64,000 nucleotides of DNA from a virus (IMGVR_UViG_3300005676_000004), one strand, 5' to 3'; positions 1-64,000 are shown, counted from the first letter of the stretch. Translations and numbers: made by a program. The notes: generated from the sequence alone by a model not told the origin.

Positions 1-150
1 TTAATTACGATCTATAACGGAGCTACATTTAACAATGTAGTAATTAATGCTAGTACATGGGGTCTTGACGTCGGAGGAAACTTCACAATCTCCCCTGGCC
101 AAGGCAAGACGCTCTGGTACAGTGGTGCGAATTGGGTGATTATTAACTAA
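1..150 (+). CDS. C-terminal end of a probable virion fibre/structural protein (partial)
   Basis: Frame 1 is open to TAA at 148-150: ...FTISPGQGKTLWYSGANWVIIN*, a beta-rich ending typical of fibre proteins. Confidence 0.5.
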   Translation, partial: LITIYNGATFNNVVINASTWGLDVGGNFTISPGQGKTLWYSGANWVIIN

Positions 151-246
151 TCATCGTTGATAGTTTGTAACCAAGTGGGGTAGTTGATTGTTATACAACA
201 GTTAACTACCCTTGTTCTTTTAGGGGTGGTAATAGTACCACTAGCA

Positions 247-254
247 TATTTATA
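247..254 (+). promoter_or_regulatory. Putative late-promoter motif TATTTATA
   Basis: Same TATTTAT(A) motif lies upstream of the genes at 4840, 10776(-), 44781(-) and 45407. Confidence 0.55.
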
Positions 255-345
255 GTATGTACCGAGCTTACATGCTTGGTACACTTTTAAGTTTTGTAAA
301 ATCATTTACAGTAGTTCTACGGATAGTTTCCAAGGAGTTTGTCGT

Positions 346-3300
346 ATGTACAATACATTTTTCAAGAATATCTTATTAGCGTTATCAGTGTTGGTTGGGA
401 TAACAACCGCAGATGCGCAGACGTATCGGCGTATAGACCTCACGGAAGGTCGTCGGTATATGGTGGCATTCCCCAAGGTATGGGCTAGCAACACTGAGCT
501 GCCACTTCCTCAGCCTATGCAGTTGCTTATTTCATCCAAGGTACGAGCGAAGGTACGGATATTCACGCCCGCTGTTATCAATGACGCTGGTGGAATTGAT
601 CGCGAAATAATCGTAGAACCTAATAAGACAGCAAAAGTTCCAGTCTCTATATCGTATCTCCCGCAACCGGATGAGTCTGAGCGTCGTTTAGGATATGGTA
701 TCCAAGTAACTAGTGATAAACCAATATCAGTTACTACCTACCAAGCGTGGATGGGTAACGGAGAATATGCAAGACACCTTCCAGTTGCATCTTGGGGTAA
801 GACATATTATTCAATGAACTTCTATCAAGATCGTTACGGTACTGGTTCTCCATATAAAGAACGTCCTAGTCAAATCATTGTCATCGCTGATAAAGACAAT
901 ACAGTAGTAACGTATACACCAACCGTTGGTACACAAGGTGGTATAGATGCACCAGCGACTCCAAAGAATTCATCAAGGACAGTAACACTACAGCGTGGTG
1001 AAATCTTCGTCATTAATGACAAAATTATTTCATCACAGATAAAAGAATTTACCACTGACTTGTCGGGTACATACATCCGAGCGTCTAAACCAATTGGCAT
1101 TGTCACGGGACACACTAAAGTAGCAATTATGAGGTATCCCGACGTATTACCTCCTACTGGTGGTTTTATGACGGAAGCACATTTCGTGCGTAATAACGTT
1201 CATGATGCTCAGATACCAAACGAGATGGCAGGGACGCGTTTTGTTACTGTACCAGTGATGTATACTGACAGCCGTGTTACTGGTATAGGTGCACAACAAT
1301 TTGGCATAGATGATGACCGTGGAGATGTGGTTCGTATTGTTGCAACTGAAGATGATACACGTATTACCGCACAACGAACTGATGGTAGCGGTATGAAGCC
1401 AGTTGCTCTTCTTCGTAAGAAGGGGGATTCGTATTTAGAGGTGTCCTTAGAGACGGCAACCTATTGGGAAGCTGACAAGCCAGTTCTCATAGGACAATAT
1501 GGTAAATCATATGCAAAGATAATACCTCCCGTCTTTGGCGTCGAGGATCGTAAGAAAACGATTTGGGATGTTCCGCAAGGACACCCAACAGTTGAGGCTG
1601 GTATGCCAATGTTACAATATATACCGCCTATCAACAGATGGGTTACCTACGGTGCATTCAATTCACCAGATCAGATGGATAACTTCTTTAACATTGTCTT
1701 TAACACTGGCGATCAGACTCGAATCAAATTTGATGGTCGTTTTATCGGAAGCATCTTTGGTGGGGCAATTAAACAGTTAGCAGGAACTCCGTACTCTTTC
1801 ATACGAGCTAGGATTCCGTCTGGAGATCATACTGTAGAATCTTCCGATGAATCTGTTAAATGGTCAGCATGGAATTATGGTTCGTTTGATGGCTTGCAAC
1901 AAGGCAGAGCGTATGGTACACCCATAGCAATTGATTTAGCACTGCCATGCGACGATACCATCCTCGTTGAAATTGATTCAACATGTGGTGACTGGAATGG
2001 TACAGTACGAATACAGTCAACTACTCCTGGATGTGCAAGTCTATTTGATATATTTTTAGATGATGAAGTTAATGCTACGTTGGCGTACAATGAAGATACA
2101 CAACCAACCCCACAAGGCGTTAGCGTTCCATTCGTAATTACAGTCGTTGACAAGACAAAGGCAGCATCAGGAACGTTATACGTGACCTCTAGGTCAGGCC
2201 TTCAATACAGCATACCATTTGAATATAAGCCAAATGCAATCTCTATAATTCCAGAGTTAATTGACTTTGGAGTAGTAGCGAAGGATCAACAAGTATGTAA
2301 GTCGTTGTTCATAACAAACAATGGTAATAAAGAGTTTTACATATCATCTATTCGCGCAAAGTCAAGTCCACAACTCATCAGTATAACCCCAAATCAAGTT
2401 CGTATACAACCAGATCAAACTGTAGAGTTTCAAGTATGTATAACCGGAACATTTAATGGGTCAGTTGTTGACACTGCGGTAATCTCGTATGCGGCATTCA
2501 TTGAAGATCAATTCTGTTATGAAGTGTCTCCAATTGAAATTCGAGCGCGTGTTGATGAGCCAGACTTCTTTGCGGGAGATCAAGATTGGGGTATAATTGG
2601 AAAGAACCAACGTGCTACGAAGACAATAACTCTCTTGAATGCTGGTAATGCTGACGTGGAAGTTTATGACTACAATCCAAAGTTGTCTGGGCCTAACTTC
2701 TCAAATCTCGTCGTTAACCTACCACTGCGGATAGCTAAGGGTGAGCGCGTCATCCTAAATGTAGACTATACTCCAAACGGAGAAGTTGGCGTAACGCACA
2801 CTCAACGAATTGATTGGGTAACAAATGCTACAAAAACAAAACTGTACTCAGACTTAAAAGGTCAAGGTGCTGACGCTGCACTTGAGATTACAAATTTAAC
2901 GTGGCTTGAGCGCGTCATAGATCAATGGCAGCGTGATCAAGGTATTAATGAATACGTAGATACGATATTCATCTCCAACGTTGGCTTGCGGAAGGCACTA
3001 ATTTCATCAATTACCATAGAAGGTCAAGACGCATCAAATTTCAGGATTGTTGATCAGTCGGGTGTTATAATGAACTCTGACGGTGGTATATCTAACATGC
3101 CGCTACTAGTTTCTTTTATACCTACAGAAATTCCTAATACTAGAGATGCAGAACGTTCATACAGAGCCAACGTTGTGATCAACTATAGTGTTGATGGTGA
3201 CGCTGCAACTGTTACGGGTGAGCTTAGCGGTACGGCTACACAACCTAGGCCATCTGCTACTGGATATAACTTCGGTACGATTTCAGTTAACGGTGTTGGT

Positions 3301-4749
3301 GCTGGAAATGTATTTATCTATAACGTTGACTCGGTGTTAACGAATGTGTTAACAAACAATGCCGACGGTACTATGGACATGCAACTGTTTGAGTTGACTA
3401 TTCCCGACAATACACCGTTTGTATGGGCTAGGTCTAACAGCAAAGTTCTCACGTATACACCACCAATAAATGTCCGCCCTGGTGACGCGTACTATGCCAT
3501 GGAAGGTGTGCGTTTTGAACCTACTACTGTTGGATCGTTTACTACACAATATGATATAAAGTACAATGGTCATGTAGTTGTACGTCCAACGTTGACAGGT
3601 GTGGCTGAGCAAACTATTCAGTTATCAGTTACAAACCTCCATCTTCTACAATGGATCAATCATTCTGTTGACGGTTTCTTTGAAGCATCATTGACTGCGG
3701 ATGGTGTAATTTCGGTAGATGATCCGTCGTCTGGTGACGCATTGAACTTCTCAATAGTCGGGTGGTCTACCGATGGTGGTACAACCATTAATCCTAACTA
3801 CCAGCAAATTCAATTGTCGGCGAACCAAGTGGCTAGAATTTATGTCCGATTTACACCTTCAATGGTAACGTCAGCAGGACTTAAAGCTGGCCAGTCCTTA
3901 AATGGAAGGCTTCCATATCGAGATGCAACATTTATGACGTCAGTTAAAGTACGTGAGCTACAATCTGGATTAACGGCGGATGCAGCAATCACAGGCGACG
4001 GAAAGTATCTTGAGACAACAGTGTACATTCCGGACTACACTAACGTAGGACTTGGTAAAGAGCATGTTGTCTACACATACTTACGTCCTACGCCGGAGCC
4101 AGTGGCAGAAGGTAAAATTCGTCAATTCAGAGCACGTCTATCATTTGATAATCGGATGCTGTATCCGTTGGGGGTTGTTCAACAAGGAACACAAACTGAT
4201 GGATGGCGAGTTGTATCGTACACTGTAATCGGTGGTAATATGATAGAGCTTGATATGAAGAGCGACAATCCAGTGAATGTTCTCGTGGATAATCCAGTAC
4301 CAATTTTTGGTATCAAATATCAGACGCTTATGGCACGTTCAACGTCAACGCCGCTTCCGATCCAATTGTATTGGGTCGACCTTGAGCAAAAGTTTGATGA
4401 GGATAGATTGTATACCGTCTTCAACTACGAGCCAGGAAGTATTAATGTCTTGACTCCATGTACCGGAACTATGCGTCTAGTCAACATGTTCTCCACGACG
4501 TCATATATACGAGTTCCAAATCCAGTAGTAGACGACAACATCTTAACGGTTAATTATGGAGTTCCAGTACCTTCAACCGTGTCCATGACGTTAACTTCAT
4601 ATGATGGTAAGCAAGTTTCACTTGTCAACGGCAAGCAATCAAATGGAGAGTATTCCTTAGAGTATGACATGAATACTCTTCCAACGGGAGTATACTTCGT
4701 ACGCTATAGTCACCTTCCAGATAACGTCATCCAGATCATAAAGCGATAA
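346..4749 (+). CDS. Secreted IgGFc-binding-domain / Ig-like repeat protein with T9SS type-A C-terminal sorting domain
   Basis: Signal peptide (..LVGITTADA-Q); IgGFc-binding-like N-terminus (GIQVTSDKPISV, LPVASWGKTYY); several ASH/choice-of-anchor-D-like Ig repeats (IDFG..ITNNG, DWG..LLNAGN); cohesin-like block; CTD-like end (VPNP..VNY..LTSYDGKQV..LPTGVYFVRY). Confidence 0.85.
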   Translation: MYNTFFKNILLALSVLVGITTADAQTYRRIDLTEGRRYMVAFPKVWASNTELPLPQPMQLLISSKVRAKVRIFTPAVINDAGGIDREIIVEPNKTAKVPVSISYLPQPDESERRLGYGIQVTSDKPISVTTYQAWMGNGEYARHLPVASWGKTYYSMNFYQDRYGTGSPYKERPSQIIVIADKDNTVVTYTPTVGTQGGIDAPATPKNSSRTVTLQRGEIFVINDKIISSQIKEFTTDLSGTYIRASKPIGIVTGHTKVAIMRYPDVLPPTGGFMTEAHFVRNNVHDAQIPNEMAGTRFVTVPVMYTDSRVTGIGAQQFGIDDDRGDVVRIVATEDDTRITAQRTDGSGMKPVALLRKKGDSYLEVSLETATYWEADKPVLIGQYGKSYAKIIPPVFGVEDRKKTIWDVPQGHPTVEAGMPMLQYIPPINRWVTYGAFNSPDQMDNFFNIVFNTGDQTRIKFDGRFIGSIFGGAIKQLAGTPYSFIRARIPSGDHTVESSDESVKWSAWNYGSFDGLQQGRAYGTPIAIDLALPCDDTILVEIDSTCGDWNGTVRIQSTTPGCASLFDIFLDDEVNATLAYNEDTQPTPQGVSVPFVITVVDKTKAASGTLYVTSRSGLQYSIPFEYKPNAISIIPELIDFGVVAKDQQVCKSLFITNNGNKEFYISSIRAKSSPQLISITPNQVRIQPDQTVEFQVCITGTFNGSVVDTAVISYAAFIEDQFCYEVSPIEIRARVDEPDFFAGDQDWGIIGKNQRATKTITLLNAGNADVEVYDYNPKLSGPNFSNLVVNLPLRIAKGERVILNVDYTPNGEVGVTHTQRIDWVTNATKTKLYSDLKGQGADAALEITNLTWLERVIDQWQRDQGINEYVDTIFISNVGLRKALISSITIEGQDASNFRIVDQSGVIMNSDGGISNMPLLVSFIPTEIPNTRDAERSYRANVVINYSVDGDAATVTGELSGTATQPRPSATGYNFGTISVNGVGAGNVFIYNVDSVLTNVLTNNADGTMDMQLFELTIPDNTPFVWARSNSKVLTYTPPINVRPGDAYYAMEGVRFEPTTVGSFTTQYDIKYNGHVVVRPTLTGVAEQTIQLSVTNLHLLQWINHSVDGFFEASLTADGVISVDDPSSGDALNFSIVGWSTDGGTTINPNYQQIQLSANQVARIYVRFTPSMVTSAGLKAGQSLNGRLPYRDATFMTSVKVRELQSGLTADAAITGDGKYLETTVYIPDYTNVGLGKEHVVYTYLRPTPEPVAEGKIRQFRARLSFDNRMLYPLGVVQQGTQTDGWRVVSYTVIGGNMIELDMKSDNPVNVLVDNPVPIFGIKYQTLMARSTSTPLPIQLYWVDLEQKFDEDRLYTVFNYEPGSINVLTPCTGTMRLVNMFSTTSYIRVPNPVVDDNILTVNYGVPVPSTVSMTLTSYDGKQVSLVNGKQSNGEYSLEYDMNTLPTGVYFVRYSHLPDNVIQIIKR

Positions 4750-4761
4750 CGTAAAAATTTA

Positions 4762-4798
4762 ACAGGGGGCAGTGAGTAGAAATATTCGCTGCCCCTGT
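4762..4798 (+). terminator. GC-rich hairpin with GAAA loop after the T9SS-cargo gene
   Basis: ACAGGGGGCAGTGAGTA-GAAA-TATTCGCTGCCCCTGT; U-tract is weak. Confidence 0.55.
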
Positions 4799-4801
4799 CC
4801 T

Positions 4802-4809
4802 TATTTATA
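4802..4809 (+). promoter_or_regulatory. Putative late-promoter motif TATTTATA
   Basis: About 30 nt upstream of the GH19 start. Confidence 0.55.
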
Positions 4810-4839
4810 GGTAAGAGATGTTACACAAATTGAGAGACA

Positions 4840-5445
4840 ATGGTGAATATAAATTCATTGAACGGAATCATACCGTCGCACGTTTTAGCGGAGTTACCAT
4901 CCGTAATTGATAAGTTTCACATTAACACCCCCCTTCGCTTAGCACACTTCTTAGCTCAGTGTGCTCACGAGAGTGGTGGTTTTAAGCATGTCAGTGAAAA
5001 CTTAAATTACTCCGCCGATGGGTTACGTCGGGTATTCGCTAAATACTTCAAGCAAGGTGGGCTAGCGGAATCGTATGCTAGGAAGCCTGAGCTTATAGCT
5101 AGTAGAGTATATGCTAACCGTATGGGCAACGGAGATGAGGCTTCGCGTGATGGTTGGAAATTCCGTGGTAGAGGGTTTATTCAACTCACGGGAAAGAACA
5201 ACTATTCTGCATTTAACGACTTCGTCGATGACGACGTTGTATCTAATCCCGATCTCGTCGCTTCAAAGTATCCATTGACTTCCGCCGGATGGTTCTTCTA
5301 CAAGGCTGGGCTGAATGCTATCGCAGATAGAGGGTCTTCCGACGCAGTGGTCACTAACGTGACCCGTCGTGTTAATGGTGGTACGCATGGGCTTGCCGAT
5401 CGTATCAAGTATTTCAAACGGTATTATCCAATCCTAAACTCATAG
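4840..5445 (+). CDS. Glycoside hydrolase family 19 protein, probable endolysin
   Basis: FLAQCAHESGGF, FRGRGFIQLTGKNNY and TRRVNGGTHGL motifs. Confidence 0.9.
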   Translation: MVNINSLNGIIPSHVLAELPSVIDKFHINTPLRLAHFLAQCAHESGGFKHVSENLNYSADGLRRVFAKYFKQGGLAESYARKPELIASRVYANRMGNGDEASRDGWKFRGRGFIQLTGKNNYSAFNDFVDDDVVSNPDLVASKYPLTSAGWFFYKAGLNAIADRGSSDAVVTNVTRRVNGGTHGLADRIKYFKRYYPILNS

Positions 5446-5455
5446 AGAGATTATA

Positions 5456-5794
5456 GTGCTAAACAGTTTTTGGAGTTCGCTAGGTGGTAGTCTTGAAGAC
5501 TTAAATTATGTCGTTCGAGAAGATGTTGATGAAGTTACATCTGACCTAGAAGAGAACAACATTCGCACTATGACTATGATCGATCGTCTCATAGAACGGA
5601 TTAACACGTTATCGCTACGGCACAGTGACTTTGACATCTTTGAAATGAAGACTAGTATCTACGTCTTGACGTGGATAGCACACAGACTATCTATTGATCC
5701 GCGTAACCAATTATCAGATGATGGCTACGAGTATATACAAGAGTTATCTCTACGTTTCACTAGAAAATTAGAGGAACTTCAAAAGGGAAGTTAA
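5456..5794 (+). CDS. Hypothetical protein
   Basis: 112-aa ORF directly after the lysin; converges on the next gene. Confidence 0.6.
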   Translation: MLNSFWSSLGGSLEDLNYVVREDVDEVTSDLEENNIRTMTMIDRLIERINTLSLRHSDFDIFEMKTSIYVLTWIAHRLSIDPRNQLSDDGYEYIQELSLRFTRKLEELQKGS

Positions 5795-6631
5795 CCCATA
5801 CGAAGAGACTTCAGATTGTAACGGTATTACATTGCCCCAATATTGCTCAAAGTGGTATTGGGGCATATTTTCTTGTGGGACTTGTGAAGACGGTCTAATC
5901 CAGTACGTTGTAACACCTAAGTTGTCAGTGGAGATTGGTGTCGTCCCGACGAAGAAGAACTGTTTATTTAAGTCCTTCGCTACTTGGTCAAACAGGAAGT
6001 GATCAGACACTATGAATGAGCTGTCTTTAAGTGTGCTGTAAAATTCTGTTATTCCTGCGTAAATTCCTTCTGGGTTAAAGACGATAACTTCCCCACGCTT
6101 TGCCGTCTGCTTTACCGAGGAAATTACAGAATCTCGTATAGGACTGTTTACACATACTAGTATCTTTTTCTCATTATTACTTTGAGATTTCTCTACACGA
6201 AGCCGTCGAACGTGGTGGGTGACTGGCGAATCTATGAGTGTTATTGGTGCATCTATACCTTCCGCCGTTAACATACCCTTTGCACTTACAGAGGACACCG
6301 CATGGATAGTTGCCATAGTTGATATAGTCTTCAGAAGAGAGCTGCTGAGTGGAGAGTCTTCTTCGCTTATGCTCCGCAAATGGCCTTCTAACACGATGAC
6401 GTTAATCCCCATGTCTCGCATCATAATTGATACTAAGAGCTTTGTCTCCGAGTAGCCATATAGTATGCAATGTGTGATGGCTGGTAACGTTGAAATCTCA
6501 ACAAAGACTTCTGATACTCTCTTGTCTTGAAGGTCGACAAGGCGATAGTCTTTACCTCTACGCTCTAGTTCTTTAATAATTGGATAATACATTACATAAT
6601 CAATATGATCGTCTTGCACAAATAACGTCAT
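5768..6631 (-). CDS. Degenerate UDP-N-acetylglucosamine 2-epimerase-like (GT-B fold) protein
   Basis: VIVLEGHLRS resembles the HVEAGLRS motif; ..IHAVSS..AKGML..EG and FYSTLKDSSFIVSD resemble the family pattern; catalytic residues look altered. Confidence 0.55.
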   Translation of the reverse strand: MTLFVQDDHIDYVMYYPIIKELERRGKDYRLVDLQDKRVSEVFVEISTLPAITHCILYGYSETKLLVSIMMRDMGINVIVLEGHLRSISEEDSPLSSSLLKTISTMATIHAVSSVSAKGMLTAEGIDAPITLIDSPVTHHVRRLRVEKSQSNNEKKILVCVNSPIRDSVISSVKQTAKRGEVIVFNPEGIYAGITEFYSTLKDSSFIVSDHFLFDQVAKDLNKQFFFVGTTPISTDNLGVTTYWIRPSSQVPQENMPQYHFEQYWGNVIPLQSEVSSYGLTSLLKFL

Positions 6632-6646
6632 GAAATATCTCTCGTG

Positions 6647-7561
6647 TTAAACTCGTATAGGAATATCTTTTGCGATGGGTAAGCATGAAAATATATGAGC
6701 GAGGACGTCTACAGTCCATCCATTTCCTAACATCTTTCTAGCTTGTGTTTCGGATACTACCCCATCAAAATAAGTATCTGGAACAGTTTGTAATCTACAA
6801 TATTCTTTCAATGTGTAATATCTAAACGGTAACTTATTTCCAAAGGGATCGGTATACCTTCCAGGCGGCAGTGGGCTTAACACATTATCTTTGTCTACCG
6901 TTGTTAGGCAATTGCTTTTATCAGTATTGGTTGTGCGAACTTCTAGACATTGAACTAGTGGTATGTTTTTATTGTAGTCGTCTCGTACTCCACGTTCATT
7001 TATACGTCTTCCAACTATAACACCTTTATTCATTTTTGTCTCACTAGGTTCTAAAATATCTGATAATAAAATATTGCTATCGGGCGGTTGGCTTACTGAA
7101 AAATTAGTCCAATAGAGACGTTTTCTCTGCTGTGCCGACACTAAGGAGCTATTAATTTCAATTGGGGCGACACCTAGATAGTTGCTAATGATGTCTATGA
7201 ACTCTTGTTTCATGACAACATTTTCAAGTAACCAAAATGAAGGTTGGCATTCGCGAAGTATTCTGACAAACTCAAAGAAAAGGGCACTGCGATGGTCGTC
7301 AAAGTTCAATTGCTTTCCGGCGAACGAAAACCCTTGACATGGACTGCCGCCTATCAGCAGATCAATCTTAGGTAAATCTAGGGGGTTGATCGTTGTAACA
7401 TCACCGAGTTGCACGGTATCGGGAAAATGATGCTGAGTTAAACGTATGGCATGTCTATCAATTTCGCTAGCAAAATATGTGGAGTAGTTTATACCACTGC
7501 GCTGAAGTGCTAGCTGTCCACAACTCATTCCGTCAAATAAGCTCAGTACTGTTAAACCCAT
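6647..7561 (-). CDS. DNA (cytosine-5)-methyltransferase
   Basis: Motif I LSLFDGMSCG, motif IV GGSPCQGFS, motif VI LENV, motif VIII QQRKRLYW, motif X LGNGWTV. Confidence 0.92.
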   Translation of the reverse strand: MGLTVLSLFDGMSCGQLALQRSGINYSTYFASEIDRHAIRLTQHHFPDTVQLGDVTTINPLDLPKIDLLIGGSPCQGFSFAGKQLNFDDHRSALFFEFVRILRECQPSFWLLENVVMKQEFIDIISNYLGVAPIEINSSLVSAQQRKRLYWTNFSVSQPPDSNILLSDILEPSETKMNKGVIVGRRINERGVRDDYNKNIPLVQCLEVRTTNTDKSNCLTTVDKDNVLSPLPPGRYTDPFGNKLPFRYYTLKEYCRLQTVPDTYFDGVVSETQARKMLGNGWTVDVLAHIFSCLPIAKDIPIRV

Positions 7562-8105
7562 GGAGCACGTCCGTAATAAATTGATTTACATGTTCTTGTG
7601 GCATCTCGCCTAAATCTTTGTATGGAGCTGGAACTTGAACTGCTGTGTGGCCAACCTTTGCTAGCAATTTTCCTGCGTTGTCATTGTCACACATTACTAT
7701 GATGTGTTGAGGTAGTAACTTGAACCATCGTAGAGCATCCTTGTTCACAGTACTCGTTAACGTCGCAATCGCTGGATAGCCAGCATTGTGAATCTTTATG
7801 CAGTCAAAAATCCCTTCGGTCACAAACAGATATTTAGAATGAATATCGTATGTATTTACACCGTAGAAACCATAAGACTTCGGTGCTACTCTAGTAATGT
7901 AACGTTGTTTTTCTTCTATAATGTAATCTTGATGTTTCGGAGCTGGCCTCTGTTTCGTTCCAGAAGGATTGTATCGCTGATACCCCATAAGTTTACCAGA
8001 GAGGTTAAACAGTGGAAAGTATGCAACTGTATACTGATCATCAAAGAGTAAGTGTGTCGTGCGGTAATCTACACCACGCTCCCGCAAGTGGTCTATGAGT
8101 GTCAT
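7533..8105 (-). CDS. Small TOPRIM-domain DNA primase-like protein
   Basis: LFVTEGIFD, MCDNDNAG and KDLGEM motifs; no zinc-binding domain; 190 aa. Confidence 0.8.
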   Translation of the reverse strand: MTLIDHLRERGVDYRTTHLLFDDQYTVAYFPLFNLSGKLMGYQRYNPSGTKQRPAPKHQDYIIEEKQRYITRVAPKSYGFYGVNTYDIHSKYLFVTEGIFDCIKIHNAGYPAIATLTSTVNKDALRWFKLLPQHIIVMCDNDNAGKLLAKVGHTAVQVPAPYKDLGEMPQEHVNQFITDVLHGFNSTELI

Positions 8106-8140
8106 GGCTTTTCAAAACATAGTGTTGTGTCGGTTTAGAT

Positions 8141-8173
8141 GCAATATACGAAAAACTCATTAGTGAGTTACAC
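8141..8173 (-). promoter_or_regulatory. Early promoter GTGTAAC-N18-TATATTGC
   Basis: Same boxes, spacing and downstream leader (ATCTAAACC..) at 50071-50103 and 50565-50597. Confidence 0.7.
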
Positions 8174-8225
8174 ATTCCCGTAGAAGACTACAAGTCGTTA
8201 TATACCAACGACTTAACTGCATATC

Positions 8226-8552
8226 TTATTTAGTATCTGTCGCCGCTGTTACCATCTCACGTATTGCAAGCAACACCGAGTTGGAGTACTCCTTGGATAC
8301 ATACAGATGTATAGTGCTCTGTGTTGGGTCGGTTGAAGATACTATAACCTTCATTCCTGATGAAGCATCTGGATGGCCTTTATAGAGACAACTGCGCAGT
8401 TTTTTAGCAGTCAACATATCTCGTAATTGCTTTAGAAACGATTCCGGTATGCAAATGAGATCGTACTTGCCAGCGTGATGGTCCACGTATATACCAAATT
8501 GTTCTAGGTCAATAGCTTCACCTAAGAGATTTTTAAGTTTAATTGGTTTCAT
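8226..8552 (-). CDS. Hypothetical protein with MKPIKLKNLLGE N-terminal motif (putative head-packaged protein)
   Basis: N-terminus shared with 8539-9594; start re-called to ATG 8552. Confidence 0.65.
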   Translation of the reverse strand: MKPIKLKNLLGEAIDLEQFGIYVDHHAGKYDLICIPESFLKQLRDMLTAKKLRSCLYKGHPDASSGMKVIVSSTDPTQSTIHLYVSKEYSNSVLLAIREMVTAATDTK

Positions 8553-9594
8553 GTTCGTCATCCTCATTAGCTGGTACATTTAGTGAAAATACCTTTCTAT
8601 ATTGATTGTAATTTGCCACAACCCACTTCATTACTTCATCAAGAGGACCCTTCTTTAATGTCTTCTTTCCACCTCGCACTATTGCATTATTTTCATCAAG
8701 CCAATCAATTGGTACAAAGTCTTTTGCCGTTGGAGATGAAAATACAGTCTGCATTTCACGATCTGCATAGTGATACATCGTGATGCCGCTTGCACGGAAC
8801 ATCACTGCCGAATATCCATACCTCCAGAACTTATCTGGCTCTTTTAAGAGATAATCCACCGTATATGCAAAGTGGTACTTATTCTTAGCGTCTTCTCCTG
8901 GAATCATGTCGTAGAAACCAGTAGACCAGCTTACAAACATAGGATCGCCGACTCCCCTCTTAAAGCCGCTTTTTATTATTTGATCCCGATTATCCTCTCC
9001 CGTAAAGTGTATCATCCACGTGTTTCTTTCAACTGTTGGATCAGTTAGCCAAAACCAAGATGGAAACACTGCATTTAACTCCGGAGGTTCTCCATCTTCA
9101 ACGGATTTAACTATAGCTTCTGCGAAATATCTCACCTCGTCAGCAGCATCATCTAATGTATCTATGTTGCCAGAATGCATTATGATTTCACGGAATATAT
9201 TCTCTTCAACGAATGTCCGTATCTCCTTAGGAATGTCTTTAGGCACTGCATTAGAGTTTTGCGCACTAAACCAGTACTCATAATACATTTCTTCTTCATT
9301 GCTGGCGATCAGTGTATCAGCTTCCTCAGAATCTTCATCCATATCTGGCTCGTCGTCTCGTAGTCTCTCAATCGCTAAGTCTCTAATCATACTTTGAAAC
9401 TCGTCAAAACCAGTTAGCTGGTCATATTCAAGCATCCATTTACCAACTGTGGTAAACGTGATAATAGCTTCCCATAAGCTAGCAATTTTCTCTTCATACG
9501 AATAGTTGAGAATACTACTAAGTTCTGCTACGTGTTTAGTAGTAAACTCGGTGATAATATTTTCTGCTATATTTTTAAGTTTTATGGGTTTCAT
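8539..9594 (-). CDS. Putative virion-internal protein with possible ADP-ribosyltransferase-like C-terminal domain
   Basis: MKPIKLKNIAE N-terminus; acidic middle; WMIHFTG..IIKSGFKRG...YG..HYADREMQTVF. Confidence 0.5.
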   Translation of the reverse strand: MKPIKLKNIAENIITEFTTKHVAELSSILNYSYEEKIASLWEAIITFTTVGKWMLEYDQLTGFDEFQSMIRDLAIERLRDDEPDMDEDSEEADTLIASNEEEMYYEYWFSAQNSNAVPKDIPKEIRTFVEENIFREIIMHSGNIDTLDDAADEVRYFAEAIVKSVEDGEPPELNAVFPSWFWLTDPTVERNTWMIHFTGEDNRDQIIKSGFKRGVGDPMFVSWSTGFYDMIPGEDAKNKYHFAYTVDYLLKEPDKFWRYGYSAVMFRASGITMYHYADREMQTVFSSPTAKDFVPIDWLDENNAIVRGGKKTLKKGPLDEVMKWVVANYNQYRKVFSLNVPANEDDEHETN

Positions 9595-9606
9595 AGAGTT
9601 ACAGTG

Positions 9607-10776
9607 TTAAAACATGCGACACCCAATCGCAAGTACAGTTTTGTCAAAAAATTTAGAAATTTCCTTTATCTCTTCTTCTTTATATTTCATCTTCTTAAGA
9701 TTCTTCTCAACTGCCGATTGAAAAGCTACTGTGTAGTTCGGACCTTGTTTCTTCCGAATGGAAGCGGTCCAGATGATAGCTTGCATTTCATGAGGTGCCA
9801 TATTATGTTTCTTCGCTAGCTGTTGCGTTATCTTTGCAAGATACATGTACGTAGACTTTGAAGCTAAGGATTTTTCCTGCTCTGCCTTCGTCATGTGAGG
9901 GTAGAAGAACGCAACCATCCACGTATCTATCGTTACGGGCATCCATCCAGTATCATGGTATTTGAATGACGGGTCAAGTAGATTTAACGTAAACGATAGT
10001 ACTTTCTCGGCTGATATGAATGAATCAGATTTAATGGTGTGTGTCACGCTAAGATGTTTGGCAACTTCTCGAATAACGTCCGACTTAGAAAACACCCAAT
10101 TTTTTGACTTATACAATTTTAGTACATTGAGGAAATTTTTAAGGAATACGTTAATGAACAACGCTCCCGTGACAGCTCCTTGAACGCATTTTAGCTCCGA
10201 AAATTCACCAGATTTAATTCTGACTAGTGCCTCGGATGACGATAGTGAAAGTAGTTTATCTAGAAGTGCATGACTTTCTGGATTTTCTAAATCTTTCTTT
10301 ATTCCACAAAATACTTGAGATGCTAACCTAAGGTTACCTTCTAGCTTTTGTTTTGGTGAGAAGATTGCAAGCAATATCAAGAAGAGACAACCATCAGATT
10401 CCCCTAAAATTTCAAGGGCTGTCTTATTCATAGATGTATACCAATCCTTCGCCTCAAGTCCGACGTCTATCGCCTCGGTAATAGTCTTTAAAACTTTTTT
10501 ATCAATTGCCACGACAGTCCCACCCGCTTCCAAGTCTTTTATGCTAGTGGTGACGTCACCGCGTTTAGATGAAGCAGCGACGGAGCGCATTGATACTGGC
10601 TCATCTTCGTGTAGCGTATCTTCAACGAGAACATCTAGCTCACCGCCAAAGACATTTGCGACTCGTTCAATGTCCTGAAATGCATCTTTAGAGAGGGTAA
10701 ATCTAACCTTGTCTCCCGCTATCTCCGTATCAATGTCTTCTGACGTTATCTTACGTTTTACGGTTTGTCGTCTCAT
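9607..10776 (-). CDS. Phage protein with HhH-GPD DNA-glycosylase-like (DUF7178-like) domain
   Basis: DWY..LLAIFSP..N.RLA..K..SF..NL..PVTIDTWM..Y..LA..P.EMQAIIW pattern. Confidence 0.55.
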   Translation of the reverse strand: MRRQTVKRKITSEDIDTEIAGDKVRFTLSKDAFQDIERVANVFGGELDVLVEDTLHEDEPVSMRSVAASSKRGDVTTSIKDLEAGGTVVAIDKKVLKTITEAIDVGLEAKDWYTSMNKTALEILGESDGCLFLILLAIFSPKQKLEGNLRLASQVFCGIKKDLENPESHALLDKLLSLSSSEALVRIKSGEFSELKCVQGAVTGALFINVFLKNFLNVLKLYKSKNWVFSKSDVIREVAKHLSVTHTIKSDSFISAEKVLSFTLNLLDPSFKYHDTGWMPVTIDTWMVAFFYPHMTKAEQEKSLASKSTYMYLAKITQQLAKKHNMAPHEMQAIIWTASIRKKQGPNYTVAFQSAVEKNLKKMKYKEEEIKEISKFFDKTVLAIGCRMF

Positions 10777-10815
10777 TCACGTATCCAAGTTTTTAAACAA
10801 TATAAGGTTGATGAC

Positions 10816-10823
10816 TATAAATA
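10816..10823 (-). promoter_or_regulatory. Putative late-promoter motif TATTTATA (minus strand)
   Basis: 40 nt upstream of ATG 10776. Confidence 0.55.
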
Positions 10824-10868
10824 TGTATCATCAACCTTTTAACTGTGTTTTTTCGTACGTGTAGATGT

Positions 10869-11711
10869 CTACGAGAGCATTAAAACCTTCACGACTATGG
10901 CTAGAATATTCAACAAGGGAACTATACAGTGGTTACCGATGAATAGCCATAGCAATAGTGCCATAAACGCAGGGAGTGAGACAGCTTTGTACAATATGAG
11001 TGCATCGTGCAGGGACGCCTCTCCAGGTAATAGCATAAGTTTACGAATAAACACCAACGCTACAGCTTGGACAGCTATGAGAGGTGTTATGCTTGGAATA
11101 ACTACGTATGGGATAATCATAATTGGTATTGAGAGCACGAGACCAACACTTGAGAGGGTGTAGAACATCCGAAACAGTCCAGATTGGTTCGGTCTACCAT
11201 CAACGGTAACATCTCCTCTGATAACTCGATGCGATGCCTCGTTCTCAACGAATATCAGTGCAACGTCAAGAGCCAACGCTGTGAATGACAAGAACGCCAA
11301 TGTGACGATTAACGGTGCAGCTACACTCCAAATGGAAAAGCCAAACATTATCGGCGTTAGCACCGAGACGCCAACCGTGAACAGTAACGAGTACAGATAT
11401 GCCGACTTCAGCGGTATCACCATGAGGAGTGCAGAGAATAACTCCTTTAGTTCTACTAAGCCGAACATCCTACACCTTTCAACTAGTTCTCGAAGTTTGT
11501 CTCCGAAAACCGTGGTGTATATTAGCATATCGTCGTCTGGGCGTTTCATTGTGTCGTGTTCAGCACGTCTATTATTCATGTGATGTTCTAGGAAATCCAT
11601 AATCCGCCAACCAGTCATAAAACCAAGGGCGGTAGTTAGCATATATGAGTCAACCCATGCTGTTATAAGAGTAATTGTCTGTATAACGAGGGTGAGACTC
11701 ACATAGTACAC
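10869..11711 (-). CDS. Multi-pass membrane protein
   Basis: Six or more hydrophobic segments. Confidence 0.7.
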   Translation of the reverse strand: MYYVSLTLVIQTITLITAWVDSYMLTTALGFMTGWRIMDFLEHHMNNRRAEHDTMKRPDDDMLIYTTVFGDKLRELVERCRMFGLVELKELFSALLMVIPLKSAYLYSLLFTVGVSVLTPIMFGFSIWSVAAPLIVTLAFLSFTALALDVALIFVENEASHRVIRGDVTVDGRPNQSGLFRMFYTLSSVGLVLSIPIMIIPYVVIPSITPLIAVQAVALVFIRKLMLLPGEASLHDALILYKAVSLPAFMALLLWLFIGNHCIVPLLNILAIVVKVLMLS

Positions 11712-11770
11712 CTATTTTATATTGAAGCTACTGCATCTACGCGCAGACTATATCTATACATACAAATCAA

Positions 11771-12226
11771 TTATGGTAATTGATCTGGGTTTGATAGTCT
11801 TGATACTCTCAAACAAGTGGAATACGATGACGTTGGTGGGGTATTGTCATGTTCCATCACTGCATCCGTATGGTTGTAGTACGTGTAATCGAGATGAGAG
11901 ATTTCACCAGTTGGTGGATGTGGTAGCGGAAAGACTTTTATTGAACGTGCGATATACTTTTGTCTCATAGTCTTAGCAAACGCCAAGACGAAGATGGGCC
12001 ACATGAACCAACCGAAGGCAACACCTAGTATTGCCGACGTCATCACGTTCACAATTGGGTTTTCATTCGTGAAGATTTTACGCCGTTTCTCGTGACTCCG
12101 ATCTTTTTTAGGTATCGGAATGAGACAGATAAACGAGATAACTCCACTTATCCAGAAGTAAACTTTCCAACTAGTTAACAGTGCAATGAGTTCTATCATA
12201 TAATTTGTTTCCAGGTTTATTATCAA
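11771..12226 (-). CDS. Hypothetical membrane protein
   Basis: Two hydrophobic segments. Confidence 0.6.
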   Translation of the reverse strand: MIINLETNYMIELIALLTSWKVYFWISGVISFICLIPIPKKDRSHEKRRKIFTNENPIVNVMTSAILGVAFGWFMWPIFVLAFAKTMRQKYIARSIKVFPLPHPPTGEISHLDYTYYNHTDAVMEHDNTPPTSSYSTCLRVSRLSNPDQLP

Positions 12227-12238
12227 GATGAAACGTTT

Positions 12239-12601
12239 TTAACTCTCACTTTCAAGGATAGACTGATCTAACTTCAAAAGTAGGTCTAGGTAGCGTGTGA
12301 CAATGCCACTGCAATATCCTAGTTGATACGAATTTTTAGTGATAATTTCGGTTAATATCTGTACTCTGTCTTCGTCGGTGCCTTCATTGAATTTCATTCG
12401 ATTTTCTATTTGTGGACATTTTACTGCATCATGTATCTCTATGATAAGTGACATGAGCATGTCCTTTAGGATGGAGTTCTGAGTAGCTAGATTTGTTTCA
12501 TGAAGTTTTGTAATTTTGTCTAGAATCTCGTTGGACTTTACCAATCTATGCGAGACTAGATTCTCTACTAGAGCGGTGTATGCTTCGTCAACTGTATTCA
12601 T
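12239..12601 (-). CDS. Hypothetical protein
   Basis: Co-oriented ORF, helical composition. Confidence 0.6.
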   Translation of the reverse strand: MNTVDEAYTALVENLVSHRLVKSNEILDKITKLHETNLATQNSILKDMLMSLIIEIHDAVKCPQIENRMKFNEGTDEDRVQILTEIITKNSYQLGYCSGIVTRYLDLLLKLDQSILESES

Positions 12602-12652
12602 TGTGAATCTTGAAGGTGTGTGCTTAAAATGTATAGTGGGTGGGTGAACGTA

Positions 12653-12844
12653 TTACCGCCACCCAACCATCTTTGAAATTGCAACGTGGTCAACATCTTT
12701 CCTCTTCTCATTCATGACGGAAGTGAAGTATTCCCACGTTTCCTCATCTGCGAAGAACGTGTCGCCCACTGGTGCAAACCTAACCAGCCGTAACATGTCT
12801 TCATACGAAGCATTGTCAATCCAGTTTTTCTGTTCAGTAGTCAT
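12653..12844 (-). CDS. Small conserved phage-type protein (WIDNASYEDML..RFAPVG)
   Basis: Start re-called to ATG 12844 behind an AAGGA RBS. Confidence 0.6.
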   Translation of the reverse strand: MTTEQKNWIDNASYEDMLRLVRFAPVGDTFFADEETWEYFTSVMNEKRKDVDHVAISKMVGWR

Positions 12845-12882
12845 CTTGGTTTCCTTGTGATGAATTTGTAAAGAGTTTGCTG

Positions 12883-13284
12883 TCAGTCTAGCCGAGATTC
12901 TACATAGCACTCAATACCATGTTCGCGAAGTTCGCGGCAGACCGTAGTTGCAAACTTAACATTTCGTTCGTATGACTGTGATTGAGTCCACGTGCCTGCA
13001 CTCATAGATGCAGCCTTATTATATTCGGAATACCGAAAATGTCCTGTCTTTATGAGTTCCTTCGTTACACGCTTACGAGCGTCAGGAACTAAAACGTACC
13101 CGAAGCCACAGACACCTTCGGAGACGTACCACGCCTTATCTACTGGCGAATGATCATCCAATGGATTTGTGTGCTGTGCAACCATCATCGGAGTCGGTGT
13201 AATACTCTCAGCCTCACGAATTGCAACTCCGATTGCATTTAACAGAATTGCCTCAACGTCCATTGTCTGCTTCGGTGACTTCAT
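12883..13284 (-). CDS. Conserved phage protein (GVCGF..V / QSYER motif family)
   Basis: EGVCGFGYV...QSYERNVKFA...ESRLD. Confidence 0.65.
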   Translation of the reverse strand: MKSPKQTMDVEAILLNAIGVAIREAESITPTPMMVAQHTNPLDDHSPVDKAWYVSEGVCGFGYVLVPDARKRVTKELIKTGHFRYSEYNKAASMSAGTWTQSQSYERNVKFATTVCRELREHGIECYVESRLD

Positions 13285-13391
13285 ACTGTCCTCGTCCGCG
13301 TGATAGTGATTGTGTGTTTGTTTAACGCCACTAACTTACGTCTATTCTATACCACGGACAATACGTAGTTCTACGTATAGTAGACTCATGG

Positions 13392-13616
13392 TTATTGATT
13401 GCGGAAGAACTTCCCAATACGTGAAGCTAAAAACTTAAAGATGCTTACTGTCTCATCGGGTACTTCACGGCTAGTGTCTATGAAGTTCATTGGACGTATT
13501 TCGGTGTCTAGCTCATTAATGTTGTTTGCATTTTTGTCAAGTATAATCTGTGCAAGTTTCATACCTGCTCTTGACCATTGCCCCTCATCTTTTATTTCAT
13601 TGTTCATTAGGTTCAT
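13392..13616 (-). CDS. Hypothetical protein
   Basis: Co-oriented, overlaps the upstream gene. Confidence 0.5.
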   Translation of the reverse strand: MNLMNNEIKDEGQWSRAGMKLAQIILDKNANNINELDTEIRPMNFIDTSREVPDETVSIFKFLASRIGKFFRNQ

Positions 13617-13950
13617 CCCATCTCGTCCATAAGTTGAAAATACGACTAAACTGACGTGTAATCATCTGTTCAATGACTAGATGATCAACAAGTACGATGT
13701 CGCCTGAATAAGATCGTGTAGGGTCGTCATAACGACCATCGTCGCTGAAATAAACTTCTATGCGAATGATGTTCTTAAACTTGTTGTCAATTAAACTTCG
13801 TACGTAATGTACTTGATTCAAATCATTCACGCGTATAATAACACGCCGACCTTCATTTTCAGATACAAGTCGTTCTGCTTCTCTGACCATTCTAGTTGTC
13901 CGTCCAGTTCGACGCTTTGCGTCAAACATACTTTTAAGGGTATCTGTCAT
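13597..13950 (-). CDS. Phage protein with RRTGRTT P-loop-like motif
   Basis: KRRTGRTTRM near the N-terminus. Confidence 0.55.
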   Translation of the reverse strand: MTDTLKSMFDAKRRTGRTTRMVREAERLVSENEGRRVIIRVNDLNQVHYVRSLIDNKFKNIIRIEVYFSDDGRYDDPTRSYSGDIVLVDHLVIEQMITRQFSRIFNLWTRWDEPNEQ

Positions 13951-14176
13951 GTGTCACCATGTTGTGATTATATAATTGATGCGATCGTCCTAGTCCATTC
14001 GGGTAAAAATGATCATCTGCCATACCTTCGCCATGACCACGTTTAAGTGTCCATCCGAATTCATTATCAGCGTAACCATACCCAGTTTGATAGAATATCC
14101 CAGCACCTTCACCAGTACCGTTTCCTTCATCTATCAACGGAGTTAATTCGTTACTCAGTATGATTGGATCATTCAT
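13934..14176 (-). CDS. Small Gly-rich protein
   Basis: GNGTGEGAG, TGYGY, GHGEG; ATGA-coupled to the upstream gene. Confidence 0.55.
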   Translation of the reverse strand: MNDPIILSNELTPLIDEGNGTGEGAGIFYQTGYGYADNEFGWTLKRGHGEGMADDHFYPNGLGRSHQLYNHNMVTHDRYP

Positions 14177-14481
14177 GATTTCTCTTCAAATGCAGGAATG
14201 TTCTTGATTGATTGAGTAGCGACGTCGGTACATGGTATAATTTCACACGCATCGAGGATGTGCATCGGCTCTACCACTGTCATTGAAAATATACAGTCAC
14301 TTTCTTTACCTTGTGCTACTCCCATAACGGCAAGTCCGGATAATGAGAACGATGATCTCCACTGTATCAATCTGCGTGATTGTCGTATGACTACATCGCG
14401 CCCTTCGTGTTTTACGTATTTGCCGAAATGCACTCCCGCATCTCGTGCTCGTACAATGACATGTTGCCCAGGACTAATCAT
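14173..14481 (-). CDS. DUF6948-like phage protein
   Basis: VIVRARDAGVHFG..RRLIQW..SLSGLA..G..CEIIPCT. Confidence 0.65.
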   Translation of the reverse strand: MISPGQHVIVRARDAGVHFGKYVKHEGRDVVIRQSRRLIQWRSSFSLSGLAVMGVAQGKESDCIFSMTVVEPMHILDACEIIPCTDVATQSIKNIPAFEEKS

Positions 14482-14879
14482 GTTCTCTCCATGTTACTAT
14501 ATTCTTTCATAAATGAATACCGAAACCAATCCGGTGCATCTAACATATCACAGTATTCATGCCACTCGCTCGTGAAGAACCCTAAGTCAGTGACACCTTG
14601 TTTCCACATCTTGATATGGAGATTTACGGATGCTTTCGTGGTAATTAACGTTCGTAAAATATTTGGATGTTTGGTTGGAACTAGTTTTCCTTGTGAATCG
14701 TAAAGCATAAATGCTCGTAGTCCATTGAGCGACGTGCGTGAATATACTATATCGGGAATAACTCGTCCTGATATTTCAAATCGATGACGATTCCTAAGAT
14801 AGAATCTAACGTCTCGGATAAATCTATCTGATAGCTTCTTTTTCATCGTGTCTGTCTTGTTGCAAAATCCAATTTCCAT
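14478..14879 (-). CDS. Hypothetical protein
   Basis: ATGA-coupled to the downstream gene. Confidence 0.6.
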   Translation of the reverse strand: MEIGFCNKTDTMKKKLSDRFIRDVRFYLRNRHRFEISGRVIPDIVYSRTSLNGLRAFMLYDSQGKLVPTKHPNILRTLITTKASVNLHIKMWKQGVTDLGFFTSEWHEYCDMLDAPDWFRYSFMKEYSNMERT

Positions 14880-15153
14880 GAACAGTTATCCAGCGACCAG
14901 TGTGACGTTCTTGAAATTTGATTTCGTCACCTTCTTGATAAATGATCTTAGCGACGTGATACGTCGATACAAATTTACCATCAACGCCGAGAACAGTAAT
15001 GGTGTAATGCTTTTTGTATTCATCTTCTTCTTGATGTTGACCAATATACTGCTGAAGGAAGATAAATAATACCACAATTCCAATACCGCATACAAAGCCA
15101 ATGATAATTCTTCTTGCAATCATATCGGCATATGCATCTATGAATCCATTCAT
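14824..15153 (-). CDS. Single-TM membrane protein
   Basis: N-terminal hydrophobic helix; ATGA overlap. Confidence 0.6.
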   Translation of the reverse strand: MNGFIDAYADMIARRIIIGFVCGIGIVVLFIFLQQYIGQHQEEDEYKKHYTITVLGVDGKFVSTYHVAKIIYQEGDEIKFQERHTGRWITVHGNWILQQDRHDEKEAIR

Positions 15154-15392
15154 ATCTTCCTCGTTGATCGTTCTAGTGTTTGCGGATACTTAGAATTGAT
15201 TGATCCGAATAACTGTGCATCAATCTCACAACTTACAACATATTTCCGACAATTCCAAACGCTTTCTAGAGATAGCCTAACTATTTTCTCGTGGTCGTTT
15301 GCAAATGACACGATTTCTTTGTAAGTTGTATCTGCTATATTCACAACTAACACCCAAGGCAAGAGATGCGAAACTATGAAATAAGACAACAT
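15150..15392 (-). CDS. Hypothetical protein, 5' end uncertain (runs into the + strand island)
   Basis: Stop is ATGA-coupled to 14824-15153; the longer track call overlaps the + strand gene. Confidence 0.35.
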   Translation of the reverse strand: MLSYFIVSHLLPWVLVVNIADTTYKEIVSFANDHEKIVRLSLESVWNCRKYVVSCEIDAQLFGSINSKYPQTLERSTRKI

Positions 15393-15644
15393 GCACAGAA
15401 CGCTATAGTGGCAGTTCTCATAGCGTGTGGGTTTATAGGATTGGCTGTCTTGATACATAATCTTTTCCCACCAAAATCCTGGACGGCGACGATTACACAT
15501 TATCACCCAAATGGGTTGTTTGATGTGTACAAGGTAAAACATGATGAACTTGAGATTAAAGGTAACACGATTCATATACACCGTCGGGGATTGGTGCTCG
15601 GTGGAGACTTTACTATCAAGTACACTACCGACACTGTACAGTAG
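15366..15644 (+). CDS. Single-TM membrane protein (inverted island gene 1)
   Basis: Hydrophobic helix; AC-rich leader like other early genes. Confidence 0.6.
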   Translation: MRNYEIRQHAQNAIVAVLIACGFIGLAVLIHNLFPPKSWTATITHYHPNGLFDVYKVKHDELEIKGNTIHIHRRGLVLGGDFTIKYTTDTVQ

Positions 15645-15658
15645 ACGAGAAGATAATC

Positions 15659-15898
15659 ATGAAGATTCCAAGACCAAGTGTAGGCGGTGTCTACTGGTAC
15701 ATCGATACACGTACAAACATTTCACGTGTAACTAGGTGGTTCAACACGGTAGAAGACGAGCATAGATATTCCCAAGGAAATGTTCATAGGGCAAGGCAGT
15801 CTGCTGAGCGTTGGTGGACTGAATTCCGTTTGGAGTCTAACTCTAATGGGCGAGATAGGCTTCGCGGTACTAATTGGACTCGGGCATTTGTAATGTAA
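15659..15898 (+). CDS. PxxG-Y/W...W...GNC/V family protein (inverted island gene 2)
   Basis: RPSVGGVYWYID..W..EHRYSQGNVH. Confidence 0.65.
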   Translation: MKIPRPSVGGVYWYIDTRTNISRVTRWFNTVEDEHRYSQGNVHRARQSAERWWTEFRLESNSNGRDRLRGTNWTRAFVM

Positions 15899-15927
15899 TT
15901 GTTTACCTAGATTTCAAAAAGATCATT

Positions 15928-16284
15928 ATGAAAACGTGCGCAAGCTGTGAACATTATCGCCATAGAAGACAGGAGTGTGGTCACCCGTCTGGCATTCATA
16001 CAGAAACAGACCCTATATCGGGATATGTTGAAATTACATATCCATGGGTGAAGATTATGAGAGGCATTGAAAGACCTAGCCGTGGTTGGCTTACTGGTGA
16101 GATGGCGTATAGTCCAAAACAAATTTGTGGGTTGGATGGTAAACTGTGGGAACCAAAGAAAAGAAGACTAGCTGGTAACTTTACATCATTCTTGTCACGT
16201 GTGTTTAGTAAAGTCTTTCGTTCTATACCAGGGCTTCGGCGTGTTAAATTACTATCAAAAATGATAAATAAAAAAGAGGAATGA
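15928..16284 (+). CDS. Cys-rich CxxC..C..CG..GK.WEPK family protein (inverted island gene 3)
   Basis: MKTCASCEHY..CGHP..CGLDGKLWEPK. Confidence 0.65.
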   Translation: MKTCASCEHYRHRRQECGHPSGIHTETDPISGYVEITYPWVKIMRGIERPSRGWLTGEMAYSPKQICGLDGKLWEPKKRRLAGNFTSFLSRVFSKVFRSIPGLRRVKLLSKMINKKEE

Positions 16285-16353
16285 CTTTTTGTGCATCATT
16301 CCTCTCTTTGAATAGCGACGGTTGGGCTGTGCGCTATACGAAATATTCAGTGA

Positions 16354-16965
16354 TTAGCTAGACTTAGTAGTGTATTTTGGTACATCGTGTTCATTTGGTA
16401 CAATGTACAAATCTTTAAGTTCGTAAAATCCATATCGAATGCCTGGTGAATAATAACCATTCTTATCAAATGGAACCCAAGAGCATTTGCAAATTCCTTC
16501 ATCACGTAGAACGTATTCTACATTCATCTTATATGGATGATCAAAGCACACTACGGTTGTCCCTACTGTGATATAATCGTCTGGTACTTCATCACTATAA
16601 TCGTCGGCAGACGATTCATCGTTAGTAACATTTACAGTGCCGCAACTATTAACTGGAGACTGAAGTATTTGATTGATTATCTTCAGATTTTCAGCCGCTT
16701 CTTGCATAGGTTCACTTATGTTTTTTGGCAACTCCCAGTTAGATTTTTTACAAATAGATATAATTTCACCTACTGCTGCGCTCATTACTAGGTACACTGT
16801 GTCTTGGAGCATAGACACCTTAACATTTCCACTCTTATCTTTGAGATTGAGATATCCATCTTGAAATTTCCACGTTGTAATGTCGTGGATGAACGTAGTA
16901 AAATTTTGAACATCAACAATTAATACACCATTTGGATTTGACAATGGTGGTTGTGTGTTTTTCAT
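16354..16965 (-). CDS. Protein with C-terminal YodC/DUF2158-like domain
   Basis: VGTTVVCFDHPYKMNVE..CKCSW; paralog of 17440. Confidence 0.55.
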   Translation of the reverse strand: MKNTQPPLSNPNGVLIVDVQNFTTFIHDITTWKFQDGYLNLKDKSGNVKVSMLQDTVYLVMSAAVGEIISICKKSNWELPKNISEPMQEAAENLKIINQILQSPVNSCGTVNVTNDESSADDYSDEVPDDYITVGTTVVCFDHPYKMNVEYVLRDEGICKCSWVPFDKNGYYSPGIRYGFYELKDLYIVPNEHDVPKYTTKSS

Positions 16966-17002
16966 GGTAGTAACCTTTACATTAAAAAATTAGTTGGCGA
17001 TG

Positions 17003-17416
17003 TCAATCTAGTGCTAGAATTGCAGTCTGAACTGCCGTCTTAAATGAAACTAGATCGTTTGAAATCGTCTTTGACGTAGAGCCGCGTATCATACGAACAT
17101 TACAAACTAGTTGTGAGTCAATTACCCTGAAACGGAAGTGAATTCCGTTTTTGATAACTTCAATAATTACGGCATTGTCTATCGTTGGTGTAGTGAAGTG
17201 AGGGATAAAGCCACTTGAGTATAGCTCTGCCAGTAGATTTACTGCTCCGGTAATAGCAGTCGGATTAGGGCTAGGAGACCCATATCCATCCCAATTATTA
17301 CCTAGTTGGTAAAATTCTTGTAAATTCTTCTGGTGTAATGAGTACAATCGTTTAGCATACTCATGGTATGTCTCTACTGTGGATTGATCCTTAGTATGTA
17401 TTGCTTTGGTTTTCAT
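17003..17416 (-). CDS. Hypothetical protein (L.NNWDGYG..P motif)
   Basis: Motif recurrent in phage and mobile proteins. Confidence 0.6.
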   Translation of the reverse strand: MKTKAIHTKDQSTVETYHEYAKRLYSLHQKNLQEFYQLGNNWDGYGSPSPNPTAITGAVNLLAELYSSGFIPHFTTPTIDNAVIIEVIKNGIHFRFRVIDSQLVCNVRMIRGSTSKTISNDLVSFKTAVQTAILALD

Positions 17417-17439
17417 GTCACTAGCGAGTTGTTTGTATT

Positions 17440-18183
17440 CTATGATGTAGGAGCATTGCTTGCTCCTTTAAATTCACCATTTGCATCAAACGATACTTTA
17501 CGATCTCCATATTGAACATCATATCCGTTGGTGTTCGGTTGAATTGACATCGGGCGATCAATACCGAGATGCGTATTGATGATGCTGATGAAAGTAGAAA
17601 CCGTTCTCAGCCACTGAGGTGAGCAGTCCGGTTCCGGTACTATATACAATTCATCTATATTGTACGTGCTTCGATGTATGTTTTTGCTCCACTCGCCACT
17701 CTTGTCAAACGAAAACCATACACAAGTACATGTATTCAATTCTAAATCAAATCGTTCAACCGTCATCGTAAATGGATGATCATCACACAATACAAGTGTG
17801 CCGATCTCCATACCGTTTGGTATTGTTTGTGTTTCCATGCTAATGCCTTTCAAAAATGTCAGTGTATGCGATTTCAATTGAACTTCGTGATGCATCGTTC
17901 CAGTTTCATCAAATTTCCAATTTACTTCGTTCATTTTAGGACCTTCTTCTTTAGGTAGCCATCCTATTGCATCTGTAAGAAATGACTTCAAATGCTCCGA
18001 TGTAAATCTCACGTATGATTGGTGTGGTATGTGTACAAGTTTACCTGGAAATTGAATAATAACTTCCACTGGGTCTTCTGGAAAAGTTTCCATTGATCTG
18101 AGTTTAGACGGATCAACCTCATGATCTACCTCAAAATAAAGGAATTGTATTTCTAATTTCGTTTCCATATTACTGATCCTCAT
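17440..18183 (-). CDS. Protein with YodC/DUF2158-like domain
   Basis: IGTLVLCDDHPFTMTVE..CTCVWF..ELYIVP; paralog of 16354. Confidence 0.55.
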   Translation of the reverse strand: MRISNMETKLEIQFLYFEVDHEVDPSKLRSMETFPEDPVEVIIQFPGKLVHIPHQSYVRFTSEHLKSFLTDAIGWLPKEEGPKMNEVNWKFDETGTMHHEVQLKSHTLTFLKGISMETQTIPNGMEIGTLVLCDDHPFTMTVERFDLELNTCTCVWFSFDKSGEWSKNIHRSTYNIDELYIVPEPDCSPQWLRTVSTFISIINTHLGIDRPMSIQPNTNGYDVQYGDRKVSFDANGEFKGASNAPTS

Positions 18184-18370
18184 TAAGTTTATTGATTCGT
18201 CGTTGTTTCTCTTCCCATCGTGACCGGAAGTATTCCATCACCAGCTTGTCATCTTCTGTAACTGGATACCTTGTTTCATCACGATACTTTGCAAGTATAC
18301 GTTCTTTCTCTTCTGGGCTAGTGTTTGCCCATGCCTCTTTGAGGCGTTCCAATACTGTTTTATCTTCCAT
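18170..18370 (-). CDS. Small charged hypothetical protein
   Basis: Start re-called to MEDKTVL. Confidence 0.5.
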   Translation of the reverse strand: MEDKTVLERLKEAWANTSPEEKERILAKYRDETRYPVTEDDKLVMEYFRSRWEEKQRRINKLNEDQ

Positions 18371-18371
18371 A

Positions 18372-18854
18372 TTAGTATTGCTTTTTCGTTTTGTTCTTTT
18401 TATTCCACCGCAACAACGTTGAGATAACCCAGCTAGATATGGATTCGACTGCGTTCTGTATGTCCATATCCTTAGTACTGTGATAATCTCTGATATAGAT
18501 GTCGCCCATATACTCGGATACAATTTGATCGCTGTCGTCAGTATGATCGGTTAGAATTAATGAGATTTCAGTACTGTCGCCCCAACGTCGACTAACACTC
18601 ATAATACATTTGCAATTATCATCCAAGTTTGATATTGCATATACGAGTTCATAGTTAGCATCCAAATTTGGCGTCAGTCTAAGGTGTAACTCAAATCCTA
18701 ATTTGGTAAATATGTCACGGATTAAATTGTCAAACCGTGTCTCCACACCCCGAGGGATTCTTGGTTGCTGTAATATCCAAGGGGTGTAAACAAAGAACAC
18801 ATCATTTCTAGAATCACCCATTATATTTTCTTTCTTGTTTTTGAAACCATACAA
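18372..18854 (-). CDS. Hypothetical protein
   Basis: 160-aa ORF; contains the 41-nt repeat. Confidence 0.6.
   Translation of the reverse strand: MYGFKNKKENIMGDSRNDVFFVYTPWILQQPRIPRGVETRFDNLIRDIFTKLGFELHLRLTPNLDANYELVYAISNLDDNCKCIMSVSRRWGDSTEISLILTDHTDDSDQIVSEYMGDIYIRDYHSTKDMDIQNAVESISSWVISTLLRWNKKNKTKKQY
18722..18762. repeat. 41-nt exact repeat, copy 1
   Basis: TTAAATTGTCAAACCGTGTCTCCACACCCGAGGGATTCTTG, identical to 60073-60113. Confidence 0.95.
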
Positions 18855-19008
18855 AACTTGTTATACTAATAAATATGTGCCTACTATTGAACTATGTCGT
18901 TATTCTCTTCTTCGTGCCTAGGACAACCTTTACCAGTACAGTCAAATTGAAAGCTCATGGGATTTTAAGCGTTATGAGTTTTTATGTAAATTTATGTGTT
19001 GCAGATCA

Positions 19009-19383
19009 TTATTCTAAGTAGTCAAGTCCCGCGATCGCACGTCGGTAGACGTCCTCTGGTCGCATTGGCGTCCATCCTTTACCAGCGGAATCAAGCCACC
19101 ATGTGACGTATCCATATACGTCGAGTGATGCAATGCAGAGTCCAACGCGTTCAAATTTTCCGTAACCCTGCACTACATACATCTCACCATCTTTTGGGTA
19201 CTCATCTTCCATCTTCTTCCAACGTAGCTGATCTGCAAGATGACCTTCTAAGATAGTGACATGCTTATCTTGAGCACTGAATATATCTTCGGCTCCGCCA
19301 TTGCTGTGCACTGCGGAAATTACTAGAGTGCCAGTGTCATGATAATCCACAGTATCAACCTTGCCTTCAAGTATTGTCTTCAT
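19009..19383 (-). CDS. GHL..LRW.K..YRPAI.G.DY family protein
   Basis: VTILEGHLADQLRWKK..YRRAIAGLDYLE. Confidence 0.75.
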   Translation of the reverse strand: MKTILEGKVDTVDYHDTGTLVISAVHSNGGAEDIFSAQDKHVTILEGHLADQLRWKKMEDEYPKDGEMYVVQGYGKFERVGLCIASLDVYGYVTWWLDSAGKGWTPMRPEDVYRRAIAGLDYLE

Positions 19384-19394
19384 TGTGTAGTACC

Positions 19395-19739
19395 TTAAAG
19401 CTCTTCTAGGTAATCCAGCCCTGCGATCGCGGGGCGGTAGAAATCGTGGGCCCAAATACCAATTAAAACCTCGCACTTGTTCTCCCATCTGCTAGACATG
19501 TGGCCGTAGCGTCTGAATATGCAAACGCCGTAACCCTGCACAACATACTTAGCACCATCTTGCCACATCGTTCCTTCCGGCGTTGCCTCCGGCTCCTCCT
19601 CCCACACCTTCCTCCACCTCAAACTCTCCGCCAAGTGACCTGGTAGAATTGTGACATCACCACCTGCAAAGTCTTCCGGAACATCGCCAGTGTAATCGAT
19701 CACTCCACGATGATCAATGTGTGCTTCAATCGGATTCAT
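19395..19739 (-). CDS. GHL..LRW.K..YRPAI family protein
   Basis: VTILPGHLAESLRWRKV..YRPAIAGLDYLE. Confidence 0.75.
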   Translation of the reverse strand: MNPIEAHIDHRGVIDYTGDVPEDFAGGDVTILPGHLAESLRWRKVWEEEPEATPEGTMWQDGAKYVVQGYGVCIFRRYGHMSSRWENKCEVLIGIWAHDFYRPAIAGLDYLEEL

Positions 19740-19755
19740 CTTGTGGTCTCCGTGT

Positions 19756-20106
19756 TTAAGTTTCCACATAATCGATCCCAGCGACTTCTAGACGATAAAG
19801 ATCGTGATCTTCGCACTCACTCAGTGAGCCGTGCTCGTGAGATATCCAAACCCGATCCCCGTCACCATCAAACCCAAATCGGCATACACCTAAGCCGTCT
19901 ACCTTATACAACTTCTCCTCCTCCGGCTCCTCCTCCCCCACCTTCCTCCACCTCAACGACTCCGCGAGATGTCCTGGTAGGATGGTGATAGGGGTAGTAC
20001 CCATGTACTTATTGACAATAAAATCATTACACCAATCGCCGTAAATATGACTCGGTGCAAATGCTTCTATTAGCTCCATCGCGCGGTCTCCTTGTTTAAG
20101 TTTCAT
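19756..20106 (-). CDS. GHL..LRW.K..YRPAI family protein (start 20106 or 20079)
   Basis: ITILPGHLAESLRWRKVGEEEPE. Confidence 0.75.
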   Translation of the reverse strand: MKLKQGDRAMELIEAFAPSHIYGDWCNDFIVNKYMGTTPITILPGHLAESLRWRKVGEEEPEEEKLYKVDGLGVCRFGFDGDGDRVWISHEHGSLSECEDHDLYRLEVAGIDYVET

Positions 20107-20537
20107 AGATAATCGATTCCTAGTATGGCGGGACGGTAAGTGTCGTCGGGCATAACTTCATAGCGATCGAGCGGATTCTCCCAAACGCTTATGCCGTTCT
20201 CACGTCGCATACAGCATACGCCAAGCTCAGTAACCACGTATAGAGTGCCATCACACCATTCTGTCGCATCCACTGTGAGCTTAGGGTACTCATCCCCCAC
20301 CTTTCTCCATCGTAGCGACTCCGCATGATGTTCTAGCGGCGTAATCTCTTGTGGTTTTCTAGTAGAGTATACTATATTGAACTGACGTGTGGTAATCATC
20401 TTCTGTCCGCATGATTCACAACACATTTCTACGCTTATGCTCGTATCGTCAAACCATTCGTTAGTGAGGCTCTGCTCATGCCCACAATGAGGACAGACGG
20501 CTTCGGCTGTGTTCTCGTGATTGAATGTCGTACTCAT
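20103..20537 (-). CDS. Fusion of CPHC/CxxC zinc-ribbon and LRWRKV..YRPAI module
   Basis: N-terminal half matches 20905-21114; C-terminal half matches the LRWRKV family. Confidence 0.75.
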   Translation of the reverse strand: MSTTFNHENTAEAVCPHCGHEQSLTNEWFDDTSISVEMCCESCGQKMITTRQFNIVYSTRKPQEITPLEHHAESLRWRKVGDEYPKLTVDATEWCDGTLYVVTELGVCCMRRENGISVWENPLDRYEVMPDDTYRPAILGIDYL

Positions 20538-20908
20538 TTTGTAGACTCATCATTTAGTTTTTCTGGGTAATCAATACCAGGTATAGCGGGGCGGTAGAGG
20601 TCGTCAGGGTACACCGAGTACAACGCCCCAGTCGACACGTGATGCCACCTAAATACACCATCTCCAATGGGTTGGTAGCAGGCTAGCCCGCATTCGTCAA
20701 CAACGTATTTCTTCTTCTCTTCCGGCTCCTCCTCTCCCACCTTCCGCCACCTCAGCGAATCCGCGAGATGGCCAGGGAGGATGGTGACTGGAACGCCAAT
20801 TTCACGCAATGCTCCGGTGCTGCTTGTTGCACACATTGTCAGGATAGCCGTGCCATCATCAGTGAGGTAATCGATTAGTTCGAGGTCTGCTTGAATTATC
20901 GGCTTCAT
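20534..20908 (-). CDS. GHL..LRW.K..YRPAI family protein
   Basis: VTILPGHLADSLRWRKVGEEEPE..YRPAIPGIDY. Confidence 0.75.
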   Translation of the reverse strand: MKPIIQADLELIDYLTDDGTAILTMCATSSTGALREIGVPVTILPGHLADSLRWRKVGEEEPEEKKKYVVDECGLACYQPIGDGVFRWHHVSTGALYSVYPDDLYRPAIPGIDYPEKLNDESTK

Positions 20909-21114
20909 CGCGCGGTCTCCTTTGGTTTGCTAGTGGAATATTTAACGTCAAACTCACGTGTAATGATCATCATAAGCCCACACGATCCGCATTCGGATTC
21001 TGTGCTGTCGTCGCAGTAGTCATAACTGAAGAAATCCCAACTATCGCGATGCTCGTATCCACAGTGCGGGCATACAATTTCATCTGTGTTGTCATGGTCA
21101 ATTTCTTTATTCAT
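20905..21114 (-). CDS. Small zinc-ribbon protein
   Basis: VCPHCG...ECGSCG. Confidence 0.7.
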   Translation of the reverse strand: MNKEIDHDNTDEIVCPHCGYEHRDSWDFFSYDYCDDSTESECGSCGLMMIITREFDVKYSTSKPKETAR

Positions 21115-21716
21115 TTTCGGGAGGTCTTAATACTGTTGTAAGATTCCATAATTCGCTCTTTGAATGGGAAGATGCCGCACTTGTATGGTATACAAGTACT
21201 CAAGACTTGTGTTTCGAACTCGCCTGTATTTGGCACAAGAAAGTGTCTGTAGTTTATGTCCACGAGTCCGGTATGCTCATCTTGACCACTCGTTGCAATG
21301 TGAAGATGTAAATGAGCGTAGTGTAGACTGTTGTCAGCAAAGAGAAGAATATCGACGTCTTTGTTCATGTCTAAGGCGTTGACGATAGTGTGCTCTGTAC
21401 CTTTAGACTCACCATCCCACAAAGCAAAAATCTCGTCAGAAGCATTGATGATGTCCATATTGCGGACAAATCCTGCACGTTTGCCATACTTGTCCCAATC
21501 AGGACGAAGTATGAGACTGGGCAACAAATTAGCATTGGCAAAACATTCAGCTAATGTGTCTGCACCTTCAGCACCTCCAGAAACAATTTGAACAGGCTTG
21601 CCTATTTGATTAATTCTGTGTTTGAGACAGTAGGCCAAGATGTCGTAGAAATCAGACGTGAAATGCCTGCTTCCGACGACGCCAATGCTGTATAGCTTGG
21701 TTTCAGCGTCCATCAC
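21111..21716 (-). CDS. SLOG-superfamily (YspA/DUF2493-like) protein
   Basis: IGVVGSRHF, VSGGAEGAD, W..YGKRAGFVRN, WDGESKGT. Confidence 0.85.
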   Translation of the reverse strand: MMDAETKLYSIGVVGSRHFTSDFYDILAYCLKHRINQIGKPVQIVSGGAEGADTLAECFANANLLPSLILRPDWDKYGKRAGFVRNMDIINASDEIFALWDGESKGTEHTIVNALDMNKDVDILLFADNSLHYAHLHLHIATSGQDEHTGLVDINYRHFLVPNTGEFETQVLSTCIPYKCGIFPFKERIMESYNSIKTSRK

Positions 21717-22123
21717 ACTGCTTCCATAGAAAGGGCTTCAACTAGTGCATTAGCATAGGATACTGCGCTGTGAGCAACTTCTTGCCGGATGGTGTGGATT
21801 GACTCACCAGCTTCCTTGAAAATTCCAACCTCTCCTTCCGCGTCGTACAGCGGTATTTTAATGATTAACACCTGCATTGCCAAGGCTGCGAAGTAGTCTC
21901 TCCTGCTAAGTACTCCCCGAGTTGATGCAGTAGGTTCTCTCGGTAGCTCCGTACTTTTTTCAGCAATCCTTTGAAGTAACCCCTGTTCAAGTTCAGTCAG
22001 TCTATTAATTTCGTTAGTAACTGCCGTTAGAGCATCATCAATTGAAAGACTACCAAAATTATCATGATCCAACTGGGCACTATTGAGTTGCTGAAGAATC
22101 TTCAAGGCAAAATTTATATCCAT
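21713..22123 (-). CDS. Conserved phage protein (RDYFAA.AMQ family)
   Basis: LSRRDYFAALAMQ..AVSYANAL. Confidence 0.7.
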   Translation of the reverse strand: MDINFALKILQQLNSAQLDHDNFGSLSIDDALTAVTNEINRLTELEQGLLQRIAEKSTELPREPTASTRGVLSRRDYFAALAMQVLIIKIPLYDAEGEVGIFKEAGESIHTIRQEVAHSAVSYANALVEALSMEAV

Positions 22124-22129
22124 AGGAGC

Positions 22130-22510
22130 TTAGCTTTCTGTTTTTTCATCGTTAGAATCTTCGTGTTCTTCATCACCATTTCCACTACCATGGTAGACTT
22201 CTAACTGTTTCAAGTATTCTTCCCAACCTAACTCACGGGCGGCGAGAACATGATTTGTTGATGCTTGCATCATCGCTCCAGTTGCACCGGAGTCCACAGT
22301 AAGCATGGCTTTCTGAAGTTTCTTCATGTCTTCATTTTCATCAGCGGTCAGTCCATAAATGTTTTGGAACTGTGTGAACTCTGGCTTAGCGTCTGGATTC
22401 TCATCAAGCCACGCTAGTCCGGCAAGTACCATATCTTGGCAACATTTTTCATATCCACCGCCAAAACCGCTGATATAGTCTGCTCCTTCTGGGTATTTAC
22501 GTTCAATCAT
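22130..22510 (-). CDS. Hypothetical phage protein
   Basis: GFGGGYE..C..ATGAM motif. Confidence 0.6.
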   Translation of the reverse strand: MIERKYPEGADYISGFGGGYEKCCQDMVLAGLAWLDENPDAKPEFTQFQNIYGLTADENEDMKKLQKAMLTVDSGATGAMMQASTNHVLAARELGWEEYLKQLEVYHGSGNGDEEHEDSNDEKTES

Positions 22511-22788
22511 ACTAGTTCTCCTTTAATGTTAACCAATTTCCCTTGCGGGTGATATTCAACTTTATGGGTTGTCATGTAGTCTTTAATTTGTTGTGCCGAA
22601 GGCCATCCGCCTTTTATGGCTAAGTCTTCCTCACTCGTTGCTCCATCAAAATTTCTCTCCAAGCCCTCTATGACGGCGTAACAATAGTCTCGCAATAAAT
22701 CGGTTGGGAATGGAGGTCTATTCTGCTCTGGAATAATCAGGCGTGGTGCTAACTCTTCGGCAGAGTCGACCTTAGCCGTTCTACGCAC
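22507..22788 (-). CDS. Hypothetical protein
   Basis: GTG start, ATGA-coupled to the downstream gene. Confidence 0.5.
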   Translation of the reverse strand: MRRTAKVDSAEELAPRLIIPEQNRPPFPTDLLRDYCYAVIEGLERNFDGATSEEDLAIKGGWPSAQQIKDYMTTHKVEYHPQGKLVNIKGELV

Positions 22789-22930
22789 TCCGCAAAGACA
22801 GTACTGTAGTACGTACTGTTTTCATCCTGAAGTGCTTCGGCGTTCTTCTTTTCATTCTTAATAAATTCAATAAATTGAATATCACTCATAGAGTGAAGTA
22901 GTTCTTTCATTTCAGTTGTAGCCATAGTTG

Positions 22931-23428
22931 TTACCCTTCTATGCTATTGGTAAAATTTTGCAAGCGTTGCTCGTATACTAATCCAGCGTCGTGTAAAGCA
23001 TCAATGATATTGACAGCAAAACTTTTCAAGTATTCTTCGCCGTACCCATCATACGCGTACGTCGCAAACGTGTAATCAAGATCATGTTGGAAGTCACAAC
23101 CTATCAGCCAATGTACTGATGGCTTCTTCCACCTATACTGATCATCATCCCACGTGTCAAATCCTCTGCTCTCTTCTCGTCGAATGTGTTCTGGGAAGTA
23201 TCGTTCTAACTGTAAAGCATGGAGACGTTCTTCCACTGACTGAATAGTGTCATCTGCCGTGAACACACAATTTATACCAGGCCATAACATTATGTACACC
23301 CACTCTCGATTCTTCCGTTGACCTTCCGATGGTGGACAAATGATTGTCTTAAAGCGAACGCCACGGTAGTCGTAGAATTTCTCATTGCGGTCAAGAGAAA
23401 TTGGTTCTAGTTCGTGTTTGATGCTCAT
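22931..23428 (-). CDS. Hypothetical phage protein (IGCDFQH motif)
   Basis: 165-aa co-oriented ORF. Confidence 0.6.
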   Translation of the reverse strand: MSIKHELEPISLDRNEKFYDYRGVRFKTIICPPSEGQRKNREWVYIMLWPGINCVFTADDTIQSVEERLHALQLERYFPEHIRREESRGFDTWDDDQYRWKKPSVHWLIGCDFQHDLDYTFATYAYDGYGEEYLKSFAVNIIDALHDAGLVYEQRLQNFTNSIEG

Positions 23429-23444
23429 GTTGATCCCGTGTATT

Positions 23445-23506
23445 AGTGTACCCCATTGGGTACATTTCTTTCAGTAAACAGTTTTATGTACCCAATGGGG
23501 TACACT
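23445..23506. repeat. Perfect 21-bp inverted repeat with self-complementary arms
   Basis: AGTGTACCCCATTGGGTACAT-N20-ATGTACCCAATGGGGTACACT. Confidence 0.95.
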
Positions 23507-23521
23507 GAGTTGATACCCCGA

Positions 23522-23875
23522 CTACTCAGTTCTCCAGACTCTAATGGTAATACCACTAGTAGCTTGATCTCCCGTAGAGTTTCTATAACCTCGTTTACGA
23601 CGACTGCCGCATAGACGACCAGAAAATTTTTTCTTTGTTGATCGACCTCGTGAAGCTAATAAGTTTCGGAAAAATACATCATTCATATTTTCGGGTAATG
23701 TGACTACAAACGAATCTCCAACTTCTAACGCATCTAGGGTCTTGTAAACTTTATCTCTGAATTTGCTAGAACTAGTGGAACGTGGGGGAATGACTACCCC
23801 CTTCTCAATTACAAATTCATAGTTCTCGTCAACGTGTGTCGCGATGTTTTCGCTAGTGTTCGTGGTTGTCTTCAT
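23522..23875 (-). CDS. Putative small DNA-binding phage protein
   Basis: IEKGVVIPP..Y..L..LEVGDSFVV..IRVWRT pattern. Confidence 0.55.
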   Translation of the reverse strand: MKTTTNTSENIATHVDENYEFVIEKGVVIPPRSTSSSKFRDKVYKTLDALEVGDSFVVTLPENMNDVFFRNLLASRGRSTKKKFSGRLCGSRRKRGYRNSTGDQATSGITIRVWRTE

Positions 23876-23879
23876 TTGA

Positions 23880-24047
23880 TTACTCCGTCGTTACGTGAAT
23901 AGTATAATCATCGTGCTGTTCTTCCGGCATATCACGAAACTCCTTTACAGATTTTGATAATGCTCGTTGTCTATCAAAATCTTCTTGAGATTCTAGTGAA
24001 TGAAACGAGCGTGTGCAGGAAGATCGATTACAAATTTCGCAAGCCAT
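23880..24047 (-). CDS. Small Cys/His protein (not in the ORF track, 55 aa)
   Basis: MACEICNRSSCTRSFHSLESQEDFD..; GAGG RBS upstream. Confidence 0.6.
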   Translation of the reverse strand: MACEICNRSSCTRSFHSLESQEDFDRQRALSKSVKEFRDMPEEQHDDYTIHVTTE

Positions 24048-24069
24048 AGGTCGGCAACCTCCTCAGTGA

Positions 24070-24390
24070 TTAAAGATTTTCAATTAAGCCTCTAGTATCA
24101 ATGGGTACGCTGTATAACCCAAGAGCTACTTGAATTCGATGCGCCTCAACTAGGGCATCCTCTAACCGAACAAAGGAGTTAATTGTGACTCGGTTCAAGG
24201 CCACCTTAAACTCACCATTGAATTTAGAAACTCCGACCACTGGCTTTGGAATTGTTTCCTCCAATGATTCTATCAATCGAACAGCTTCCTTAAATATTTT
24301 TGCATTCTTTGCATGTCTACGTCCGTAGCCATACTGCTGAAATATGTCTGCTATTCTTAGAAGTTTGCCAATGACAATGCTTTTATCCAT
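24070..24390 (-). CDS. Hypothetical protein
   Basis: GAGG RBS; co-oriented. Confidence 0.6.
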   Translation of the reverse strand: MDKSIVIGKLLRIADIFQQYGYGRRHAKNAKIFKEAVRLIESLEETIPKPVVGVSKFNGEFKVALNRVTINSFVRLEDALVEAHRIQVALGLYSVPIDTRGLIENL

Positions 24391-24410
24391 GATGTCCTCG
24401 TTGGGTCTGG

Positions 24411-24761
24411 TTAGTAGTTGCTAGATACGTGGTTGTAGAAACTAAGGAAATTTACAAACTCCCGTGTTGACGAAAACCGATGGGTTGTAATGGAGTGCGA
24501 ACTAATGTTCGTGACCTTAATCGTAGTCGGATCGAAGTCAACCACCAGTGTAGCATCAATGAGAGGTGAGTCCTTCCATGAGAAACATCCCACTCGATTG
24601 GTGAACACGAGTGTAATCTTCCCGCTTGCACTCCAATTAAGACTAGGCCCGAGGTCATCACTCATGTAACGAATGAGACTTTCTACTTCCTTGACGTTCG
24701 TGTCTGGAAATAGCTGACGGTATGCGCGGAGTTGAAGTTCCATCATTTTTTGCGTTGTCAT
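24411..24761 (-). CDS. Hypothetical protein
   Basis: AAGGAG RBS; follows a promoter-like TATGTTGC box near 24782. Confidence 0.6.
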   Translation of the reverse strand: MTTQKMMELQLRAYRQLFPDTNVKEVESLIRYMSDDLGPSLNWSASGKITLVFTNRVGCFSWKDSPLIDATLVVDFDPTTIKVTNISSHSITTHRFSSTREFVNFLSFYNHVSSNY

Positions 24762-24846
24762 AAGGTTCTCCTTGTGTTTCTGCAACATACGAAAAATCAC
24801 CGAGAAAGATTCAAGGAGATTTTGAAATTACGTATTTATACGCAAG

Positions 24847-25320
24847 TTACTTCTCTGCTCTATTCTCTAGACGTATATCCTCAACGTCTTGACCAACGAG
24901 GTGTTTAGCGATAAAATGTAGACCTCGGTGAACCTCGTACGCGGCTCTAATAGCTCCAACTAGTTGCTCTACTGTTCTTCTTGATAATGATGCATTTGTT
25001 AAACCTTCCTTCACGGTAGTGTCTAGGCGTTTCGTAATCTCTTCAACAATTATCGCATACCTTTCTAGCGTCTTACTAATATCGTGATACATATTTAGCA
25101 TGTATTTGGGTAAATCAACTACAAAGGCACAACCATTAGCAATATCTCGCAACTGTTGAGCGTGAGTTTCCGCCTCTTGTTCAGTGTTAAAGCAGTTACC
25201 GAAGTTATAGCAACCTTGATCAAAATGATTATCACCCTCCCAAAGTCTATAATCTACTGTACCAAATCCGGTAACGTAGTAGTAAACATCTTTGTATTTC
25301 GGTTTAAATCGTTCCATCAC
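24847..25320 (-). CDS. FKP..Y..W..GNCF family protein
   Basis: ERFKPKYKDVYYYV..W..GNCFNTEQEAE. Confidence 0.75.
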   Translation of the reverse strand: MMERFKPKYKDVYYYVTGFGTVDYRLWEGDNHFDQGCYNFGNCFNTEQEAETHAQQLRDIANGCAFVVDLPKYMLNMYHDISKTLERYAIIVEEITKRLDTTVKEGLTNASLSRRTVEQLVGAIRAAYEVHRGLHFIAKHLVGQDVEDIRLENRAEK

Positions 25321-25724
25321 ATCCCCTCCAGTTCGTCGGCGTAGTAGTACGAGTTACCAATGATGTACCAAACCCTGTCGGGGTTAGGTGTGCCGTGAGT
25401 TGCCTGATCATACACCTTCACCATAATTTCCCTCGGTGGTGGGGGAGTTGGTTGAAAGTATATAATTTTAGCTTTTACGCTAGGTAGATCGGCGGTGCTT
25501 TCCACTTCAAACCCTTCCGGCACATCAACAACAACAGCGCGACCTGAAGCGATACGTTTGTCACGGTCTATCTTGGATTGGGCCTCCGCTTCAGTGCGGA
25601 AGCAGTTACCAGAATCATATCGGTATTTGTCTATGTTGTCGCCACACCATTCACTTTGTGATGGTGGATTATCTCTGTTGATAACGAAATACGTCTCCCC
25701 CTTCTCTGGCTTAAATCGTTCCAT
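25317..25724 (-). CDS. FKP..Y..W..GNCF family protein
   Basis: ERFKPEKGETYFVI..W..GNCFRTEAEAQ. Confidence 0.75.
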   Translation of the reverse strand: MERFKPEKGETYFVINRDNPPSQSEWCGDNIDKYRYDSGNCFRTEAEAQSKIDRDKRIASGRAVVVDVPEGFEVESTADLPSVKAKIIYFQPTPPPPREIMVKVYDQATHGTPNPDRVWYIIGNSYYYADELEGM

Positions 25725-26163
25725 CGCAATCCCTCCAATTCATCTCGTCGTTGTAATAATAATACTGCTTAGAAAGTGTATGCGTGTAAGTATACATCCG
25801 TTCGCGATCTGGTTCGCCATGTATATGTACATCATAAACTTTTACCGTGACCTCTTTCGGTGGTGGGGGAGTGCGACTCATTAAGTATACACGCATAAGC
25901 GGCACACTTTGCGCATCAGTGGGTGGTATAACCTTCCCCATCTCATATCCTTCCGGTATATCAACAACAGCGGCACGGCCTGAAGCGATGCGCATGAGCA
26001 TGTCACGGTGGGCTTCGGCTTGCTCTTTGGTCGGGAAGCAGTTACCAATTGCGTATCGACGCTTGTCTACGCAGTCGCCATCCCACGAACTATGCACAAC
26101 TGTGTTGTCAATCGCAATGAACCAGTACCTCTGCCCCTTCTCCGGCTTAAATCTGTTTGTCAT
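25711..26163 (-). CDS. FKP..Y..W..GNCF family protein
   Basis: RFKPEKGQRYWFI..W..GNCFPTKEQAE. Confidence 0.75.
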   Translation of the reverse strand: MTNRFKPEKGQRYWFIAIDNTVVHSSWDGDCVDKRRYAIGNCFPTKEQAEAHRDMLMRIASGRAAVVDIPEGYEMGKVIPPTDAQSVPLMRVYLMSRTPPPPKEVTVKVYDVHIHGEPDRERMYTYTHTLSKQYYYYNDEMNWRDCDGTI

Positions 26164-26801
26164 GAAATTTCCTTTCGCATCGGTTGTTCATCGTTTGATG
26201 TGTAATGTACTTCTAGCTTTGAATTAGTTAATCCTTCAACAATGGTTTTATATTCTGTCCGCCATTTCATTTCTCGTATTATCTGTTGTACTAGGTAATC
26301 CCATTCAACGCCCTTTGTCCATTTCTTCCATTCGTTGATTGACCATTCATCTTTATTAGAAACTGATACACTTTTACCCCATTTTCCTTTAGAGTAATCT
26401 ATCATGAACATTACAGATTCACAATTGATCTCCACATAAATTTCAGTAGGAATGTCATGATTATCATCACTGTTTGCCCATGATTCTACATCTGCAAATA
26501 ATTGACGTAATCGATCATCGTCAGTTGGCCAAGATGTGTCGTAATATTTATTTGGTTCATTTCGCAACAAGTGAAATATAAACTTTATCATTTGTCGTTT
26601 ATTCCATACGCGAGTGTCTCTTGCTATCCACAGAAGCCATTCAAGTCGGTTACAAGATTCAATTGCTTCGCTAAGAGAATTAAATTTGTCTGCAAATTCA
26701 AGACCAGGGCCACATGCATTTAGATATTTGAGTGCTGTTACATGTGGCTTAGTGATTTCCGAAGTATTAGATGCTTCGTTGTCTGTCATACGTACCTCCA
26801 T
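26160..26801 (-). CDS. Hypothetical phage protein (L..LNAC..G..WLLW motif)
   Basis: LKYLNACGPG..CNRLEWLLWIA. Confidence 0.6.
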   Translation of the reverse strand: MEVRMTDNEASNTSEITKPHVTALKYLNACGPGLEFADKFNSLSEAIESCNRLEWLLWIARDTRVWNKRQMIKFIFHLLRNEPNKYYDTSWPTDDDRLRQLFADVESWANSDDNHDIPTEIYVEINCESVMFMIDYSKGKWGKSVSVSNKDEWSINEWKKWTKGVEWDYLVQQIIREMKWRTEYKTIVEGLTNSKLEVHYTSNDEQPMRKEIS

Positions 26802-27217
26802 TTTGGTGTATCATCGCCATCGATGTCGCTAAGATAAAAGTATCTACCTCCACCCGGTAGATACCAATAACGACGAGAGTCGTCTGGTTCACCATGCTCG
26901 GTGATAGTATAGATATGTATAGCTGCCTGTTCTGGTTGGGGTGGATTGGGTGGATTGGGTTCAAACCGAACAATACAGTGATCATCTTCGTACTTTGTAT
27001 CCACATATTTACAGTTATCAGGAATAAACACTGCAACCGCCTTTTTGTTTAATAGTCCTACAACATCATCTGCCTCTTTTTGAGTTCTAAAGCAATTACC
27101 ATTAGAAACAAGGTGTATGTGGTCAGGATTAAACAGATCAAAAAAGTCTGTACGAGACATACCATTTTTGTCCACATACCAAAAACGTTCATATTCTTTT
27201 GGTGTCCACTTCTTCAT
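26786..27217 (-). CDS. FKP..Y..W..GNCF family protein
   Basis: KWTPKEYERFWYV..GNCFRTQKEAD. Confidence 0.7.
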   Translation of the reverse strand: MKKWTPKEYERFWYVDKNGMSRTDFFDLFNPDHIHLVSNGNCFRTQKEADDVVGLLNKKAVAVFIPDNCKYVDTKYEDDHCIVRFEPNPPNPPQPEQAAIHIYTITEHGEPDDSRRYWYLPGGGRYFYLSDIDGDDTPKWRYV

Positions 27218-27257
27218 TACTGTGCCTCTTGTATTATAAGATTTGTAAATGTTTGAC

Positions 27258-27575
27258 TCATTGACTCCATGGCAATTGAATTGCAATCAAGTCATGTTTG
27301 GTTAATTGTATGAAGTGCAAACGATACCACTGCCATCGTACTTCTTGTCGATCATTGAAATTTTCGGGCAACACTATGTTATTAGATATGACTTTGTGTA
27401 TCATGTCAATGTATGTTAGTGCAGCTCCAGGAGTCTTGTGAACATTGCCTATTGAGAAGGCAAACTCATCACGTAGAGTTCCATGCCATGATGATCTTCG
27501 TACATCTTCAGCCTCAAAATCTATGTAGTAATATTCATCGCCATCTTCGGGGTACGGGCGTTCTGTGTTCATCAT
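27258..27575 (-). CDS. FKP..Y..W..GN family protein
   Basis: PYPEDGDEYYYI..W..GNVHKT. Confidence 0.65.
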   Translation of the reverse strand: MMNTERPYPEDGDEYYYIDFEAEDVRRSSWHGTLRDEFAFSIGNVHKTPGAALTYIDMIHKVISNNIVLPENFNDRQEVRWQWYRLHFIQLTKHDLIAIQLPWSQ

Positions 27576-28039
27576 GGCATCGCCGCTATAATGATGAGCG
27601 CGGCACAGCAAAGCACGGCAAGTATCCAAATCATTACGTCGCCAAAATCCAATTTCTTCTCTCCTGGCGGCTCCGGTGCTTCACCTTCTTTGATCATGCG
27701 AATTGCAGGACCCGAAGGAGTAGTTTGAATAAACTCTTCTTTCGGTTCAAATCGTTTGCCTTCTATACCACACAAATACTTATTTAAACGAGCATTTTCA
27801 CATGATCGGTAACGCGTGTCATCAACTAACGTACCATTCACTACGTTTATACTTTTGCTTGGTTTGGTAAAAAGATTGCATACATCAAAAGATGAATAAC
27901 CACTCCGAGGTGTAGATTTAGAACAATGTTTACAATGTATGCAAAGTTTAACATCTAGAGAGTTTGCATCTACGGTCGGAGTTCTCTGCTCAATTGTATC
28001 ACTGTATCTCATTATTAAATCTCGATAGTAATTTAACAC
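27572..28039 (-). CDS. Cys-rich CxxC..CG..GK.FEPK protein with C-terminal TM
   Basis: LCIHCKHC..CGIEGKRFEPK; hydrophobic tail. Confidence 0.65.
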   Translation of the reverse strand: MLNYYRDLIMRYSDTIEQRTPTVDANSLDVKLCIHCKHCSKSTPRSGYSSFDVCNLFTKPSKSINVVNGTLVDDTRYRSCENARLNKYLCGIEGKRFEPKEEFIQTTPSGPAIRMIKEGEAPEPPGEKKLDFGDVMIWILAVLCCAALIIIAAMP

Positions 28040-28373
28040 GTATCATCCTAGGGACAGAACTCAGTTTTTGTAAGCCGCGCGGGATTCTTAAAATAAGCTC
28101 AAAAAGACCCCAGACTACAAGAACTGGAGGGACTATGAGTATAGCTACGGGAACCAATATCCATCCGATCATAAACGAAAACATAGCACCTTCAACTAGA
28201 AAAAATGCTATGTTACTAATCTTACTTAGGAAATGAGGTTCCTCGGTAGCTCCAGTCTCCTTGTATTCGTTAAGAGCGTTTATATATCTACCAAAAGTGA
28301 TTGCAATAGTTGCTAAAGAAGCAAATATTAAATACTCAGTTAGAAAATCAATTCCAAATAATGTTAGAAGCAT
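27999..28373 (-). CDS. Membrane protein
   Basis: Two to three TM segments. Confidence 0.6.
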   Translation of the reverse strand: MLLTLFGIDFLTEYLIFASLATIAITFGRYINALNEYKETGATEEPHFLSKISNIAFFLVEGAMFSFMIGWILVPVAILIVPPVLVVWGLFELILRIPRGLQKLSSVPRMIRVKLLSRFNNEIQ

Positions 28374-28424
28374 AGTGCTTTCCTCTATGGTGTGTCGGAA
28401 AAAGTTTCTTTAAGACAAAACTGT

Positions 28425-28628
28425 TTAGAAGATGGATATGATAGACATTAGGAACCACGCAGTAACAGCTAAGAATCCTACTAGAAGCATAAGTGCCATA
28501 GCACCAAATGCACAAGTGAGGAGGAGCATCAATACACGATCCCCACGCTCTTGTAGTGACTTGTCCGTTGAGTTATCTCCGTCTAATTGAACTTTGGACG
28601 ACATAGGCATGTATATGTAGTCAATCAT
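28425..28628 (-). CDS. Small membrane protein
   Basis: Hydrophobic C-terminal half; ATGA-coupled. Confidence 0.55.
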   Translation of the reverse strand: MIDYIYMPMSSKVQLDGDNSTDKSLQERGDRVLMLLLTCAFGAMALMLLVGFLAVTAWFLMSIISIF

Positions 28629-28828
28629 GTGCTCCTCCGTATGAACAATTCAAAAAACCGCGCAGCTCTTCCACACATGGTTTCGTCGTTTCTCATTTGA
28701 TTCGGAGACTTCGCAAACCTTTGGTTATGCCAACCTTTAAGTGTAATGCTAGGTGCATTGGACTCGTGATCACAAACGTGCACGTGATTAAAGTCACTGA
28801 AGTATTTACAGTCGGTGCAGTATTTCAT
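28625..28828 (-). CDS. Cys-rich CxxC..CG family protein
   Basis: MKYCTDCKYF..CDHE..CGRAARFFE. Confidence 0.65.
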   Translation of the reverse strand: MKYCTDCKYFSDFNHVHVCDHESNAPSITLKGWHNQRFAKSPNQMRNDETMCGRAARFFELFIRRST

Positions 28829-29094
28829 TGAGGATGTCTAAAGCTCATGGTGGATTTGTAACCATTTTGTTTCGTAAGGTTTATAAACGTTTCAAACGAA
28901 TCAAACGCAATAAAGTCAACTGTCTTAGCATGGAAAGACCATTCAAACTTAGGATAGTCGTCATCTTTCACGCTAACGAAGTCTTGATTAACAACCCAAT
29001 ATGTATTACCTTTGAAAAATATTGGGTCTAGCCGTTTTGTGAATATCATTACGCCGTAATCATCTACTTTCGGCGTGGTCTTGTCAATTTTCAT
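28825..29094 (-). CDS. Hypothetical protein
   Basis: ATGA-coupled. Confidence 0.55.
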   Translation of the reverse strand: MKIDKTTPKVDDYGVMIFTKRLDPIFFKGNTYWVVNQDFVSVKDDDYPKFEWSFHAKTVDFIAFDSFETFINLTKQNGYKSTMSFRHPQ

Positions 29095-29097
29095 TGC

Positions 29098-30900
29098 TCA
29101 GCTCTTCTTGAAGTTAGGATAGTGTATAACGGGTGATGGGCCGTCCATAGGTTTAAGGGATTGTACTGGTAATTTCATGAAAGAAGTGAGATACGCTCCC
29201 ACATATTTCATAACATCCGCAGAATTAAATGACAAGTCATCGTCTTCGGTAATCCGGTCATAATATCCTACGATGTATTCATCAACCCGGTTTCTGACTT
29301 CATCAAATGGGTGTCTGCGTTGAAGTTGTCCATTAAGAAAAACGGGTTGTAATATATTTTCTTTAGAATCAAATTGTTCTTTATCCATGTTTACCGTAGT
29401 ATACGTCATGACGTCTTCTATATTTTCACGGCCTTCATACTCAGAAGGTTCTTGAGCTACCAATCCAACTCTACCACGGAATGAACGTTTACCTGGGTCG
29501 GTTATTGGGTCTTTCCAGATGTCAACTACCTCACCATCAATATGAACTTCAGTGGCTTTGATTGCAAATCCCAACGTGTCACGCGAATGATAACGAAGCA
29601 GTCCACCCACACCAACGACAAGATTTTGTACTGAATAACCCATCTGTTGCATCGTGTGTAAGATGTCACGGTATCGCTGGAGATACATACCATCTCCGTA
29701 GATTAGACCAACCTTTGGGTTCAGCACCTTATACCCTCGCTCGTTGTACGTCGACCCGAACAACTCATCAAGTAGACGAAGTAAACCCTTCTCCTCGTTT
29801 GTCGGTTCATATGATACGGCAATCTTTTTCCCATCTTGAATTTTGACGAGATAATACTCTGAGTCAAATGTAGAATACAATATATCCCCATCTTCATAAT
29901 TTTTGAGGTGTTTATCCTGGTATTCTTCCGTCGTATATTTAAAATGATGATTAATAGATTGAATGCAGCCGCATAAAACATACTTCGGATCACCACTGTC
30001 TGGACGGAAAACTACCTTACCGTCGCGAGACACAATGTCATCATAAAGTTGTTTAGCAATACTCGTTACAACGTTGTACACGTCATACGTGTCGCTAACG
30101 ATAGATACGATTCCCGTTGGATACGTCGCAAGCATGTGACGAAACGCGTTGATCTCATCTTCCCTACCGTAGGAACACATTACAGAATGCTCAGACGCTG
30201 GGACTGACGACATGAAATTTTCTTTCGGGTTAGACGGAAGAAAATAGTCATTTATAAATTTCTTTGCAACGATAGTGTCTGAACCAGTAAATGACAGCAA
30301 GTGTGCCGCCCCTGAAATCATAGCACTCTCTTCACTAGTATCGCCACGATAACCGAAGTCATGGACAGCATACAACTTCAACCAGTGTGAGGTAGCATCA
30401 ACCGACTTATTGTAGAATTCTTCAACAGTCATCCTGTAATGAAGACAACATGTTGCCACCGTCGTGGGATACCATACTTTCAATAGCAACGATTCGACAA
30501 ACCCGACGCACCAATGAAAGCCATCAATTGTGTTCTCAATAGTCATCAATACGTTACCATTGTCAACGACAGTTCCTTCTGGCACTGCACGAATATCTAG
30601 TGGCCAATGTCCTAGTTCAATGAGAGAGTTGATCTTTTGCTTAACGTCATCGCTCGGTTCTATACCAAGAACATCTCGATATGTTTCAAAGAACTCATCA
30701 GCCATCCACTGCTCAAGTGGAATACTAAGATACTTTTCAATAATGTATTGTAGCCCAAAGAACACTGCTACGCGAAATGTTTTCTTACTTCTCGCGACGA
30801 GATGAGAGAATACACGTTGTGTTCCTGGTTTATATTGAACCATGTGACCGAGCTTATAGACGTCGGTAAGCAACAAAGGATTTATGGTATTTGTTTTCAT
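29098..30900 (-). CDS. nadV: Nicotinamide phosphoribosyltransferase-family protein (NAMPT/Namat-like)
   Basis: LLTDVYKLGH, HDFGYRG, PASEHSVMC, VSDTYD, RPDSGDP, IYGDG, FAIKAT, KDPITDPGK. Confidence 0.95.
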   Translation of the reverse strand: MKTNTINPLLLTDVYKLGHMVQYKPGTQRVFSHLVARSKKTFRVAVFFGLQYIIEKYLSIPLEQWMADEFFETYRDVLGIEPSDDVKQKINSLIELGHWPLDIRAVPEGTVVDNGNVLMTIENTIDGFHWCVGFVESLLLKVWYPTTVATCCLHYRMTVEEFYNKSVDATSHWLKLYAVHDFGYRGDTSEESAMISGAAHLLSFTGSDTIVAKKFINDYFLPSNPKENFMSSVPASEHSVMCSYGREDEINAFRHMLATYPTGIVSIVSDTYDVYNVVTSIAKQLYDDIVSRDGKVVFRPDSGDPKYVLCGCIQSINHHFKYTTEEYQDKHLKNYEDGDILYSTFDSEYYLVKIQDGKKIAVSYEPTNEEKGLLRLLDELFGSTYNERGYKVLNPKVGLIYGDGMYLQRYRDILHTMQQMGYSVQNLVVGVGGLLRYHSRDTLGFAIKATEVHIDGEVVDIWKDPITDPGKRSFRGRVGLVAQEPSEYEGRENIEDVMTYTTVNMDKEQFDSKENILQPVFLNGQLQRRHPFDEVRNRVDEYIVGYYDRITEDDDLSFNSADVMKYVGAYLTSFMKLPVQSLKPMDGPSPVIHYPNFKKS

Positions 30901-32000
30901 CGTAGTAGAAGGTCCTTCGCAGTAATGAATGGTGTGTAGTTGTACCGATTAGTTAAAGCTAGACGGTTGTTGAAGTTTACCATGCTATAGACTTTGTCAA
31001 AGCATTGCGGGATACCGTTTTCATCTCGTTTCAGTAGAGGGTCGAGCGCATTAAACGAGAAGATACCGTGAGTTACAATTAGTCCTAGACGTTTTGGGGT
31101 TGAGTTCTGACGAATTGATTGTCCTAACGAAATGAACGTTCTACCGCCATCACAGATGTCGTCAACGACGACGACAAATTTGTCGTTCAACGGGCTGTAG
31201 TCATGAATGTATTGACTAATCCCTTCAGATGTTCTATGCTTTATTGCCGTGACGATAGTTTGGATACCAAACGTTTCTGCGAATTTATGTGCTCGTTTTT
31301 CTGCACCAGCATCGGGTGCAACGACAGCAACCTCTGAGAACGGAACTGTCTGATAAACAAAGTTATAGTACGAGTTACGCCAGAACATGGCTAACGCTTC
31401 GTCTAAGATAACGCAACGATTAAGTAGAGCTGATGAAACATACGAGTGCGGATCAATCACAAACACGTTCTTCAAGTCTAGGCTATTAATGATGTCTGCA
31501 AAGACTTTACTAGCAAGTGACTCTCCGAAGTGAACAACACGATCTTGACGTGCATAGGGAATGTACGGCATAACCAACGAAATGTCGTCAATGCCGAGAT
31601 TGCGAATAATGTCAACTACATTACAAATCTCAAGAATATGATCAGAGTGAGTTACGTGAGTCCAAAGAATGACTTTATCACATGACGTCTGAATATATTC
31701 CGCATCTTCTTGATTTAACTTGACCTTTACCTCACCACCAGAGTACTTGTCAACAACTGGGCTGATGACATTTCGCATTGAGTTGTCATATCTGTAGATG
31801 GTATCAAAGATTCCTTCTACATTAACTTGCAATGCTTTATTGTTGTTGGGTGTATTTTTCACATAACATAAGTGTGCCAGATCAATGTGCGCCGTACGAA
31901 GGAGGTCGCTAGCTACAGATGGAGGGGCAGTAATATTTTTTTCGTTGTTTACGTATACTTCCATGGTGTTAATCCTAATTGGTTTCTGTTCAATCATCAC
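30897..32000 (-). CDS. prs: Ribose-phosphate pyrophosphokinase-family protein (PRS/Adps-like)
   Basis: MPYIPYARQDR, IDPHS, APDAGA, VVVDDICDGGRTF, VTHGIFS; ATGA-coupled to the NAMPT-like gene. Confidence 0.93.
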   Translation of the reverse strand: MMIEQKPIRINTMEVYVNNEKNITAPPSVASDLLRTAHIDLAHLCYVKNTPNNNKALQVNVEGIFDTIYRYDNSMRNVISPVVDKYSGGEVKVKLNQEDAEYIQTSCDKVILWTHVTHSDHILEICNVVDIIRNLGIDDISLVMPYIPYARQDRVVHFGESLASKVFADIINSLDLKNVFVIDPHSYVSSALLNRCVILDEALAMFWRNSYYNFVYQTVPFSEVAVVAPDAGAEKRAHKFAETFGIQTIVTAIKHRTSEGISQYIHDYSPLNDKFVVVVDDICDGGRTFISLGQSIRQNSTPKRLGLIVTHGIFSFNALDPLLKRDENGIPQCFDKVYSMVNFNNRLALTNRYNYTPFITAKDLLLR

Positions 32001-32565
32001 TCATTCTATTGAACAAGTTACTGTGCTCACTGTTTGGTGTCGTGCTCATTCGTAACTTGAGCATCTTGGTAATGAAGAACATCAAGACTTCTTTGTTAGT
32101 TAATACCGGGTCATAGGGTAGAACTGAGTCTCTATACCACGGTATAGAAGTCGTGTCACGTCTATTGATGATAGATTCTCTAACCCTATCTGAAATGTCA
32201 GAACGTTTGAGTTGATCTAACATTCCGATTCGTAGAGTAATATCCCGCATATTGCTACCGACGTTTACAATCTCATTGACGCGATCTCTAAAGTCTATCA
32301 GGCATGTTTCGTTATGTTCGCCTTCTACTGGAGAAAATAATGAAACTCCTGCTAATTCATTACTATCCCCTATGATGTCATATCCTGGAAATTTTTTCCT
32401 GAAGTGTTTGATTCTGTCGAGTACTACTCGTGTAGCCGTAAACAACACTATACCAGGATAAGCTAGTATCTCCTCTAGCTGTTGCATCTCCTCTTTCCAG
32501 AGGATGTAATCTCTACGGCTAGAATTGTCTTGAGGTAGTTGCATAGTTGACATAGTTATTAACAT
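31990..32565 (-). CDS. Hypothetical protein
   Basis: Overlaps both neighbours, same strand. Confidence 0.55.
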   Translation of the reverse strand: MLITMSTMQLPQDNSSRRDYILWKEEMQQLEEILAYPGIVLFTATRVVLDRIKHFRKKFPGYDIIGDSNELAGVSLFSPVEGEHNETCLIDFRDRVNEIVNVGSNMRDITLRIGMLDQLKRSDISDRVRESIINRRDTTSIPWYRDSVLPYDPVLTNKEVLMFFITKMLKLRMSTTPNSEHSNLFNRMSDD

Positions 32566-33034
32566 TGAGCCGATTTATTAATACATCACGAACCAGACGC
32601 TGAGACACTGGTGAGGATTTAGAGGAGACGCCATATTTCTGTGCGAGTTTACGATGCACGATCTTCACTAGACGTTCTATATCGCTTCTAATGGCTGTGA
32701 ACTGCCCATACACATCTTCATTATCCGCAATCTTTATATCTAATCCCCATGGTGTGCCCCAAGAATCAGTGACGTCGTACTCAAAAAAATAAAGCATTCG
32801 ATCTACAAAATCTTTCTTCGTAAACGAGCCAATATTATCAATCATGTCACCAATGTCCATGCGAACTTTTGTCACTACGTGTATATAGCTGTTATTAAAT
32901 TTCTTGATCTTCTTCTCTAGCTCCCTCATCTCTGGCAGAGATTTAAGAATATCGTTAGCGAATCTGACGTAGGTGTCAGATACCATTTCCAAATCAATTT
33001 CTTTTGAGGTTTTTGAGGTCGTTGCTGTGCCCAC
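32519..33034 (-). CDS. Hypothetical protein (possible distant relative of the 38924/39378/39841 family)
   Basis: GGAG RBS with GTG start; similar helical C-terminus. Confidence 0.6.
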   Translation of the reverse strand: MGTATTSKTSKEIDLEMVSDTYVRFANDILKSLPEMRELEKKIKKFNNSYIHVVTKVRMDIGDMIDNIGSFTKKDFVDRMLYFFEYDVTDSWGTPWGLDIKIADNEDVYGQFTAIRSDIERLVKIVHRKLAQKYGVSSKSSPVSQRLVRDVLINRLNVNNYVNYATTSRQF

Positions 33035-33409
33035 GTGATTGCTCCGTTAGTTTATGAAAAGAAGGTAGCCCAAATACAGAAATGCAACGCAGACACCAAC
33101 TAAGGTGACCACAAATGCGGTAAGCAATATACAGATAAAGATGAACCTAGACAAAGGTATTTTTACGCAATCGCCATTGTCATTGCGAATTTTAACAGTT
33201 ATCATATTGCTACCAAAGGTTTGTGTTATGATTGTGGGCTGAGGTCATCCGTTGTCTGTTGGGTCGTCATCATCGTCGGGGTCAAGGTAATTGACAATTT
33301 TTTGTATCCAGTTCTGCTCGTACATTTCACGCAAAATGTCTTGTAGTAGTGCTCGTTGTGCATCTGGTTGTTTAGTATCGTCCGAGGTTGGTGTAACTTC
33401 GTCGTTCAT

Positions 33410-33787
33410 TTAGCACCCATTAAATTCGATACCTGGAATCCAGTCGTTATATGACCCATCTCCACGAGTGTATCGACCACCCGAACTGTACGGAGGACTA
33501 TCATACCAGTGAGGTCTTCTAAAGTTTTCTGGCGGGAGTATTATATCGTCTTCCGATATATCATTTTGCTCACTACGTGGGATCGGACGGAGAGTGATGA
33601 CAATTGAATTAGACCACGTGTTTACATCCGGACCACTGACACCGACAACTTCCATACCATCTGGTATATCAACTGTTACCGAACGACTAGGTTCAGCTAC
33701 TTTGAATTGATCATTTTTCAATTCATTTGGTTCTACTTGTTTCATGATAATTGTTTTTCTTTCAGGAAACTCTTCAAAATCGTTCAA
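33410..33787 (-). CDS. Hypothetical protein with V.VDIP.G module
   Basis: SVTVDIPDGMEV shared with C-terminal modules of the GNCF family. Confidence 0.6.
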   Translation of the reverse strand: MNDFEEFPERKTIIMKQVEPNELKNDQFKVAEPSRSVTVDIPDGMEVVGVSGPDVNTWSNSIVITLRPIPRSEQNDISEDDIILPPENFRRPHWYDSPPYSSGGRYTRGDGSYNDWIPGIEFNGC

Positions 33788-33790
33788 TGT

Positions 33791-34132
33791 TTAATATCCG
33801 TCGATGCCATTATATGGAGTACCTTCATTGTCACGACGATTTTTTTCTTGAACTGTTGCTATTCGCTCAATGGCTTTACAATTTTTCTCCAAAAGGTCTA
33901 CTATTCGTTCAAGTGTTGTGTGAATCGCTGATAGATCGCTTAACTCGAAGGATGTTGCGGTTGTATCTACTCTGTCATCCCCTACCTCACACGCTTTCAG
34001 TGATGGGTAGCAGTTACCAAGTTTATAATCTTCTTGAGATATACCACTTCCAGTATACTTACTGAGTTCAGGAAGTCCACCAAGATTCATACGCCAATAA
34101 ATTTCACCGAGTTTTGGTTTCCAAGTGTCCAT
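33791..34132 (-). CDS. WKP..Y..GNCY family protein
   Basis: TWKPKLGEIYW..YKLGNCY. Confidence 0.65.
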   Translation of the reverse strand: MDTWKPKLGEIYWRMNLGGLPELSKYTGSGISQEDYKLGNCYPSLKACEVGDDRVDTTATSFELSDLSAIHTTLERIVDLLEKNCKAIERIATVQEKNRRDNEGTPYNGIDGY

Positions 34133-34180
34133 GGTAGTTTCCGTATTATGATTGTTAGAGTTAATTAACAAGTTGTTGTG

Positions 34181-34630
34181 TCAAGCTGAAGGCCAAAGTC
34201 CACTCTTAATGTTCTCGTGAGCCTTTTTAAGTTCATCATGTACAGAATGATTATACCGAGGATCAGACTGAATTGGTGGTGTACTACAACACTTTACTAT
34301 GATAGATGGTAAGTCTATGGTGCTCATCATGTCCCGTATTTCTTCTCGGTCTTCCAAAGCGTTAATAGATGCGTAGTAGTTAGATTCATTTTCCCTGTAA
34401 ACTGAAATGTCAACGGTTTCCCGAGAAGACCACGGATTTTTGACTAGTGACTTATCTGTGTAGTATGTCATCTCAATGGTTATCATTGAAAACTTTTCCA
34501 CAAGAAGTCTGATAAGCTCAGCAAAGTACGCCAAGTTAATCTTCTCAACTTGTTTCGGTGTTAACTCCGTAGCTCCTAACAAGGAGTACGAGTTTGTAAC
34601 ACATTCAAGTTTAATTTTGGTTGCTTTCAT
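34181..34630 (-). CDS. MKATKI family protein
   Basis: MKATKIKL..INLAY. Confidence 0.7.
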   Translation of the reverse strand: MKATKIKLECVTNSYSLLGATELTPKQVEKINLAYFAELIRLLVEKFSMITIEMTYYTDKSLVKNPWSSRETVDISVYRENESNYYASINALEDREEIRDMMSTIDLPSIIVKCCSTPPIQSDPRYNHSVHDELKKAHENIKSGLWPSA

Positions 34631-34839
34631 GATTGTTTTCTTTCAATAAGCTCTTTGAAACTTCTCAGTGTTGGGGGTAGACCACGTGCAACGAGTAATG
34701 CTCTGATGCTACGACTTGAAACTTTTCTGTCCAAAAGCCAGTCCGGATATACCTCTTCATTTGGCGTTTTAGCTGCCTTTGGATGGCTAGTGTTAGCATT
34801 CGTGTCTTGGTTATTATTCTTTGCTTTACATGCTTTCAT
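34627..34839 (-). CDS. Small basic protein
   Basis: ATGA-coupled on both sides. Confidence 0.55.
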   Translation of the reverse strand: MKACKAKNNNQDTNANTSHPKAAKTPNEEVYPDWLLDRKVSSRSIRALLVARGLPPTLRSFKELIERKQS

Positions 34840-35240
34840 GATTGTTCTTCCTCTTCGGACTGCTTTCGTTTGTAGAATATTGTCGCTGTGCGCGGTGAAT
34901 GTTCAGCGATGATGTTATACGTATCTACGTTAACTCGGATCGCCTCTTGAATGTCGGTGAAGTCATGTTGAGCATCCAAAGTCTTCCAGTAGTCTGGGTT
35001 AAGCTCGTCAGACGTTTTGAAGTCAAGTACTCTCAAAATTGAAGGTGACTTGAATGGATCACGCGGCGCGTACTCCACTTCAACGGTTAACGTGTGAAAC
35101 TTTTTCCGTAACACCTTGACACACTGAGCCACATATGCTAAGTTTATGTCTTCAATTTGTTCTTGAGTTAGACCAGAGTCGCGACCTACCAAATCTGTTG
35201 ATGATGGGCGCGTCGTAATCTTGATTTTCGTTGCTTTCAT
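34836..35240 (-). CDS. MKATKI family protein
   Basis: MKATKIKI..LVGRDSGLT..INLAY. Confidence 0.7.
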   Translation of the reverse strand: MKATKIKITTRPSSTDLVGRDSGLTQEQIEDINLAYVAQCVKVLRKKFHTLTVEVEYAPRDPFKSPSILRVLDFKTSDELNPDYWKTLDAQHDFTDIQEAIRVNVDTYNIIAEHSPRTATIFYKRKQSEEEEQS

Positions 35241-35350
35241 GGCTATCACCTCAGAATTAATCAGCGGGGAAAGTGTCTGTTTGGTTGATGTCTGTACGTC
35301 TCTCGTAGGAAAAGGTTTCACTTGTCATTCACCACGGCAACCAAGCGAAA

Positions 35351-35947
35351 TTAAAGTTGCGACTGATCGTATTGAGTCAGCCATAAAATTCGGTCAACGA
35401 CAAATGCTCGTACGTCTTCATACCGCAACGTTGCGGTGCATCGTCCAAGCTCTTGAAGTAAGGCTGTTACTACCTCCTCGGTGATACGGTTAATATCAGC
35501 GTTTAAGCACACGTCTAGATGCCACACATCTTTTCTAAAACGTATGAGCGTCTCTTCGCTATGCGAAGGTATACTAGAAACTCCGTGTCCATTATACGGA
35601 CTACCTAACTCATGTGTGTACCATTCAAACGGCCCACCTTCAACAACGTCGTTTATTTTTGGAAACTTCTGTAAGAAGTCACGAACTAGCGACGACAATT
35701 GTATTAGTCGAGGACCGAAGTGTGAAGATTTATCCATTGAGATAATACGCTTCAGTGCCTTCAGTTCTTGTTGGAAAAGAAATGAAAAAACGTCATCATC
35801 CGAGCCATTGACTCGTTCGGATGATGGTTTCTGTTCGGTTGGTGTGGTTTCGTGCTGCATCGTTTCAACGTACGTAATGTCATGGAGAAATTTGTACTCT
35901 TGTTGGAAAGATTTCATAAGTAAGTCAAAGTAAGATTCTCCTATCAT
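35351..35947 (-). CDS. Hypothetical protein
   Basis: ATGA-coupled. Confidence 0.6.
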   Translation of the reverse strand: MIGESYFDLLMKSFQQEYKFLHDITYVETMQHETTPTEQKPSSERVNGSDDDVFSFLFQQELKALKRIISMDKSSHFGPRLIQLSSLVRDFLQKFPKINDVVEGGPFEWYTHELGSPYNGHGVSSIPSHSEETLIRFRKDVWHLDVCLNADINRITEEVVTALLQELGRCTATLRYEDVRAFVVDRILWLTQYDQSQL

Positions 35948-36306
35948 GACAGCTTTGGCTTCGGTTGTTCGCGAAGAAATGATTTGATAATCGAGTTTAC
36001 ATCCACTGATGTGATAATGTAGTTGATCTTTGCGAGGTCTTCCTCGCGTTCACGACTCGGTCGATAATCATGGTAGTGGTGGTCGTCGTAACAGGCCGCC
36101 TCTGCAACTGGACCATCGGAGTATCCAGACGAATAGCATTCGGTTTTCACACGCTCAACACCCATACGCTCACGTATGGCGGTTGCACATTCCTCCGTAT
36201 ATACGCGGTTGATGTCTCGTATCACATCGCGTGATAAACTAGAATCGCGACCTACGAGTGCTAACGAGTCAAGATCGGTTAGCAAGTTTATGCGGGTTGC
36301 CTTCAT
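35944..36306 (-). CDS. MKAT(K/R)I family protein
   Basis: MKATRINL..LVGRDSSLS..INRVY; GGAG RBS. Confidence 0.7.
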   Translation of the reverse strand: MKATRINLLTDLDSLALVGRDSSLSRDVIRDINRVYTEECATAIRERMGVERVKTECYSSGYSDGPVAEAACYDDHHYHDYRPSREREEDLAKINYIITSVDVNSIIKSFLREQPKPKLS

Positions 36307-36400
36307 CGTCGTTCTCCGTGGTGGTTGTTGGTGCGTTGAACGTTGCAAATATACACACCATGTGCGCAAAGTGCAATAAAAAGTTTCAACAACATATAAA

Positions 36401-36787
36401 TTACGTATTCCTACGTAATACATACTCTTCAAGGTTAGGGAACGTGAGACCAAAATCATTTGCAATAGCACGGAACTTTGCCTCCCATTCGTGTGGAAGA
36501 AACTTGCCGTGTACTACTTGGACATACAGAAACAAATCGGGATTTAAATGCATAACAGACCTCACATGTCCTGAATTGATGATTTTGGTTGATGACTTCC
36601 CTTCTAGTAATGCATAATACTCTTCATCGGGAATTAACACACCAAACGAACACTTCAAGCCACCGTCTCCACGGTATGCGCATCTCTCATAAGTGCTACC
36701 ATCATAACGGAGTACGTTAGTTGTACTTCGTTTTCCTTGCTTAAGAGTATGTCGTACGGCCTTGTTGAATGCTTGCTGATCTGTCAT
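36401..36787 (-). CDS. Q.AF.KAV.H..Q...CAYRG..KC..G.LIP family protein
   Basis: QQAFNKAVRHTLKQGKRS..CAYRGDGGLKCSFGVLIPDEEY. Confidence 0.75.
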   Translation of the reverse strand: MTDQQAFNKAVRHTLKQGKRSTTNVLRYDGSTYERCAYRGDGGLKCSFGVLIPDEEYYALLEGKSSTKIINSGHVRSVMHLNPDLFLYVQVVHGKFLPHEWEAKFRAIANDFGLTFPNLEEYVLRRNT

Positions 36788-37146
36788 GACACGTCCTCCC
36801 CTCCAAGAACAGAAAGCGCAAACTCACGAGCCGCTCGATAAATCTTTCCATCCTGAGACCGGACAATATCATATAAAATACCTCGTTTCTCTATTAATTC
36901 ATCATCGTTCGTACCTTCAAATGCAGACAGAACGAACGCAACACCTCCGTTCTCAAAACCCGACGTTCTAGTATAGATAACGCGGATTTGATGTTCTGGA
37001 TACCTTTGTTTGATATCGTTGGCAATGTAGTTTGTGAATCTACGATTTACAATTTCTAACTCTTTACCATTACCACTCCAATACTCGCCGACAATACTGG
37101 TGGAAGCGAGGTCTGTCTTGAGAAGAATTTCTTTCTTTACAGTCAT
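36784..37146 (-). CDS. Hypothetical protein (distant MKATKI-like)
   Basis: S.VG..IVNRRF..RYP..IRV. Confidence 0.55.
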   Translation of the reverse strand: MTVKKEILLKTDLASTSIVGEYWSGNGKELEIVNRRFTNYIANDIKQRYPEHQIRVIYTRTSGFENGGVAFVLSAFEGTNDDELIEKRGILYDIVRSQDGKIYRAAREFALSVLGGEDVS

Positions 37147-37180
37147 GATCGTTCTCTAAAAATGTTTGTTAGTTGTTGTT

Positions 37181-37816
37181 TCAATACGAGTTCACCCACT
37201 CAAACACTTCCTGAAACTCTTCCACGGTGAGTAATTTCCGCAGATTGTTGTAATTGGTTCGTGTTTCACTGATAGTCTGTGCTATTGAAACAATTGCGTC
37301 AACGGGGTCCATATATTCACGCTCACGTTCCTTTAACTTGTTAACAACAAACCACTCTATTGATTCACCAGACTCAAAAAAGTATTGATAATCTGTGATT
37401 ATACTCGCAATCACTGCTTCTTTGGCATCTTTGGGTGGACTAGCGAGAGCTTTATCGATGCGTTTCTTCACATCAAACCCTCCACTAATGTCACCGTAGA
37501 CAAGTTTAACGAAGTCCTTTCCTGTGCGGTCGTCATGATCAACGAGGATTATCTTGTTAACAAGTTTATCGGGACCAAGGTTGAAGTGCCCGATGCCCCA
37601 TGCGTACTCAACTACAAAGGAGCGAATATCGTTGGAGTTTCTAGGTGTGCTGAATGTAAACTTGTACCGAATGCCTCTCCACCCAGGGACACGGAATTGC
37701 TTCCCTGTCTGCCAGTTCTTGTCCACTCGCGTGTCCCCTACAAGCCAACCTGAACCAAGGAGTTCTAATTTGATTTGATCAAGGCAATCTGGTACTTTTA
37801 CTTTAGTGGTTTCCAT
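37181..37816 (-). CDS. Hypothetical protein
   Basis: 211-aa ORF, AAGGA RBS. Confidence 0.65.
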   Translation of the reverse strand: METTKVKVPDCLDQIKLELLGSGWLVGDTRVDKNWQTGKQFRVPGWRGIRYKFTFSTPRNSNDIRSFVVEYAWGIGHFNLGPDKLVNKIILVDHDDRTGKDFVKLVYGDISGGFDVKKRIDKALASPPKDAKEAVIASIITDYQYFFESGESIEWFVVNKLKEREREYMDPVDAIVSIAQTISETRTNYNNLRKLLTVEEFQEVFEWVNSY

Positions 37817-37874
37817 GGTAAATTTCCTTTTTGTCGTCGGTTACGTGTGTAGATACGATGGTAGTGTCAAACGG

Positions 37875-38336
37875 TTACACGTCTTCTTTATTGCCGTTCT
37901 CGGCATATTGTTGTGGAATTCCGTGAGCCAAAATTACCGCCTTGAAGTCATCAAACGTTGACGCCATTTCGTATGCATACCGTGATGTATACTTATGCGG
38001 TGGTGAGTTATATTCACGTTGTACAAATCTACTCACAATTGCGTCTTGAGCATCGAATGAATACTTACTCCAAAATGATGAAGATGTGTTTAGGAAGTCA
38101 ATACTGTTCATTGTGGACTGTACCCACCACCACGCATATGACAACAAAATATCAAGCTGATCCTCCCAATCCTTAGTCGCATTGATAGTTTGTATCATAT
38201 CTTCATAAAAGTGCGGTCGCTTTCCATCAAGCTCAGTCTCAAATTTTCCAAGAAGAAATAAGTTTAGTAACTTGTTCTCTTCTTGCTTAGCAAAGTAAAC
38301 TCTGCGATCGTTCAGAATGTTGATGGATGTGTCCAT
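37875..38336 (-). CDS. Hypothetical protein
   Basis: 153-aa ORF with AC-rich leader. Confidence 0.6.
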   Translation of the reverse strand: MDTSINILNDRRVYFAKQEENKLLNLFLLGKFETELDGKRPHFYEDMIQTINATKDWEDQLDILLSYAWWWVQSTMNSIDFLNTSSSFWSKYSFDAQDAIVSRFVQREYNSPPHKYTSRYAYEMASTFDDFKAVILAHGIPQQYAENGNKEDV

Positions 38337-38365
38337 GAGCTGTCTCTATGTGGTGGTTGAACACT

Positions 38366-38665
38366 CTATTTGATCGGACGAAAATATACCGATAAACATG
38401 ATAGTCCTGCTACTTTGTCTTCGTCTTCCTCAAAGGAATCAAAGACCATATCAGGTGGTACATCTATGACGATAGATCGTTCACTTACTATGCGTTTGAA
38501 CATATCGCGAAATTCAAAGGCACCTTGGAACGTTAAGAAGAAGTTACCAATTTCTAGCCGCCTGCGCTCTGGAGTAGTATCACACCACCTATCGTCCAAT
38601 ATTTCACCGTACTCCGTAATATAGAAATATTGAGTACCGAGCGATAGATTATCGATTATATTCAT
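38366..38665 (-). CDS. Y..W..GNFF family protein
   Basis: GTQYFYI..W..IGNFFLT..VIDVP. Confidence 0.65.
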   Translation of the reverse strand: MNIIDNLSLGTQYFYITEYGEILDDRWCDTTPERRRLEIGNFFLTFQGAFEFRDMFKRIVSERSIVIDVPPDMVFDSFEEDEDKVAGLSCLSVYFRPIK

Positions 38666-38669
38666 GATG

Positions 38670-38927
38670 TTAGTTAAGTTTGGTGAACGTTAATGTTTGG
38701 AATTTGCCAAGAAACTTTCTCGTAGAGAGATCAACCACTTTGGAGAATTTTATTCCAAATTGATCCGTACCTGGATATACAGCCACCATCGCCATATTCC
38801 AACATACGCCATGATCAGCCGAAATTGAACGCATTACGTCTAGGACTGTATCGTCCGAGCTGTCAACGATATACGCACAGTTGTCATCTGGAAACATTAA
38901 AGCGTACTTCATAGTTGTTGTGCTCAT
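38670..38927 (-). CDS. Hypothetical protein (K.TGEFLG-like C-terminus, resembles 48923)
   Basis: ATGA-coupled; STRKFLGKF versus TTGEFLGTI. Confidence 0.55.
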   Translation of the reverse strand: MSTTTMKYALMFPDDNCAYIVDSSDDTVLDVMRSISADHGVCWNMAMVAVYPGTDQFGIKFSKVVDLSTRKFLGKFQTLTFTKLN

Positions 38928-39352
38928 CGTAGAACCTTTTTCAATGTCTTTTTTGTTCCTGACTGTTCACACGCGAAAAAGATAGTGTCTGAAACAATCC
39001 AGAGGTCCCAAGGAAAAAGATCAAGTTTCTCGTGAATTTTCTTAGCTAGCTTTAGTACGTCCTTTTCCAGCGTCTTGTGTTCCTTGTAAATCTGCTCCAG
39101 TTCTGGAGTCATTTTAATGATTGGAACTTCGTCAACATCATAAACCATGTTCGTGATTCCACGTCTGAAACCCAGCTTGTTGGACGAGACTAAATCACCT
39201 GCGTCAAATGATATTGAAACAGTAATTGGGAATTTGTTTCTCTTGAGTGATTTGTATCTTTCAATCAACCCACCAAGTTCTTCACTTGAAGTCACCATCT
39301 CGTACACTTCTTCACGGGTAACTTCTTTGCTCGTATTTTTCATTGTCTTCAT
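38924..39352 (-). CDS. Tandem paralog family member (SS.E..L..R.K..FP..V.ISFD)
   Basis: High similarity to 39378 and 39841; start re-called. Confidence 0.7.
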   Translation of the reverse strand: MKTMKNTSKEVTREEVYEMVTSSEELGGLIERYKSLKRNKFPITVSISFDAGDLVSSNKLGFRRGITNMVYDVDEVPIIKMTPELEQIYKEHKTLEKDVLKLAKKIHEKLDLFPWDLWIVSDTIFFACEQSGTKKTLKKVLR

Positions 39353-39377
39353 GGTTGGTGCCCTCTTATGTCGTTGG

Positions 39378-39827
39378 TTACGATACTGAATGTTTACGTC
39401 TATGTGATTGTCCACACACAACAAGAATAATGTCAACAACACTCAAAACATCCCATGTCCAAATATCAATTTGTTTACAAATATCAATTTGTTTACAAAT
39501 TTTCTTAGCTAGTTTTAGTATGTCCTTTTCCAACTTCTTGTGTTCCTTGTAAATCTGCTCTAGTTCTGGAGTCATTTTGATGACTGGATAACTGATGGCA
39601 TCATAAACCATGTCCGTGATTTCTCGCATGAATGTCATCTTGTCGATCGAATTTAGATTAGATGGGTCGAATGATATTGGAACAGGAACTGGGAAGTTGG
39701 TTCTCTTAAGCGATTTGTATCTTTCAACAATTCCATCAATTTCTTTGCTCGAAGTCACCATTTCATATACATCTTCACGGGATACAACATAAGTGACTTG
39801 TTTGCTTGTGTTTTTTGTTGTCTTCAT
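39378..39827 (-). CDS. Tandem paralog family member
   Basis: Similar to 38924; carries an 18-bp in-frame tandem duplication. Confidence 0.7.
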   Translation of the reverse strand: MKTTKNTSKQVTYVVSREDVYEMVTSSKEIDGIVERYKSLKRTNFPVPVPISFDPSNLNSIDKMTFMREITDMVYDAISYPVIKMTPELEQIYKEHKKLEKDILKLAKKICKQIDICKQIDIWTWDVLSVVDIILVVCGQSHRRKHSVS

Positions 39828-39840
39828 GGTTGGTGTCCTC

Positions 39841-40278
39841 TTAGTTTGTTTCTAGGAAACACATCTGATAGATCATGTTTCGGACATGAGCAATGTGACA
39901 TGTATCTGGATCAAGTTTCTTATAAATTTTCTTAGTTAATTTTTCCATGTCTTTTTCCAACTCCTTGTGTTCGGTGTAAATCTGGTTCAGTTCTGGATTA
40001 TTTTTGAAGACAGAATATACTGAACGTGTAATAGATTCAATAACCGTCCCTATGATTATTTCACCGAAACTCATCTTACTGCATGATTCTAAATCAGACC
40101 CGTCAAACGATATTGGAACAGTGATTGGGAAATCAACTTTCCGAAACGTTTTAGCCCTAACAATCAGTTCATCAATTTCTTTGCTGGAAGATATGATCTC
40201 CCGTAACTGATTGTTATTGGTGTACTTAATGAAGTATAGAGCTTGCTTGATTTTTGACTTCTTGGTTGCTGTGCTCAT
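39841..40278 (-). CDS. Tandem paralog family member
   Basis: SSKEIDELIVRAK..FPITVPISFD. Confidence 0.7.
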   Translation of the reverse strand: MSTATKKSKIKQALYFIKYTNNNQLREIISSSKEIDELIVRAKTFRKVDFPITVPISFDGSDLESCSKMSFGEIIIGTVIESITRSVYSVFKNNPELNQIYTEHKELEKDMEKLTKKIYKKLDPDTCHIAHVRNMIYQMCFLETN

Positions 40279-40514
40279 CGTAGAACCTTTTCAATGTCTT
40301 TTTTGGAAATGGTGCGAACGTCCTTCGGATGCGAACCGAATACACTGGCCATGATAACTGTTTCAACGTCACCTTTGCGTCCATTCCCGTAGCACACCTG
40401 AAGGTTATACTCGGCCCCTTTTCTTGCGGTCATGAATCGACACGTTTTGTCGTCCATGCGCATGATCCATCCAACCTCGCCGTTTTTCAGCTTGACGTAT
40501 GCAAATCCCATCAT
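40275..40514 (-). CDS. VKL.NG..GW family protein
   Basis: Paralog of 40511. Confidence 0.65.
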   Translation of the reverse strand: MMGFAYVKLKNGEVGWIMRMDDKTCRFMTARKGAEYNLQVCYGNGRKGDVETVIMASVFGSHPKDVRTISKKDIEKVLR

Positions 40515-40747
40515 GACAGTACCCTTTCGATGTCTTGTCGGTGAATAATTCGGAGTGACTCTTTATGATTGTCAAAGATGTACATGAGAGCCGTCTGAGG
40601 TTTTCCGTGCGCAGCTTCGTCACTCATGTAGAATTTGTATCCGTAGTCTGCGCCCTTTTCAACGTCTATGAACTCAAATGTTCCGTCTGGGGATTCAAGC
40701 GTCCACCCGATTTGACCGTTGGTGAGCTTAACGTGTGAGAATTTCAT
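40511..40747 (-). CDS. VKL.NG..GW family protein
   Basis: Paralog of 40275. Confidence 0.65.
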   Translation of the reverse strand: MKFSHVKLTNGQIGWTLESPDGTFEFIDVEKGADYGYKFYMSDEAAHGKPQTALMYIFDNHKESLRIIHRQDIERVLS

Positions 40748-40749
40748 TG

Positions 40750-41310
40750 TTAGTCGTTGTTGTTAAAAAATTCATCGTCTATGAGTACCCAAAGGTCTCT
40801 GCCGTGTCGATTACCCCATGCGTCTCTACACCAGTGCATGTAGAGTGCATCATCAATACGATAACCGTCATACCACTCTTTGCAGTCCCAACCTTGTGTC
40901 TTCGGCCCTTCCCAAACTAGTTTAGCTGTAGATACGTTTGATACCATATCCGGATCAATTGTATCCTCGGAGATGTAGTCGGATTCGTCAGGTCTGACGT
41001 GGCCATCGAGATGGTGTCCAAATTTCAATAATTCCTTCAGTTTTTCCAGCAATTCTTCTGTTTCGTGAATTGCAGACTCGATATTTCGACTGTCTTGGTA
41101 GCTGTCGGCACTTGATATGTTGCCAACACAAGATGTAACTTCGCTCAATGCTGATTCTACCTCCGTGTGAGCCGAATCATATTCATCTCGTTCACCTTCC
41201 CACTCTTCAGATACCCATGTACCGTGATCCTGCATCCACTCTTGACGATCCCAATCAGCCAAGAAGTTCTCAATTGCCTCGCTTACTCGTGTTGTTTCTG
41301 TAGTGTTCAT
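40750..41310 (-). CDS. Acidic hypothetical protein
   Basis: 186 aa, D/E- and W-rich. Confidence 0.65.
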   Translation of the reverse strand: MNTTETTRVSEAIENFLADWDRQEWMQDHGTWVSEEWEGERDEYDSAHTEVESALSEVTSCVGNISSADSYQDSRNIESAIHETEELLEKLKELLKFGHHLDGHVRPDESDYISEDTIDPDMVSNVSTAKLVWEGPKTQGWDCKEWYDGYRIDDALYMHWCRDAWGNRHGRDLWVLIDDEFFNNND

Positions 41311-41315
41311 GGTGT

Positions 41316-42014
41316 TTATGGTTTGTCAATGATTGCGATTCGTACACAACTGTCATCGGTGTCTATGAAGTACAACGAACTTTTGGCAACATCGATGTTA
41401 GGTGTCTTGGTCGGATGATTGTGGTAGATCGTCATGTCTTTTGCGTACTCCACAAACTTCACTATGTCGTTAAACGTTAGACCACTAAGTTTTTTCGATG
41501 GGTCGATGTAAACTTCAAAGTAGTCAATGGCAGATTGTGTGAGTGTGTAGGTGTTCACCTTGTTGTCAGAAAGGTTAACGTTGTGTGTGTTTATTTTCTC
41601 AAACCGTTGAATAGTTCCAATGACTATTTGATTACGGTTTTTCTTGAAATGGTTCATGAATGCTGGAGTTAATAGTTCATCAACAGCAGACTCAATTTGC
41701 CCCATTGTAGGGGTTTCAATCATACGACGTCGAAGTACGTCAAGAGTCTCGTCTATAAGCGAGTTGATGGTAAACTCTTCATTTCCGTATATCATTGTCG
41801 TCTCCTCTCTCAGTGTTTTCAGTCGTTGAATAGTTCCGAGGATTATTTGATTGCGATTGCGTCTTTCATTTGCTCTGAAGGTGGGGAGTAGTACCTCATC
41901 AACAGCAGACTCAATTTGCCCTAGTGTAGAGTTTTCAATTCCACGTTGTGTGAGAGTATCAAGAGTCAACCCTATGAGCAAATTGATACGAAACTCTTCA
42001 TCTCCGTAATACAT
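41316..42014 (-). CDS. Protein with two tandem YG.EEF.IN.L repeats
   Basis: Two internal copies, third copy in the next gene. Confidence 0.7.
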   Translation of the reverse strand: MYYGDEEFRINLLIGLTLDTLTQRGIENSTLGQIESAVDEVLLPTFRANERRNRNQIILGTIQRLKTLREETTMIYGNEEFTINSLIDETLDVLRRRMIETPTMGQIESAVDELLTPAFMNHFKKNRNQIVIGTIQRFEKINTHNVNLSDNKVNTYTLTQSAIDYFEVYIDPSKKLSGLTFNDIVKFVEYAKDMTIYHNHPTKTPNIDVAKSSLYFIDTDDSCVRIAIIDKP

Positions 42015-42235
42015 TAGTGCTTTTCCTCTCTCAGTGTTTTTATTCGTTGAATAAGCACCATGATTATTTGTCTACGTTTGCTTCTGAAATGAGACATGAA
42101 AGTTGGAGCTAACACTTCGTCAACAGCAGACTCAATTTTTGCAAACGAAGGATACTTAACCCCACGATCCTTCAGTATGTCAAGAGCTTCAGTTGCAAGC
42201 GAGTTGATGGTAAACTCTTCATCTCCGTAAGTCAT
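42014..42235 (-). CDS. Single YGDEEFTINSL-domain protein
   Basis: Paralog of the repeats in 41316; GGAG RBS. Confidence 0.7.
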   Translation of the reverse strand: MTYGDEEFTINSLATEALDILKDRGVKYPSFAKIESAVDEVLAPTFMSHFRSKRRQIIMVLIQRIKTLREEKH

Positions 42236-42282
42236 TGTCGTTCTCCGTGGCTGATGTTTGTTGGTGACGGTAAAGTGGTTTT

Positions 42283-42401
42283 GCGACAATTCTCGCGACA
42301 AAGTGTCGCAAAAATGTTGTTTCCCGACAATAATCCCGACATTGTGTCGGAATTCAAGTGACTTGCTTGATGTCTCAGCAATAATCCCGACATTGTGTCG
42401 G
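42283..42401. promoter_or_regulatory. Cluster of (G/C)CGACA-N3-TGTCG(C/G) palindromes, putative operators
   Basis: Full sites at 42295-42309, 42336-42350 and 42387-42401, plus half sites. Confidence 0.55.
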
Positions 42402-42426
42402 CAAAAGCTAAAAAGTTTTTACAGAT
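42400..42426. repeat. 27-bp direct repeat, copy 1
   Basis: GGCAAAAGCTAAAAAGTTTTTACAGAT, identical at 43030-43056. Confidence 0.95.
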
Positions 42427-43009
42427 TGTTCTGTCTTCTGAAGTCTTCCACATCCTTCCGGTGCTTCAGTGCATCCCCTTTAGTCTTGAAACGGTTTCCA
42501 GAGTCATAATGGTAGTGGTTAAGTGGATTATCACCCCATACTGTCTCAGTAGCCTCACCTTTATCATTGATGTAGAAGTAGGTGTCTCCGTAGTTGGGTT
42601 TCCACGGTGTGGTTGAAGGCCACGATCCGACATCAAAAAATTTACAATCTTTTAATTGTACAGACATTTGTATTGGCTTGTTACTGTATAACGAGTTCGC
42701 TCGTGGTTCTAGTACAAGTATTGCATCAAAATACTGGATGTACTTACCAGTGTATGGAAGTACATCTAGTACCATAGCCATGTTGTCTCCACGTTTTGTA
42801 CTCCACCAAACTTGGAATAATTTACCAACGATTGACTTTTTGTCTATGGGGTCTGTCTTTATTTCTAGACGTAGGGAGTCGTAACAGTTTCCGTGATTAT
42901 AACGATGGTTGTCAAGTACGCCGTCGTTCCACGTCTCTTTGGTGGGCACACCATCCCTATTTACGTGGTAGTAGGTTTCCCCAATTTTCGGTTTCCATCG
43001 TGCCATCAC
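42419..43009 (-). CDS. Protein with two WKP..Y..W..GN domains
   Basis: RWKPKIGETYY..W..GNCY and PWKPNYGDTYF..W..GNRF. Confidence 0.75.
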   Translation of the reverse strand: MMARWKPKIGETYYHVNRDGVPTKETWNDGVLDNHRYNHGNCYDSLRLEIKTDPIDKKSIVGKLFQVWWSTKRGDNMAMVLDVLPYTGKYIQYFDAILVLEPRANSLYSNKPIQMSVQLKDCKFFDVGSWPSTTPWKPNYGDTYFYINDKGEATETVWGDNPLNHYHYDSGNRFKTKGDALKHRKDVEDFRRQNNL

Positions 43010-43029
43010 TCTCTCCTTCGTCTTTGGTT

Positions 43030-43056
43030 GGCAAAAGCTAAAAAGTTTTTACAGAT
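43030..43056. repeat. 27-bp direct repeat, copy 2
   Basis: Identical to 42400-42426. Confidence 0.95.
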
Positions 43057-43366
43057 GTGTTTCGTTAGGTAGTGCGACAAGGCCTCGGACATCATAGGGA
43101 ATACCCATCATATCCTCTTCCTTGATTTCGTCAAGAACCGTCACATCAACGTTAGCATCTCCGATGTTGATGTCGCTAATCACCTCCCTCATAGATTCGC
43201 CTACAGCCAAAGCGAGACCAAGGGACTTATTGCAAGCCACCTGAAGTGGCTCGTGCTTGGCGGCAGCTCGACATACCAGTCTCGCTTCTTGTTCGGAGTC
43301 GGCTTCAACGTCAATAGAAAAAACAGCCGAAACCTCAAACTCCACTCTGTAGTATGGCATTGTCAA
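43049..43366 (-). CDS. Hypothetical protein (V.AD.E.EA motif)
   Basis: ATGA-coupled. Confidence 0.6.
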   Translation of the reverse strand: MTMPYYRVEFEVSAVFSIDVEADSEQEARLVCRAAAKHEPLQVACNKSLGLALAVGESMREVISDINIGDANVDVTVLDEIKEEDMMGIPYDVRGLVALPNETHL

Positions 43367-43746
43367 TTCTCCTCCATTGTGGGGAATGTAAGTCCGTACC
43401 TTTTAGCGACGGAACGGAATTCCTTCTCCCATTCACGGGGAGCATACGTGTCGTGGGTGAACTGTACGGAGCAAAGTAGGTTGGGATTGAGGCCTTGAAG
43501 GGACGGCGTTCCTTTGGTGACGAGTTTGGCAGCACTCTTCCTCTCCATCGTTTTGTCGTACTCTTCGTCAGGAATCAGTGCGCCAACCGGACACATCATT
43601 CCATCTTCTCCACGGTATGCACAGTGTTCAACAATCTCCCCAGAAGAACGTAGTTCTATAATCACACTACGTTTTCCTTGCTTCAGGGCATGTCGTACAG
43701 CCCTGTCGAATGCTTCTTGATCCGTGTACGTGTGGGTGGTCTTCAT
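43363..43746 (-). CDS. Q.AF..AV.H..Q...CAYRG family protein
   Basis: QEAFDRAVRHALKQGKRS..CAYRGEDGMMCPVGALIPDEEY. Confidence 0.75.
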   Translation of the reverse strand: MKTTHTYTDQEAFDRAVRHALKQGKRSVIIELRSSGEIVEHCAYRGEDGMMCPVGALIPDEEYDKTMERKSAAKLVTKGTPSLQGLNPNLLCSVQFTHDTYAPREWEKEFRSVAKRYGLTFPTMEEN

Positions 43747-43871
43747 CGCTCTCTCCTTCGTCGTTGGTTGGGTTTGAGTGTTGGTACGTTCCCGTGAGCC
43801 AAAAGTTTCACTGCGGTTTCAACAATTCCGTAAAACTACGGTATCCTATCCAGGACGGGAGAAACTCACGT

Positions 43872-43903
43872 CGCAATACTACAACAAAAATTCGAGAAAA
43901 GCA
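43872..43903 (-). promoter_or_regulatory. FCB-type promoter CTTG-N20-TAGTATTG
   Basis: Heads the long - strand small-gene array. Confidence 0.5.
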
Positions 43904-43941
43904 AGCCCTTTCTCGGCACACACCTAAAAAATATTCCTCAC

Positions 43942-44781
43942 TTAACTCTTAGGATGTGCATCTTTAATGTCTTGCATCGTCGGCAACTTCCTCATATTCT
44001 TACCAAGTAGCCCCTCTCTATTCATTCTTTTTACCAATTGCTGCAACCATTTCTTTTGTTCTGCTGAGTTCTTTATGCTCTCTAAGACCCAGTACAGCGG
44101 TGGATTTAATATGAATAGGTCAATGAGTGTTAACGTATCCCATTCATTCCGGTGACGTTCCTTGATCTGTTTAATAGCGTGAATTTGTGCTTGTATCTCT
44201 ATGTAGCTAGCATTGACGGAAGAGACACCTAACAATTTCTGCAAACCCTTAGCACCGTCATCGGGTGAGGAAAACCTCGATGAAAACTCTGGAGTATGAA
44301 ACTTTCGGTTTATATGGAAGCTATTGACGCTGTCATCTATCCAGTGAGCTAGCTCGTGGCTGATAGTTCCTTTTAGTCGTGCTACGGATAGCTCATTTTT
44401 AAACAGCATCTGTTGATGCTTCGCTATGCTAGACTGAAGATTTTTGTATATGATCTCTAATATCTGATAAGGAATGTTAATGACAATGTGTTTAAGAGCT
44501 GGAGCATAATGTGACTCTGTGTCCCCGACGCGAAAGAATATCTTTACAGGGTTCATCGCGTGAGCTTTCTTACAGTCGTCACTTACTAGCGCACTGCTAT
44601 CTGTCTCGAAGACGGTAACCTTTGATTTAGTGACGTATCCACGATTTTTGGTGAATATGTCGTATGGACGTTTCCCCGCCTCAATGTCGGATACTAGCTG
44701 AGAGAGTCCCTTCTCGTACAGAGTATCCACGTCATCCTGGATGTTGTACAGTGATTCAATGAGCAAATCTCGTAGTTTCAT
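43942..44781 (-). CDS. HExxH zinc-metallopeptidase-like protein with MKLRDLLIE N-terminus (putative head-packaged)
   Basis: SHELAHWID and downstream EIQAQ; TATTTAT motif at 44822-44829; start re-called to 44781. Confidence 0.6.
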   Translation of the reverse strand: MKLRDLLIESLYNIQDDVDTLYEKGLSQLVSDIEAGKRPYDIFTKNRGYVTKSKVTVFETDSSALVSDDCKKAHAMNPVKIFFRVGDTESHYAPALKHIVINIPYQILEIIYKNLQSSIAKHQQMLFKNELSVARLKGTISHELAHWIDDSVNSFHINRKFHTPEFSSRFSSPDDGAKGLQKLLGVSSVNASYIEIQAQIHAIKQIKERHRNEWDTLTLIDLFILNPPLYWVLESIKNSAEQKKWLQQLVKRMNREGLLGKNMRKLPTMQDIKDAHPKS

Positions 44782-45167
44782 GTTGTCTGAGCGATAGAAC
44801 GTGATTGGATAACTGTGTCTCCATAAATAGTCTTGGTGGTGACTTCCGTGGTGACTTCCGGGGTGTCTCGGCACACATACAAGAGGATAGAAATAAAATA
44901 GATACATATACACGTAAGCAATATACAATAGCTACTATAGCTGTTAGTTCTTTCCCCCATGTATAGACACCACACGCACACCTATATACCAAGCTATATA
45001 GATGCTCCACCCCTTCAGTGACCTTACCTCCCAGGATATGGTGTCCGTGTCAGGAAGTATGTATCATCCCTTGCAGTAAGCTAGGAAGACAATGGATCGG
45101 TATATGCTTATATGGGTATATACGAGGATATTATGGCGTAAATGGTAGTGATGTTATCGTGGACTTG

Positions 45168-45175
45168 TATTTATA
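45168..45175 (+). promoter_or_regulatory. Putative late-promoter motif TATTTATA
   Basis: Upstream of the 45407 gene. Confidence 0.45.
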
Positions 45176-45406
45176 AGAGAGACAAGCGAAGACGGCAGGA
45201 CTATTGTGAAATTTTGTTCACAGAAGGATGAAGAGCTAGGATGAAGCTATGAATTTTTTTGATCAGTTCTTGGTTTCTCGTGTTTGCGGTAGAGACAGCT
45301 TTGGATTTTTTCTGTGATACTGCTAAACAGCTTTGTGCTTTCTTGGCCTGTAGGATGAAACCATTTTAATAAAGTGGGGGTTTTTAGGAATTTTAGGAAT
45401 ATTTTT

Positions 45407-46228
45407 ATGGAAGATTCAATAAAAAACACAACAAAAAGTTCAAGTACTGGGGGCCGGCCCGCACTTGAATTAACAGAAAAACTTATAAGATATGCAATGG
45501 CAAACACTTGGAGTAACACGGAAGCAGCAAAGTTTCTTGGTGTGAACTACAAGACGTATAGATGGTATGCTAAGCTGTATCGAGAACCGGATGGCAGGAC
45601 ACTGTTTGAAGTACATAAAAAAGTTTCTTTTGATCCGGAGCGGATGAGGAACATCAGAAAGAAAAAAAGTGATAAATCTTATTCTTGTAACAAAGGTTAT
45701 AAAGAAAAGCTCGAAGACATTCTTGCAGGGAAACACCAGGGATATTCACCAAGGAAGTTACGTAAAAGAATTTTACTGTCTGGGTGGATTGAACCAATCT
45801 GTGCAAACTGTGCATGGAATGAATCGAGAGTGACGGATGGAAATTATCCGTTGCTCATCAATTTTAAGGATACAAATTGGAGAAACTGTCACCAAGACAA
45901 CATCGAGCTGTTGTGCTTTAACTGTTATTTTCTGTTGGTGCGGTCACCGTCACGTTCATTCCAGGGATGGAGCTATGGTAAGTTCAGGAAGCAAGTACGT
46001 GCTGATGGGAAACCAAAAGGTTATGGTTCACGGAGATGGAATAAAGAGCACGGGGTCACTGAGAGTTACCGCGTACGTCGGTATAAGCAGCTTCTGGAGC
46101 TGAATGAGGAATACCGAATTAAGTACGGTGAGGACGCGGTGATAAAGGATATTCGAGTACCGTGGGAAATCAGTGGGTATCCAGAAGGTAAAGAGAAGGA
46201 TACCAATGTTGATGGTACGCCGATATAA
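45407..46228 (+). CDS. HTH plus degenerate HNH-like zinc-finger protein
   Basis: SNTEAAKFLGVNYKTYRWY (HTH-like); CANC..LLINFKDTN..NIELLCFNCY (HNH scaffold lacking the first His). Confidence 0.65.
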   Translation: MEDSIKNTTKSSSTGGRPALELTEKLIRYAMANTWSNTEAAKFLGVNYKTYRWYAKLYREPDGRTLFEVHKKVSFDPERMRNIRKKKSDKSYSCNKGYKEKLEDILAGKHQGYSPRKLRKRILLSGWIEPICANCAWNESRVTDGNYPLLINFKDTNWRNCHQDNIELLCFNCYFLLVRSPSRSFQGWSYGKFRKQVRADGKPKGYGSRRWNKEHGVTESYRVRRYKQLLELNEEYRIKYGEDAVIKDIRVPWEISGYPEGKEKDTNVDGTPI

Positions 46229-46230
46229 TA

Positions 46231-46266
46231 AAAAACGGTAAGGCTACAGGTTACCCTACCGTTTTT
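46231..46266. terminator. Bidirectional intrinsic terminator-like hairpin
   Basis: AAAAACGGTA...TACCGTTTTT between convergent units. Confidence 0.65.
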
Positions 46267-46325
46267 CGGAGAAGATAACTGATGGATGTACCAGTTACCA
46301 ATACTAATTGCCAAATTTATAGAAA

Positions 46326-46341
46326 TGTTCCACGTGAAACA
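46326..46341. other. parS: parS centromere-like site (perfect chromosomal consensus)
   Basis: TGTTCCACGTGAAACA matches TGTTNCACGTGAAACA; intergenic. Confidence 0.85.
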
Positions 46342-46354
46342 TTTTTAGTTTCCC

Positions 46355-46520
46355 GATGAAGGGGGCAAACTACACTAGGCGGATGAGTTTCTGTTTTACT
46401 ACTGTATAGGTGTTACCCTATATTCCGCCTAGTGCTTGCTTGCCGTTTTGCCGATCATCAAGCGAGAGGTCAACAGGAGGATATAAGCGAACTCTCTCGT
46501 TCAATAACCGTTCAATGACC
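46355..46520 (-). ncRNA. Candidate structured non-coding RNA
   Basis: ORF-free; own promoter at 46527-46558; two predicted stem domains, including the 11-bp perfect CACTAGGCGGA/TCCGCCTAGTG stem. Confidence 0.5.
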
Positions 46521-46526
46521 ATGTAA

Positions 46527-46558
46527 CAAATATACGGAGTTCCTACGAGAAATCCAAA
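46527..46558 (-). promoter_or_regulatory. FCB-type promoter TTTG-N20-TATATTTG
   Basis: Matches the Bacteroidota -33/-7 consensus. Confidence 0.7.
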
Positions 46559-46572
46559 TTAATTTTTGTTCA

Positions 46573-48039
46573 TTAACAGCTACCGTCAAACTTATCATCA
46601 AAGAGCCAGTCTAAAATAGTGTCCTCTATGATGTTTTTATTCCAAAAATCGTTTAGAGTGAAGAAAACATCACGTTCAGCATCTTCAAATCGTTTGCCCA
46701 TACAGCCTACAACTACACTCGTGTAGTCTGCAATCAAAGAGTCAAGTTCGCTCTCGTACATATCAATAAATTCTTTTCGTACTGCCTCGCGATACTTGTT
46801 TATAATATCAAAGGTTAGTGTATGATACCTCATACCGCCATCTTCATCTTTTTTAGGATAGATTAACTTCGGTATGAACCAACTTGGGATACCAAGAACC
46901 ATAGACTTGTTCTCATGAAACAGCGGATATTCATGGCCATCAAGCATGATGGATGCGGGAAGATCAATAGCTACCTCAAAGTTTTCAGAGCTTGATCGAA
47001 ACCTAGACAGTTGACCATTGAACTGTTCGCTATATCTATGCAAAAACTCCTGCCATGTTGGGAGATTGAGGTGTCCGTTTCTGTCAGTGCTGTAAAAGAG
47101 TAAATCATCAATTTGTTTATCAAGTGGCGTAAAGTCATTAAACTCTTTTATGTATCCATAGAATATATCTCGGAATGACGGTGGAAACCCTTGGGTACCG
47201 AAAACAAACTCCGTCTCAGCGGCGGTTACTGGAACTATAGGCATCAAGCAGGAATAACCTATAACACCTTGAACGCTTGGTATACGCATGTAATTCGGCA
47301 GGACGCGGTATCCTTTACCAAAGATACTATCGTTGACAAAGTCACTTTTAAATGCACTACGCCTCTTAAACTCGTATGCTATCTCTAGTGCAATATCACC
47401 CATCCAACCGTCTGTTGTTTCTACGGTTGATTCTTTCAACATCGTATAACCATACAATGCCTTAACAGACTTCAGTATACGATCTAAAGAATTATAGTAA
47501 CCACGACCATACTCGTTATAAATAGTTGACCCACCAATCGCACCCAACGTACACTCAATTCTCAGTATGGTAGTGTAAATAAACTCAAGTCTACTAAGAT
47601 GTAAAAATTTACTAGCTACCCGAGAGATTTGTTGTACGTCATCAACTGAGAATACAAACTCTGTTGTGTGAGGTATGGATAGCTCAATACGACGTACATC
47701 CAGCTCTTTGATCTGCCTTCTAACGAACTTACGGTTGGATGAGTCCTTTGTTAGTAGGACGTCACCGTGCTCATCAGTTGCATAGGCATCTGCAAGACTA
47801 TCCATTATTGAATAGAATGAAGGTGCAGGGGGTGAGTCCAATACCTCAAAATATTCATGGAAAAGGTGATCTTCATCAAGTGTTGTAAAGAGTTCATCAA
47901 TCCTCGTAGAAGATATGAACGTATGCAACTTTTCACGGCGTGGATACCGTGTGATGTCATCTGCACTGAACGGTGGTAGTGCTACTGTTGATTTATTCTG
48001 ATAGAAGTCAGAAGGCAGTCCTGGGTGAAATCGTTTCAT
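46573..48039 (-). CDS. Large hypothetical protein (488 aa)
   Basis: Long uninterrupted ORF; no motif recognised. Confidence 0.75.
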   Translation of the reverse strand: MKRFHPGLPSDFYQNKSTVALPPFSADDITRYPRREKLHTFISSTRIDELFTTLDEDHLFHEYFEVLDSPPAPSFYSIMDSLADAYATDEHGDVLLTKDSSNRKFVRRQIKELDVRRIELSIPHTTEFVFSVDDVQQISRVASKFLHLSRLEFIYTTILRIECTLGAIGGSTIYNEYGRGYYNSLDRILKSVKALYGYTMLKESTVETTDGWMGDIALEIAYEFKRRSAFKSDFVNDSIFGKGYRVLPNYMRIPSVQGVIGYSCLMPIVPVTAAETEFVFGTQGFPPSFRDIFYGYIKEFNDFTPLDKQIDDLLFYSTDRNGHLNLPTWQEFLHRYSEQFNGQLSRFRSSSENFEVAIDLPASIMLDGHEYPLFHENKSMVLGIPSWFIPKLIYPKKDEDGGMRYHTLTFDIINKYREAVRKEFIDMYESELDSLIADYTSVVVGCMGKRFEDAERDVFFTLNDFWNKNIIEDTILDWLFDDKFDGSC

Positions 48040-48053
48040 GGTGATTGTGGTGA

Positions 48054-48608
48054 TTATTGTAAAATTATTTTTGTTAGTGCCGAATGTACCGTGTCAGACT
48101 CATACCACCGAGACGTCCATACGACTCGCAAGGTCATAGTGTCACCCACCATGTCTAAGGTAGGTGCTATTACACCCGAGAAGTTACCGTCGTCGTCTGT
48201 GTACGATGCACCATTTACAGTGGGTACCATCATTGAGTCTGGTGTGACGAAGTGTAGCGTGTCAACGTTTACCCAGAAACCAGAATCGTTTACATTTCTA
48301 CGTACGATGGTAACCGCAGTGTCACCTGGCTCAAACCACCAGAACAACGAACTCTCCCAGATCACACGCTGGGGATACTTTGCCTTGTTATCCGATAGTG
48401 GTATAAGTTTACCTTCCAAGCGATGGATCGTCTGGTATCGATTCCTGTCGAGTGTAAGGTAGTAAAAATCTCCAACCTTCGGTAACCTACCGTCCAGGTC
48501 AATAGTGTACTTCCCTTCCTCGTACGTTGAAGCAGGATCCGTACAAGAGCACAAAAATGCTACCATAGCGATGATGATCGCGTGTAAGCTAGTTCTCATG
48601 GCTTTCAT
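48054..48608 (-). CDS. Putative lipoprotein
   Basis: Hydrophobic N-terminus ending AFLCSC (lipobox-like). Confidence 0.65.
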   Translation of the reverse strand: MKAMRTSLHAIIIAMVAFLCSCTDPASTYEEGKYTIDLDGRLPKVGDFYYLTLDRNRYQTIHRLEGKLIPLSDNKAKYPQRVIWESSLFWWFEPGDTAVTIVRRNVNDSGFWVNVDTLHFVTPDSMMVPTVNGASYTDDDGNFSGVIAPTLDMVGDTMTLRVVWTSRWYESDTVHSALTKIILQ

Positions 48609-48846
48609 GTGTTTTGGTGGTAAGGTGGTGCATCATCACGTCTTCCGTGTATCTCTGAAGATGTAACGATGACGTTAGGTTGTCGCCTATCCCTAGCGTT
48701 AAAACTACAGCTATAGTAAAAGACGGAGGCACTAGAGCATCATACCCCAGTGCCAACGCCGTAATGCAGATAATAACATCCACAGCTATCAACCACGATA
48801 ATAACTTTTTTTTCATTTTCTGTTCTCTGCCATGAAGAAGAACCAC
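48589..48846 (-). CDS. Small two-TM membrane protein
   Basis: MKKKLLSWLIAVDVIIC.. Confidence 0.55.
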   Translation of the reverse strand: MVLLHGREQKMKKKLLSWLIAVDVIICITALALGYDALVPPSFTIAVVLTLGIGDNLTSSLHLQRYTEDVMMHHLTTKTHESHEN

Positions 48847-48922
48847 AGCAGCCCAATGAAGGCGACTAGAGCAATTCCAAATCCCATAGTCGGTTCCCTA
48901 TGTTGATGAAGGTAAAATTGTT

Positions 48923-49141
48923 TTATACATCTCGGATCGTGCCGAGAAATTCACCAGTAGTCTTGTGGTGAATCAGACAGCGATCATTCTCGCGTCGTAC
49001 GTGAATGTACGCATTGTGCCATGGTTGACCATACTTCCGTGCGAGTGTCCTTGCAGCTCCTGTGATGGAGTCGGATGTTGACTTCCCGACGAGTGTCATT
49101 CCGCTCGGGAGCGTCAAGACGTATGTTTTGGTTGGTTTCAT
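48923..49141 (-). CDS. Hypothetical protein
   Basis: Co-oriented; resembles 38670. Confidence 0.55.
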   Translation of the reverse strand: MKPTKTYVLTLPSGMTLVGKSTSDSITGAARTLARKYGQPWHNAYIHVRRENDRCLIHHKTTGEFLGTIRDV

Positions 49142-49160
49142 GGTAGGATGTAAAAGTTTT

Positions 49161-49382
49161 TTAGTTTATTGCCGTTTGGTTGACGAGTGTAGCATCTGCC
49201 GGACGAAGGACACCAGCTTCAATGAAGTCGTGCGCCGCGCGTCCATACCATCCCTGAAGAAACCAAACAACTCCAGTATCAATAAGATACTGCCAAGCCC
49301 CGAGGTACTGATCTTCCGTCGTATCGTCGGGTGGGTTTTCAATGAGCAAGACAGCGGCAAGGATTTCTTGAGTTGCTAGCAT
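49161..49382 (-). CDS. Conserved small phage protein (AWQYLIDTG..W.LQGWYGR.A..LIE.G)
   Basis: Characteristic motif. Confidence 0.65.
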   Translation of the reverse strand: MLATQEILAAVLLIENPPDDTTEDQYLGAWQYLIDTGVVWFLQGWYGRAAHDFIEAGVLRPADATLVNQTAIN

Positions 49383-49436
49383 GACAGCATTCCACTACTA
49401 GTTTACGAAAAAATTTTGAGATTTCCAAATGCTCAT

Positions 49437-49724
49437 TTAGTGAGCAGCGATCCGGAAGGGAGCAGCATCGAACAACCGACGTGCAGTCTTCTCAACGTTT
49501 TGAGCCTGTGGGGACGTCTGACGAAAGATAGTATAGAAGTCTACAGTTCCTTCGTTGACGTTGTCAATTGCTACCTGAAGTACACCGTTCATCATGGTAG
49601 CGTGAGAGACAATCGTGTCCTGATCAATTTCCTCAGCGATGTCGTTGAGGTCGCTTGATGAGGCGTTAGCGATTGAGTTCTTAAGCGTGGAGATAACGTT
49701 CTCGGTGCTGTATGGGGAGCGCAT
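49437..49724 (-). CDS. Hypothetical protein
   Basis: AC-rich leader. Confidence 0.55.
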   Translation of the reverse strand: MRSPYSTENVISTLKNSIANASSSDLNDIAEEIDQDTIVSHATMMNGVLQVAIDNVNEGTVDFYTIFRQTSPQAQNVEKTARRLFDAAPFRIAAH

Positions 49725-49763
49725 GGGTGTGTTGGTTTGTGGTTGAAAGAAAGGTAAAAAACT

Positions 49764-50033
49764 TTAAGCTCGTTGCGCGACCATGCGCATCTTGGTACCG
49801 TTGTCTGTCTGCTCACAGAGCCAGACGGCTCCGTAATGAGTTGCAATCATGTGAGGAAAGTAAACTTCCTCTTCAATTGGGTCATCGAGGTTAACCCACC
49901 TTACTTCAGCACCAGCGCAATGTATCGCTGTAGCTAACAGCTCATCACGGGTAAGGTCGTTGCCGAGGCTTGGATCGTGTGCTCCACCGAAAAGATGTAA
50001 GCCATCGATCGTGAGGTTAAAGCGTTCTTCCAT
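49764..50033 (-). CDS. Hypothetical protein
   Basis: Follows the conserved early promoter at 50071. Confidence 0.6.
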   Translation of the reverse strand: MEERFNLTIDGLHLFGGAHDPSLGNDLTRDELLATAIHCAGAEVRWVNLDDPIEEEVYFPHMIATHYGAVWLCEQTDNGTKMRMVAQRA

Positions 50034-50070
50034 GACAGTAATCCTTGGGGATGTGGTTGTTGGTTTAGAT

Positions 50071-50103
50071 GCAATATACGGAAGTGTTCTGAAAAGGTTT
50101 CAC
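50071..50103 (-). promoter_or_regulatory. Early promoter GTGAAAC-N18-TATATTGC
   Basis: Matches the 8141 and 50565 copies. Confidence 0.7.
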
Positions 50104-50531
50104 CACGTTTGAAACCAGCCACCATATTTTGATGCTAGGGTCTCCATCTTACCGAGTGAAGGCCATCGGAAGGTTTCACCAATGTCAGCGACAACGGCAT
50201 ACAGCTCGTTAAACGCTTGTATCACTTGAACAGGTGCCATCTTCTCTGGAAAATTTATAGTTGCACCCGAGTCACCAGTCGATTTAATCAAGAATGCCAC
50301 TGCTACGACACCGATGGCGGGCTGAAACCATAACTTCGCTTCGGCATAAAGGAAGTGATCACCGTTGTCGTTAACGAACTTGCAATTTGCAGTTGGAAAC
50401 GTACCACCAATCTTTACGATTTGTTCATCCTCCGTAGCCTCAATGTGAGGCGGATACGTTGGCCTTTTCTCCTCCACCTCGGCTCTACAGAGCTTTCTTA
50501 GTTCGGCAAGGGTGGTCTCTAGTGAGTTCAT
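50100..50531 (-). CDS. Hypothetical protein
   Basis: GGAG RBS; follows the promoter at 50565. Confidence 0.65.
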   Translation of the reverse strand: MNSLETTLAELRKLCRAEVEEKRPTYPPHIEATEDEQIVKIGGTFPTANCKFVNDNGDHFLYAEAKLWFQPAIGVVAVAFLIKSTGDSGATINFPEKMAPVQVIQAFNELYAVVADIGETFRWPSLGKMETLASKYGGWFQTW

Positions 50532-50564
50532 GACGACGTCTCCAAGTGTTGTGTTGGTTTAGAT

Positions 50565-50597
50565 GCAATATACGAAAATCCTAATACCAGGTTACAC
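50565..50597 (-). promoter_or_regulatory. Early promoter GTGTAAC-N18-TATATTGC
   Basis: Matches the 8141 and 50071 copies. Confidence 0.7.
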
Positions 50598-50637
50598 TTT
50601 TCCAAAGAAAAATAACAAGTCTTTATGTATCAATGAC

Positions 50638-51267
50638 TTACCAAGCCAAAACGCACGGAAACGATCGTGTACTAGCTATAACTCTTTGTCGCTGATGTAC
50701 TAGAAACGTTGACCCACCGCCATCAAAATTCAGTGCATCTCTACAGCCAATCTCGTACATACGTGCTTGAAGCTCTCGGATAGATGCTCGGTTGGTAACA
50801 AAAATTATAATTGATCCATCTCGGTGGATGCCGATCGCAGTACGTGGACATTGACGACGATAGAACCTACGTCGTAGTAGTGGTTGCGGCTCACCGTCGC
50901 ACAATAGTAACGGGTATCCAGACGCGACGTAATCAAAGCTATCAAACATCGATGGCGTTATGTATCCTATGTATGCTGAGGTCTGTGATATACCTAGAGA
51001 GTACCAGCCCTTTGGGTTATGGTGTCGTTCCATGCGATCATCTTTATAGAGTCCAACCATGGAGCGTTTGGAAAAGTAAGAAAGATTTATTATGTTTGTT
51101 ACGTTGTACCGCCACATGAACCAGCTAGTACGATGGAACTGTGGCTCAGAGCTAAACATCTTTACTGCTGACGGCGGCATCTTGAAGATGTACTCTCGGT
51201 ATGATGCTGAGACGCTAGCGAACGTTGTTAGGAACACGAGCAGTATGTATATGATGGAGTTACGCAT
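50638..51267 (-). CDS. Secreted phosphodiester glycosidase (NAGPA/DUF2233-family) protein
   Basis: Signal peptide; PRTAIG, ELQARM..GC..ALNFDGGGST. Confidence 0.85.
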   Translation of the reverse strand: MRNSIIYILLVFLTTFASVSASYREYIFKMPPSAVKMFSSEPQFHRTSWFMWRYNVTNIINLSYFSKRSMVGLYKDDRMERHHNPKGWYSLGISQTSAYIGYITPSMFDSFDYVASGYPLLLCDGEPQPLLRRRFYRRQCPRTAIGIHRDGSIIIFVTNRASIRELQARMYEIGCRDALNFDGGGSTFLVHQRQRVIASTRSFPCVLAW

Positions 51268-51312
51268 AGTAGTTCACCTGAGTTGTTAACGATTGTAATT
51301 TAATCAAAACAA

Positions 51313-51397
51313 GTAGTGTACGAAATTACTTCCACTCTACCAAATGAATTTTTGTTCATTCACTATTTGGAATTTACGTCACCTATACTTATATTAG
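51313..51397. promoter_or_regulatory. Back-to-back divergent promoters with a central TGAA-N6-TTCA palindrome
   Basis: - strand TTTG(51341-44)-N20-TACAC; + strand TTTG(51366-69)-N20-TATATTAG; TGAATTTTTGTTCA at 51345-51358. Confidence 0.6.
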
Positions 51398-51470
51398 AGC
51401 CTTGGTTTTCACGCCACTCTTCAAAAGGACTCGCATGAAACTGTAACAATTTTTATGAGGTTCACATGCC

Positions 51471-52025
51471 ATGATTCGGACTCGCCGACTACGGAAATTT
51501 GCACGGGATTGGAAATATGTCCCCAACCGAGACGTACCAATTTACTCCGTTACAGAGCGCGTAGTCAACGAGGAAATTATAAACGAATTTCTAGATTATT
51601 GTGTGGCATGGTGTTACAAGAAGTTTGGTGAGAAACCTAAGGTTGAACTTCCGTTCATCGAATGGGACTTTAATAACCGATCATACCAACGCGACGGTAC
51701 TCTCGGCGAGTACGACACCATACAGAACACCATATATCTCCGAATCACTGGTCACCGGAACTTCTACAATCTTGCACGTACACTCATTCACGAGTACGTT
51801 CACTACCTTCAGACTGAATACTCTGATCAACTGTACACAGAGTATATGAAAATCTACGGATATGAAGACAATCCGTATGAAGTTGAAGCTGTGTACATAT
51901 CAGAACTGTACATGGTTGAATGCACCAAATGGGTTCTCACTCAGATGATGGACTCAATTAAAAAACAACAAAGAAAGTTACGATCCTATGACAAGCACAA
52001 GCGTAAGACGTCCAGTCGCATTTGA
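51471..52025 (+). CDS. HExxH zinc-metallopeptidase-like phage protein
   Basis: TLIHEYVHYLQ..Y..NPYEVEA. Confidence 0.75.
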   Translation: MIRTRRLRKFARDWKYVPNRDVPIYSVTERVVNEEIINEFLDYCVAWCYKKFGEKPKVELPFIEWDFNNRSYQRDGTLGEYDTIQNTIYLRITGHRNFYNLARTLIHEYVHYLQTEYSDQLYTEYMKIYGYEDNPYEVEAVYISELYMVECTKWVLTQMMDSIKKQQRKLRSYDKHKRKTSSRI

Positions 52026-52254
52026 TTGGTCTCGCACTTCGGCAAATGGTCATAAAGTTTTTATTGCAGACAAAGATGCGTATGCTACACTTGGTGTGGA
52101 CATCACCCCCAACGAGCTAGCACACTCACTGCACATTCACAATAAGGTTGTTGAACTTCACGTTAAGAAACAAATCATCAGGAACGGGCTATTCTTATCG
52201 ATAGCGTTGATTCCAGTAGTAGTATTCTTTATTAACATATTAGGGTTGTTATGA
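51988..52254 (+). CDS. Small membrane protein
   Basis: C-terminal TM; ATGA-coupled. Confidence 0.55.
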   Translation: MTSTSVRRPVAFDWSRTSANGHKVFIADKDAYATLGVDITPNELAHSLHIHNKVVELHVKKQIIRNGLFLSIALIPVVVFFINILGLL

Positions 52255-52628
52255 TAGCTAATAAGCATCTAAACCAGATCATCATCTCACCGACGCTATA
52301 TCGAGAGCAGTTGGTAAATAAACTATGTTCTCTCTTGGAGAAGCAGCCGAAGCGTACGTATAAGCTCCCACAGCCAGTGGAAGTTCTACGACAAGGCAGA
52401 GACTATGATCTTCCTACCATCCCCGAGGCACGGTCAATTACTGCCGTCTCATCAAAGAATCTCAAGATCACGTGTTCGGTAGACGCTGGTGCCGGCACCA
52501 AGCAGACACGGGAGATTACAACGAACGACTCTACAGTTACCATCGAGGAACTGTTTAGTATCTACGAAGTGTGTGGTGAACTCTATCCTGAGAAGTTTGA
52601 GGACTATACGGCAATCCCACAAGAGTAA
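52251..52628 (+). CDS. Hypothetical protein
   Basis: ATGA-coupled. Confidence 0.6.
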   Translation: MIANKHLNQIIISPTLYREQLVNKLCSLLEKQPKRTYKLPQPVEVLRQGRDYDLPTIPEARSITAVSSKNLKITCSVDAGAGTKQTREITTNDSTVTIEELFSIYEVCGELYPEKFEDYTAIPQE

Positions 52629-52666
52629 AAAACTTTTTTATAGTACACATAATCCACGAGGAACAC

Positions 52667-52888
52667 ATGAACATCTACAAGGTCAAGGTCAAGTTTGAAG
52701 TGACCAACGACAATGGTAAGGTTAAGTACACCACTGAGACATACCTAACCACAGCAGTCAATCCAACAGACGCCGAGGCATCGGTGTATAGATGGCTTGA
52801 GAAGAATGGTGAAGGTGGCGGCGGTGCACCATTCTTTATTACTGAAGCCGTAGAAACAAAGTTTGTTAGATTCATTGAAAACGAGTAA
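52667..52888 (+). CDS. DUF4494-like protein
   Basis: YKVKVKFE..NGKVK..ETYL..A...DAEA..ETK. Confidence 0.65.
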   Translation: MNIYKVKVKFEVTNDNGKVKYTTETYLTTAVNPTDAEASVYRWLEKNGEGGGGAPFFITEAVETKFVRFIENE

Positions 52889-52889
52889 C

Positions 52890-53972
52890 ATGTCGTATTC
52901 GTACTTCAACGAGTTACACCCGAAAGGTATAACCGTACCAAAGCATGGCGTATCGATTCAATCATTCAAGACGTTACTTGACACCTACAAGAAGTCTGTA
53001 GAGATTAATGACGTCTTCCTGGAAATCAATAAGATTGTTGAGGATAGTACTTCCGTAGAAACTACGGACATGCAAGAACGTTTTGAGTTGCGCGAGAGTG
53101 CAGTTGCAAGTGTCCTTGTCTTCTTGAACCTTCTTATTCATCGATACCAAACTAGTATATTTCCTATCGAGGCAGACTTCTGTCGTGAATATGAAAAGTT
53201 ATTCATAAAGGAAAGTAATACTGGTAAGGTGAACTTTAGCGCATCAATCCGCAAGAACGGTGAGCAGATTAAAAACTTCGTTGAGATGTTGCCAGAGGTA
53301 CGGTATCTTCGTCTGTCTATGTTTTGGGCAGTAGCCGAGAAGATAGATCGACTTGTTAGGAACTATGACGTGTGGTGGACTCCGACTATAAATGGACTCG
53401 TACGCATAAGCGAGAACCCTAACCTTTATGCTGATGAGTCTGTACCAAGTCGGTATACGACACAGAACTTGTTTGTAGAACATGAGTCGTACTTTTCTCG
53501 CTTTGGTATCCTTCCGTGGCAGTTTGATGCCGAGTGGCAGCGTAACCCATACACCATCATGTCAAACGCACACACCACACACAATTGGCACAATACAACG
53601 TTCCCTCTTGATATGTCACTCATTAGTAATATTTTAGATACTTGCATTATTGCGTATCCCCAGGCAGGGACGCCATTTGATCAGATGGTGTCTGACCTTG
53701 CTGATGAGCTTCGCGGACATAGCTATGAGAATCGTTCAGTATACAACCAGTATATCGGATGCAATGGTATCTCCAACGAGTTCTTAATGTCCATGCACCT
53801 ACATTATAAGGAACTAGCGGATGAACTTAATAGTGTAACTCCCGAAGCACAAAACTTACTTGTTGCTCATAGCAATCGGTCAATACTTATGCAGTACGGA
53901 CATGTTTTCAATCCCATGTTGCCGGACGTTCTTGTGATTAAGCGTCCTGACTACATCATGGCAAACGTTTAA
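52890..53972 (+). CDS. Hypothetical protein (about 360 aa)
   Basis: Long ORF; start re-called to MSYSYF. Confidence 0.7.
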   Translation: MSYSYFNELHPKGITVPKHGVSIQSFKTLLDTYKKSVEINDVFLEINKIVEDSTSVETTDMQERFELRESAVASVLVFLNLLIHRYQTSIFPIEADFCREYEKLFIKESNTGKVNFSASIRKNGEQIKNFVEMLPEVRYLRLSMFWAVAEKIDRLVRNYDVWWTPTINGLVRISENPNLYADESVPSRYTTQNLFVEHESYFSRFGILPWQFDAEWQRNPYTIMSNAHTTHNWHNTTFPLDMSLISNILDTCIIAYPQAGTPFDQMVSDLADELRGHSYENRSVYNQYIGCNGISNEFLMSMHLHYKELADELNSVTPEAQNLLVAHSNRSILMQYGHVFNPMLPDVLVIKRPDYIMANV

Positions 53973-53991
53973 AAGTTATATAAGGGGCAGT

Positions 53992-54291
53992 ATGAAGCCG
54001 ACGGTAATGCGGTTGGAAGATGGTGAATTTTACGAAGTGTTGCGTACGATACGAGAAAATTCTTTTGTATCGGATGCAACAAGTAGCTCTGAAGAGAAAG
54101 CAAAAGAGTTAGCAGAGAGGATAGCATCTAACAATGACGCTAACTGCTTGTATATGTACAGTTCATCTGGACATATATGGTGTATCTGCAAGCGTATAGT
54201 TACTGCTAATTTCCGTGACATTATCCCTGGCGATGGGGTTGCCTTAAGTGCACAGAAGCAATGGGGTTACGAGATTGTAGAGTCTTCGTAA
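53992..54291 (+). CDS. Hypothetical protein
   Basis: AAGGGG RBS. Confidence 0.55.
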   Translation: MKPTVMRLEDGEFYEVLRTIRENSFVSDATSSSEEKAKELAERIASNNDANCLYMYSSSGHIWCICKRIVTANFRDIIPGDGVALSAQKQWGYEIVESS

Positions 54292-54378
54292 CCTCTTGCT
54301 CTGTATGTAGTTCTACGTATCTTCGGCACTCACTAAAAAAGTTCTTGCTTTTTCCCCGCTATTGTTGTAAGTTCGGAA

Positions 54379-54741
54379 ATGAAAACCAACAGCAGTAACT
54401 ACGAGCATACTCGCGTTAAGTTTGAAATACACAACGCGCAAGTTGAATACGATTTGTTTGATGAGTCTAACGCGGTAGCTGTGGAATTGCCTCTACCCGA
54501 GATATTTGAGCAACTTGAGGAAGAATTTGACTATGACATTGTTGAGCTTGGGGTTGCTCTCATTGATCACCTATCACATAAAAAACTTACAGCGTTTGTC
54601 TGTGCTGAAATCATGGCACGGTTCGCTGAACGTGGCTCAGACTCAATAGTCTTAACCCCGAGAACTCTTGAAGAGGTTACAGTCTTACAAGAGGCACTAG
54701 AGCCTGTACTTGAAAGGTTTCCATTGCTGAGGACAGTGTAA
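54379..54741 (+). CDS. Hypothetical protein
   Basis: Preceded by a CTTG-N20-TAAGTTCG promoter-like element. Confidence 0.6.
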   Translation: MKTNSSNYEHTRVKFEIHNAQVEYDLFDESNAVAVELPLPEIFEQLEEEFDYDIVELGVALIDHLSHKKLTAFVCAEIMARFAERGSDSIVLTPRTLEEVTVLQEALEPVLERFPLLRTV

Positions 54742-54742
54742 C

Positions 54743-55036
54743 ATGGACATTCATCCCAAACCTAGCGTAGTTGATCGGGTAACCGCTTCAATGTCACCAA
54801 CGGAAGATTTATACTACCGTTGGTTATTTTCGTTAGCATGGCACGTCGCATCGCACATCGAGGACAATCAGATACCAATCTCGGAGTTTGCTGAGAAGAC
54901 TGGACTGAGCGTCTACACGATAACGAACGTCATGCGAGGCAATGGCGGAGATTTAACCTTGTTTGACATTGCTCGGATCGCGGCAGCTTTGCCTTTTCCG
55001 TTGCTTTCGTTCACACCAACAGCGGGTGGAAACTAA
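54743..55036 (+). CDS. XRE/Cro-C1-type helix-turn-helix protein
   Basis: ISEFAEKTGLSVYTITNVMRGNGGDLTLFDIARIAAAL. Confidence 0.75.
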   Translation: MDIHPKPSVVDRVTASMSPTEDLYYRWLFSLAWHVASHIEDNQIPISEFAEKTGLSVYTITNVMRGNGGDLTLFDIARIAAALPFPLLSFTPTAGGN

Positions 55037-55171
55037 CAATGTATATGGATTTTATGGACAATCACCGTACGTTCTTCTTCATAGTAGCTATCGCTATCTA
55101 TGTGGGGGCGACAGCTTTTGCTTTATGGCGTAGCTATCAAGACGACGGCAACTAAAAAAGATTTACTGTAT

Positions 55172-55828
55172 ATGAGCGCAAAAGTATTAGTCGCTTGTGA
55201 AGAGTCACAGGCAGTTACCATCGAGTTCCGTAAACTCGGCATTGAAGCATATTCATGTGACATTGAAGAGTGTTCAGGAGGGCATCCCGAATGGCATATT
55301 CAGCAGGACGTGACACCGTTACTTCAAGAACCTCATTGGGACCTTGTGATAGCATTCCCACCGTGTACGCATCTAGCGTCAAGCGGTGCAGCGTGGTTTG
55401 AGAAGAAACGTCAAGATGGACGACAACAGCAAGGCATAGACTTCTTTATGCTGTTTGCTAACTGTCCGGCACCTCGTGTCGCAATCGAGAACCCAGTTGG
55501 TATCATGTCGTCGCACTACCGAAAGCCTGATCAGATCATTCAGCCTTGGCAGTTCGGTGACTCGGTAACAAAGAAAACTTGTCTATGGTTAAAAAATTTA
55601 CCATTACTTACACCGACAGATATTGTTGGTAAAGGTGAGTTTGTTACCTTTGCAAGTGGTAGGAAAATGAATAAGTGGTATGCTGACGCATGGAAGTTAT
55701 CACCGTACGAACGAGCTAAACAACGAAGTAAAACTTTTCCAGGTATTGCCAAAGCTATGGCAACCCAATGGGGAGCAGTCTTGCTTAATAACGAAAGTTA
55801 TAATAACGATGAAGGTAATGATATGTAG
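55172..55828 (+). CDS. Short phage-type DNA cytosine methyltransferase-like protein
   Basis: VLVACEESQ, DLVIAFPPCT, IENPVG, RSKTFPGIAKAMA; start re-called. Confidence 0.8.
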   Translation: MSAKVLVACEESQAVTIEFRKLGIEAYSCDIEECSGGHPEWHIQQDVTPLLQEPHWDLVIAFPPCTHLASSGAAWFEKKRQDGRQQQGIDFFMLFANCPAPRVAIENPVGIMSSHYRKPDQIIQPWQFGDSVTKKTCLWLKNLPLLTPTDIVGKGEFVTFASGRKMNKWYADAWKLSPYERAKQRSKTFPGIAKAMATQWGAVLLNNESYNNDEGNDM

Positions 55829-55891
55829 TAAGTTCCTTTACATATTGACCTTAATATAGTTTATGACCTTGTATACCCTAACCTAGTTTAA

Positions 55892-56073
55892 GGGGGGTGG
55901 GGGTCAAACTAAGGGGGTCCTAGGTGTAGACTAGGGGGGAGGGGCATAATTTCCCGTATACCCCCCTGGTAGGGGGACTTGTCTATAGGGGTCCCCCCTG
56001 CGTTTTTCTATCGGGGTCAATTTTTTTCTAGGATTTTTGAATACGTAGAACTACTTAATGGGTAACCCATTAA
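55892..56073. other. G-tract/C-tract-rich non-coding locus with palindromes
   Basis: At least seven G4-G6 runs, C6 runs, and the TTAATGGGT-A-ACCCATTAA palindrome at 56055-56073. Confidence 0.7.
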
Positions 56074-56175
56074 AGAGCACAAACACCAAAAATCGGGTCA
56101 TACGTCGGGCCATCATAGCCCAAAGCCAAAGAAACAATAACAAAAAAAGAAATACTAAACGGGTATACATTCTCC

Positions 56176-56568
56176 ATGGCAACAGTCAACCTTAAATTTA
56201 ATATTCACTCAACGGAACTCATAGACATATTCCTCGATGAACATCCATACTTCGAGTGGAGGGGTACTGATGCTGACCTAAGGACCATAAACACTGGGTT
56301 CTCGTTGGTAGTTGCCAAAGACCTCCAATACACCTACCCACACCTATCGGTAGTAGTAGCAACAGACTATATACCCGATTCAAAAGACGATCCGTTACTC
56401 ATCGTTGAAGGCCTTGACTACGACGGTAAAGATATTACTGTCAGATTCCCAGAAATTTTATCAACTATAGTATTTCACCTTGAAGAAGGTAACTGGAACT
56501 TTTCCGAGCTAATGGAGCTTGGTAAGCAACAACAAGAGATAACCCGACATGATAGCAATTTACCTTAA
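56176..56568 (+). CDS. Hypothetical protein, paralog of 56549
   Basis: LKFN..DPL.IVE..E.GNW. Confidence 0.65.
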   Translation: MATVNLKFNIHSTELIDIFLDEHPYFEWRGTDADLRTINTGFSLVVAKDLQYTYPHLSVVVATDYIPDSKDDPLLIVEGLDYDGKDITVRFPEILSTIVFHLEEGNWNFSELMELGKQQQEITRHDSNLP

Positions 56569-56992
56569 ATTCAACATGAAGTCAAAGGAAATCAAGAACT
56601 TACTCCAAGAGAAAGACCCAGTTTACGCGGAAGCTCTGAAGGACGTCAAGATAAACTATCCACATCTTGATCGTCAAGTTAGGATATTCACAAGAATTAG
56701 TTCACTTAACGGGGCATTCATCTTGCTTCTGAAACGAGAGCTTACGGCTATGTTTCCCGAAGGTACATCCTTCGTGTTTCGCTACGAAGATACGACATTA
56801 CATGATCCACTTTGTATCGTGGAAGACGTCAAGTCCAATAACAGCGAATTTCCAGAATCTATCGCCGAAGCTGAGCGGGTGATAACATCCTTCATTCAAC
56901 ATGGTAACTGGAATCATGCTGATATAGCCACCGAATATCAAAATGTAATTGATAGAGGGATGCAAAGACGTTTACGAGGATACGGTTTCTAA
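56549..56992 (+). CDS. Hypothetical protein, paralog of 56176
   Basis: LKFN..DPL.IVE..HGNW. Confidence 0.65.
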   Translation: MIAIYLKFNMKSKEIKNLLQEKDPVYAEALKDVKINYPHLDRQVRIFTRISSLNGAFILLLKRELTAMFPEGTSFVFRYEDTTLHDPLCIVEDVKSNNSEFPESIAEAERVITSFIQHGNWNHADIATEYQNVIDRGMQRRLRGYGF

Positions 56993-57018
56993 TCTACGGT
57001 TAGTAAGGATACATACGC

Positions 57019-57540
57019 ATGGAATACCTTGGCATAAAAACATATAAGCTCACCGAAGACTTCGCTCAACGTCTGAAGGTAGACCAAGATCAATTAACAG
57101 AGGAACGTACGTTAAACCAAATTGTTGAATTGTACAAAAACATTACAGAATATGATAATGTGCCAACAATTGTTGACAGTGGTGACACGTTGTGGCTGAC
57201 CGAAGATGGTGAAACGTATGATCTAATAGCAACACTTGAACGTTCGTATGATGACTATGGTAGGATAATTGACCGAAGATGTTATAATCTGTATTACTTT
57301 TTTCACCATACCAACGAGTGCCCGATAATCTGTTCTAAATTCATTCACGCCGATACGCTAGATGATGCATATCGTCGGTGGTTTGAAGAAGCGTTAAATT
57401 TCTATCACTCACCAGATGAACCAATAGAAAGACGTGGGAAGATTGAACACTATGCATCATGTAACTGGTATGAAGTATCAATGACAGTTACACCAGTCAA
57501 CGGAAGTATACCAAAAAACAAGAAAAGGAAAAAAGTATGA
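57019..57540 (+). CDS. Hypothetical protein
   Basis: AAGGA RBS. Confidence 0.65.
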   Translation: MEYLGIKTYKLTEDFAQRLKVDQDQLTEERTLNQIVELYKNITEYDNVPTIVDSGDTLWLTEDGETYDLIATLERSYDDYGRIIDRRCYNLYYFFHHTNECPIICSKFIHADTLDDAYRRWFEEALNFYHSPDEPIERRGKIEHYASCNWYEVSMTVTPVNGSIPKNKKRKKV

Positions 57541-57606
57541 ATATACCTTCAGCAAGTGCGCGAGTCTGAACACTTTTTAAACAAACCAACAACTTGATGA
57601 GGACTT

Positions 57607-58110
57607 ATGGGAACGAGATCAATCGTCTCAATCAATAAAAATGGACGACAATATGCCGAAATCTATAAGCACTATGATGGATACCCCAACAACATGTTAT
57701 TTCTTATTGCTCGTGGGTTAATGTGTACGTTTGAAGATGGACGGCAAGAAGTTGAGGAGATTGTACCGAAGGTGCTGTTCGGACTAATGTCGGGGTTTGC
57801 AACGACACATTTGGAGTATCCAGACAGTGGCGACGTGAGGCTATTTTACTATGACATGAACGGTAGACCACTTCCACCTCCCCCTGACGTGTGGGAAGAG
57901 TACACCTTTCACATCAACCTTCTTGACAGCGGGGCGTTTGAAATTCAATTTTCAGATGGCAACCGTAAACACTCATTCACTCTCCCGAGTAGGGTCGGAG
58001 CATCAAATTCCTCAGAGATAGAGGCTAACTGGCACACAATTATCAGTGGAGTGCTTCTAGGGTGCCGTCATCCCGTGCTTCACAAATCACGCATTTTTCA
58101 CTGGGATTGA
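57607..58110 (+). CDS. Conserved phage protein (MGTR..Y.H.DGYP)
   Basis: Motif; GAGG RBS. Confidence 0.7.
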   Translation: MGTRSIVSINKNGRQYAEIYKHYDGYPNNMLFLIARGLMCTFEDGRQEVEEIVPKVLFGLMSGFATTHLEYPDSGDVRLFYYDMNGRPLPPPPDVWEEYTFHINLLDSGAFEIQFSDGNRKHSFTLPSRVGASNSSEIEANWHTIISGVLLGCRHPVLHKSRIFHWD

Positions 58111-58116
58111 ATTAAA

Positions 58117-58148
58117 TTTGCATTTTACGTGCGACGTTCGTATATTGC
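58117..58148 (+). promoter_or_regulatory. FCB-type promoter TTTG-N20-TATATTGC
   Basis: Consensus boxes and spacing. Confidence 0.7.
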
Positions 58149-58177
58149 CTCAAAACACTACAACGGAGTTAAGGAAC

Positions 58178-58531
58178 ATGGGCAAGATTGTAAACATTTC
58201 ACACGATACGATCGTCTTTGACGACGGACATACACTCTACGCATACCACGACAGAGATTGCTGTGAACACCATTGGCTGCAATTTGATTACGTGGATATT
58301 GACGAAGTGAAAGGGTTGGAGTTTGACTTAAACCCAGACGGGTCATTTTTTGAGCGGGTGGATGGGTATGGTATCCGTTTGGTGTCGACTAATGGACACG
58401 CTGTATCAATACCAGGGTATGGCTCAAACAACGGTTACTACTCATCAAACATCACCTTAGTGTTAGTGAGACCTGATGATACGTCGTTGAAATGGGACGT
58501 CTCGGAGTGCCAACAGGAAGAAGATAGGTAG
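58178..58531 (+). CDS. Conserved phage protein (DCCE..NGYYS, DUF7448-like)
   Basis: HDRDCCEHHW..GSNNGYYSS. Confidence 0.65.
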   Translation: MGKIVNISHDTIVFDDGHTLYAYHDRDCCEHHWLQFDYVDIDEVKGLEFDLNPDGSFFERVDGYGIRLVSTNGHAVSIPGYGSNNGYYSSNITLVLVRPDDTSLKWDVSECQQEEDR

Positions 58532-58536
58532 TAACC

Positions 58537-58791
58537 GTGAAGACCATCGAAGAGATGAAGAGAGAAGCTATGCTGACTCCACTGCGGTTGGTGGACCCAC
58601 AGCCACCCGAAACGCTACCAGCGGAAGGTATCGTATTTGTACTCGATGCGAATGGTAGCTTATGGGATGACTTTGCTAAGTACATACATGAATATTTCAC
58701 AGAATATAAAATCATAGCATGGTCATACACCGCAACACACGAACCGCAAGAGCCTACTCAACATGAGATCAAGACGAAAGGGTGGATATGA
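58537..58791 (+). CDS. Hypothetical protein
   Basis: GTG start; ATGA-coupled to the downstream gene. Confidence 0.55.
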   Translation: MKTIEEMKREAMLTPLRLVDPQPPETLPAEGIVFVLDANGSLWDDFAKYIHEYFTEYKIIAWSYTATHEPQEPTQHEIKTKGWI

Positions 58792-59156
58792 CCAATCAAT
58801 CAGTATTCAACAAAGTCGTTAAACACCTTCTAACACAAAAAGAACGCAGCGTGGACGATGATGATAAATGTATGTATTACGGCCCAAAAGGAAGGAAATG
58901 CGCTATTGGTGTGCTTATTCCACGACATGAATATGATCCTTACATGGAAGGATTAACTATTTATGATCTTTTAGGATACTCTACCGAGTTCGGCTGGGAT
59001 TTTCCATTTGATAATCCTCGTGTAAACATAGACTTATTAGACGATTTACGAGAAGTTCATGACGTACACCCTGTTTACGAATGGTACAAACTTTTAAAAT
59101 CACTTGCTAAAAAATATAATCTAAAGTTCAACCCACCGAAGGAATACCAACGATGA
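58788..59156 (+). CDS. Q..F.KV..H..Q...C.Y.G..KCAIG.LIP family protein
   Basis: Paralog of 36401 and 43363. Confidence 0.75.
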   Translation: MTNQSVFNKVVKHLLTQKERSVDDDDKCMYYGPKGRKCAIGVLIPRHEYDPYMEGLTIYDLLGYSTEFGWDFPFDNPRVNIDLLDDLREVHDVHPVYEWYKLLKSLAKKYNLKFNPPKEYQR

Positions 59157-59524
59157 CACCCCAAGAAGCATTTACGAAGTCGGTGGTGCATACCTTGCAA
59201 CAAGGAAAGAGATCAACGCGATTGATGCCGTATTCAGCAAAAAAGGTATGCGCTTACCGAGGAGACAATGGACTTAAATGCGCCATCGGTGCATTGATAC
59301 CAGATAACGAATATATACCCGAGATGGAAGGTAATTTAATAATTGATAATTTTAGACGTGGCTTCATTCCACCATCGTTGGCTGGATTTGAAGATATATG
59401 GCTGTTATCATCAATTCAATCCGTACACGATAATGAGGATGTATCGGAGTGGGAAAACGGGTTTCGTAGAGTTGCTCACGTATACAATCTTATCTTTCCA
59501 GATTTTAAGTTGAGGTCAGCATGA
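59153..59524 (+). CDS. Q.AF.K...H..Q...CAYRG family protein
   Basis: CAYRGDNGLKCAIGALIPDNEY. Confidence 0.75.
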   Translation: MTPQEAFTKSVVHTLQQGKRSTRLMPYSAKKVCAYRGDNGLKCAIGALIPDNEYIPEMEGNLIIDNFRRGFIPPSLAGFEDIWLLSSIQSVHDNEDVSEWENGFRRVAHVYNLIFPDFKLRSA

Positions 59525-59958
59525 CAAACCAAGAAATATTTGAGATTGCCGTATGGCACTTTCTCTACAATAAGAGGTATGAAACATCAATGGATATAAA
59601 ACCATTGGAGAAGACACCTGATATGGACATTCATTCGTTTGATCACCATGTCAGCATAACAGAACGATACAAATTCCTTCCTAAGTACAAGTATAGATAC
59701 AACGGTAAAATTGAACCACGTTGTAGTTTTATTAGTCTCCTCATCTTAGACGAGTCGTATACACCCGAGATGGATGGTAAGACGGTAAAACAGCTTATAA
59801 CTGAAGGGCTGTGGCAACCTAGATTCACTGATGCAAATATATCTTTACTTGAGGCTCTTCAAGAAAGTCAAGTATCAGGTGATCTGCCACAATGGGAAGA
59901 AAATCTCCATAATGTTGCTACGACATTTCAATTGGAGTTTATAGAATGGAGTTCATAG
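59521..59958 (+). CDS. Diverged member of the same family
   Basis: QEIFEIAVWH..C..LI..Y.PEMDG..LQ..WEE.L..VA. Confidence 0.65.
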   Translation: MTNQEIFEIAVWHFLYNKRYETSMDIKPLEKTPDMDIHSFDHHVSITERYKFLPKYKYRYNGKIEPRCSFISLLILDESYTPEMDGKTVKQLITEGLWQPRFTDANISLLEALQESQVSGDLPQWEENLHNVATTFQLEFIEWSS

Positions 59959-59961
59959 AAG

Positions 59962-60222
59962 ATGCTAAATAACGACTACACCAAAATCATGAGTAAAATT
60001 CAAGTATTATGGAAACTCGTTGAGGATCGCACGAAAACGGGATCAATATGTGTGTACGTTTCACGGGACATCTTAAATTGTCAAACCGTGTCTCCACACC
60101 CCGAGGGATTCTTGTACGACAAAACAAATACACTCATACGACTTGAAGAATGCCAAGAACCATTGACGCCAGAAGGAATTTTAATGCATTTGTTACACAA
60201 CAGTCAGGAGAAGACAACATGA
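59962..60222 (+). CDS. Hypothetical protein containing the 41-nt repeat
   Basis: ATGA-coupled to the downstream gene. Confidence 0.55.
   Translation: MLNNDYTKIMSKIQVLWKLVEDRTKTGSICVYVSRDILNCQTVSPHPEGFLYDKTNTLIRLEECQEPLTPEGILMHLLHNSQEKTT
60073..60113. repeat. 41-nt exact repeat, copy 2
   Basis: Identical to 18722-18762. Confidence 0.95.
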
Positions 60223-60407
60223 AAACACTACTAATTCTCATCACCGCCCTGTTGTTAACTGGATGTTACAACCGTGGGGAAAAAGTTGAAGATACTGGCG
60301 CATGGATATTGCGCGTACGAGATTGCGAATACGTTCGCGTATTTGATCGTGCTATCGTTCACGCTGGAGATTGTAGTAACCCTAAGCACAAGGAACAACT
60401 GAAATGA
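60219..60407 (+). CDS. Small lipoprotein
   Basis: MKTLLILITALLLTGC lipobox; HAGDCSNP.H tail. Confidence 0.75.
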   Translation: MKTLLILITALLLTGCYNRGEKVEDTGAWILRVRDCEYVRVFDRAIVHAGDCSNPKHKEQLK

Positions 60408-60616
60408 AATCATTGCTAATAATTGTTACTTGTCTAGTATTGTCGGGTTGTGTTCAACGTGAACCATCTCACAAAGAGCTACATAACGATTTGAGCCATG
60501 TAACAAAAATCAAGGTAGATAATTGTCAGTACGTCGTGTTTGAAAGTTACAGATCAGGCGGTATCACTCATGCCGGAGATTGTAGTAACCCTGCGCACAA
60601 GGAACAGCCAAAATGA
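60404..60616 (+). CDS. Small lipoprotein, paralog of 60219
   Basis: MKSLLIIVTCLVLSGC lipobox; HAGDCSNP.H tail. Confidence 0.75.
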   Translation: MKSLLIIVTCLVLSGCVQREPSHKELHNDLSHVTKIKVDNCQYVVFESYRSGGITHAGDCSNPAHKEQPK

Positions 60617-61005
60617 AGCTGTGCAAGGATTGTAAACATGTAAAGAGGGGTGTTCTCCCACTAGATATTTCCGCCCCGATTGCGGTTTGCGAAGCAGTGT
60701 CGTTAACTGACATTGATTATGTCAATGGCGATAAGGTTATAATAGAATCTGTGACTTGTTGGGATGCAAGGAAAGAAGGTGCGAAATGCGGCCCAGAGGG
60801 AAAACTCTTTGAGCTACGAGAGCCTCTTAACCTTCACCCCATTGTCAAGACTAGCATATCGCCTTCGCGGATAGATCGTGTTATGAACATTGCCCATCGA
60901 ATTACTGGTTGGCTGTATGGTAACTTTGATCTAATCATGTACGTGGTAGCCTCATTCTTAATGATCATCTTCATTATTGTTCTATTCACGTCGGTGACAC
61001 CGTGA
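60613..61005 (+). CDS. Cys-rich CxxC..CG..GKLFE protein with C-terminal TM
   Basis: MKLCKDCKH..CGPEGKLFE; same architecture as 27572. Confidence 0.7.
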   Translation: MKLCKDCKHVKRGVLPLDISAPIAVCEAVSLTDIDYVNGDKVIIESVTCWDARKEGAKCGPEGKLFELREPLNLHPIVKTSISPSRIDRVMNIAHRITGWLYGNFDLIMYVVASFLMIIFIIVLFTSVTP

Positions 61006-61205
61006 AACTTTGCAAGAATTGTAAATATTACGCTGGAGAGCGACAGTGTGCCAATAGCGATGACTGCTATTTAGGATGTGTTCATCCTAAGGCTATTGAA
61101 ATTGACATTGTAACTGGCGTCGGGAGAATGGCCGATGCAAGAGAACAACGGGAGTCATTCTTCAAATGCGGTCCATTTGGTAGACGATGGGAACCGAAGC
61201 GGTGA
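61002..61205 (+). CDS. Cys-rich CxxC..CG..WEPK protein
   Basis: MKLCKNCKYY..CVHP..CGPFGRRWEPK. Confidence 0.7.
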   Translation: MKLCKNCKYYAGERQCANSDDCYLGCVHPKAIEIDIVTGVGRMADAREQRESFFKCGPFGRRWEPKR

Positions 61206-61305
61206 CAAAGTACAACTTGATGTGATACAAAACGCAACATGTCAACAGGCACGATCAGCGAGACACCTTTGCGGCAAAGATGGTAAATTATGGGAGACGA
61301 AATGA
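61201..61305 (+). pseudogene. 3' remnant of another Cys-rich family gene
   Basis: +1 frame reads GDKVQLDVIQNATCQQARSARHLCGKDGKLWETK*; stop is ATGA-coupled to the next gene; no start of its own. Confidence 0.6.
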
Positions 61306-61655
61306 ATACCAAGACAATTGATGTATGGGCTGAAAATGACATCTATGAGAACCTTGACGAAGACGGTTTTCTTTATGATGGTATTGGTACTATTGCAAAG
61401 TCTAATAGTATTCCCGTTACCGTTATAAATGGTCATCTTTCGGAGTCGCTGAGGTGGCGGAAGGTGGGGGAGGAGGTTCTTGACGGTAATCAATTTTACG
61501 TCGTGAATGGTGTTGGCGTTTGCAGTGTCGACCTTGACACAGTAGATGGACCATACTGGGTCATAAAAGCACTTGACAACATGATGCTTTGCGAAGCCGA
61601 CGACACTTACCGCCCAGCCATCCCTGGCATCGATTACGTGGAGGGGGAGGTATGA
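61302..61655 (+). CDS. GHL..LRWRKV..YRPAI family protein
   Basis: VTVINGHLSESLRWRKVGEE..YRPAIPGIDY. Confidence 0.75.
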   Translation: MNTKTIDVWAENDIYENLDEDGFLYDGIGTIAKSNSIPVTVINGHLSESLRWRKVGEEVLDGNQFYVVNGVGVCSVDLDTVDGPYWVIKALDNMMLCEADDTYRPAIPGIDYVEGEV

Positions 61656-61936
61656 TCGAAGACATGTTCACCCAATTCCGCGACGACAACGGCAACCGGA
61701 CGGGAGTAACGTGGCCCGCCACCCCTACCGAAATCTCCGCCGCCCATCCGAAATGTAAGAGCTGTGATCATTGCGAAGTTCACGTACACCTTGCAGGGGG
61801 AGGAGCTATCTATGAGTGTTCACCACCCGAAGAAATAGATGGATTTCCTATGCGTGGGCAGACTGTTTTTCCCGCTAGTGATTACTGTCGTCTTCACAGT
61901 GAGTTAATGAAAGGTAAACAAGATGACAAAGGATGA
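61652..61936 (+). CDS. Cys/His-rich protein (CKSCDHC..C..YC..H)
   Basis: ATGA-coupled; start re-called. Confidence 0.6.
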   Translation: MIEDMFTQFRDDNGNRTGVTWPATPTEISAAHPKCKSCDHCEVHVHLAGGGAIYECSPPEEIDGFPMRGQTVFPASDYCRLHSELMKGKQDDKG

Positions 61937-62192
61937 GATAATTAAAGAGCTGAAGAATTTATCGTGGGCGTACCAACAGGCAATGTCTACACCTAATTGG
62001 CGGCAAGATTGCTGGATATCCGACATGCTCGCTGAAGCGGCGGGTATGATAGAATCCTACGACGAACGCAAGATCATCAATGATTTTATTGCGAAGGTTG
62101 AAGCAATAGCTCTTGTCCCGATGGGCTTTTCGTACGTCGCTCACTATGAGGGAATGAAGAAGTTACAGCGAGAGATGAACAATGAAGCGTAA
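61923..62192 (+). CDS. Hypothetical protein
   Basis: Overlapping, co-oriented. Confidence 0.6.
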   Translation: MTKDEIIKELKNLSWAYQQAMSTPNWRQDCWISDMLAEAAGMIESYDERKIINDFIAKVEAIALVPMGFSYVAHYEGMKKLQREMNNEA

Positions 62193-62484
62193 AACAATAG
62201 AGGAGGCTGCAATCGCATACGTGGCTGCCTATAACACCCGTAAAGCTGCAAAGCAGGCGTTACGCAATTGGTTTAATGATAACAGTGACGGCGGTGAAAG
62301 CTATCCTTGTATCCACGGTAGAGAGCGAGCTTGCTTCAAAGGAGCACACCGCGATGAGTATTGCGAGTATTGTGTTGAACACCACCGTTTATATGAGGCT
62401 TACTATGTAACGATAGCAAAACAACAAGCGCGATTGAAAACATTGGATAGAGCTGTAAACAGAACAGAAGGAATACATACGTAG
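62182..62484 (+). CDS. AAIAYV..C..C..C..C family protein
   Basis: Paralog of the C-terminal half of 62490. Confidence 0.7.
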   Translation: MKRKTIEEAAIAYVAAYNTRKAAKQALRNWFNDNSDGGESYPCIHGRERACFKGAHRDEYCEYCVEHHRLYEAYYVTIAKQQARLKTLDRAVNRTEGIHT

Positions 62485-62489
62485 GAGAC

Positions 62490-63017
62490 ATGATGGATGA
62501 CTATAAAGGTTTAGAAGTAGTTGATATTCACCACAACGTTGAGGCAAATATCACGATACGAAAACAAATCATAGAGGAGTTGGGACGACTGTGTCTTATA
62601 TTTTATTACAAGGCATGTGCTCCGTTCTTAACAAACACTAAGTATTTTGAGCACATAAGGTCGTCAAGAGTACTCCGATATGCCATTGAATTGATTGAAT
62701 CTTTTGAGGAAGGCGTTATCATTCAAGACGCCGCAATTGCATATGTCAAGGCGCGGAATGCACGAAAGGCGGCGAAAGAAGCATTACAACAATGGTGTGA
62801 AGAAAACAAGTTTGAAGACGGAGATTACCCGTGTGTTAACTACTACAAAGGTCAAGCATGTTTTCAACAAAATTTACCAACAGCCGACTACTGTGACCTA
62901 TGCAACACTAGACAACCTCTATACCATACGTATAGACAAGCCGCCGCGAAACAACAAGATGCATTAAGAACTTTGGATAATTTAGTAAACAAAACAACTA
63001 TAAGAGAAATACAATGA
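62490..63017 (+). CDS. Fusion protein with C-terminal AAIAYV..YPC..CF..C..C module
   Basis: C-terminal half matches 62182. Confidence 0.7.
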   Translation: MMDDYKGLEVVDIHHNVEANITIRKQIIEELGRLCLIFYYKACAPFLTNTKYFEHIRSSRVLRYAIELIESFEEGVIIQDAAIAYVKARNARKAAKEALQQWCEENKFEDGDYPCVNYYKGQACFQQNLPTADYCDLCNTRQPLYHTYRQAAAKQQDALRTLDNLVNKTTIREIQ

Positions 63018-63349
63018 ATAACTTCAAAGAAATAAGTAACGATGAACTTGCCAAATCAATAATTGATCTGACAAATGGCGGAGATGTATCAATTGCTCAC
63101 CTACACGAGGCCGCTCGACGTCTGTCGGCAATGCCACGTATCTACGACGTGGCAACGGGAGAGAGGCCAGAAGAAAACATATACGTTGATTGCATTGCGA
63201 TAGACGCGCACGGTGGATATATTATGGGAGAATACTTCTCCGAGAGATTTGACAGACACGATACGCTTGAAACGGTAGATTTGAACGAAGACGTCAAGTT
63301 CATGATCAAGATTCCCGACATCATCGCATGGGTAAAAGGAGATGGCTAA
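63014..63349 (+). CDS. NFKEISN.ELA family protein
   Basis: Paralog of 63349. Confidence 0.7.
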   Translation: MNNFKEISNDELAKSIIDLTNGGDVSIAHLHEAARRLSAMPRIYDVATGERPEENIYVDCIAIDAHGGYIMGEYFSERFDRHDTLETVDLNEDVKFMIKIPDIIAWVKGDG

Positions 63350-63708
63350 TGGATAACTTCAAAGAAATAAGCAACGAAGAGCTTGCCATGCGTCTACCCG
63401 CACTCAACCCTGTTGATGAACTACAGAGTATGATTGTAAACGAGACAGGACGTAGACTTATGATGATGCCTAGTATCTACCACGCGCCGAGTGACTCAAG
63501 ACCAAAAAATGGGGCGGTAATTGTTGCATTTTTTACCGAACAAACTAGTCACAGTGGAGTTGTGTTGGGTAACTATGAATCGAAAACTGATAAGATCAGA
63601 GTAAATTTTATAAAGAAAGGGCAGGCATCCAAATATTCGTTCAACAATGTTGAATATTGGTGTTATGCTCATGACATGGCAGTATGGGTGAAAGGAGTAG
63701 TAAGATGA
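63349..63708 (+). CDS. NFKEISN.ELA family protein
   Basis: Paralog of 63014; TAATG overlap. Confidence 0.7.
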   Translation: MDNFKEISNEELAMRLPALNPVDELQSMIVNETGRRLMMMPSIYHAPSDSRPKNGAVIVAFFTEQTSHSGVVLGNYESKTDKIRVNFIKKGQASKYSFNNVEYWCYAHDMAVWVKGVVR

Positions 63709-64000
63709 TTGAACTTGTAGTTGCACACTTCATTGGCGACTGGTTGCTGCAACCGAGATGGATGGGTGTGAGTAAGTCAACTCGTGTATCATCCCTGTTA
63801 GCACATTTAGCATTAGTTGCGTTACCACTGCTTGTAGTGTGCTTTATGCGAGGTACTCTACTGTGGCTTCCTATATATTTGATCCTGCATGGTATCCAGG
63901 ATTGGTTCATTTGGAGACTTGCTAAGCGATACATACCAGCAGATAACTGGTATAATGATAGTCGTTTTTGGCATACGGTTGGATTTGATCAATGCCTCCA
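63705..64000 (+). CDS. DUF3307-like membrane protein (partial, runs off the window)
   Basis: MIELVVAHFIGDWLLQ..M..K..LAH..H..QD..GFDQ.. Confidence 0.75.
   Translation, partial: MIELVVAHFIGDWLLQPRWMGVSKSTRVSSLLAHLALVALPLLVVCFMRGTLLWLPIYLILHGIQDWFIWRLAKRYIPADNWYNDSRFWHTVGFDQCL

Follow-up and report, generated by a model that had tools for sequence, protein, structure and literature searches.

Genomic context of the locus

The locus lies in a window of 64,000 nt, the whole stretch of DNA analysed, which is the minus strand of positions 125316-189315 in a 253,401-bp IMG/VR virus record rated complete. Positions below are those of the window unless they are given as genome positions. The phage genome has a G+C content of 41% and contains a T4-type major capsid gene (Pfam Gp23), whose product is 70% identical to that of Microcystis phage Mel-JY01, 54% identical to those of the Flavobacterium 'immuto' phages and 57-79% identical to those of many uncultured contigs. 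A gene for ribosomal protein bS21 is carried on the minus strand (genome 42700-42861), and window 346-4749 encodes a protein of 1467 aa that has a sorting domain for type-9 secretion. The phage fits the bS21-encoding freshwater jumbo phages, for which the predicted hosts are Bacteroidota (PMC9723584). Near-identical contigs exist, namely an 82-kb contig at 99% and 12 sister contigs with an identical neighbour protein.

A crude gene call gives a coding density of 93%, with 7.4% of the genome intergenic. At this density the gene-free gap of 344 nt at 46229-46572, which separates two convergent genes, is unusual. The gap and its borders contain the following features:

46573-48039, minus strand: 488-aa orphan gene, upstream of the unit and co-oriented with it (gene call)
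46559-46572, minus strand: imperfect palindrome resembling an operator (TGAAC-A5-TTAA), immediately next to the -33 box, centre at about -43.5
51345-51358, 46559-46572 and about 45207-45220, same strand: the three operator copies (motif scan)
46527-46558, minus strand: Bacteroidota sigma-A-type promoter, exact match (TTTG, 20-nt spacer, TATATTTG)
46558-46555, minus strand: -33 box TTTG, exact match
46534-46527, minus strand: -7 box TATATTTG, exact match
46522, minus strand: predicted transcription start, an A (position rule for the -7 box, PMC9723704, and sequence)
46418-46522, minus strand: 34-codon ATG frame, candidate leaderless micro-ORF (ORF listing)
46448-46515, minus strand: domain 1, a long hairpin with an irregular stem and an apical loop of 12 nt (-22.4 kcal/mol, z -2.5)
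46364-46444, minus strand: domain 2, in which stems of 7 bp and 12 bp enclose 21 unpaired nt and an inner hairpin of 6 bp (-32.4 kcal/mol, z -6.5)
46352-46363, minus strand: CCC/GGG hairpin of 3 bp that separates domain 2 from parS, present in minimum-energy folds, weak alone
46326-46341: host-type parS 16-mer, no mismatch to the consensus, with A/T-tract flanks that extend the palindrome
46274-46299, minus strand: 10-bp hairpin between parS and the terminator (fold), followed by a pyrimidine-rich single-stranded tail
46230-46267, minus strand: intrinsic terminator, 15-bp stem and U-run (-20.1 kcal/mol, z -5.3)
45407-46228, plus strand: convergent gene for a 273-aa helix-turn-helix and degenerate HNH-like protein (PHROG HNH matches)

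The 488-aa protein has no Pfam or PHROG match, and its sole relatives among 5.8 billion proteins are the members of its own 90% cluster. The gene was not found in 12 long related phage records, and synteny through this orphan neighbour was a dead end. No terminator separates the 488-aa gene from the RNA unit, and the RNA is therefore probably the 3' UTR of this gene as well.

The terminator at 46267-46230 is common to the RNA unit and the convergent HNH-like gene. The HNH-like protein has an N-terminal helix-turn-helix and belongs to a family of 35 clusters, 40-59% identical, in T4-like phages of Bacteroidota. In the motifs that hold the two His residues of active HNH nucleases, all aligned members carry Phe and Tyr, and they retain both pairs of Cys. 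At 22 viral loci of the family, in Mel-JY01 and in Flavobacterium phages, the gene is followed neither by the RNA nor by parS. The equivalent convergent junction of Mel-JY01 measures only 51 nt, and in most uncultured relatives co-oriented genes come after the HNH-like gene.

Promoter, operator-like palindrome and predicted transcription start

Sigma-A-type promoters of Bacteroidota were defined by a -33 TTTG and a -7 TAnnTTTG at a spacing of about 19-21 nt. The sequence at 46558-46527 on the minus strand matches this definition exactly with a spacer of 20 nt, and the consensus promoter TTTG-N20-TATATTTG proposed in a preliminary description of the locus is thus present. The full pattern occurs 16 times in the 253 kb, compared to 4-11 times for scrambled patterns, and 4 of the 16 matches are intergenic in a genome where intergenic DNA makes up 7.4%. 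Within the window alone the pattern is not enriched (2 matches found, 1.37 expected). From the genome counts, the chance of finding a perfect promoter in a 344-nt gap is about 0.004-0.011 per strand. On the plus strand, no sigma-A-type promoter with at least 9 of 10 matches is found between 46200 and 46620.

The palindrome at 46572-46559 begins right after the stop codon of the 488-aa gene. The motif TGAAC-A4-5-TT[C/A]A has exactly three copies in the 253 kb, all of them intergenic, on one strand and within 6.2 kb. The sites at 46572 and 51358 agree at 20 of 21 positions, including TTTGG, and the same palindrome-TTTGG-N19-TATATTTG layout is found at a promoter at genome 227171, 49 nt ahead of a gene. 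A related contig (L240) carries the same 20-mer and a perfect -7 box before a homologue of the gene at window 51471, so that the operator-promoter layout appears to drive a homologous early gene there. Class-II activators of the CRP/FNR type bind near position -43.5. Since the palindrome is centred near this position, the promoter is probably regulated. The third operator copy lies upstream of the 273-aa HNH-like gene, which makes the helix-turn-helix/HNH-like protein a candidate binder of the three copies.

In Flavobacterium the -7 box spans positions -12 to -5 (PMC9723704), and this rule places the start of the transcript at A46522.

Predicted fold of the minus-strand RNA

Read along the minus strand, the palindrome is followed by TTTG, the spacer, TATATTTG and about 292 nt of folded RNA that includes the 15-bp terminator stem. 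This agrees with the leftward RNA of about 290 nt, ending at a terminator and reading through parS, that had been put forward from the sequence: the terminator lies at 46267-46230 and parS (46326-46341) falls within the promoter-to-terminator stretch.

The 297-nt minus strand folds at -103.9 kcal/mol, compared to -67.8 +/- 4.6 kcal/mol for dinucleotide shuffles (z -7.8), and none of 200 shuffles was as good. The plus strand of the same 297 nt reaches -79.9 kcal/mol (z -2.1). To place these values in the genome, 1688 overlapping windows of 297 nt were folded on both strands, giving 3376 folds. Only 2 of them are as stable as the element, which ranks second with a GC-corrected z of -3.97. The sole better GC-corrected fold is found at window 19-315 on the plus strand, upstream of the 1467-aa gene (-100.3 kcal/mol, z -4.04). 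Between its two strands the whole stretch differs by about 25 kcal/mol, which corresponds to only about 2 SD of the genome-wide spread.

Strand specificity was also compared module by module, and all four modules are more stable on the minus strand. Domain 1 folds at -22.4 kcal/mol on the minus strand vs -14.6 kcal/mol on the plus strand (z -0.7), domain 2 at -32.4 vs -27.7 kcal/mol (z -3.8), and the module formed by parS and the fourth hairpin (46269-46364) at -22.0 kcal/mol (z -3.0) vs -15.5 kcal/mol (z -0.6). The terminator reaches -11.9 kcal/mol (z -1.8) on the plus strand; it may act in both directions, the minus-strand form being much stronger. The minus-strand advantage arises from G-U pairs, which are mismatched in the DNA and in plus-strand RNA. 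This bias is the best single-sequence argument for selection on the minus-strand RNA, and it is not overwhelming. Domain 2 is largely a palindrome at the DNA level.

The apical loop of domain 1 comprises residues 46486-46475, and the CCUCCU hexamer occupies 46480-46475. In the ensemble the hexamer is unpaired with a probability of 0.99-1.0, and its assignment to the domain 1 loop in the preliminary description holds. The stem proposed there fares less well. An 11-nt direct repeat at the 5' side of domain 1 provides two alternative 5' arms, and in the minimum-energy fold the 3' arm pairs with the second copy of the repeat. The hairpin itself stands, and the pairing proposed for it, through the first copy, was rejected as 6 kcal/mol weaker (-16.2 vs -22.4 kcal/mol). 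Four of the ten outer pairs of domain 1 are G-U pairs. Domain 2 is found with its inner hairpin, as described, at 46444-46364. Further downstream, the parS palindrome forms a 9-bp hairpin in the predicted RNA. The simplest reading of the sequence is a discrete minus-strand RNA, folded strongly and in a strand-specific manner, that runs from promoter to terminator through parS.

Search for relatives of the RNA

No match to Rfam 15 was obtained at gathering thresholds over the 64-kb window. When the region 46150-46650 was searched at E values up to 10, only five chance-level matches of at most 15 bits appeared. The element thus belongs to no Rfam 15 family, including 6S, Y RNA-like, ROOL/GOLLD and HEARO RNAs and the ribozymes. 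A tRNA/tmRNA scan was negative, and BLAST against public phage records gave no match.

A covariance model built on 46350-46522 recovers its own source at 220 bits. It gave no hit in 48 phage records that are related to this phage or bear parS, made up of 40 capsid-related viral records, Mel-JY01, a Flavobacterium phage, three further records, the record of L240 and two parS-bearing T4-like records. It was equally negative at 19 HNH-like family loci, searched without filters, and in 151 genomes of Bacteroidota. Compared by BLAST with 401 Bacteroidota genomes, the 344 nt matched at the parS core and its flanks only. Capture of the RNA from a host was rejected on this ground, parS alone matching these genomes. 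Two exact-pattern metagenome scans, covering both arms of domain 2 and the domain 1 loop, were empty, and the genome itself holds no paralogue of the RNA. These homologue searches covered records other than the near-identical contigs. Relatives with a 70-79% identical capsid protein are without the element. As far as these searches reach, the RNA element is lineage-specific and so far known only from this phage lineage. Because the records searched hold no homologue, neither covariation nor a sign of purifying selection is available.

The exposed loop and ribosome-binding sites

The CCUCCU loop displays a motif complementary to the Shine-Dalgarno (SD) core in single-stranded form, and the preliminary description had proposed that the RNA represses messages by pairing with their ribosome-binding sites. 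Phage genes do use SD-type sites: a core of at least 4 nt precedes 48% of phage starts vs 12% of control ATGs, and one of at least 5 nt precedes 24% vs 2%. This SD-rich phage, which has its own bS21, contrasts with the SD-blind phylum predicted as its host.

The repressor itself finds no support beyond the hexamer. When the loop is paired with 339 phage start regions, its duplexes have the same mean and minimum energies as those formed by shuffled loops, and no phage target rises above the shuffled level. The 5' end and three other single-stranded segments did no better than shuffles on the same 339 regions, and extended complementarity to the loop is limited in the phage to chance-level 9-10-mers. 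We estimate the chance of finding CCUCCU in a loop at a few per cent. An RBS-masking role of the RNA is a guess, and the hexamer serves as a lead only.

Two broader roles had been suggested for such a repressor. Of thirteen 20-kb bins, twelve show SD use of about 40-70% and the last shows 26%, with early-looking regions no different from structural ones. Given this uniformity along the genome, an anti-SD RNA could not separate early from late genes, and a switch from early to late expression is unlikely. The same holds for a general shut-off of the host, since SD sites are largely missing from Bacteroidota hosts, whose ribosomes keep the anti-SD hidden beneath bS21, bS18 and bS6 (PMC7797042). 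The few SD-led host genes, S21 and S18, would be the sole obvious host targets.

The remaining proposal, a 6S-like polymerase decoy, meets the Rfam result at E values up to 10 and the shape of the fold. The element resembles 6S RNA in its length of a few hundred nucleotides, its high degree of structure and the early phage expression proposed for it. It differs in forming several hairpins (four to five separate domains in the minimum-energy and centroid folds), where 6S RNA is a single rod with a large central bubble that imitates an open promoter.

A proposed structured RNA gene acting in trans

We consider it most plausible, with a probability of roughly 0.4, that the unit is a real, orphan, early gene for a structured non-coding RNA of about 292 nt, which is also the 3' UTR of the upstream gene, carries parS in its 3' half and would pair in trans through its exposed pyrimidine loops. 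The specific anti-SD mechanism is rated well below this figure.

The predicted promoter and terminator, the fold with its strand specificity and the exposure of the loop are results of the sequence analysis; we infer the transcript, and each step of its action, as follows. Host RNA polymerase with sigma-A would initiate at about A46522 from the operator-flanked promoter. The transcript would fold during synthesis into domain 1, domain 2, the parS hairpin and the fourth hairpin, and the strong terminator (46267-46230) would bring transcription to an end. Transcripts reading through from the 488-aa gene would share this 3' end, so that the unit is comparable to small RNAs of the 3'-UTR type that are made from an internal promoter of their own. 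The most likely mode of action of the RNA would be pairing in trans by means of its permanently single-stranded pyrimidine stretches, chiefly the CCUCCU apical loop. It would target purine-rich ribosome-binding sites, either on phage messages or on those few host messages of this phylum that possess them (S21, S18). On this account parS would be a DNA element that happens to sit inside the transcribed stretch.

Comparators for such a gene are the 3'-UTR-type small RNAs with an internal promoter, such as DapZ and MicL of enterobacteria, and the independent small RNAs Rfp18 and GibS of Flavobacterium and Bacteroides (PMC9723704, PMC7366714). Like them, the phage unit has a sigma-A promoter where a coding region ends, a folded transcript poor in ORFs, an intrinsic terminator that is shared, and loops that are candidate seed regions. 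It has no homology to them; at about 290 nt the predicted RNA is longer and more folded than most, it is borne by a phage, and it contains parS.

The C-rich-loop small RNAs RNAIII and RsaE of Staphylococcus mask Shine-Dalgarno sites. The phage RNA is similar in presenting a C/U-rich hexamer complementary to the SD core in an apical loop. Unlike them, it has one such loop instead of several, no motif conserved across relatives and no target enrichment, and the phylum of its host barely uses SD sites (PMC7797042).

Two adjacent stem-loops also characterize the put RNAs of phage HK022, where they lie right after the promoter and ahead of the terminator. The arrangement just past the phage promoter, before its terminator, is alike. 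However, the domains here are much larger and only the antisense of the convergent gene lies past the terminator.

If real, the element would be a phage small RNA, a kind already known, and of moderate interest. It would add an early structured RNA made by the host polymerase to the bS21-encoding freshwater jumbo phages of Bacteroidota, a group known from metagenomes only. The genes of this group carry SD sites while the ribosomes of the host phylum hide the anti-SD, and an RNA that displays an anti-SD would offer a concrete handle on this puzzle. The case rests on one sequence without relatives, and its present value would be that of a well-defined candidate RNA.

The parS site and a possible role in cis

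The parS 16-mer is unique in the 253-kb genome. It conforms to the chromosomal-type consensus, and the likeness extends to the flanks: of the 401 Bacteroidota genomes, 50 carry chromosomal parS sites that match both core and flanks, at as many as 24 of 24 positions. The phage encodes no ParB_N domain and no ParA-type ATPase domain, and host ParB presumably binds the phage site. Elsewhere in the genome, parS-like repeats at 59.6-61 kb were rejected as a collagen-like coding repeat that matches 18 of 20 parS positions by chance. They fall in a long collagen-like gene with Gly-Ser/Thr-rich repeats at genome 59.6-61.1 kb.

At least 119 IMG/VR contigs contain the parS 20-mer, and apart from it none has anything in common with the element. 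Fifteen long parS-bearing records, two of them T4-like, include complete terminal-repeat genomes, and none of the fifteen has a ParB_N domain above the Pfam cut-off. Host-type parS without a phage ParB thus looks widespread (IMG/VR loci L004-L122; records G447-G461).

This site raises an alternative to the trans-acting RNA gene, namely that the unit acts in cis around parS, its transcription priming or activating replication or gating the loading of host ParB, and that the RNA serves as a means rather than as the product. We regard this as doubtful. The perfect and unique host-type site, flanks included, in a phage without ParB or ParA suggests such a role, as does the operator at the promoter. 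The absence of the cassette from relatives is what would be expected of an acquired module. In this phage the promoter lies 181 nt ahead of parS. Three other Bacteroidota jumbo-phage contigs show a promoter-to-parS arrangement at a similar distance: in L023 (247 kb) and in the near-identical pair L063 and L049, parS lies 150-185 nt behind a sigma-A-type promoter in ORF-free DNA. Both L063 and L049 have a T4-type capsid gene and no ParB_N.

The force of this parallel is limited by the contigs themselves. Promoters occur every few hundred bases in L023 and L063, so the one upstream of parS may be there by chance. The spacers of the three contigs are homologous to one another, not to that of this phage, and they are only modestly folded (z -2.1 and -2.3). 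Sigma-A-type promoters are very dense at L023:3700-4700 and L063:400-1300, and a AGAGTAGACTCC motif adjoins the parS unit there.

Analogues for RNA priming would be ColE1 RNA II, the R-loop origins of T4 and the RNA-based origins beside parABS in mycobacteriophages. The T4 origins concerned are oriF and oriG. The phage unit resembles these systems in having a promoter-driven non-coding RNA directly beside a partition site in an integrase-less phage. Unlike them, the phage is without parA and parB of its own and carries just one parS, of host type, and a terminator closes the unit. The antisense copy-control RNA of ColE1-type and phage RNA origins has no predicted counterpart here, the stretch 46200-46620 having no antisense promoter from which to make it. 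The unit also has no AT-rich unwinding stretch, and the terminator, a strong one, stands 60 nt beyond parS. GC skew tracks gene orientation and was rejected as an origin signal, since it mirrors that orientation.

Further encouragement for a role in cis comes from the biology of comparable phages. Integrases are missing from phages of this type, for which pseudolysogeny has been suggested (PMC9723584). Extrachromosomal mycobacteriophage prophages have RNA-based replication origins beside parABS, and their replication requires this non-coding RNA (PMC7157519). Acting in cis, the unit and parS would together make up a compact cassette that maintains the phage as an episome, in pseudolysogeny. 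In its fullest form this becomes a proposal that we think improbable: the 344-bp cassette would be a minimal plasmid-like maintenance module, in which an operator-controlled origin, RNA-primed or activated by transcription, is joined to a host-type parS, letting an integrase-less T4-like jumbo phage persist as an episome in pseudolysogeny, partitioned by host ParAB and loading SMC. Were it true, the promoter-to-parS units of other ParB-less Bacteroidota jumbo phages would represent a recurrent strategy. More generally, a host-type parS within a promoter-to-terminator unit of a ParB-less phage raises the prospect that lytic-looking jumbo phages may borrow the host segregation machinery.

Possible absence of a dedicated function and the 34-codon frame

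Another alternative is that the gap has no dedicated function. It would then be a 3' UTR with a terminator shared by convergent genes, an acquired parS, a fortuitous promoter and palindromes that happen to fold. We hold this to be unlikely. It would account for the lack of conservation in anything searched and for the upstream 488-aa gene having no terminator of its own ahead of the unit. The fold can be attributed in part to DNA-level symmetry, domain 2 being almost as palindromic on the plus strand (z -3.8), and the promoter pattern is not enriched in the window (2 vs 1.37 expected). However, too much would have to coincide: a perfect promoter with a recurring operator, a fold among the top two of the genome, a minus-strand bias in all four modules and a terminator optimised for the minus strand. 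Intergenic DNA is also scarce in this genome (7.4%), and Mel-JY01 has just 51 nt at the equivalent junction.

The unit had been described as lacking any credible ORF. This stands insofar as no frame has a ribosome-binding site, and it needs amending for the 34-codon ATG frame at 46522-46418, since A46522, the predicted +1, is also the A of its AUG. The frame overlaps domain 1 and half of domain 2. That this RNA serves as a leaderless message encoding a protein of 34 residues, with a structured 3' UTR as its remainder, is very improbable: the -12 to -5 rule does set the start on the A of the AUG, the frame stays open through its 34 codons, the first 7-12 nt are unpaired when the 173-nt 5' part is folded, and leaderless messages have a precedent in about 5.5% of the mRNAs of a Flavobacterium (PMC9723704), but the frame crosses the two most stable hairpins, its length is unremarkable (by estimate about 20% of random frames are open that long), and in the analogous L023 unit, which also starts with AUG, the frame ends after 6 codons.

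The structured RNA gene favoured above may not be the only non-coding unit of this genome. A second gene-free gap, of 721 nt, at genome 245979-246699 contains a perfect sigma-A-type promoter (246514-246483, minus strand) whose next same-strand gene is 927 nt away, and it represents a further candidate.
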